Both the position numbers and the translations under genes were made by a program. The notes beneath the pieces are model-generated. The model was given only the letters and a program-made list of their open reading frames with translations, was not told the origin of the DNA and did no database searches. A stretch of DNA of 14,926 nucleotides from contig CAYUTF010000082.1 of the NCBI GenBank assembly GCA_964447495.1, positions 1 through 14,926 of the forward strand, given 5' to 3'. This document shows positions 1-14,926 of this stretch, in pieces (the stretch's first letter is position 1; the number at the start of each line of letters is the position of its first letter). Origin of the DNA: an uncultured archaeon (GTDB lineage: Archaea > Asgardarchaeota > Lokiarchaeia > Sigyniarchaeales > SOKP01).

Positions 1-299
1 TTATTTTTTTGAGTTAAATTTTCAAGTTTTAAATCTAAATCTTTAACATTAATAGTATTAACGTGATAAATTCTATTCATATCTTGAGGTCTATTGAAAC
101 CTTTTTTCCCTAAAATCCAATCAGGATCTGGAAAACCTAAACGCATCTGCTTTAAGTAGTAGGATTTCATACTCTTCTTTAACTGAGTTGTTTTTCCTCT
201 CCCAGCTCTTTGCCCTGTTTTCCGATGCTGTCCGACCTTTCCATATCCAATTGTTCGGGTTCCTCTTTTCTTTTGTTTTTTACTTTTAAATTTTCTCAT
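1..299 (-). CDS. rpl15: 50S ribosomal protein uL15 (3' end outside window)
   Basis: Not in ORF track. Manual translation from ATG at 299: MRKFKSKKQKKRGTRTIGYGKVGQHRKTGQRAGRG...LGKKGFNRP...NTINVKDLD, which matches archaeal L15 motifs. SD-like AGGTGA upstream. Expected position after L30. Confidence 0.93.
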   Translation of the reverse strand, partial: MRKFKSKKQKKRGTRTIGYGKVGQHRKTGQRAGRGKTTQLKKSMKSYYLKQMRLGFPDPDWILGKKGFNRPQDMNRIYHVNTINVKDLDLKLENLTQKN

Positions 300-320
300 A
301 ATCTACGTTCACCTTTCTGT

Positions 321-857
321 TTAGAGCATTTTATGGATAAGTTCATTAATATAATTTTCAACATATCCCAGAGTTCCCCCTTCTTTGAAATGTTTTTTAA
401 TGTTTCCTAAATGACCTTTTTTAGGAGGATGTAATCTAAATACGGGTTTAATTTTGGAGATATCCTTTGATCTATATTGAACTTCTCCTTTAATTAATGC
501 TTTAGCAAGAGTTTTAATATCATTATATTTAGTTAAATTTTTAACTTGTTCATCTGTGAGTGGTTTATTCCCCTCAACTCTACCTCTAACTCGAAGGAGT
601 CTAATTAGTGTTTTCTCATCAATTTCTCCATAAGCAATATAATCTTTACATTTTTTAAGCATTCCAATATAACTTTCTTTACCCCAGATTAGAACACCAT
701 GATTTACTTTATGCATTCTGAGCATTTTAATTGTATCAAGAATTTTCCTGTTCATTCCAGGCGAACCTCTAATCCGAATTGCAAAGTATAAAACAGGAGG
801 CTTAATTTCTTTTACTTTTGATTTTTTTTTCATAATAATTTCATTTTCTGCCATCAT
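321..857 (-). CDS. rpl30: 50S ribosomal protein uL30 (long archaeal/eukaryotic L7 type)
   Basis: Motifs AIRIRG, YIAYGEID, FRLHPPKKG, GGTLGY...INELIHKML. Start more likely ATG 857 or 854 after SD-like GGTG than the GTG at 866. Confidence 0.95.
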   Translation of the reverse strand: MMAENEIIMKKKSKVKEIKPPVLYFAIRIRGSPGMNRKILDTIKMLRMHKVNHGVLIWGKESYIGMLKKCKDYIAYGEIDEKTLIRLLRVRGRVEGNKPLTDEQVKNLTKYNDIKTLAKALIKGEVQYRSKDISKIKPVFRLHPPKKGHLGNIKKHFKEGGTLGYVENYINELIHKML

Positions 858-873
858 ATACACCACTCATTTT

Positions 874-1488
874 TTATAAGTTGAAATTATATTTATGTGC
901 ATTTTTTAGAGCATTAACTGTCGCTTTAACTAAATTCTCACTAGTTCTTGTGTCTCCAAAGGTTTTACTCCAAATATCTTCTATTCCTGCTAATTTTAAT
1001 ACTTGCTTTACTTTATCCGCGCAAGCTAAGCCTACTCCTGCTGGTGCGGGAATAAGGCGAATCCTAACTGATCCACATTTACCTTCAACTTTAAACGGAA
1101 TACTATGTGTATGACCACATCCACATTCTCCACTACCACATCCTCTTAAAACTGGAATAACAGATAGTTTTGCTCTATCAATTGCTTTTCTTATGGCAGG
1201 TCCAACTTCTCGACTTTTTGCGGATCCAACTCCGATGAAACCATCTGCCCCAACAAGAACTACCGCCTTGAATTTCGATCTCTGACCGCTTGCAGTCATT
1301 TGTTGAACCATTTTTATGGTTACTACATCTTCTTTAAGTTGTGGCAAAAGTACATCAATGATTTCTTTTTCTTTAACAACTAAATTGTTAGCGAATATCT
1401 TATCTAAAGTGATTAATCCTTGTTGCACTAATTCACCAAGTTTTGTCCTTGGAACCCAAGTTTCTTCCATATTTCTACTTCGACTCAT
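874..1488 (-). CDS. rps5: 30S ribosomal protein uS5
   Basis: WVPRTKLGELV, GCGSGECGCG..HSIPFKVEGKCGSV, LIPAPAGVGL; position between L18 and L30. Confidence 0.97.
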   Translation of the reverse strand: MSRSRNMEETWVPRTKLGELVQQGLITLDKIFANNLVVKEKEIIDVLLPQLKEDVVTIKMVQQMTASGQRSKFKAVVLVGADGFIGVGSAKSREVGPAIRKAIDRAKLSVIPVLRGCGSGECGCGHTHSIPFKVEGKCGSVRIRLIPAPAGVGLACADKVKQVLKLAGIEDIWSKTFGDTRTSENLVKATVNALKNAHKYNFNL

Positions 1489-1503
1489 TTAAGCTCATCT
1501 TTT

Positions 1504-2097
1504 TTAAGCATTATTTTCAATAGTTTTTAATGTAGTTGAAAATAGTTGTCCCATTTTTAAGGGGTCTATCTTCTTCTTTTTTAAATATCCTGAGAATATT
1601 TGCTGATACTTTTCAGGATCTTCACTTTTCAAATATTTTGCATAATTCTCTATATGAGAACCATTAATTCTATCTTCAAAATTTTCTGGAAAAAATTCCT
1701 CCCGATATGGAATATCTATTCCTGCTTCTATTAATCCTTTAAATGCTGCTAAAACCCTATTGTGATGGTAAAAAATCCCTAAATCTAGTATTGCTTGCGT
1801 GATATTTTGTTTTTTAGCGCGTAATCCTGCTAGATAACCTGTTAAATATGCAGCAGGAATGTTTCCCGTGTTTGCTTTCCATCCAAAATTCTTAATTAAT
1901 TCTCTAGAAAAGGCAGAAACCAATATTTTATCTCCACCTGATTTTGATTCAATTAATTGAATAATAATATGGTTATTTGAAGCCCTAATAACGGCTCTTA
2001 TAGATTTTGATTTTAAAAGCTTTAACCTTCGATGATAATTTGTTTTTCCTTCGACTCTTCTTCGTAATGGTCTTCTATATCGTGGTCCTTTCGCCAT
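1504..2097 (-). CDS. rpl18: 50S ribosomal protein uL18
   Basis: MAKGPRYRRPLRRRVEGKTNYHRRLKLL, NIPAAYLTGYLAG, ILDLG. Confidence 0.97.
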   Translation of the reverse strand: MAKGPRYRRPLRRRVEGKTNYHRRLKLLKSKSIRAVIRASNNHIIIQLIESKSGGDKILVSAFSRELIKNFGWKANTGNIPAAYLTGYLAGLRAKKQNITQAILDLGIFYHHNRVLAAFKGLIEAGIDIPYREEFFPENFEDRINGSHIENYAKYLKSEDPEKYQQIFSGYLKKKKIDPLKMGQLFSTTLKTIENNA

Positions 2098-2099
2098 TT

Positions 2100-2555
2100 C
2101 TATCTTCCTCTTTTTAATAGTTCTTTTTCTTTTATATATCTATTCAATTGAGAGACACTATTGAACATTCCACCCTTTACGTTTTTATACAATTTTCTGT
2201 AATTTGCTACGGATATTTGTTTTCGATCTCTGAGCTTCTTTAATTCACGTCTTTGTGCACGAACTCTCCTCATCCATGCTTTTTTCTTAGGAGTTCTTGC
2301 TGTTTTTTTCCCTTTTCTTTTACCTAAACCTCTGGCAAGACCTCTTTTCTTTCTTTGATGACGTAAATTCTTCCTAAATTTTGATATGCCTTTCTTATAG
2401 TTTTTCTTAATTATCCCGTCTTTTACTAAACTACGAATATCTTCACGAGTAATCGCCATTTTTATTTCCTCTATTAAATATGGATCGAAAAAAACTCTAT
2501 TTTCTCCACATTTTAATATTTCGGCTGCCATCCTTCTCTGTGCTTTTAAACTCAT
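2100..2555 (-). CDS. rpl19e: 50S ribosomal protein eL19
   Basis: LKAQRRMAAEILKCGENRVFFDP, AITREDIR, GKRKGKKTAR, WMRRVRAQR. Confidence 0.97.
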   Translation of the reverse strand: MSLKAQRRMAAEILKCGENRVFFDPYLIEEIKMAITREDIRSLVKDGIIKKNYKKGISKFRKNLRHQRKKRGLARGLGKRKGKKTARTPKKKAWMRRVRAQRRELKKLRDRKQISVANYRKLYKNVKGGMFNSVSQLNRYIKEKELLKRGR

Positions 2556-2575
2556 TTTTAACCACTAAATCTTAA

Positions 2576-3067
2576 TTAATCATCTAAATCAAGAGAATCT
2601 TCTAAATCATCTGCATCTATGTATTCATCTTCTTCCAAATCTTCTAATGGTGATTTAATCATAGATTCAAGACTCTCTATTTCTTTTTGTGATATACCTA
2701 TATTAAGTATTTTAAATCCTCTATTTTGAGCATAATCAACTAAAAATATTCTTTTTCTTGTACCTAAATTACCAGAAATTTTAATTGCATGCTTTTTATT
2801 ATTCAATCCTTTAAGTTCATTTATTGAAGATACCCACACTTCTTCATATCCAGACGGGTGTAACCCTCTGACCTTTTTTGGGCTTCTATACCCTACAGTG
2901 GGAGATTTCACGCCAGATTTTTCCTTCATTCTTGTCTGGGAATCGATCCCTCTTGCCTTCCGCCAAGGATCCTTTACTCTTTTATATCTCCAAGATTCAA
3001 CTCGTCTAAATGCAGGCTTCTTCTTTTTCTTATTTTTTCTTATTTCCATTAATCTTTTCTGTTCCAT
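2576..3067 (-). CDS. rpl32e: 50S ribosomal protein eL32 with acidic C-terminal tail
   Basis: KPAFRRVESWRYKRV, WRKARGIDS, VGYRSPKKVRGLHPSGY. Confidence 0.96.
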   Translation of the reverse strand: MEQKRLMEIRKNKKKKKPAFRRVESWRYKRVKDPWRKARGIDSQTRMKEKSGVKSPTVGYRSPKKVRGLHPSGYEEVWVSSINELKGLNNKKHAIKISGNLGTRKRIFLVDYAQNRGFKILNIGISQKEIESLESMIKSPLEDLEEDEYIDADDLEDSLDLDD

Positions 3068-3084
3068 CGATGTTAAACCTCACT

Positions 3085-3663
3085 TTATTTTATTTGCCAA
3101 AGAATTTGATCTCCAGTTTGTATCCTATATAGGTAAATTCCATCTTGAAATACTCGCGGATCTTTTTTTCTAATTCTACAACATCTTTTAAGATTGGCAG
3201 CAGTTTGGCCCAACTCTTCTTTATCAGGACCAGTTAAAATTACATCGTCGCTTTCTATTTTTACTTCTACATTTTCTAAATAATTGGTGATCCTTGGAGC
3301 TCTCTCTCCTAAAAAGTTGACTACATGAAGTTCTTTCTTTTCAGGCTTGATTTCAACATTACATGGAAAGTGAGAATAACAAACTTTGCAGAAATAATGA
3401 TAGTTAGTCTGTACTCCAATTATTAAATTTTTTATGATATTTAAAATTGTATTTGCTAAAGCTAATGTTCCGCTTTTTGGAAAACTTGTTGAAATAATAA
3501 TTTTTTTATCTTTTAATGCTATAGAAATTCCCCTAGCATGAGAAAAGTCTTTTGTAATACTCCCATTTGGACCCTTAACAGTGACATGGTGATTTTCTGT
3601 TAAAATGACCACAACTCCTTCCGGAACGTCTAATTCTTCTTTAAAAAATGCTATTTTTACCAT
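3085..3663 (-). CDS. rpl6: 50S ribosomal protein uL6
   Basis: VTVKGPNG, YSHFP, NFLGERAPR, GQTAANL, KDPRVFQDGIY. Confidence 0.97.
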   Translation of the reverse strand: MVKIAFFKEELDVPEGVVVILTENHHVTVKGPNGSITKDFSHARGISIALKDKKIIISTSFPKSGTLALANTILNIIKNLIIGVQTNYHYFCKVCYSHFPCNVEIKPEKKELHVVNFLGERAPRITNYLENVEVKIESDDVILTGPDKEELGQTAANLKRCCRIRKKDPRVFQDGIYLYRIQTGDQILWQIK

Positions 3664-3684
3664 TTTATTCTACCATTGTAATTA

Positions 3685-4068
3685 TTAATATACATAACAT
3701 AAGGTTTGGCCACCAATATTCCTCTCTTCTGCTTCGTTCATAGACATAACCCCTTGATTAGTGGACATAATTATAATACCTAAACCTGGAGCAGGCAACA
3801 ATTTCCTTTCAAGAGCTTCAAATTGAGAGACGTAGTAACTATTTCTAATTAACCCTTTTGCTTCATTTATTTTTCCTAGAAGAGCAATTTTGAATTTACC
3901 TTGCCTTCCATCATCATATCTTTCAAATTCACCAACATATGCATTACTTTGTAGTATTCGCAGAACTCTCTGAAGTAAATTTGAGGCGGGGCTTATTATT
4001 ACCTCTTTCTTTCTTGCCATCTCAGCATTCTTCAACATATTCATGCTATCAGCAATTGTATTAGCCAT
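3685..4068 (-). CDS. rps8: 30S ribosomal protein uS8
   Basis: YVGEFERYDDGRQGKFKIALLGKIN, LPAPGLGIIIMSTNQGVMS, GGQTLCYVY. Confidence 0.96.
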   Translation of the reverse strand: MANTIADSMNMLKNAEMARKKEVIISPASNLLQRVLRILQSNAYVGEFERYDDGRQGKFKIALLGKINEAKGLIRNSYYVSQFEALERKLLPAPGLGIIIMSTNQGVMSMNEAEERNIGGQTLCYVY

Positions 4069-4153
4069 TTTTTATTATTCCTCTAACAAATTTTATTCTA
4101 CTTTTAATTCAATTCCTAATTTTTTATCGTAAGATTTTGAATATTTAATCTAA

Positions 4154-4303
4154 TTAATCAAACCTATGAAAGCCTATGTCTTTACCAATTTCATAAAAAC
4201 ATCTTCGACAGATATATAGCCCATATCTTCTAATAATACCTCTATGAGTTCCACACCTTCTGCAGACTCTCTGTCCTTTTCCTAAGTTTTTTCCTTGTGG
4301 CAT
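4154..4303 (-). CDS. rps14: 30S ribosomal protein uS14 (zinc-binding type), 49 aa
   Basis: Not in ORF track. Manual translation [49 protein letters not shown], with two CxxC pairs; canonical position between L5 and S8. Confidence 0.96.
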
Positions 4304-4321
4304 AATTTTCAACTTTTTTAA

Positions 4322-4915
4322 TTAAATGTAATCTAACTCTATTTTTTCTACAATATCAACTCCAAAATTCTTCCTGAGAAAATACTGAGCTTCATCACGA
4401 GATACATAATGATGCAATGGGACTTTAGTTTTTTTTATTCTACGATATCTTACTCTCATCCCTGGTCTTGTGATTCTTCCTACAACATTAAGTCCCCAGA
4501 TTCCAATCTCAGTTTCATAATCAATTCCTGGAATGGTTATATGTTCCGTTATTCCGAAACCAAAATTTCCAAAATTATCAAAACTTTTTCTTAAAATTTT
4601 GTTATTAGTCACAATCAGCAGCCTTTTCAATAATTTCTCTGCTTCTGCGCCTCTCACAGTTACCATAGTTCCAATTGGTCTACCTTTACGTAAATTAAAC
4701 TCTTTCACGTTTTTCTTAGAGAGGGTTTTGACTGGAGATTTACCTGATATGGTTTGTAATACCGTAAAAGCTCTTTCTAATTCTTCTCCTCCAGACCCAA
4801 CGCCAATATTTAAAACTATTTTCTCTAAATAAGGCTTCTTCATAGGATTTTTCCATATTTCAATATATTCTTTCTCTTGTAGCTTTAAAGCCTTTTTTTT
4901 AGCCTTAGTAGACAT
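4322..4915 (-). CDS. rpl5: 50S ribosomal protein uL5
   Basis: NPMKKPYLEKIVLNIGVG, FNLRKGRPIGTMVTVRG, SFDNFGNFGFGITEHI. Confidence 0.97.
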   Translation of the reverse strand: MSTKAKKKALKLQEKEYIEIWKNPMKKPYLEKIVLNIGVGSGGEELERAFTVLQTISGKSPVKTLSKKNVKEFNLRKGRPIGTMVTVRGAEAEKLLKRLLIVTNNKILRKSFDNFGNFGFGITEHITIPGIDYETEIGIWGLNVVGRITRPGMRVRYRRIKKTKVPLHHYVSRDEAQYFLRKNFGVDIVEKIELDYI

Positions 4916-4942
4916 TTCATCTTCACGTTTTATGTTATTTTA

Positions 4943-5695
4943 TTAATCTATATTGGGAATACTTATTTCGAACTGATCCTCTCCTATTATGAAAGTATAA
5001 TCATATAATGTCTCTGTGAGTTCAGAATTACGTTGTATAGAGACGGTACTAGCTTTAGGACCAAATCGTTTTAATACTTTTGTTATCTTTCCAACTTGTC
5101 CGATATTTTTACCAGACATAATAATTGCTAAATTTCCTTCCTTAAATCTCAAAGTTTTTAGAATTTCTTGCTCTGGAATGCTAATCTTTAAAACATCCAT
5201 ACGTTTATAGATATCTTCTTTAGGATTTTTTGGATCTTTAATATTTATTAATAAATTTCTACCATCATGTAAATTTAATTGAATATGCCCCCCCTTTATC
5301 GTCGTTTTTCCTGCAATTCTACATAATTTAAAATTACTCTCTTCTTCTGAAATCTTGTGTAGGATTAATCCATAGTGAGAATCTGGTAATATTCGATAAA
5401 ATTGATTTATATTTGATACACTAAGAACGTCCATTAATCCAACAGGGAATGCTGTATCTTTAATTACTTTTCCATCAACTTTGAAATATCCCTGACCGAT
5501 GAGCTTTTTTGCTTCTCGATGTGTATCGACTATTTTTAATAAATCTCTTACGATATGTAGTAAAGGTAAGCAGAATCGATTGGGATGTGGTCCTGGAGAT
5601 GGTTTAATAAAAAATGTTCCATGTTTCCTTTTAATTTGCAAGAACTTAGGGGTATTTAACCTTTTAAGAGATTTTGTTCCACCATGTCTCGTCAT
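4943..5695 (-). CDS. rps4e: 30S ribosomal protein eS4
   Basis: LKRLNTP, KPSPGPH, VDGKV..D..FPVGLMDV, GGHIQLNLHDGRN. Confidence 0.97.
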   Translation of the reverse strand: MTRHGGTKSLKRLNTPKFLQIKRKHGTFFIKPSPGPHPNRFCLPLLHIVRDLLKIVDTHREAKKLIGQGYFKVDGKVIKDTAFPVGLMDVLSVSNINQFYRILPDSHYGLILHKISEEESNFKLCRIAGKTTIKGGHIQLNLHDGRNLLINIKDPKNPKEDIYKRMDVLKISIPEQEILKTLRFKEGNLAIIMSGKNIGQVGKITKVLKRFGPKASTVSIQRNSELTETLYDYTFIIGEDQFEISIPNID

Positions 5696-6127
5696 TTATT
5701 TTTCAGCCTCTTCTTTTTGTTTTTTAGGACCCGTTAATAAATCTTCTTTAACTCCAAATAACGCTTTTCTTTCTATCAGACTTGCTCTCCATGGATCCAT
5801 CTTTTTTTCTTTTATAAATTTTGTGATAATAAGATTCGATATATGAATTGAGGGATTAAATTCAGTCCCATCTGATTTTTCAAATTTTGCCTCTTTGATT
5901 CTTGCTCTCTGATTTTTTGTGATTTCGATAACTTCTCCCTCAAAATCTTTGAATTCCCCTTTGATGATTCGCACATCATCACCTACCCTAAGTGGTAGAT
6001 TTTTTATTCCGTATTCTTCACGGACGAAATCAGCTACTCTTGTTGATAATAAATTTGATCTTTGATGATTTTTGTAATTAAACAATGCTTTTCTTTGCTT
6101 TCTTGGTTTTTTTGATTCAACTCTCAT
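5696..6127 (-). CDS. rpl24: 50S ribosomal protein uL24
   Basis: SKKPRKQRKALFN, LPLRVGDDVRIIKGEFK (KOW), IHISNLIITK. Confidence 0.96.
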   Translation of the reverse strand: MRVESKKPRKQRKALFNYKNHQRSNLLSTRVADFVREEYGIKNLPLRVGDDVRIIKGEFKDFEGEVIEITKNQRARIKEAKFEKSDGTEFNPSIHISNLIITKFIKEKKMDPWRASLIERKALFGVKEDLLTGPKKQKEEAEK

Positions 6128-6151
6128 ATTTCATTTCCTCTCTATTTATTT

Positions 6152-6577
6152 TTAAATTATTAATGATGATATTGAAGCTAACCTTGGAAATAGTTCAGCA
6201 GCTTCCCTACAAATAGGACCCCTTATTTCGGTACCTTTAGGTTCCCCTTCTTTGGTGATTAAAACACCAGCATTATCTTCAAAACACAAACGTGTTCCAT
6301 CAACACGTCTGTAGATCATTTTTTGTCTTACAATAACTGCTTTCATAATGGTACCGCGTAATTCAGGCTTGCCTTTTTTAACAGTGACAGAACAAACAGA
6401 ACCCACTGTAGCTTTTGGCAACCTATTTAAGCGCGTCTTAGAATGATCTACGTTAATAATTTCTGCGATTTTTGCTCCAGAATTATCAGTTATGAAAATT
6501 CTTGACCCATTTTGTAATCCATAACTAGTTCTTCCCGTGGCAAGGGTCTTTCGACCCAATTTTCTTCTTGTTCCCAT
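6152..6577 (-). CDS. rpl14: 50S ribosomal protein uL14
   Basis: DNSGAK, VTVKKGKPELR, FEDNAGV, KGTEIRGPICREAAE. Confidence 0.97.
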   Translation of the reverse strand: MGTRRKLGRKTLATGRTSYGLQNGSRIFITDNSGAKIAEIINVDHSKTRLNRLPKATVGSVCSVTVKKGKPELRGTIMKAVIVRQKMIYRRVDGTRLCFEDNAGVLITKEGEPKGTEIRGPICREAAELFPRLASISSLII

Positions 6578-6928
6578 TTAAATCGCACCGCTTACTATTT
6601 TTTCTAACACTATGAAAGCTTTAGTCTTGGAAAGTTTTCTACTTTCCCCTACTCTTACCAAATCTCCAACATAGATCTCATTTTTTAAACATTCAGGTAA
6701 ATGACATGAAAGGCGAGAATTCCTTCTCTCATATCGCTGGTATTTTCTAATAAATTGAACATAATCCTGTCTGATTACAACAGTATTTTTTGACTTTTTA
6801 CTTACCACTAAACCTTGAGTTATTTTGCCTCTTATTCTTGTAGATCCATGGAAAGGACAATCCTTATCATTACATTCTCTACTCTTAGGAGGACTTACTC
6901 CTGGAATACCAATATTACGAACACTCAT
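6578..6928 (-). CDS. rps17: 30S ribosomal protein uS17
   Basis: RNIGIPGV.PP, CNDKDCPFHG, KYQRYERR, GESRKLSKTKAF. Confidence 0.97.
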   Translation of the reverse strand: MSVRNIGIPGVSPPKSRECNDKDCPFHGSTRIRGKITQGLVVSKKSKNTVVIRQDYVQFIRKYQRYERRNSRLSCHLPECLKNEIYVGDLVRVGESRKLSKTKAFIVLEKIVSGAI

Positions 6929-6929
6929 T

Positions 6930-7223
6930 TTATTTCTTCAACCACTTTTTCTTTTTCAAACTTCTTAATCTATTTTCAGGTCGACCTACTATTTTTGACC
7001 CATCAAATTCTAATATATATTTATTAAGTTTAAGCCGAAAGATATATTCATTTTTAATATATTTTTTAATTTGATTTTCTTTCTGAATAACAACTAAATT
7101 TCTTGTTTCATCTATGATAGTACCTTCTAGTAAAAATTCTGTATCTTTAGGTTTTGATTTGTGTTTTAATAATACTTCAAACCCAATTAAATCATGATAA
7201 ATTAAATATTCTGGACTAATCAT
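6930..7223 (-). CDS. rnp1: Ribonuclease P protein component 1 (Rpp29/Pop4)
   Basis: HDLIG, GTIIDETRN, DGSKIVGRPENRL; canonical position between L29 and S17; ATGA overlap with the L29 stop. Confidence 0.93.
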   Translation of the reverse strand: MISPEYLIYHDLIGFEVLLKHKSKPKDTEFLLEGTIIDETRNLVVIQKENQIKKYIKNEYIFRLKLNKYILEFDGSKIVGRPENRLRSLKKKKWLKK

Positions 7224-7420
7224 CGCTTCTCCTCATTCTTTACTGTTAAAATTCGAGCTATTTGCTTTCTTAGTAATTTTGCTTTAGCAGGATTATCTGA
7301 AAGTCCGCCACCAGTTTGTTGACTATATAACATCATTAACTCTTCTCTTAATGTTATTAATGTTCTTTCTCTTTCTCTCTCATCCATTTCTCTAATTTTT
7401 TTTGCGGTAATTACATCCAT
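7220..7420 (-). CDS. rpl29: 50S ribosomal protein uL29
   Basis: AKKIREM...LREEL...NPAKAKLLRKQIARILTVKNE. Confidence 0.95.
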   Translation of the reverse strand: MDVITAKKIREMDERERERTLITLREELMMLYSQQTGGGLSDNPAKAKLLRKQIARILTVKNEEKR

Positions 7421-7442
7421 ATCATATCTCCCCTATTCATAT

Positions 7443-8216
7443 CTATTTTTCGATCTTTTCATTTTCTGGTTCTAATGATATTTCAGAGATATCTTCCTCA
7501 TCAACTTCATCAAGTATTTGTTTAGCTTCTTCAGTTATTTCTCGTTCTTCTTCCTCAATGATGTATTCTGCTCTGGTTTTTGCAGATTTCGCTTCAGCTT
7601 GAGCTTGAGCTTGGGATAATAACTCATAATTTATTTTAACCTCATCTCCCATTTTTACATCTGCATGCATAATTTTCACAATTATTCCTAATGTTCCACT
7701 TTTCTGAATACATTGAGCAATGCCTTTATCTACGCCTTCTTGTGCTGGTTGTCCACTCTTTGACATCGTGCCTGCTCTAAAAATCTGGGTTCTGGCTCTC
7801 TGTGATGTGACTTTTCCAGATATGATAATCTCGACACCTTTAGCACCCGCATCCATCACTTTTCTTAAAATGTAATATCCTGCCCTTCTGTAATGACGAC
7901 CGCGGTCTAATGAATACGCTAATCTTTCAGCCATAATCTGGGCATCTAAATCTGGATTAGCAACCTCTTCTACTTCTATTTGAGGAAGCTCTAAACCATA
8001 TCTTTCCTGTAGGATGTCAGTAATTTCTTGAATCCTTTTTCCCCCCTTTCCTATCACAAGTCCTGGACGACTTGTCTTTAAAGTAATCCTCACTCCAAGT
8101 GGGGTTTTTTGGATATCAACACCCGCAAATCCGGCTCTGACTAACTCTGAACGTAAGTATTCATTAATTTGCATTAGTTTTATACCTTGTTCGATAAAAT
8201 GTTTGGCTAGTGGCAT
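7443..8216 (-). CDS. rps3: 30S ribosomal protein uS3 with acidic C-terminal extension
   Basis: KH domain RPGLVIGKGGKRI, NPDLDAQIMAE, AGAKGVEIIISGK, GIIVKIM. Confidence 0.97.
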   Translation of the reverse strand: MPLAKHFIEQGIKLMQINEYLRSELVRAGFAGVDIQKTPLGVRITLKTSRPGLVIGKGGKRIQEITDILQERYGLELPQIEVEEVANPDLDAQIMAERLAYSLDRGRHYRRAGYYILRKVMDAGAKGVEIIISGKVTSQRARTQIFRAGTMSKSGQPAQEGVDKGIAQCIQKSGTLGIIVKIMHADVKMGDEVKINYELLSQAQAQAEAKSAKTRAEYIIEEEEREITEEAKQILDEVDEEDISEISLEPENEKIEK

Positions 8217-8270
8217 TTATTTCAACCTAATTTATGAATTTTTTAATTATACTATTTTATATTGATTAAT

Positions 8271-8750
8271 TTAACTTGGAACTTCATATATAACAATTTC
8301 AACATGACTTAAATGTCGGTATTTTGCTGAGGATCTTCCATGAGCGCGTTGAATATATCTTTTGATAATTCTTCCCCGATGAGTGGCGGCATGAATGATT
8401 CTACAGAGTTCAATATCTAATCCCTTATATTCTGCATTCGACTCTACCGCAGATAGCACCTCAAAAATACGAGCTGCAGCTTTTTGCGGATAACGTCCTG
8501 CATACCATTTAAATTGTTTTAAATCTTTTTTATGAGCTTGTTTTTTCTTGTGTCGTCTGTAGGGTACTGATTGGTTCATTTGAATAACTTTTTCTAAATA
8601 AGTTTTAGCTTGTTCTACTTTCATACCCTTAATTACCGCACAAATTTCTCGACAATCTTTTGGTTTAATTCTTAAATCCCTTCCTGATGCTTTCGCTATT
8701 CTATCAGCATCATATTTTTGCTCAATAAACGAATATCCCCAGTTTGGCAT
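8271..8750 (-). CDS. rpl22: 50S ribosomal protein uL22
   Basis: AKASGRDLRI, EICAVIKGM, GRYPQKAA, NAEYKGLD, RAHGRSS, HVEIV. Confidence 0.97.
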   Translation of the reverse strand: MPNWGYSFIEQKYDADRIAKASGRDLRIKPKDCREICAVIKGMKVEQAKTYLEKVIQMNQSVPYRRHKKKQAHKKDLKQFKWYAGRYPQKAAARIFEVLSAVESNAEYKGLDIELCRIIHAATHRGRIIKRYIQRAHGRSSAKYRHLSHVEIVIYEVPS

Positions 8751-8785
8751 TTATCATCATCTTGTTTTTATAATTATAATATTGA

Positions 8786-9340
8786 TTATTTTAATGGAAC
8801 ATATTTACTACTTCTTGTTGCTCCAATACCAGGAGAACCATGTTGTACACGTTTGCGTGTTAAAGAAAATTCACCTAAATAATGCCCAATCATCTCAGGC
8901 ATAATTTCTACTATCTCAAAACTTCTTCCGTTGTAAACTCCAATTTTTAATCCCACCATCTCCGGAAAGATAATCATATCTCTCACATGAGTTCGTGTGA
9001 GAAGATCTTTACCTCTTTTTTTTGCTCTGTAAGCCCGTCTTAACCTCTCGAGTAATTTCTTCTGTCTAGGTGGTAAACCTCTTCTTAAAGAACGTCGTGC
9101 TCTTGCTGGAAGTAATTGAATAAACTCATCCATATTCATCTTCTTTAAATCTTCTAATGTGAAACCCCGAAAATGGAATTTTAAGCGATCCCTTTCTTTA
9201 TCAAGATCGATTTCGTCTTCGATTTCCTCTTCTTCCTCTTCTTCAATTTCTTCCTCGATCTCTTTTTCTATCTCTTCGGTAGGTTCTTCAGATTCAGGTT
9301 TTTCTTGTTCATCCTCATTAGGTTCTTCATTCGGAGACAT
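8786..9340 (-). CDS. rps19: 30S ribosomal protein uS19 with ~45-aa acidic N-terminal extension
   Basis: [69 protein letters not shown]. Confidence 0.97.
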
Positions 9341-9574
9341 TTTTGCACCAATCTATTTGTTCCAATTAATATTTTATGTTATTTTTTTCGATTATATTTA
9401 TTACGTGTAATGATATTAGTCATCTATTAAATTTTAATTTTATTAAAACAAGAGAGGTGAAAACCATAAACTTTAAAAGGTTAGGTTATGAGGGTCAGAG
9501 ATTTACTAAAAGATCTCTTAATATCCAATTTTATCGTCTTAATTGACCAATCTTATCAATAGATTAAAACTCAG

Positions 9575-10249
9575 TTATTTGTAATTATTGGGATTATAAA
9601 TCCTTTCAATATCTTCTTCATCAAAATTGCCACTCCATTTTTCTTTAAGGATGATGAAATCTTTTGGATTCATATTTGGGTTAATTATGGAGTGATATTT
9701 CATTTTTGAATTCGTAAATTCAGTGCCATTTTTTACAAAATAATAAACTCGATTATTACTTATTATTATTGGATTTCCTCTTATGATTTCCCACACTTCG
9801 GATCTGAATTTATGAATTTGAAGTGAAAGTCCCATCTCAGGTTTTATGAAAATAAGGTTATATTCGGGGTAAGTAAATTTTATACTATACCATTTAGCTA
9901 AGATATCAATATAACCTTGTGGAACGTTAAAATTCTTAACGAATTCCTCAGGCTTGAAATTAATTTTTTCAGAATGCTCGTATTTATATGGATTATATAT
10001 TATCTTATGTTTTGATACATCCTGATCGTATTTGATATTTATTTGTGCTGCCCCAATATTAATTATCATATAATACTCCTTAGGGCTGACTTTTAAATTC
10101 AACTTCTTTACACGCGTGGTAATAACTGAAGTATTATTAATAATCAGAATTTTATTTGAGCTAATACAATCAATTGAAATCATCAATTCTTGAGAGTAAT
10201 TCTTTCTAAGATAAGTGCCCCTTCCAGATACTAATATTTCTTTAGACAC
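9575..10249 (-). CDS. Cupin-domain protein (C-terminal domain resembles type II mannose-6-phosphate isomerase cupin)
   Basis: Cupin motif 1 GLSLQIHKFRSEVWEIIRG and motif 2 ...KYHSIINP; GTG start 11 nt after the ribokinase stop. Confidence 0.7.
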   Translation of the reverse strand: MSKEILVSGRGTYLRKNYSQELMISIDCISSNKILIINNTSVITTRVKKLNLKVSPKEYYMIINIGAAQINIKYDQDVSKHKIIYNPYKYEHSEKINFKPEEFVKNFNVPQGYIDILAKWYSIKFTYPEYNLIFIKPEMGLSLQIHKFRSEVWEIIRGNPIIISNNRVYYFVKNGTEFTNSKMKYHSIINPNMNPKDFIILKEKWSGNFDEEDIERIYNPNNYK

Positions 10250-10260
10250 GATATTATAAC

Positions 10261-11232
10261 CTATTTGATTTTAATTTCGTTAATTTTAGTAAACCTATCT
10301 TGAATTTCCATAGCAACCGGCATGGATTCTTGGGCACCTTTTCTTGTAACAGCAATAGAAGCGGCAGCAGTGGCATATTTTACGGCATTCACTAAAGTCT
10401 CACCTTGAGCTAGTTTACTTGCTAAAACACCATTAAAGCAATCTCCAGCACCAACAGTATCAATTGCTTTTACTTTATAAGCTGGAATCTTGGTTATCGT
10501 TTCTGGATTTGATTGATATATCATTGAGCCTTTACTTCCCATAGTAGTTATTACTGAATTTATTCCTAATTTTGAAATATCCCTTGAAGCCTGAATAATT
10601 TGTTGATCTTCAGAGGATATTAGCTTTTCTAAATTCAATAATGAATGAAGGTGGAAAAGCTCTCCTTCATTAGGAATAATGATATCTATTAGATGAAATA
10701 AATCATGAGGGATAGGTTTTAAAGGAGCAGGGTTTAATATTTTTGTAACTTTTCCCTTAGATGCAATTTGAAAGATTTTTTGAATTGTTTCAATTGGAAT
10801 CTCCATCTGAACGATAATAGTGGTCGCATTTTTAACGATACTTTCATTTTTTTCTATTTCTTGCGGGCTTAATTTAACGTTGGCACCTGGAGCAACGCTT
10901 ATCATATTCTCACCATTTTCATCAATCATAATAAACGCAATTCCGCTCGCTTCTGTATCATCTCTGATGATATGTTCAACATTTATACCTTCTTTTTGTA
11001 ATTGAGTGAGCATCTGATCCCCAAATGAATCTTTACCAATTTTTGCTATAAAAATTGTACTCATGCCCGATCTTATGGATGCAACTGCTTGATTCGCACC
11101 TTTTCCTCCCATAAATTGTTTGAATGTTCCTCCAGTAACTGTTTCACCCTTTTTAGGTAAACACTGCGAATAGATATTCATATCTATATTGCTAGAGCCT
11201 ATGATAAGTACGTAGGGTTCTCTACTTGACAT
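10261..11232 (-). CDS. rbsK: Ribokinase (PfkB family)
   Basis: GSSNIDM, P..GETV, GGKGANQAVA, GENMISVAPGAN, LNPAP, PNEGE, DTVGAGDCFNG. Confidence 0.93.
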   Translation of the reverse strand: MSSREPYVLIIGSSNIDMNIYSQCLPKKGETVTGGTFKQFMGGKGANQAVASIRSGMSTIFIAKIGKDSFGDQMLTQLQKEGINVEHIIRDDTEASGIAFIMIDENGENMISVAPGANVKLSPQEIEKNESIVKNATTIIVQMEIPIETIQKIFQIASKGKVTKILNPAPLKPIPHDLFHLIDIIIPNEGELFHLHSLLNLEKLISSEDQQIIQASRDISKLGINSVITTMGSKGSMIYQSNPETITKIPAYKVKAIDTVGAGDCFNGVLASKLAQGETLVNAVKYATAAASIAVTRKGAQESMPVAMEIQDRFTKINEIKIK

Positions 11233-11493
11233 AATTTTTGCATCAAATCTTACTCTAAAATCATTTTATTTTCTATAAACTAATTATGGATCATTTCACT
11301 TAAAATCAATTAATTCTAATTTATGACAATAAATAATGACGAAAAATGATTTAAGCTTCTTTTTAAATTTAATAGTCTCTTTACTTAATTAAAAAGCAAA
11401 TGGTTTTAATTCAATCCTATTTTAACAAAAAATATTACATAAATTCCATTTATTTAAAATAAATCTATAAAAAATGTAAAAGAGGTAAGTACT

Positions 11494-11879
11494 TTGGCAA
11501 AAGATAAAATTATCGGACTCATCGTCATGATTCTCGGCATCTTTATCGCTATTGTTTACACCATGGGCAGTGTTTTGGATCTTTTCTTCGAAACACTTGG
11601 TGGAAACGCCAATTGGGATCAACTTCTCATGATTTTCGGTCATGATTGGCTTGATTGGAGACTTTTTGTGGTTCTACCCTTATGGTTAATTGTAATTTTA
11701 ATTTCCATTATCGCCATTTGGATTGGATACAGCATGCTTACAACGTTCAAGCATTTCGCTGAACCTAAGCTATACGCCTGCTCCAGTCCCACTCGAAGTT
11801 AAAAGATGTGTTTCACATTTTTATCGATTAGTTGGAAGAGGAGCTTGCTGCTGAAGAGGAATCTGAAGAATCAAGTTAA
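11494..11879 (+). CDS. Small two-TM membrane protein with acidic tail; predicted spliced CDS join(11494..11741,11773..11798,11830..11879), 107 aa
   Basis: TTG start with SD-like GAGGT at about 11482-11486. Two hydrophobic helices. Removing two 31-nt BHB inserts gives ...WIGYSMLTTPAPVPLEELEEELAAEEESEESS*, followed directly by a T-tract. The unspliced ORF stops at 11802 with an implausible tail. Confidence 0.85.
11742..11772 (+). other. Putative BHB intron 1 (31 nt) in protein-coding gene
   Basis: Central helix GCUU(11736-39)/AAGC(11767-70); bulges AC^A(11740-42) and UA^U(11771-73); internal hairpin GUUC-A-AGC...GCU-GAAC; ligation gives CTT AC|T ACG CCT (L-T-T-P). Confidence 0.78.
11799..11829 (+). 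other. Putative BHB intron 2 (31 nt) in protein-coding gene
   Basis: Central helix UCGA(11793-96)/UCGA(11824-27); bulges AG^U(11797-99) and UU^A(11828-30); internal stem UAAAA-G-AUGUG/CACAUUUUUA; outer stem UCCCAC/GUUGGA with one mismatch; ligation gives CTC GAA G|AG TTG GAA (L-E-E-L-E). Confidence 0.83.
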
Positions 11880-11888
11880 ATAAAATAC

Positions 11889-11905
11889 TTTTTTTTTTTC
11901 TTTTT
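11889..11905 (+). terminator. Oligo-T archaeal terminator
   Basis: T11-C-T5 run starting 10 nt after the spliced-frame stop at 11879. Confidence 0.6.
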
Positions 11906-11975
11906 AAACTCACTTTTTAATTTTTAATTAGATGTAAACCATTTCATAGAATTTGATATCGTATCTAATCAGATA

Positions 11976-12716
11976 TTAACCTATGTTATAAGATTTTACT
12001 CTGAGTGTATTTAGGTCAATGTTAAGTAATATTTTATTAGTAAGTTCTTTGGAATTAAGCTTTAATGGGGTGGTGCTAACAAAAATTGTGTCTTTATCTT
12101 TTTGTATGAATAGGGTATGGTGCCTTCCGTTAAAGTTAGTATTATGATACGTTATAACATTGCATTCCTGTGCGTTGAATAGAAAAGCATTTGCCCCGGC
12201 ACCTAATTCTAATACTTGAAATATTTCTTTCAAGGCGTTTTGTAAATTAAATCCTTCTTTTAGTTTATCTATAATATAGCATAGATATTTCCTTGTATCT
12301 AAATTAGTTTCCTTGCGTATTTTTTCTAAATCAGGGTAGCTTAATTTGGGGAAAGAAGGGTTCTTAATTATTCCATTATGAACGATTAAATATTTTTCGC
12401 CAATATTTATTGGATGAACATTTTCAAGACTTCTTTTCCAAGGCATAGTTTTTCTCGCATGAACAACTAGGAATCGTGTTTTAATTTCTGCTAATGATTT
12501 CCAATCTGCTTTATAAATTGGATGAATATCGCGTTTTATAATAAGATGATTATTAGAATCTTCAGGGATGTAAGCAAAACCCCAGCCTAAACTATGATGA
12601 CCAAACAGATTATATTTTCGAAGGTATTGCCAATGACAGGTTGCGATAAACTTTTTTAAAATTGGGAAGTCAACTTGAGAAGATTCATTCGAGCATTGAA
12701 GAAACATTCTACACAT
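11976..12716 (-). CDS. Stand-alone class II glutamine amidotransferase (Ntn hydrolase, YafJ/EgtC-like)
   Basis: N-terminal M-C-R nucleophile, H..GWGFAY, HARK, NVHP, HNG, downstream DT motif. Confidence 0.85.
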   Translation of the reverse strand: MCRMFLQCSNESSQVDFPILKKFIATCHWQYLRKYNLFGHHSLGWGFAYIPEDSNNHLIIKRDIHPIYKADWKSLAEIKTRFLVVHARKTMPWKRSLENVHPINIGEKYLIVHNGIIKNPSFPKLSYPDLEKIRKETNLDTRKYLCYIIDKLKEGFNLQNALKEIFQVLELGAGANAFLFNAQECNVITYHNTNFNGRHHTLFIQKDKDTIFVSTTPLKLNSKELTNKILLNIDLNTLRVKSYNIG

Positions 12717-12758
12717 GGCTAAACCTCATAATAATATTGAAATAAGTATGTTTTTTAA

Positions 12759-13877
12759 TTAAGAATCCTCTATAAAGTAGGCGATAATTGATCCATCCTC
12801 ATGACTTATTATTAACAATTGAGTTTTTGGCTCATATATAATATCATTTATAGAAGAAGTATGAACAATATTTGACTTTATTGTGCCATTTTTTTCATCT
12901 ATGATAATCAACTCCCCTTGAGTTGTTCCAATAGCTATATTGTTTTGTTTTCCCGTTTGAAATCGATAAATAACTTCAATATTCTTATTATTTAATTCCC
13001 ACTCAATTTCTATATTTTTATTGATGCAAATTAATTTTGATGTAAAATTTATATCTTGAATGGGAATAGACTGGTCCATATAATCAAAGGAGTAAGTACT
13101 TATTAAGATATTTTCATTTATAAGTGTAGGAAAGGAGAGACTCTTCCAGACATAATCATCAAATTCCATAGTTTTAATTTCGTTATGAGATACTTTATCA
13201 ATAAAATGCAGTTGATTATCATCGCCACCACAAACGATTAATAGACCTTTATTCGAATTAATATAGTCAATAAAACGAACCTTATCTGAAAATTGTTTAA
13301 ACCATAGCAAGTTTCCATTCACATTTTCGAATATTCTAATGGTTCCATCATTTCCACAAGCGATTATCTCTTTTGTACTTTTAACACGTTTATCTGTCCA
13401 AATTTTTGCATCTTCAATGCCATCTTTGAAAATTTGACCCCAGATTAAATTTCCAGAGTTATTATCCAAAACTCTAAGAGTTTTGTCAAGAGAGTAAGCA
13501 ATAATTTCCAGATTATCATCATTATTTATATCATTAATTCTTATTCCACTTATAGAAGAACCAAATTGATGAGCCCATAAAGGCTTTAAAATTAATTCAG
13601 GAGTGATTTGAAATACTCTTAATAATCCATCTAATCCACCAAGAATTAACTCTTGCTTCCCATTCTTATTGATATCTGAAATTTCAAAATTCCAAATTGG
13701 TGAATATTCAGTGATTTGTTCTTCAATTACTAATTTACTATTTAAATCTAAGATTAAAATTTTCCCCGATTTTGTAGATATAAATAGTTTTTTAGTTTGC
13801 TCTTTTGCACAAGCACTCAATTTTGCTCTGAGAATTGACTCCTTATAATCGAAAGTCCATTTTTTTTTCAACTGCAT
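12759..13877 (-). CDS. Beta-propeller protein (WD40/PQQ-like blades with FG-GAP-like loops)
   Basis: Repeated ~45-aa blades: DINKNGKQELILGGLDGLLRVF, DINNDDNLEIIAYSLDKTLRVLD..GNLIW, ACGNDGTIRIF..GNLLW, GGDDNQLHFID. Confidence 0.8.
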   Translation of the reverse strand: MQLKKKWTFDYKESILRAKLSACAKEQTKKLFISTKSGKILILDLNSKLVIEEQITEYSPIWNFEISDINKNGKQELILGGLDGLLRVFQITPELILKPLWAHQFGSSISGIRINDINNDDNLEIIAYSLDKTLRVLDNNSGNLIWGQIFKDGIEDAKIWTDKRVKSTKEIIACGNDGTIRIFENVNGNLLWFKQFSDKVRFIDYINSNKGLLIVCGGDDNQLHFIDKVSHNEIKTMEFDDYVWKSLSFPTLINENILISTYSFDYMDQSIPIQDINFTSKLICINKNIEIEWELNNKNIEVIYRFQTGKQNNIAIGTTQGELIIIDEKNGTIKSNIVHTSSINDIIYEPKTQLLIISHEDGSIIAYFIEDS

Positions 13878-14020
13878 GTTATTAAGTTATAAATATATCA
13901 TGATTTGTATATCTTTTAATAATTAATAGAAGATTTCAATTGAAATAATATTATATAATAAGTTGATTTAATTACTTTTAATATCTAAATTTATTAAAAA
14001 CTAGTAAATAGAGATAAAAT

Positions 14021-14482
14021 ATGTCTGAACAGAGAAAAATCGACTTTTTTTCTGCAATTGTGCTTATATTGAGTTTTATCGCACTAGTCATGCTCCTGAT
14101 CGGTCCATTTGGAAGTCTATATACAGGTTACTCTTGGAATGGAAATTCATGCCTTTATTGTTTTGGTTATTCCACAGTAGTGGACTATATAATGCAAGTC
14201 TTAATATTGATTTTGTTAATCCTTCAGATAGCAATGGCAATTAATAATTTGCTCCCAAAGTCGTTCATTCCGGAAGATTCACCAGCTGCTTTTCTTAGAA
14301 CCTCTATGTTTGGAATTATTTCATCAATTTTAATTTGGAGTTTTGCGATTATAGGACTTATCTCTTTCGGTGTAACTTATGATTATACTGATTGGTGGAT
14401 GGATATTGGCTTCTATGGACCTGTCGTTGCCGGGATAATAAATATGATCTTGTACATTTTAAAACATCTAAATAAGTTATAA
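14021..14482 (+). CDS. Four-TM membrane protein with CxxC in first loop
   Basis: 153-aa ORF with four hydrophobic segments, SCLYC in loop 1, followed by a T-tract. Confidence 0.75.
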   Translation: MSEQRKIDFFSAIVLILSFIALVMLLIGPFGSLYTGYSWNGNSCLYCFGYSTVVDYIMQVLILILLILQIAMAINNLLPKSFIPEDSPAAFLRTSMFGIISSILIWSFAIIGLISFGVTYDYTDWWMDIGFYGPVVAGIINMILYILKHLNKL

Positions 14483-14483
14483 A

Positions 14484-14505
14484 TTTCTTTTTTTTTATTT
14501 TTTTT
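14484..14505 (+). terminator. Oligo-T archaeal terminator
   Basis: Long T runs immediately after the stop at 14482. Confidence 0.55.
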
Positions 14506-14539
14506 ATGGAAAATTAATTTAAAAACTAATCAAGATAAG

Positions 14540-14554
14540 AACGAAATTTATATT
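14540..14554 (+). promoter_or_regulatory. Candidate BRE/TATA promoter for the ferredoxin gene
   Basis: Purine-rich AACGAAA followed by TTTATATT about 70 nt upstream of the ATG; SD GGAG at 14611-14614. AT-rich background limits certainty. Confidence 0.4.
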
Positions 14555-14620
14555 TTTTATATTATTCTCCCTATTAAGGATAATTATTTTATCTATAATT
14601 CTTAAAAAAAGGAGAAAAAT

Positions 14621-14818
14621 ATGAGCTTCGGAATCGAAATTGATATGGATGCTTGTACTGGATGTGGGACTTGCTATGAAGTTTGTCCAAGCGAATGTTT
14701 TGGAGAACCTGAAGGCGGTAAGGTGCATGTTCTTGAAGAGAACAGAGAAGATTGTGTAGGTTGCAGAGCTTGCGAAACCCAATGTCCAGAAGAGGCAATA
14801 ACAATCATTGAGGAGTAA
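14621..14818 (+). CDS. 2x[4Fe-4S] ferredoxin
   Basis: Two complete motifs CTGCGTCYEVCP and CVGCRACETQCP; 65 aa, acidic; SD GGAG. Confidence 0.95.
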   Translation: MSFGIEIDMDACTGCGTCYEVCPSECFGEPEGGKVHVLEENREDCVGCRACETQCPEEAITIIEE

Positions 14819-14845
14819 TCTCCACTATTTTCCTTAAAGATTATC

Positions 14846-14864
14846 TTTTTTTTTTTATTTTTTT
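14846..14864 (+). terminator. Oligo-T archaeal terminator
   Basis: T11-A-T7 run about 27 nt after the ferredoxin stop. Confidence 0.55.
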
Positions 14865-14926
14865 ATTGAGTAACAGATTTAATAAAACCAATCTAAGAAA
14901 AGATCGTGAAATCTGCCTTTTACGAA

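What the first reader, a model, noticed from the sequence alone, without database searches (positions are those of the whole stretch)
11494..11879. Archaeal protein-coding gene split by two tandem 31-nt bulge-helix-bulge introns
Seen: after WIGYSML the ORF drifts into an unlikely tail and stops at 11802, while two further frames carry TPAPVPLE and ELEEELAAEEESEESS*, the latter ending right at a T-tract terminator. The two intervening segments are each hairpins closed by a 4-bp helix with a 3-nt bulge on each strand. Established: archaeal tRNA splicing endonuclease (EndA) cuts BHB motifs after the second nucleotide of each bulge and RtcB ligates; the well-known archaeal mRNA case is the single cbf5 intron of some Crenarchaeota. 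Applying that cut rule without adjustment removes exactly 31 nt twice and yields a 107-aa ORF (exons 248, 26 and 50 nt). Inference: this is EndA/RtcB-type mRNA splicing of a multi-intron gene in a probable Asgard archaeon. I know of no description for this gene family but cannot search the literature. Annotation pipelines would call a truncated ORF or pseudogene.
Basis: partly seen in the sequence, partly recalled or inferred. Interest (0 to 1): 0.96.

Follow-up and report, generated by a model that had tools for sequence, protein, structure and literature searches.

The report
Two tiny introns in Asgard gene
A small, highly conserved membrane-protein gene of an Asgard archaeon is interrupted by two 31-base inserts that have the shape of tRNA-type (bulge-helix-bulge) introns and must be cut out of the RNA to give the protein that intron-free relatives encode, which would be only the third kind of spliced archaeal messenger RNA and the first with two introns.

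Summary

- **Inserts.** Window 11494-11879 holds a gene whose reading frame is broken by two 31-nt inserts (11742-11772 and 11799-11829).
- **Orthologues.** Of 161 loci classified, 138 are insert-free. They read ...WIGYSMLTTPAPVPLEELEEELAAEEE..., the product predicted by the canonical BHB cutting rule.
- **Other carriers.** Twenty loci carry insert 1 (31 or 32 nt) and five carry insert 2 (30 or 31 nt).
- **BHB geometry.** All 19 distinct copies show a fully paired 4-bp central helix, two 3-nt bulges and an inner hairpin. Compensatory changes support the helices.
- **Selection.** Downstream exons of insert-bearing alleles evolve almost only synonymously in the spliced frame (605 synonymous, 27 non-synonymous codon differences).
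- **Enzymes.** The genome encodes two EndA paralogues and RtcB.
- **Evolution.** Presence is patchy on the gene tree, implying repeated gain or loss.
- **Spread.** Scans found no further copies of this intron family outside this gene.
- **Literature.** Nine searches found no Asgard mRNA BHB intron. A 2023 review names only cbf5 and HVO_1309.

Verdict: a new member of a known kind, of high interest.

The parts
11482..11486 (+). GAGGT, a Shine-Dalgarno-like motif 7 nt upstream of the TTG start
   Evidence: Read directly from the sequence. Its function is inferred.
11494..11741 (+). Exon 1 (248 nt): TTG start, two predicted membrane segments, ends ...WIGYSML + AC (the first two bases of a Thr codon)
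   Evidence: It has 422 homologues at E<=0.001. Exon 1 alone matches 204 of 400 genomes of the phylum and 40 of 41 genomes of the genus.
11742..11772 (+). Intron 1 (31 nt)
   Evidence: Absent from 138 of 161 classified loci. Present as 31 nt in 16 loci (window included) and as 32 nt in 4. BHB geometry is met and covariation supports it.
11736..11773 (+). BHB motif of intron 1. Central helix 11736-11739 with 11767-11770; bulges 11740-11742 and 11771-11773; inner hairpin 11743-11766.
   Evidence: 4 of 4 central pairs in all 15 distinct copies; central helix 100% of cells paired, with a change on both sides at its second pair (C-G to U-A) in the 32-nt class. One search also shows the fourth pair as U-A in the window against G-C in that class.
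11773..11798 (+). Exon 2 (26 nt): completes the Thr codon, then TPAPVPLE + G
   Evidence: Purifying selection acts in the spliced frame.
11799..11829 (+). Intron 2 (31 nt)
   Evidence: Five loci carry an insert at this same bond, in 4 distinct sequences: the window, L054 and L089 (identical to each other; 31 nt), L020 and L047 (30 nt).
11793..11830 (+). BHB motif of intron 2. Central helix 11793-11796 with 11824-11827; bulges 11797-11799 and 11828-11830; inner hairpin 11800-11823.
   Evidence: 4 of 4 central pairs, 6 of the first 8 ungapped inner pairs, 5 of the first 8 outer pairs.
11830..11879 (+). Exon 3 (50 nt): AG completes a Glu codon, then LEEELAAEEESEESS and the TAA stop (11877-11879)
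11889..11905 (+). T-rich tract after the stop codon, a probable archaeal transcription terminator
   Evidence: Read directly from the sequence. Its function is inferred from general knowledge of archaeal oligo-T terminators (recalled).

Best explanation
The gene at 11494-11879 encodes a 107-aa small membrane protein that is conserved across Asgard archaea. Its nearly invariant C-terminal tail (TTPAPVPLEELEEELAAEEE...) can only be made after two 31-nt bulge-helix-bulge introns are removed from the transcript.

Proposed mechanism:
1. In the pre-mRNA, four exon bases just upstream of each 5' splice site pair with four intron bases just upstream of the 3' splice site.
2. The rest of the intron folds into a hairpin, and the exon sequences on either side form a weak outer helix.
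3. This presents two 3-nt bulges four base pairs apart, the substrate of the archaeal splicing endonuclease. Here that enzyme is a two-subunit EndA of the broad-specificity type.
4. EndA cuts after the second nucleotide of each bulge.
5. RtcB joins the exons.

Shown here: the geometry, its conservation and covariation, the exact match of the predicted product to intron-free orthologues, selection on the downstream exons in the spliced frame, and the presence of the enzymes' genes.

Inferred: that cleavage and ligation actually occur, and that EndA and RtcB are the enzymes.
For: 1. **Orthologues.** The intron-free orthologues fetched and aligned read ...WIGYSMLTTPAPVPLEELEEELAAE.... At DNA level 138 of 161 loci classified lack both inserts exactly at the predicted junctions.
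2. **Junction.** For intron 2 of the window, moving both cuts by one base either way gives Glu-Val-Leu or a stop. Only the BHB-rule cut gives Glu-Glu-Leu. The second Glu codon is assembled from G (exon 2) and AG (exon 3).
3. **Geometry.** All 19 distinct insert copies (15 of intron 1, 4 of intron 2) have 4 of 4 central pairs, 3-nt bulges and an inner hairpin.
4. **Covariation, intron 1.** 90.3% of 227 cells are paired, against 18-48% when partners are slid by 1-3 columns. Six pairs change on both sides. None of 500 shuffles reaches the observed pairing or covariation score. In the 32-nt class the exon Leu codon differs (central strand GUUG instead of GCUU), and the intron strand is CAAC or CGAU instead of AAGC/AAGU.
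5. **Selection.** In 15 distinct alleles bearing intron 1, 18 of 22 variable downstream sites are third codon positions of the spliced frame. Pairwise codon differences are 605 synonymous and 27 non-synonymous in that frame, against 27/605 and 18/618 in the two other frames, one of which is what is read if the insert stays. Within one clade of 7 intron-bearing alleles the count is 66 synonymous and 0 non-synonymous.
6. **Insert lengths.** Lengths of 30, 31 and 32 nt would each need a different recoding event, but splicing handles all alike.
7. **Enzymes.** Two EndA-family ORFs of 201 and 205 aa, both with PF01974 and PF02778, and one RtcB at 561 bits. PMC5829648 (passages read) states that Asgard archaea have the (alpha-beta)2 EndA with the L1 loop linked to broad substrate range.
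Against: - No RNA evidence of any kind.
- Folding energies are not unusual against shuffles: z = -1.25, -2.27 and -0.93.
- The outer helix is weak. It has 3 of the first 6 ungapped pairs in the window's intron 1 and 1 of 6 in the 32-nt class, so the motifs are relaxed rather than strict hBHBh'.
- Neither insert holds a stop in the frame that enters it once intron 1 is taken as removed, so translation through them is not excluded by stops alone.
- The 30-nt form of intron 2 keeps the frame, so splicing is not demanded by the frame there.
- No other gene of the genome shows such an insert: 1290 hits against 1234 for a mirrored control, and covariance-model hits only in this gene. This would therefore be an isolated substrate.
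Confidence: 0.86

Rival explanations
1. The inserts stay in the mRNA, and the ribosome recodes: a programmed frameshift, or translational bypassing (hopping) over the insert as in phage T4 gene 60.
For: Neither insert holds a stop in the frame that enters it. In the window's intron 1 an ACG codon lies at the start of the insert and another just after it, so a take-off and landing pair is formally possible there.
Against: - The Glu codon across intron 2 is split G|AG, which hopping cannot assemble.
- Most intron 1 copies have no Thr-type codon in front of the resuming ACG; in L045 the triplet there is TAA.
- Lengths of 30, 31 and 32 nt would need no shift, +1 and +2/-1 respectively.
- Variation inside the inserts follows base-pairing, not codon position.
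Confidence: 0.03
2. The inserts are never removed. Insert-bearing alleles make a truncated protein with a junk tail, or are decaying pseudogenes.
For: Gene callers list such truncated or frameshifted ORFs: all 34 database proteins aligned diverge right after YSMLT. The 30-nt form would simply add 10 residues.
Against: - Downstream exons, which would then be unread, keep the invariant tail with 605 synonymous against 27 non-synonymous codon differences, and 66 against 0 inside one intron-bearing clade.
- The stop codon and T-tract follow the spliced frame.
- The tail is invariant from T83 to E100 in all 23 intron-free proteins aligned, so it is unlikely to be dispensable.
Confidence: 0.05
3. 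The inserts are excised from RNA, but by something other than EndA and RtcB, such as another structure-specific endonuclease and ligase.
For: The enzymes were not tested. The outer helix is weak.
Against: The geometry is exactly that of the EndA substrate, in all 19 copies: 4-bp helix, two 3-nt bulges, and cuts after the second bulge nucleotide that give the right product. Both enzyme genes are present. The inserts are far too small for group I or II ribozymes, and no Rfam family matches.
Confidence: 0.05
4. The inserts are assembly or sequencing artefacts.
For: The window comes from a metagenome-type assembly of 223 contigs.
Against: - Related but non-identical inserts at the same two bonds occur in 20 and 5 loci from many separate records.
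- They show structured, compensatory variation.
Confidence: 0.01

Closest known systems
cbf5 pre-mRNA intron of Crenarchaeota (Desulfurococcales and Sulfolobales). Sources: PMC2738675 (abstract seen in the listing); review PMC10485636 (passages read).
   Same: It is a protein-coding gene interrupted by a relaxed BHB intron. The host has a two-subunit (alpha-beta)2 endonuclease. The intron is present or absent among related species, that is, gained and lost.
   Different: cbf5 has a single intron in a different gene and a different phylum. Here there are two introns in one gene, each only 30-32 nt, near the 3' end, in Asgard archaea. cbf5 itself is uninterrupted in this genome: a 349-aa open frame.
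HVO_1309 mRNA of Haloferax volcanii. Sources: PMC7714728 (abstract seen in the listing); described in PMC10485636 (passages read).
   Same: It is an mRNA cut by the archaeal splicing endonuclease at a BHB motif and found spliced in RNA-seq.
   Different: It is a euryarchaeon with a homodimeric enzyme, and one site. I did not read where in that mRNA the intron lies.
Archaeal tRNA BHB introns, including the intron-rich tRNA genes of some Asgard lineages. Sources: PMC11291895 (passages); bioRxiv 10.64898/2026.10.13.758758 (passages).
   Same: Same motif, same cutting rule, same enzymes. The Asgard tRNA study also reports repeated, lineage-specific gains at sites able to form the motif.
   Different: The host RNA here is a messenger. 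Removal restores a reading frame rather than a tRNA fold. The passages found in that preprint do not mention mRNA (0 occurrences of the word).
Unconventional XBP1/HAC1 mRNA splicing in eukaryotes. Recalled; the abstract of PMC5435141 in the listing mentions the short XBP1 intron.
   Same: A very short non-spliceosomal intron whose removal shifts the frame and changes the C-terminal part of the protein. In animals the exons are joined by RtcB.
   Different: The endonuclease there is IRE1, acting on two stem-loops rather than a BHB motif, and splicing is stress-regulated. Nothing here shows regulation.
Translational bypassing in phage T4 gene 60 (recalled)
   Same: A short untranslated gap inside a coding sequence, with a hairpin.
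   Different: It needs matched take-off and landing codons, which are not met here. The split Glu codon across intron 2 cannot be made by hopping.

Membership tests
Archaeal bulge-helix-bulge intron (EndA / RtcB pathway) | Two 3-nt bulges on opposite strands separated by a 4-bp helix | tested here: met
   19 of 19 distinct copies have 4 of 4 central pairs with 3-nt bulges; the central helix of intron 1 has 100% of cells paired.
Archaeal bulge-helix-bulge intron (EndA / RtcB pathway) | Flanking helices on both sides (h and h' of the strict hBHBh' form) | tested here: inconclusive
   The inner helix is present in all copies. The outer helix is weak: 1 to 5 of the first 6 ungapped pairs. It fits a relaxed motif of the kind that needs a broad-specificity enzyme.
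Archaeal bulge-helix-bulge intron (EndA / RtcB pathway) | Cutting after the second nucleotide of each bulge yields a functional product | tested here: met
   The predicted 107-aa product ends like the intron-free orthologues. The placement is unique for intron 2 of the window.
Archaeal bulge-helix-bulge intron (EndA / RtcB pathway) | Structure kept by compensatory change | tested here: met
   6 of 16 pairs change on both sides; 0 of 500 shuffles reach the observed score; slid controls pair at 18-48%. Intron 2 has only 4 distinct copies, so it was judged copy by copy.
Archaeal bulge-helix-bulge intron (EndA / RtcB pathway) | Host encodes the splicing endonuclease and RtcB ligase | tested here: met
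   (two EndA paralogues of 201 and 205 aa). (RtcB, 561 bits).
Archaeal bulge-helix-bulge intron (EndA / RtcB pathway) | Spliced RNA, excised (often circular) intron, or cleavage in vitro | not testable with these tools
Programmed translational bypass (T4 gene 60 type) | Matched take-off and landing codons flanking the gap | tested here: not met
   Possible only for the window's intron 1. Absent in L045 and other copies, and impossible for intron 2, where the Glu codon is split G|AG.
Group I or group II self-splicing intron | A ribozyme core of some hundreds of nucleotides | tested here: not met
   The inserts are 30-32 nt. No Rfam family matches in 11300-12000 except one chance hit at E 0.76.
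PIG-P / DPM2 small membrane subunits (for the encoded protein) | Score over the Pfam gathering threshold | tested here: not met
   The best PIG-P score printed is 21 bits against a cut-off of 39.3. 10 of 24 members match at E<=0.01, best 2.5e-5. No PDB relative. It is a lead only.

The most novel reading that the evidence does not exclude
Mini BHB introns are being inserted again and again, site-specifically, into a messenger RNA gene of Lokiarchaeia-like Asgard archaea. The route could be, for example, reversal of the EndA/RtcB reaction on the mRNA followed by copying back into DNA, or recombination between alleles.

What prompts this reading:
- Intron 2 sits at the very same bond in four lineages.
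- Each of those lineages has an intron-free sister allele.
- The hairpins of two of the four are unrelated in sequence to the others.
- Intron 1 and intron 2 share one hairpin architecture: 6 bp, a bulge, 2-3 bp and a 5-nt loop RYWUC.

A further layer could be an XBP1-like switch, in which splicing decides whether the invariant acidic tail is made.
Probability: 0.15. Interest if true: 0.92.

Novelty: new member of a known kind. Interest (0 to 1): 0.8.

Why it matters
- **Rarity.** According to a 2023 review (PMC10485636, passages read), only two archaeal messengers were known to be spliced by the tRNA-splicing endonuclease, and 'more remain to be discovered'. This would add a third.
- **Firsts.** It would be the first such case in Asgard archaea, the closest known archaeal relatives of eukaryotes, and the first gene with two such introns.
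- **A natural experiment.** Intron-bearing and intron-free alleles sit side by side among close relatives: 7 of the 41 genomes of the genus in which the gene was found (window included) carry an intron. This offers a way to study how protein-gene introns are gained and lost.
- **Annotation.** Gene callers currently report dozens of truncated or frameshifted versions of this protein (34 aligned). Its invariant C-terminal tail is therefore missed in those genomes.

Tried and rejected
**RNA evidence.**
- The look-up of sequencing runs listed 24 runs. Five are on record as RNA and hold small shares of the stretch (0.06-0.21).
Its cap is 1, so nothing was laid.
- The listed shares are no evidence of expression or of habitat.

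**Thermodynamics.** Fold z-scores are unremarkable, so they are not used as support.

**Search for further introns.**
- tRNA introns: ARAGORN called 11 introns among 52 tRNAs in the genome. The calls look noisy, none resembles the two inserts, and I did not pursue them.
- Family-specific descriptor scan: 20 hits against 11 with a mirrored descriptor. Apart from the two known sites, none has clear ORF-joining support.
- Loose generic BHB scan: 92,829 hits against 92,103 in the reversed genome.
- Generic BHB scan requiring 60 or more open codons on both sides: 1290 against 1234 mirrored; 58 against 55 and 18 against 16 at stricter settings. There is no excess. This scan could not have found the present case, whose 3' exons are short.
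- Covariance model R1 (13 sequences, 44 positions, includes some exon columns): it matches only its own two sites in the genome. In 42 genomes of the genus it gives only 8 sites, all at the places where this gene had matched. Only 150 of about 1,100-2,300 first-look candidates were scored per genome. The 32-nt form was missed.

**Function of the protein.** Pfam gives only sub-threshold PIG-P, DPM2 and DPM3 hits. A PDB profile search gave nothing. The protein atlas gave only unnamed Asgard clusters, one with DPM2 on 11% of members. No structure was predicted.

**Trees and alignments.**
- The first tree was built without alignment and misplaced alleles that carry a codon indel. It was replaced by the aligned, careful tree.
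- The exon 1 synonymous/non-synonymous figure printed is invalid for the same indel reason and is not used.
- Alignment A4 misaligned intron 2 and was dropped in favour of A6.

**Literature.** Nine searches found no paper on BHB introns in Asgard protein-coding genes. Supplements were closed and not seen. Subscription journals are largely outside the library.
Full report
**1. The observation**

- An ORF starts at TTG 11494, behind a GAGGT motif. It encodes a small hydrophobic protein up to ...WIGYSML, then drifts into an unconserved tail and stops at 11800-11802.
- The two other frames carry TPAPVPLE and ELEEELAAEEESEESS. The latter stops at 11877-11879, ten bases before a run of eleven T.
- Taking out 11742-11772 and 11799-11829 (31 nt each) joins the three pieces into a 107-codon frame with exons of 248, 26 and 50 nt.

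**2. The decisive comparison**

- A protein search with the unspliced ORF found 422 relatives at E<=0.001. Where a source names them they are from Promethearchaeota (Asgard) assemblies: Loki-, Thor-, Hod- and Hermodarchaeota labels.
- The sequences fall into two kinds.
- Proteins of 103-112 aa read straight through ...WIGYSMLTTPAPVPLEELEEELAAEEE....
  - The others diverge right after YSMLT into tails that are frame-shifted readings of the same downstream DNA.
- I fetched DNA for 80 loci from species-representative genomes (116 relatives found, best 80 kept). I fetched 80 more from metagenome contigs. That second query was an alignment of insert-bearing ORFs, so the sample leans towards insert-bearers.
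- Classification of 161 loci including the window:

| Class | Loci |
|---|---|
| No insert (two of these with a variant LEEAEL-type motif) | 138 |
| Insert 1 of 31 nt, alone | 13 |
| Insert 1 of 32 nt | 4 |
| Both inserts, 31 + 31 nt (window, L054, L089) | 3 |
| Insert 2 alone, 30 nt (L020, L047) | 2 |
| No recognisable motif (L068) | 1 |

- In the window's own genus the gene was found in 40 of the 41 other genomes. Six of those 40 carry an insert, as does the window. The window's closest alleles do not.

**3. Geometry**

- The canonical archaeal substrate reads 5' to 3' as follows: outer helix, 4-nt central strand, 3-nt bulge, inner helix and loop, 4-nt central strand, 3-nt bulge, outer helix. 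Cuts fall after the second nucleotide of each bulge. This is established knowledge for tRNA introns at position 37/38 (recalled).
- Both inserts fit without adjustment.
  - Intron 1: GCUU / ACA / 24-nt hairpin / AAGC / UAU.
  - Intron 2: UCGA / AGU / 24-nt hairpin / UCGA / UUA.
- All 19 distinct copies found (15 of intron 1, 4 of intron 2) have four of four central pairs, 3-nt bulges and an inner hairpin.
- The outer helix, made of coding sequence, is weak: 1-5 of the first 6 ungapped pairs. The motifs are therefore of the relaxed kind.
- For intron 2 of the window the cut placement is fixed independently of the motif. The second Glu codon has to be assembled from G of exon 2 and AG of exon 3, and shifting both cuts by one base gives Val or a stop.
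- For intron 1, protein conservation allows the BHB placement or one base to the right.

**4. Covariation**

- I tested an alignment of the 15 distinct intron 1 copies against the structure I named.
- 90.3% of 227 cells form standard pairs, against 18-48% with the 3' partners slid by 1-3 columns.
- Six of 16 pairs show changes on both sides.
- None of 500 column shuffles reaches the observed pairing or covariation score. The tool warns that relatedness inflates this comparison.
- The clearest case is the central helix. In the 32-nt class the exon's Leu codon differs, so the exon strand is GUUG instead of GCUU, and the intron strand is CAAC or CGAU instead of AAGC or AAGU.
- A synonymous exon site upstream (AGC/AGT) also covaries with a synonymous site downstream (ACG/ACA): the pair 14-58 is C-G in 8 copies, U-A in 3, A-U in 1, U-G in 1 and unpaired in 2.
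- Folding energy by itself is unremarkable: z = -1.25, -2.27 and -0.93.

**5. The downstream exons are read in the spliced frame**

- Among 15 distinct intron-1-bearing alleles, 18 of 22 variable sites in the 60 nt after the intron are third codon positions of the spliced frame.
- Pairwise codon differences are 605 synonymous and 27 non-synonymous in that frame. In the two other frames, one of which is read if the insert stays, they are 27/605 and 18/618.
- Inside one well-supported clade of seven intron-bearing alleles the count is 66 synonymous and 0 non-synonymous, while the intron itself differs at 11% of sites.
- Insert-bearing alleles are therefore not decaying, and the insert must be got rid of before or during decoding.

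**6. Rivals**

- **Frameshifting or hopping.**
  - Inserts of 30, 31 and 32 nt need different events.
  - The split Glu codon cannot be made by a hopping ribosome.
  - Most intron 1 copies lack a matching landing codon.
  - Variation inside the inserts follows pairing, not codon position.
- **Artefact.** This is excluded by the many independent, non-identical copies.
- **Group I or II introns.** These are excluded by size, and Rfam has nothing there.
- **A different endonuclease.** This cannot be excluded but has no support.

**7. Enzymes**

- The genome is 98.4% complete by the tool's figure. It encodes two EndA-family proteins of 201 and 205 aa, each with the N-terminal and catalytic Pfam domains.
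- It encodes one RtcB.
- By eye the 201-aa protein keeps a His in the position where I recall the catalytic His of EndA, and the 205-aa one does not. That would fit an alpha and a beta subunit. This is my reading from memory, not a test.
- PMC5829648 (passages read) reports that Asgard archaea have the (alpha-beta)2 enzyme with the L1 loop associated with broad substrate range.

**8. Evolution**

- I built a careful maximum-likelihood tree of the exon sequences: 159 rows, 306 columns, introns left out.
- Intron 1 needs at least 9 changes of state; starred branches alone force at least 5 for the intron-1-only label.
- Intron 2 needs 4 changes.
- The window's allele lies in an 11-row clade (support 99/91) whose other ten members are intron-free.
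- L020 and L047 each pair with an intron-free allele (100/100 and 100/98).
- The tree is short, unrooted and open to recombination, so it shows patchiness, not direction.
- The four intron 2 copies sit at the same bond. The hairpins of L020 and L047 are unrelated in sequence to those of the window and L054.
- The window and L054 intron 2 copies share with intron 1 one architecture: 6 bp, a bulge, 2-3 bp and a 5-nt loop RYWUC. This hints at a common origin of introns 1 and 2, and perhaps at repeated insertion.

**9. Is it a wider phenomenon?**

I found no sign of that.
- A descriptor for this hairpin family gives 20 hits in the genome against 11 for a mirrored control, and only the two known sites join ORFs convincingly.
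- A generic BHB scan with 60 or more open codons on both sides gives 1290 against 1234 mirrored, and no excess at stricter settings.
- A covariance model of the 31-nt introns finds only its own sites in the genome and in 42 genomes of the genus.
- cbf5, the classic spliced archaeal gene, is uninterrupted here.
- All these scans have limited sensitivity, as set out under Tried and rejected.

**10. The protein**

- It has no Pfam family. PIG-P scores below threshold in 10 of 24 members (best E 2.5e-5), with still weaker DPM2 and DPM3 hits.
- No PDB relative was found.
- The tail T83-E100 is invariant in 23 intron-free proteins.
- Neighbours in the window are a PfkB kinase, a class-II amidotransferase-like protein, a beta-propeller protein and a cupin-type isomerase-like protein. 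None has an evident link.

**11. What is known**

- The review PMC10485636 (passages) names cbf5 and HVO_1309 as the archaeal messengers spliced this way and expects more.
- Work on Asgard introns that I could find concerns tRNA genes: PMC11291895 and bioRxiv 10.64898/2026.10.13.758758 (no occurrence of 'mRNA').
- Nine searches found no description of BHB introns in Asgard protein genes. The library lacks most subscription journals, and supplements were closed.

**12. Verdict**

Only the RNA-level demonstration is missing.
- I file it as a new member of a known kind, with three unusual traits: two introns in one gene, very small size, and polymorphism among close relatives.
- Confidence that the inserts are BHB introns removed by the EndA/RtcB pathway: 0.86.
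- Interest: 0.8.

Noticed in passing
window 11773-11876 (the tail of the protein), and P0006 and the other intron-free homologues: The C-terminal 18 residues, TTPAPVPLEELEEELAAE, are invariant in 23 intron-free proteins from several Asgard classes, while the membrane part varies. A proline-rich stretch followed by an acidic leucine-spaced helix looks like a docking motif. From memory it recalls MIT-domain-interacting motifs of ESCRT-III-type proteins. This was not tested.
   Followed up: no
L020:956-1029: In the 30-nt intron 2 of L020, the last 9 intron bases before the final bulge base repeat the 9 exon bases before the 5' splice site (CCACTCGAA). This is longer than the 4 bases the central helix needs. 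It could be a trace of how the insert arose, such as a local duplication, or it could be chance.
   Followed up: no
L065 (also L096, L098): The contig of L065 carries this Asgard-specific gene with a 32-nt intron 1, yet its record title names a bacterial family (Nanopelagicaceae). The contig is probably mis-binned.
   Followed up: no
L020 and L047 (intron 2 of 30 nt): These two inserts keep the reading frame. Unspliced RNA would give a protein with 10 extra residues inside the invariant tail, and spliced RNA the normal one. This is a natural test of whether splicing is needed or complete.
   Followed up: no
G000 contig C15: 12064-13371 (RtcB) and 28557-28898 (TruB_N / cbf5-like): RtcB and the cbf5-like pseudouridine synthase gene lie about 15 kb apart on the same contig. 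The cbf5-like gene is one uninterrupted 349-aa frame.
   Followed up: partly
window 3-9340, minus strand: There is a long run of about 20 tightly packed small ORFs (97-257 aa), all on the minus strand. It looks like one large operon. I did not identify them.
   Followed up: no
window 12759-13877, minus strand: A 372-aa beta-propeller / WD40-like protein has many weak hits to eukaryote-named propeller families. This may be of interest as an Asgard 'eukaryotic signature'-type protein.
   Followed up: no

Follow-up and report, generated by a model that had tools for sequence, protein, structure and literature searches.

The window, a stretch of 14,926 nucleotides, is AT-rich (GC 0.315), and its minus strand carries an archaeal ribosomal-protein operon with S19, L22, S3 and L29 through S5 and L30. 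Directly upstream of S19 are genes for a pfkB-family kinase and a cupin, and the gene analyzed here (the host gene) is divergent from the kinase gene. Two side observations were made on the start of the operon (window 8786–9340 and 9575–11232, both on the minus strand): the S19 open reading frame is 184 aa long, with the S19 domain confined to residues 83–167, and the kinase and cupin genes occupy the place at which one might expect L3-L4-L23-L2. Neither an Rfam scan nor a tRNA scan of the window gave a match. The sequencing runs that contain the window are salt-marsh and sediment metagenomes, and five RNA runs contain 7–26% of its words.

As plain unspliced DNA, the host gene appears in the list of open reading frames as a frame of 102 aa (11494..11802, plus strand). 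When both 31-nt inserts (11742–11772 and 11799–11829) are taken out, a 324-nt open reading frame of 107 aa with one terminal stop is obtained, and the splice states of the gene lead to three different C-termini. Exon 1 ends two bases past the GCUU strand of the intron 1 helix, and the orthologues have an ATG at the position that matches the TTG start of the host gene. The T-rich run that follows the stop codon is the probable transcript end (Table 1).

Table 1. Features of the host gene (window coordinates) and inserts found at the intron 2 site in genomes of the order. G000 is the genome of the window; CM, covariance model.
Feature	Position	Strand	Description
Host gene	11494–11879	+	single-copy; small membrane protein
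Exon 1	11494..11741	+	248 nt; TTG start; two-TM body; from the open reading frame list
Intron 1 (predicted)	11742..11772	+	31 nt, BHB; CM match 11736–11773, 45 bits
Central helix of intron 1	11736–11739 with 11767–11770	+	GCUU with AAGC; bulges ACA and UAU
Exon 2	11773..11798	+	26 nt; GC 0.615; Pro-rich linker
Outer helix h, 5′ strand (exonic)	11787..11792	+	pairs with 11831–11836, 5/6
Central helix H, 5′ strand	11793..11796	+	UCGA; Leu-Glu codons; invariant in 6/6 carriers
5′ bulge	11797..11799	+	AGU; predicted cut between 11798 and 11799
Intron 2 (predicted)	11799..11829	+	31 nt; without counterpart in 39/41 genus genomes; CM match 11793–11830, 43.6 bits
Inner hairpin h′	11800..11823	+	6 bp, bulged A, 4 bp, UUU loop; 9–10 pairs (MFE)
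Central helix H, 3′ strand (intronic)	11824..11827	+	UCGA; 4/4 Watson-Crick pairs
3′ bulge	11828..11830	+	UUA; predicted cut between 11829 and 11830; unpaired in MFE, exactly three bases
Exon 3	11830..11879	+	50 nt; stop TAA 11877–11879; acidic C-terminal tail
Outer helix h, 3′ strand (exonic)	11831..11836	+	partner of 11787–11792
T-rich run	11880..11906	+	3′ of the stop; read from sequence; comparable T-run after the stops of orthologues
Site-2 carriers G000 and G013 (genus g1)			31 nt
Site-2 carrier G083 (genus g19)			30 nt; in frame; contains TAG
Site-2 carrier G097 (genus g20)			31 nt
Site-2 carrier G137 (genus g20)	L135 492–521		30 nt; in frame, stop-free; inner helix decayed
Site-2 carrier G146 (genus g20)	L074 875–904		30 nt; in frame, stop-free; unrelated GC-rich hairpin

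The host gene occurs once in G000. It is present in 41 of 42 genomes of the same genus and, in an order-wide search, in 141 of the 154 genomes of the order. Its product is a two-TM protein. In searches against Pfam, 14 of 16 orthologues matched PIG-P at E ≤ 0.05 (best 1.8e-4; 21 bits vs. a cut-off of 39.3) and 5 of 16 gave sub-threshold matches to DPM2; the curated cut-off for the PIG-P/DPM2 family was not reached by the host protein. Its atlas neighbour is named DPM2 (score 0.88), and a PDB profile search returned nothing below E = 1 and no relative. We take a PIG-P/DPM2-like identity as a lead only.

Around intron 2, the predicted transcript shows the hBHBh′ arrangement, as the BHB motif is defined in PMC5829648: a 4-bp central helix, two 3-nt bulges on opposite strands, each 3′ of a helix strand, and flanking helices formed between the exons (h) and within the intron (h′). 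The first-pass annotation had described a UCGA/UCGA core, AGU and UUA bulges, an AU-rich inner stem of ∼10 bp with a UUU loop, an outer stem with 5 of 6 bp, and an insert more AT-rich than its flanks. All of these were recovered, with 4/4 pairs in the core, 9–10 pairs plus one bulged A in the inner stem, and a GC content of 0.226 in the insert vs. 0.615 and 0.42 in the flanking exons. In the RNAfold MFE structure, central helix, inner hairpin and 3-nt 3′ bulge all reappear; two weak A-U pairs stay open there, and the 5′ bulge grows to 5 nt as a result. The TAA at 11800–11802 had been taken as a premature stop. It does end the open reading frame 11494..11802, but it does so only in the doubly unspliced transcript; once intron 1 is out, translation would cross a retained intron 2 in a different frame and stop at a TGA.

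The BHB shape alone is weak evidence, because a relaxed BHB filter fires often (149,904 matches in G000, 3.8e-4 per position-and-length) and the folding energy of the G000 copy is ordinary (z = −1.1 and −1.4; 26 and 19 of 200 shuffles as good). It is comparison that gives the insert significance: orthologues do not have it, and the canonical BHB cut sites lie at its ends.

The canonical BHB cut falls after the second base of each 3-nt bulge. At the intron 2 site, 39 of the 41 same-genus genomes with the gene are uninterrupted (40 of the 41 were read as DNA, and G041 was judged by a full-length, stop-free match). Order-wide, 14 loci that were over-long, cut short or contained stops were read, the others being judged from the table as full-length and stop-free, and three of the order-wide matches are cut by contig ends. 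Inserts of 30–31 nt were found at this site in six genomes of three genera (Table 1). Symmetric cuts in the predicted bulges restore the orthologous residues in 6/6 site-2 carriers and in 7/7 site-1 carriers. The proposed junction, which joins 11798 to 11830, had been said to recreate an E-E-L register, and this it does: the same 17 residues are restored in all six site-2 carriers. The first-pass annotation had also made its reading depend on the presence of this register in orthologues. It is present in 67 of 74 loci and in 39 of 41 genus genomes; across Promethearchaeota the C-terminal tail is nearly invariant, and those 67 loci are uninterrupted.

Opposite the invariant 5′ strand, the 3′ strand of the central helix is UCGA in five carriers and ACGA in G083, and all four central pairs form in 5 of the 6 site-2 carriers (3/4 in G083). 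The outer helix is weaker in G013, G083 and G097 (3/5 pairs), and the MFE structures of G013 and G083 favour a shifted outer register. Among the 13 independent inserts in the host gene, 12 have a fully paired 4-bp central helix at the canonical spacing, the full relaxed filter was passed by 8, and excision at the BHB cut sites restores the conserved sequence in all 13. The carriers other than G000 fold markedly better than shuffles, with z-scores of −2.6 for G013, −4.5 for G083, −3.0 for G146, −3.8 for G097 and −2.2 for G137. The G137 and G146 variants could simply be translated, because they are in frame and stop-free, and they may be introns turned into translated insertions.

Intron 1 sits 26 nt upstream of intron 2 and is carried by 7 of the 41 genus genomes, the other 34 being without it. 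In all seven carriers the central helix has 4/4 pairs and excision restores the conserved sequence. One carrier, with an intron of 32 nt, has GUUG/CAAC vs. GCUU paired with AAGC or AAGU elsewhere, a compensatory switch whose exon side is a synonymous change of a Leu codon. The introns at the two sites have equal length and a common apical motif (G-Y, a 5-nt loop ending in UC, and R-C; columns 16–24 of alignment A7, which correspond to window 11751–11759 and 11808–11816). Such sharing suggests that one intron may have been copied from the other, or that the loop may be recognised by something.

Intron 2 of G000 and that of G013 differ at 10 of 31 positions, and three inner-helix pairs are changed on both sides; these two sequences alone give no significant covariation, since 66 of 500 shuffles score as high. 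When four carriers were aligned, 84.6% of the cells were paired vs. 29.5–44.9% with the partners slid, and 8 of 10 inner-helix pairs were changed on both sides. Nine introns from both sites share a gapless 38-column core with one architecture (4-bp helix, 3-nt bulge, 6 bp, bulged A, 3 bp and 5-nt loop), in which 93.2% of the cells are paired vs. 23.9–43.6% when slid, and 10 of 13 pairs are changed on both sides. The covariation score was reached by 0 of 500 shuffles in the four-carrier set and by 0 of 500 in the nine-intron set, counts that overstate independence, because the carriers are related.

Pairwise comparison of the six carriers over 18 codons of the spliced frame gave 104 synonymous vs. 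11 non-synonymous differences, the latter all confined to the variable final codon. Exon 2 shows synonymous differences only among the carriers. Judged by these codon differences, selection acts on the downstream exon in its spliced reading frame. Where exon codons contribute to the central and outer helices, all six carriers have the same codons, the adjacent codons vary synonymously, and the helix-forming codon set is found in only 5 of 82 intronless haplotypes. Such invariance would fit either a need to preserve RNA structure in the exons or descent from one ancestral allele.

G000 encodes, on contigs C196 and C3, two EndA-family (PF01974) genes of 201 and 205 aa that score above the Pfam cut-off (104 and 69 bits). 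Against NCBIfam models of fused EndAs, the catalytic half is the best match of one gene and the structural half that of the other, with weak beta-subunit matches; the two predicted proteins fit alpha and beta subunits. Inspected by eye, the first appears to keep the Tyr-His-Lys triad, and the second appears to be without the His. RtcB is encoded as well (contig C15; 561 bits), and the host is thus predicted to possess both the splicing endonuclease EndA and an RNA ligase. Asgard archaea are described in PMC5829648 as having a broad-specificity (alpha-beta)2 EndA with an L1 insert.

We put the probability at about 0.85 that 11799–11829 is a BHB intron, removed by splicing, within the coding sequence of a PIG-P/DPM2-like gene of an Asgard archaeon (Promethearchaeota). 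The first-pass annotation had proposed a BHB intron here, a reading that is supported by the orthologue register, by helix covariation, and by the genes for putative EndA alpha and beta subunits and RtcB. In the transcript, exon bases 11787–11798 and 11830–11836 would fold together with the intron into hBHBh′. A heteromeric (alpha-beta) EndA would cut between 11798 and 11799 and between 11829 and 11830, after the second base of each bulge, and RtcB would ligate the exons and probably circularise the 31-nt intron. The sister intron 11742–11772 would also be removed, yielding the 107-aa protein with its conserved acidic tail. The sequence data show the insertion, its BHB geometry, the covariation of its helices, selection on the downstream exon and the presence of the enzyme genes; that cleavage and ligation occur, and at which positions, is inferred, as is circularisation.

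Were the inserts never removed, the gene would be a decaying pseudogene or its tail dispensable, and the protein would end frame-shifted. Public gene calls take this view: of the 15 database proteins retrieved, 13 carry a frame-shifted read-through tail, including one from a named NCBI record, and the joined exons of G000 were not found in any database protein. This reading is very unlikely, however, for a single-copy gene kept in 141 of 154 genomes of the order, whose downstream exons keep the orthologous residues (104 synonymous vs. 11 non-synonymous differences), whose BHB helices covary, and whose inserts end at BHB cut sites in 13/13 cases, with a perfect central helix in 12/13. A different proposal leaves the insert in the mRNA and lets the ribosome skip it, either through paired frameshifts or through bypassing of the kind known from phage T4 gene 60. 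A stable hairpin within a short coding gap, and an insert length that is not a multiple of three, would suit such skipping, and earlier cbf5 cases had been mistaken for frameshifting, as PMC2738675 relates. We consider skipping highly improbable, since the insert ends have no matching take-off and landing codons and landing on the nearest GAA would drop two conserved residues. It would also leave unexplained the 4-bp helix with symmetric 3-nt bulges, the switch from GCUU/AAGC to GUUG/CAAC at intron 1, and the unrelated GC-rich hairpin of G146 that yields an identical product. That the insert arose in assembly or binning deserves next to no credence: the source is a metagenome-assembled genome of 223 contigs with 3.75% contamination, yet homologous inserts with compensatory substitutions occur in the independently assembled G013, G083 and G097, the exact unspliced protein is recorded from 2 contigs, and five runs of samples distinct from the possible source each contain 52–97% of the sampled words of the window.

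The remaining alternative accepts a real BHB intron that is spliced partly or conditionally, so that its retention would switch between tailed and tail-less proteins. In XBP1/HAC1 splicing, IRE1 cuts and RtcB ligates, and the switch would be an archaeal parallel to it. The three C-termini that follow from the splice states, and the apical loop motif common to introns at both sites, would suit such regulation, as would a short, frame-shifting intron and a ligase, RtcB, also used for XBP1; in the G000 copy, cutting could in addition be inefficient, given a weak outer helix and modest stability. Close relatives are nonetheless intronless (G014 beside G013, G031 and G036 beside G000), any switch is therefore dispensable, and we judge conditional splicing to be distinctly unlikely. 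Since close relatives lack it, we regard the intron as most likely a selfish or neutral element that the host tolerates, rather than a regulator. That introns are sometimes exonised in frame (G137, G146) and that retention could switch the C-terminus, as an archaeal forerunner of XBP1/HAC1-type splicing, is in our estimate unlikely.

Within the genus, intron 1 is present in 7 and intron 2 in 2 of 41 genomes. The carriers are scattered on trees of the neighbouring pfkB kinase and of exon 1 DNA, and at least 4–6 changes are needed; the change count is no better than with shuffled labels (165 and 173 of 500 shuffles were as low). A single clade of intron-bearing alleles was ruled out, because both trees need at least 4–6 changes. 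G013, with both introns, is sister to the intronless G014 on very short branches, and G000 is sister to the intronless G031 and G036. The introns of G083 (genus g19) and G013 have a 10-base run in common, and the site-2 intron therefore seems old. The patchy pattern could reflect (i) repeated precise loss, (ii) recombinational allele exchange, or (iii) re-insertion. Intron-bearing and intronless alleles in tight clades also differ by clustered synonymous changes beside the intron, including Ser codons of the AGY vs. the TCN type, a hint that a 3′-end haplotype was exchanged by recombination rather than the intron deleted in place.

A genome-wide BHB scan of G000 for joined open frames yielded 998 candidates in the true geometry vs. 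879–1045 in six shifted controls and thus has no power to reveal other mRNA introns. An apical-motif scan returned the two introns of the host gene and one site on contig C41, which was rejected as a chance match lying antisense within an open frame. At E ≤ 10, covariance model R1 found just the two training introns in G000. In the 151 genomes of the order searched with R1, only two weak matches in non-coding context appeared outside the host gene, a count to be read with the low sensitivity of the model, which follows from its missing the known carriers G010, G083, G137 and G146. The cbf5 gene of G000 (TruB_N; C15:28557-28898) is one open frame of 349 aa with no break. ARAGORN predicted several intron-bearing tRNA genes on the G000 contigs, some with implausibly long introns (670 and 807 nt), and made two overlapping tRNA calls on different contigs; these calls are likely a mixture of real Asgard tRNA introns and artefacts.

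The cbf5 pre-mRNA of crenarchaea contains an intron, reportedly described by Watanabe in 2002 and by Yoshinari in 2006. Its length is 16–44 bp in Yokobori 2009 (PMC2738675), and cbf5 is named in PMC7714728 as the sole reported mRNA BHB intron besides a 5′UTR case in Haloferax volcanii. The host gene resembles cbf5 of Crenarchaeota in a short BHB intron inside the coding sequence, a host with hetero-oligomeric EndA, some copies in frame, reported lineage-specific losses, and mis-annotation by gene callers. Unlike cbf5, it is another gene in Asgard archaea, its two introns lie 26 nt apart in a 324-nt open reading frame and near the 3′ end instead of at a catalytic residue, and its introns are distributed far more patchily, with sister species that are nearly identical differing in their presence. 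Splicing of cbf5 has been shown experimentally, whereas that of the host gene is deduced from sequence.

The 5′UTR BHB intron of HVO_1309 in H. volcanii, which was confirmed in vitro, is likewise an mRNA substrate of the splicing endonuclease, besides tRNA and rRNA (PMC7714728). The host there is a euryarchaeon, its enzyme is homodimeric and the intron is in the untranslated leader, whereas here codons are interrupted and the frame is changed. The BHB introns of Asgard tRNA genes (bioRxiv 10.64898/2026.10.13.758758) share with the present ones the lineage, the presumed enzymes and many apparently independent gains, but they reside in tRNA genes and not in a protein-coding gene; the words 'mRNA' and 'cbf5' are absent from the main text of that preprint. 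Our literature searches turned up no Asgard case of a BHB intron in an mRNA. With XBP1/HAC1, the predicted introns have in common that a short, frame-shifting, non-spliceosomal intron lies near the 3′ part of the open reading frame, that its removal swaps the C-terminus, and that the ligase belongs to the RtcB family. XBP1/HAC1 splicing uses the IRE1 nuclease and twin 7-nt loops and is regulated by ER stress, whereas EndA and a BHB are predicted here.

Very probably, then, the window contains an intron within a protein-coding message, which is rare in archaea. If true, the host gene would be the second coding host of BHB introns after cbf5 and the first found for Asgard archaea. Two introns in a 324-nt open reading frame make intron gain and loss directly testable, as do presence/absence differences between near-identical sister species and in-frame derivatives that may be exonised. 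Many more carriers exist in public data, as the frame-shifted read-through tails of 13 of the 15 fetched proteins indicate (P0002, P0003, P0009 and others). Because public calls, including a named NCBI 'hypothetical protein', are frame-shifted, the introns are unrecognised in current annotation. Public calls for this core gene thus end in wrong tails, and comparable hidden introns may corrupt other Asgard protein predictions.

Follow-up and report, generated by a model that had tools for sequence, protein, structure and literature searches.

Two 31-nt inserts in a small membrane-protein gene of a Lokiarchaeial genome are probably bulge-helix-bulge introns, with look-alike inserts in other genes

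How can a small membrane-protein gene produce its conserved protein when the coding sequence is spread over three reading frames? The window (the whole stretch of DNA analyzed, 14,926 nt of contig CAYUTF010000082.1 from an uncultured Lokiarchaeial genome, hereafter G000) has a GC content of about 31% and carries an archaeal ribosomal-protein operon on its minus strand. On the plus strand, a small membrane-protein gene begins at 11494 and, as written, forms a 102-aa open reading frame (ORF) that ends at 11802 with a stop of its own in the unspliced message (11800-11802). Its first part ends in ...SMLT, the continuation TPAPVPLE lies in frame 2, and ELEEELAAEEESEESS, followed by a stop, lies in frame 3. 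The original prediction had proposed two introns, the first being a bulge-helix-bulge (BHB) intron at 11742-11772, and the borders, helix, and register described below all point in the same direction. The gene is accordingly laid out with the following predicted parts:

11494..11741, plus strand: exon 1, starting with TTG and comprising 82 codons plus the first two bases of Thr83 (from the ORF and its translation)
11742..11772, plus strand: putative intron 1, 31 nt, missing in 34 of 41 genus loci; its removal gives ...SMLTTPAPVPLE
11773..11798, plus strand: exon 2, a 26-nt micro-exon reading T + ACG CCT GCT CCA GTC CCA CTC GAA + G, with the frame-2 translation (T)TPAPVPLE(E)
11799..11829, plus strand: putative intron 2, 31 nt, 26 nt downstream of intron 1, with a 9-bp inner hairpin
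11830..11879, plus strand: exon 3, with the frame-3 translation (E)LEEELAAEEESEESS and the stop TAA at 11877-11879

The inserts are defined by comparison with relatives, all of which are metagenome-assembled genomes. An orthologue of the gene was found in 41 of 42 genus genomes with 69-90% identity over residues 1-84, and in 34 of the 41 loci the gene reads uninterrupted through ...GYSMLTTPAPVPLEELEEELAAEE..., the intact frame being ...IWIGYSMLTTPAPVPLEELEEELAAEE... (intact homologues, 103-108 aa; exon 3 motif LEEELAAEEESEESS invariant among them). Deletion of 11742-11772 and 11799-11829 from the window yields exactly the protein of the uninterrupted relatives, an in silico spliced ORF of 107 aa that is colinear with them and reads MLTTPAPVPLEELEEEL across the predicted exon junctions. 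The host protein had no NCBIfam match and no sequence relative in PDB, and no family exceeded the threshold, with only sub-threshold matches to PIG-P, DPM2, and Yip1. We consider it highly probable from these and the following comparisons that both inserts are BHB introns spliced by the tRNA-splicing endonuclease EndA and the ligase RtcB, and that they belong to a set of such introns in genes of this genus. In the proposed mechanism, the transcript would fold so that exon GCUU pairs with intron AAGC, leaving a 3-nt bulge on either strand; an (alpha-beta)2 EndA with a broad-specificity loop would cut both bulges, at 11741|11742 and 11772|11773; RtcB would ligate the exons; intron 2 (11799-11829) would be removed likewise; and the mature mRNA would encode the 107-aa protein that is uninterrupted in most relatives.

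Every feature listed in the original prediction is present in the sequence, and the predicted fold of intron 1 on the plus strand consists of the following elements:

11732..11735, plus strand: 5' strand GCAU of outer helix h, paired with 11774-11777 (G-C, C-G, A/C mismatch, U-A)
11736..11739, plus strand: exon strand GCUU of the central 4-bp helix H, paired with 11767-11770
11740..11742, plus strand: 5' bulge ACA, predicted cut 11741|11742 (homology permits register 0 or +1)
11743..11766, plus strand: inner hairpin h', in which a stem of 6 positions (one of them the C/C mismatch), a bulged A, and a 3-bp stem lead up to the AUUUC loop
11767..11770, plus strand: intron strand AAGC of helix H, paired with GCUU at 11736-11739
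11771..11773, plus strand: 3' bulge UAU, predicted cut 11772|11773

The inner stem runs A-U, C/C, GUUC/GAAC, one bulged A, and AGC/GCU to the AUUUC loop. An ACG repeat lies at 11743-45 and 11774-76, and the predicted junction 11741|11773 reads CTT ACT ACG CCT. Intron 2 has a central helix between UCGA at 11793-11796 and UCGA at 11824-11827 on the plus strand, with bulges AGU (11797-11799) and UUA (11828-11830), and its minimum free energy (MFE) fold includes the BHB motif, although the thermodynamic signal is weak (z = -1.56). For both inserts, the predicted BHB cuts and the borders defined by homology agree to within 1 nt.

RNA folding and covariation had been suggested as joint checks on intron 1, and only the latter bore the proposal out. 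The MFE fold has -9.9 kcal/mol with z = -0.80, and 42 of 200 shuffled sequences fold equally well. The BHB structure itself scores -8.8 kcal/mol, within 1.1 kcal/mol of the MFE, and is near-canonical, even though its mismatched flanks had been suggested to make splicing less efficient. The shape of intron 1 alone is not above chance, and the evidence lies in the comparison with relatives. The 3.8-Mb genome contains 93,994 occurrences of the relaxed BHB motif, a density of 1.6e-4 per position and length, yet both inserts of the small membrane-protein gene carry it, and in intron 1, as in intron 2, it falls exactly on an insert set independently by intron-less homologues (34 among the 41 genus loci for intron 1). 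Structure-only genome scans showed no enrichment over frame-shifted controls (1736 vs 1729, 97 vs 108, and 473 vs 491), so the BHB motif alone cannot identify introns; de novo scans combining BHB with ORF fusion gave no excess over wrong-length controls and are therefore uninformative for prevalence. Two candidates considered as introns, C5:19372-19415 and C39:12871-12903, were rejected because the gene ends there in all relatives.

The intron 1 site is filled in 7 of 41 loci, with 31 nt in G000, G013, G044, G042, G008, and G016 and 32 nt in G010. In the alignment of these 7 carriers, 88.4% of cells are paired, sliding the 3' partners by 1-3 columns lowers this to 22.6-45.3%, and RNAalifold recovered the central and inner helices unaided. 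Seven of the 16 pairs vary on both sides, and none of 500 shuffles matched the paired fraction or the covariation score, a count that is not to be read as a probability because the sequences are few and akin to one another. The inner hairpin (9 positions) has 84.1% of cells paired and two-sided changes among carriers in 5 of its 9 pairs, while the outer helix has 90.5% of cells paired over 3 counted pairs plus an invariant A/C mismatch, with its C-G pair replaced by U-A in 2 of 7 aligned carriers. When metagenome contigs are included, there are 12 intron 1 sequences in 13 distinct contexts, and all four pairs of the central helix are kept in 13/13, as GCUU/AAGC, GCUU/AAGU, GUUG/CAAC, or GUUG/CGAU. 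A lack of compensatory conservation of this helix in relatives that carry the insert had been named beforehand as able to overturn the intron proposal, and these relatives do keep the helix. Across these contexts, the exon Leu codon CTT goes with intron AAGC or AAGU and the synonymous TTG with CAAC or CGAU. The third outer pair joins a Ser and a Thr codon at their wobble bases and is paired in 11 of 13 contexts (C-G in 7, U-A in 3, A-U in 1); the same bases are complementary in 44 of 129 intron-less contexts, a contrast with carriers that is inflated by kinship. The outer helix is nearly absent or lost in the 32-nt variants of intron 1, which therefore represent a relaxed BHB form.

EndA cleaves a BHB after the second base of the bulge, which corresponds to register 0. 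The available part of the literature describes one cut per bulge. When both cuts were moved together, only registers 0 and +1 gave GYSMLTTPAPV in 13/13 contexts. Downstream, 9 sites of the 24-nt exon 2 core vary among 16 distinct carrier segments, and all changes are synonymous; therefore, the shifted downstream frame is translated in carriers, and the exon is under purifying selection. A central helix with 3-nt bulges, flanking helices, product-restoring cuts, and compensatory pairs, the features that define a BHB intron, are thus all found in this insert, from which we infer cleavage and ligation. A group I or group II self-splicing intron was rejected as a class for the insert, which is only 31 nt long, compared with a ribozyme core of hundreds of nucleotides, and a search of Rfam returned no match at E <= 1 except one chance match to a lncRNA.

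The genome also encodes the enzymes. Two genes with the EndA domain PF01974 were found. The ORF of L021 (1168-1770, 201 aa) aligned best to the catalytic alpha subunit of A. pernix, keeps Tyr, His, and Lys (its catalytic His corresponds to a residue that is Ala in the mutant reference entry), and retains the K-P-R (K44/R46) of the Crenarchaea-specific (L1) loop, whereas the ORF of L022 (1210-1824, 205 aa), the beta subunit, lacks His at the catalytic position. RtcB is present (561 bits), and the host therefore has a splicing endonuclease (alpha and beta EndA) together with an RNA ligase. By its sequence, EndA here belongs among (alpha-beta)2 enzymes with broad or relaxed specificity. The subunit type had been singled out for checking because the weaker flanking helices may call for such an enzyme, and a two-subunit endonuclease of relaxed-specificity type with the Crenarchaea-specific loop is what the genome is predicted to have. 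Lys44 of this loop is described as an RNA recognition site and the source of broad specificity in the available text of PMC3241643, and an (alpha-beta)2 EndA with the L1 loop is described for Asgard archaea in that of PMC5829648.

The presence of intron 1 is patchy across the genus. Among 79 parsed metagenome contigs (80 loci listed), intron 1 occurs in 12 and intron 2 in 1, counts that are not independent of the genome set, with which the contigs overlap. None of these 80 loci listed (79 parsed) was a contig near-identical to G000 in the spliced form. Five metatranscriptome runs contain 6-21% of the sampled sequence words. On the tree of the neighboring pfkB gene, the 7 carriers require 7 changes, at least 5 of which are forced by well-supported branches, and on the tree of the gene's own exons they require 5. 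G013, which has both introns, is sister to the intron-less G014 (branch lengths, 0.013 and 0.006), and within each of the pairs L018/L029 and L027/L011, which are 93-100% identical over 3 kb, the presence of the intron differs. In the 60-nt windows adjoining the intron, the identity of these pairs is 76-86% (14-24% divergence). Intron 1 persists, diverged in sequence, in at least four genus clades and is thus old enough to have diverged in several of them. Carriers cluster on the 127 nt of exon adjoining the intron (3 changes, with 0 of 500 shuffles as low) and are not clustered on the distal 173 nt (7 changes); when the BHB-forming exon bases were dropped, the clustering was mostly gone (5 changes, 38 of 500 shuffles). 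Co-conversion of a long flanking tract was therefore rejected, as the clustering reflects the motif-building exon bases more. Intron 1 thus appears to have undergone several precise gains or losses. Intron 2 is found in 2 of 41 genus loci, G000 and G013 (31 nt), and at the same second site two further Promethearchaeota, among the 80 public genome records listed, have 30-nt in-frame inserts; the four versions share the same frame and have unrelated hairpins.

Look-alike inserts were found in other genes. A total of 1,423,118 b of the closest relative, G041, was compared with G000 using stop-to-stop ORFs in both directions; placing G041 ORFs on G000 aligned 392,471 aa, and the reverse aligned 411,796 aa. 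The comparison returned 12 candidates, of which one was the target gene itself (the positive control) and four were accepted as frame-breaking inserts (one belongs to G041, and three are additional G000 inserts). Scanning the genome and then checking homologues added another in G000, in an ABC ATPase gene, giving 6 putative introns in 5 genes of this genome:

C41:20898-20926, minus strand: insert in a GHKL ATPase gene, 29 nt; helix H GCAU/GUGU, bulge ACA
C50:6743-6774, minus strand: insert in an acetyl-CoA synthetase gene, 32 nt, ahead of the YTGD motif; helix H UAUU/GAUG, bulge ACA
C2:44647-44678, minus strand: insert in a ChlI/VWA AAA+ protein gene, 32 nt, inside NPE|EGEL; helix H CCGA/UCGG
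C22:2930-2960, minus strand: insert in an ABC ATPase gene, 31 nt, inside LDEPT|TGVD; helix H GACU/AGUU, bulge ACA
G041 orthologue of a 160-aa ORF on G000 contig C95: 38-nt insert, loop AUAUC

The four added G000 genes have inserts of 29-32 nt that are patchy across the genus, each site having relatives with and without the insert. The GHKL ATPase gene is split in 5 genomes (G000, G043, G047, G021, and G023) among 41 matched, the acetyl-CoA synthetase gene in G000 and G018 while intact in 22 genomes, and the AAA+ gene in 7 genomes while intact in 31; the ABC ATPase insert is found in G000, G053, and G046, with G041 and G013 lacking it. All four keep the layout of introns 1 and 2 with weaker helices, including two G-U pairs each in the central helices of the GHKL and acetyl-CoA synthetase inserts. 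In the GHKL insert, 93.3% of cells are paired vs 9.8-43.3% when slid; in the AAA+ insert, 93.5% vs 18-59%, and here C-G is replaced by U-A in 3 of 7 carriers. The 38-nt insert of G041 has a 9-bp outer helix and a central helix of only 3 bp plus a C/A mismatch. The interrupted genes other than the small membrane-protein gene encode conserved enzymes, with 78-95% identity on either side of the insert. Since look-alike inserts occur in at least four other genes, several mRNAs of these archaea are very probably spliced.

The remaining candidates of the G041 comparison differ in kind. A 26-nt insert on C4, near the end of its gene, had no convincing BHB, candidates on C28 and C31 were rejected on inspection, and the L262/C2 candidate was an overlap artefact; the others were C115 (17 nt), the C133 tail (125 nt), and the poly-Ser tail of L348. 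A second split proposed for the GHKL gene, at about residues 100-135, was a divergent acidic linker with no insert.

Part of the inserts resemble one another in sequence. The 5' cut context, exon ...UAC | A, is shared by 4 of the 6 G000 introns, and intron 2 has the context YCGA-AG|N in common with the AAA+ intron. In the GHKL insert, the loop and 3' arm read AUUUC-CUGAACCU, and this arm, AUUUC(G)CUGAACCU, is near-identical to AUUUCGCUGAACCU of intron 1. Copies in different genes have in common one of these two contexts, and several have the bulge ACA and an inner hairpin of stem, 1-nt bulge, stem, and 5-nt AUUUC-type loop. A 13-14-nt motif of intron 1 has three exact matches in the genome (the window, the C41 intron, and C7), the one on C7 being rejected as an intron because it is antisense to an intact ORF; with one mismatch allowed, there were 16 matches vs 27 for the control. 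A covariance model of intron 1 run on G000 found its own locus only, and blastn-short searches with intron 1 gave only matches of up to 15 nt. Collectively, BHB inserts of 29-38 nt in several protein genes of the genus look related in part, and they appear to have been gained or lost often. A stronger proposal, that intron 1 is a copy of a proliferating family of ~30-nt BHB mini-introns colonizing coding genes of this Lokiarchaeial genus, would fit the shared sequence features and the coming and going of copies between near-identical genomes; we put it forward tentatively and regard it as rather unlikely. If it were true, introns could spread by a path that needs no endonuclease, for example, by reversal of the EndA/RtcB reaction or by recombination with spliced or unspliced copies, and this spread would act on the mRNAs of those archaea that are most closely related to eukaryotes.

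Three other accounts of the inserts were weighed. Translational recoding, in which the ribosome bypasses the 31 nt or changes frame where the insert ends and splicing plays no part, could draw on the two ACG codons (11743-45 and 11774-76) as possible take-off and landing sites, giving the product MLTT-PAPVP, and on frame 1 being open through the insert, so that stops do not bar a +1 slip at its 3' end. However, ACA is followed by a non-Thr codon in 12 of 13 contexts, so that a hop would leave one Thr compared with two in every intact homologue examined, and a frameshift would add about 10 residues within a stretch that is invariant in 12 diverse aligned homologues. Recoding would also need separate events for the 32-nt variants and for intron 2, and it leaves unaccounted for the helix with its 3-nt bulges at the exact borders and the co-variation between exon codons and the far end of the insert; we give it very little credence. 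Even less credible is a dead or truncated gene, in which hairpin insertions are neutral and carriers make either no protein or only a shortened one (102 aa in the window). The open read-through ORF of 102 aa and the occurrence in this genome of inserts lacking a convincing BHB, such as the one on C4, would suit it, but TPAPVPLE...ELEEELAAEE is kept in the shifted frames with synonymous changes only among the 16 carrier segments, the insert has persisted while diverging in at least four clades, and the other genes interrupted in the same way are well-conserved enzymes.

Somewhat closer to the preferred reading is a scenario in which EndA cuts the transcript and the exons are poorly rejoined, so that the insert serves mainly for negative regulation, or for switching between truncated and full-length isoforms, rather than as a constitutive intron. 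A regulatory role has been proposed for the cbf5 intron (available text of PMC2738675), removal of a 5' UTR BHB intron alters expression in Haloferax (available text of PMC7714728), and the unspliced message here brings its own stop. Nevertheless, presence and absence flip between near-identical genomes (L018/L029 and L027/L011), which a dispensable element fits better, and purifying selection on exons 2-3 requires a ligated product, so that we judge this scenario improbable. Removal of both inserts by EndA and RtcB remains the explanation that we prefer.

Several known systems offer comparisons. In phage T4 gene 60, translational bypassing uses matched take-off and landing codons. The locus resembles it in having an ORF interrupted by a short, hairpin-containing stretch that is left untranslated, whereas matched codons that would give the conserved protein occur here in only 1 of 13 contexts (the window), and gene 60 lacks the BHB geometry. 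In HAC1, XBP1, and bZIP60 mRNAs, unconventional cytoplasmic splicing is carried out by IRE1 together with a tRNA ligase, which in animals is RtcB. Such splicing is mentioned in the available text of PMC13149111. The likeness extends to a structure-defined intron of 20-30 nt, a protein endonuclease acting with a tRNA ligase, a frame shift, and an altered C-terminal part; IRE1, however, is unrelated to EndA, and those introns are marked by twin stem-loops and regulated by stress, which makes the resemblance an analogy rather than membership.

Nearer relatives are found among archaeal BHB introns. The available text of a 2020 paper (PMC7714728) named cbf5 as the sole additional BHB intron reported at that time and added a 5' UTR case, HVO_1309 of Haloferax volcanii; there, as proposed here, an mRNA is the substrate of the splicing endonuclease, but the intron lies in an untranslated leader, the enzyme is homodimeric, and the case is single. 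The available part of a 2025 structural paper (PMC12397907) cites the cbf5 papers alone for mRNA. A 2026 preprint considers Asgard introns solely in tRNA genes, using 'mRNA' 0 times and 'protein-coding' once (for neighboring genes), and a full-text search of the main text of openly accessible papers turned up no account of such introns in protein genes of Asgard archaea. The Asgard tRNA introns of that preprint would share the same enzymes and a history of repeated gains by an arrival route that is not known. Unlike them, the inserts described here have the coding region of an mRNA as the predicted substrate, and the exon half of the motif, being built from codons, co-varies via synonymous sites. 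The polymorphic loci therefore offer a natural system for the arrival and departure of BHB introns, a question that is also unanswered for the Asgard tRNA introns.

The closest parallel is the cbf5 pre-mRNA intron of Crenarchaeota, reportedly described by Watanabe in 2002 and Yoshinari in 2006. According to the available text of PMC2738675 (Yokobori 2009), this BHB intron of the coding region is 16-44 bp long, is in frame in some cases, and has inferred gains and losses. Both kinds are short BHB-type introns in a coding frame (16-44 bp there, 29-38 nt here), shift the frame in many copies while some lengths are multiples of three, are too short to encode a homing enzyme, are patchy with inferred gains and losses, and have hosts with a hetero-oligomeric EndA. 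Membership in the cbf5 family, which interrupts a catalytic codon of a cbf5/TruB-type gene, was nevertheless rejected, since the host gene here is a small membrane protein; cbf5 of G000 is an uninterrupted open frame of 349 aa. The differences are that the present inserts occur in an Asgard (Promethearchaeota) host and in different genes, several per genome; that one tiny gene contains two of them with a 26-nt micro-exon between; and that several have UAC|A in common, together with an ACA bulge and a loop of AUUUC type. Splicing of cbf5 has been shown experimentally, whereas the Asgard mini-introns are known here from sequence. If they are spliced as proposed, gene callers will split or truncate such genes in Asgard metagenome-assembled genomes, and the finding bears on interrupted protein genes and protein-only mRNA splicing in the archaeal lineage nearest eukaryotes. 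Archaeal mRNA splicing by the tRNA-splicing machinery had previously comprised cbf5 in Crenarchaeota and one 5' UTR case; the comparisons made here imply the same mechanism in five or more genes of a single Asgard genome, among them central enzymes (acetyl-CoA synthetase and the ABC and AAA+ ATPases).

Short inserts were located in ATPase and enzyme genes elsewhere in G000, the genome to which the window belongs:

Contig C41, 20898-20926 (locus L287, 1499-1527), minus strand: 29-nt insert that breaks the frame of a GHKL ATPase gene.
Contig C50, 6743-6774 (locus L399), minus strand: 32-nt insert in an acetyl-CoA synthetase gene, directly after GYY.
Contig C2, 44647-44678 (locus L392), minus strand: ChlI/VWA AAA+ gene interrupted by a 32-nt insert between ...VGSMNPE and EGELRPQ...
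Contig C22, 2930-2960 (locus L401, 1502-1532), minus strand: 31-nt insert in an ABC-type ATPase gene, in the Walker B / D-loop stretch between LDEPT and TGVD.

The insert in the AAA+ gene formed a clean bulge-helix-bulge (BHB) with the central helix CCGA/UCGG and the bulges AGA and AAA, and its site was intact in 31 genomes of the genus and split in 7. BHB-like arrangements were observed in the GHKL ATPase insert (GCAU/GUGU; bulges ACA and AAG) and in the acetyl-CoA synthetase insert (UAUU/GAUG; bulges ACA and AAU), the latter being present also in G018, where the hairpin carries compensatory changes. The GHKL ATPase gene, which encodes about 1,100 aa, is interrupted immediately 5′ of its EFLDNALDA box, and 5 of the 41 genus genomes having a match are split at this site; the loop and 3′ arm of this insert are a near-match to intron 1 of the window. 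The insert in the ABC-type ATPase gene is carried by G000, G053, and G046, whereas G013 and G041, the closest relative of G000, are without it.

Further inserts were found in G041 itself and on another contig of G000:

G041 contig C104 (locus L371), between 13767 and 13734, minus strand: 38-nt insert between ...KVGALLA and LGHQLEAIFYY...
G000 contig C4, near 36962, minus strand: 26-nt insert that separates a 199-aa-type gene from its final 9 codons.

The gene broken in G041 is the orthologue of a 160-aa open reading frame (ORF) on G000 contig C95, and its insert combines a 9-bp outer helix, a central helix of 3 bp plus a C/A mismatch, and an AUAUC loop. No convincing BHB was found in the 26-nt insert on C4. 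The remnant HGNRVRFS* past this insert is conserved, differing from G041 by one replacement and three synonymous changes, and the insert could be an intron with a relaxed motif, or it could have truncated the gene recently.

The protein encoded by the three-exon host gene of intron 1 (window 11494-11879; loci L004-L043) is predicted to cross the membrane two or three times and carries an acidic tail, and IWIGYSMLTTPAPVPLEELEEELAAE showed no variation across 12 diverse genus homologues aligned. A family search with this protein returned only sub-threshold matches, namely PIG-P (20-21 bits; cut-off, 39.3), DPM2, and Yip1. The gene starts at 11494 with TTG, 8 nt downstream of GAGGT; most relatives have ATG at this position, and four loci have I (ATA- or ATT-type codons). 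An oligo-T run (about 11889-11905) lies some ten bases past the exon-3 stop codon, as it does past the stop of intact relatives, and no such run comes after the stop codon that ends the 102-aa ORF of the unspliced message. A Loki-type host gene also occurs in a record titled Nanopelagicaceae bacterium (DATKTW010000178.1, locus L116), with a 32-nt intron-1 variant identical to the G010 copy; this contig is probably mis-binned or mislabelled.

Other observations concerned another gene of the window and two contigs of G000:

Window 12759-13877, minus strand: 372-aa beta-propeller protein with weak matches to many eukaryote-type WD40/BBS propeller models.

The match of this protein to the BBS7 beta-propeller (43 bits) exceeded the cut-off of 27. 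Stretches of G000 contig C205 from the genome scan (around 1,550-2,270) were strikingly G+C-rich against the 31% GC of the window, and the 56-59 kb region of contig C7 contains a ParB-like ORF and an ATP-dependent DNA-ligase-like ORF; both contigs may be foreign, viral, or contaminant.

The classical archaeal mRNA-intron host was also located in G000:

Contig C15, 28557-28898, plus strand: cbf5/TruB-type gene.

This gene is uninterrupted in G000 and forms a single open 349-aa frame.
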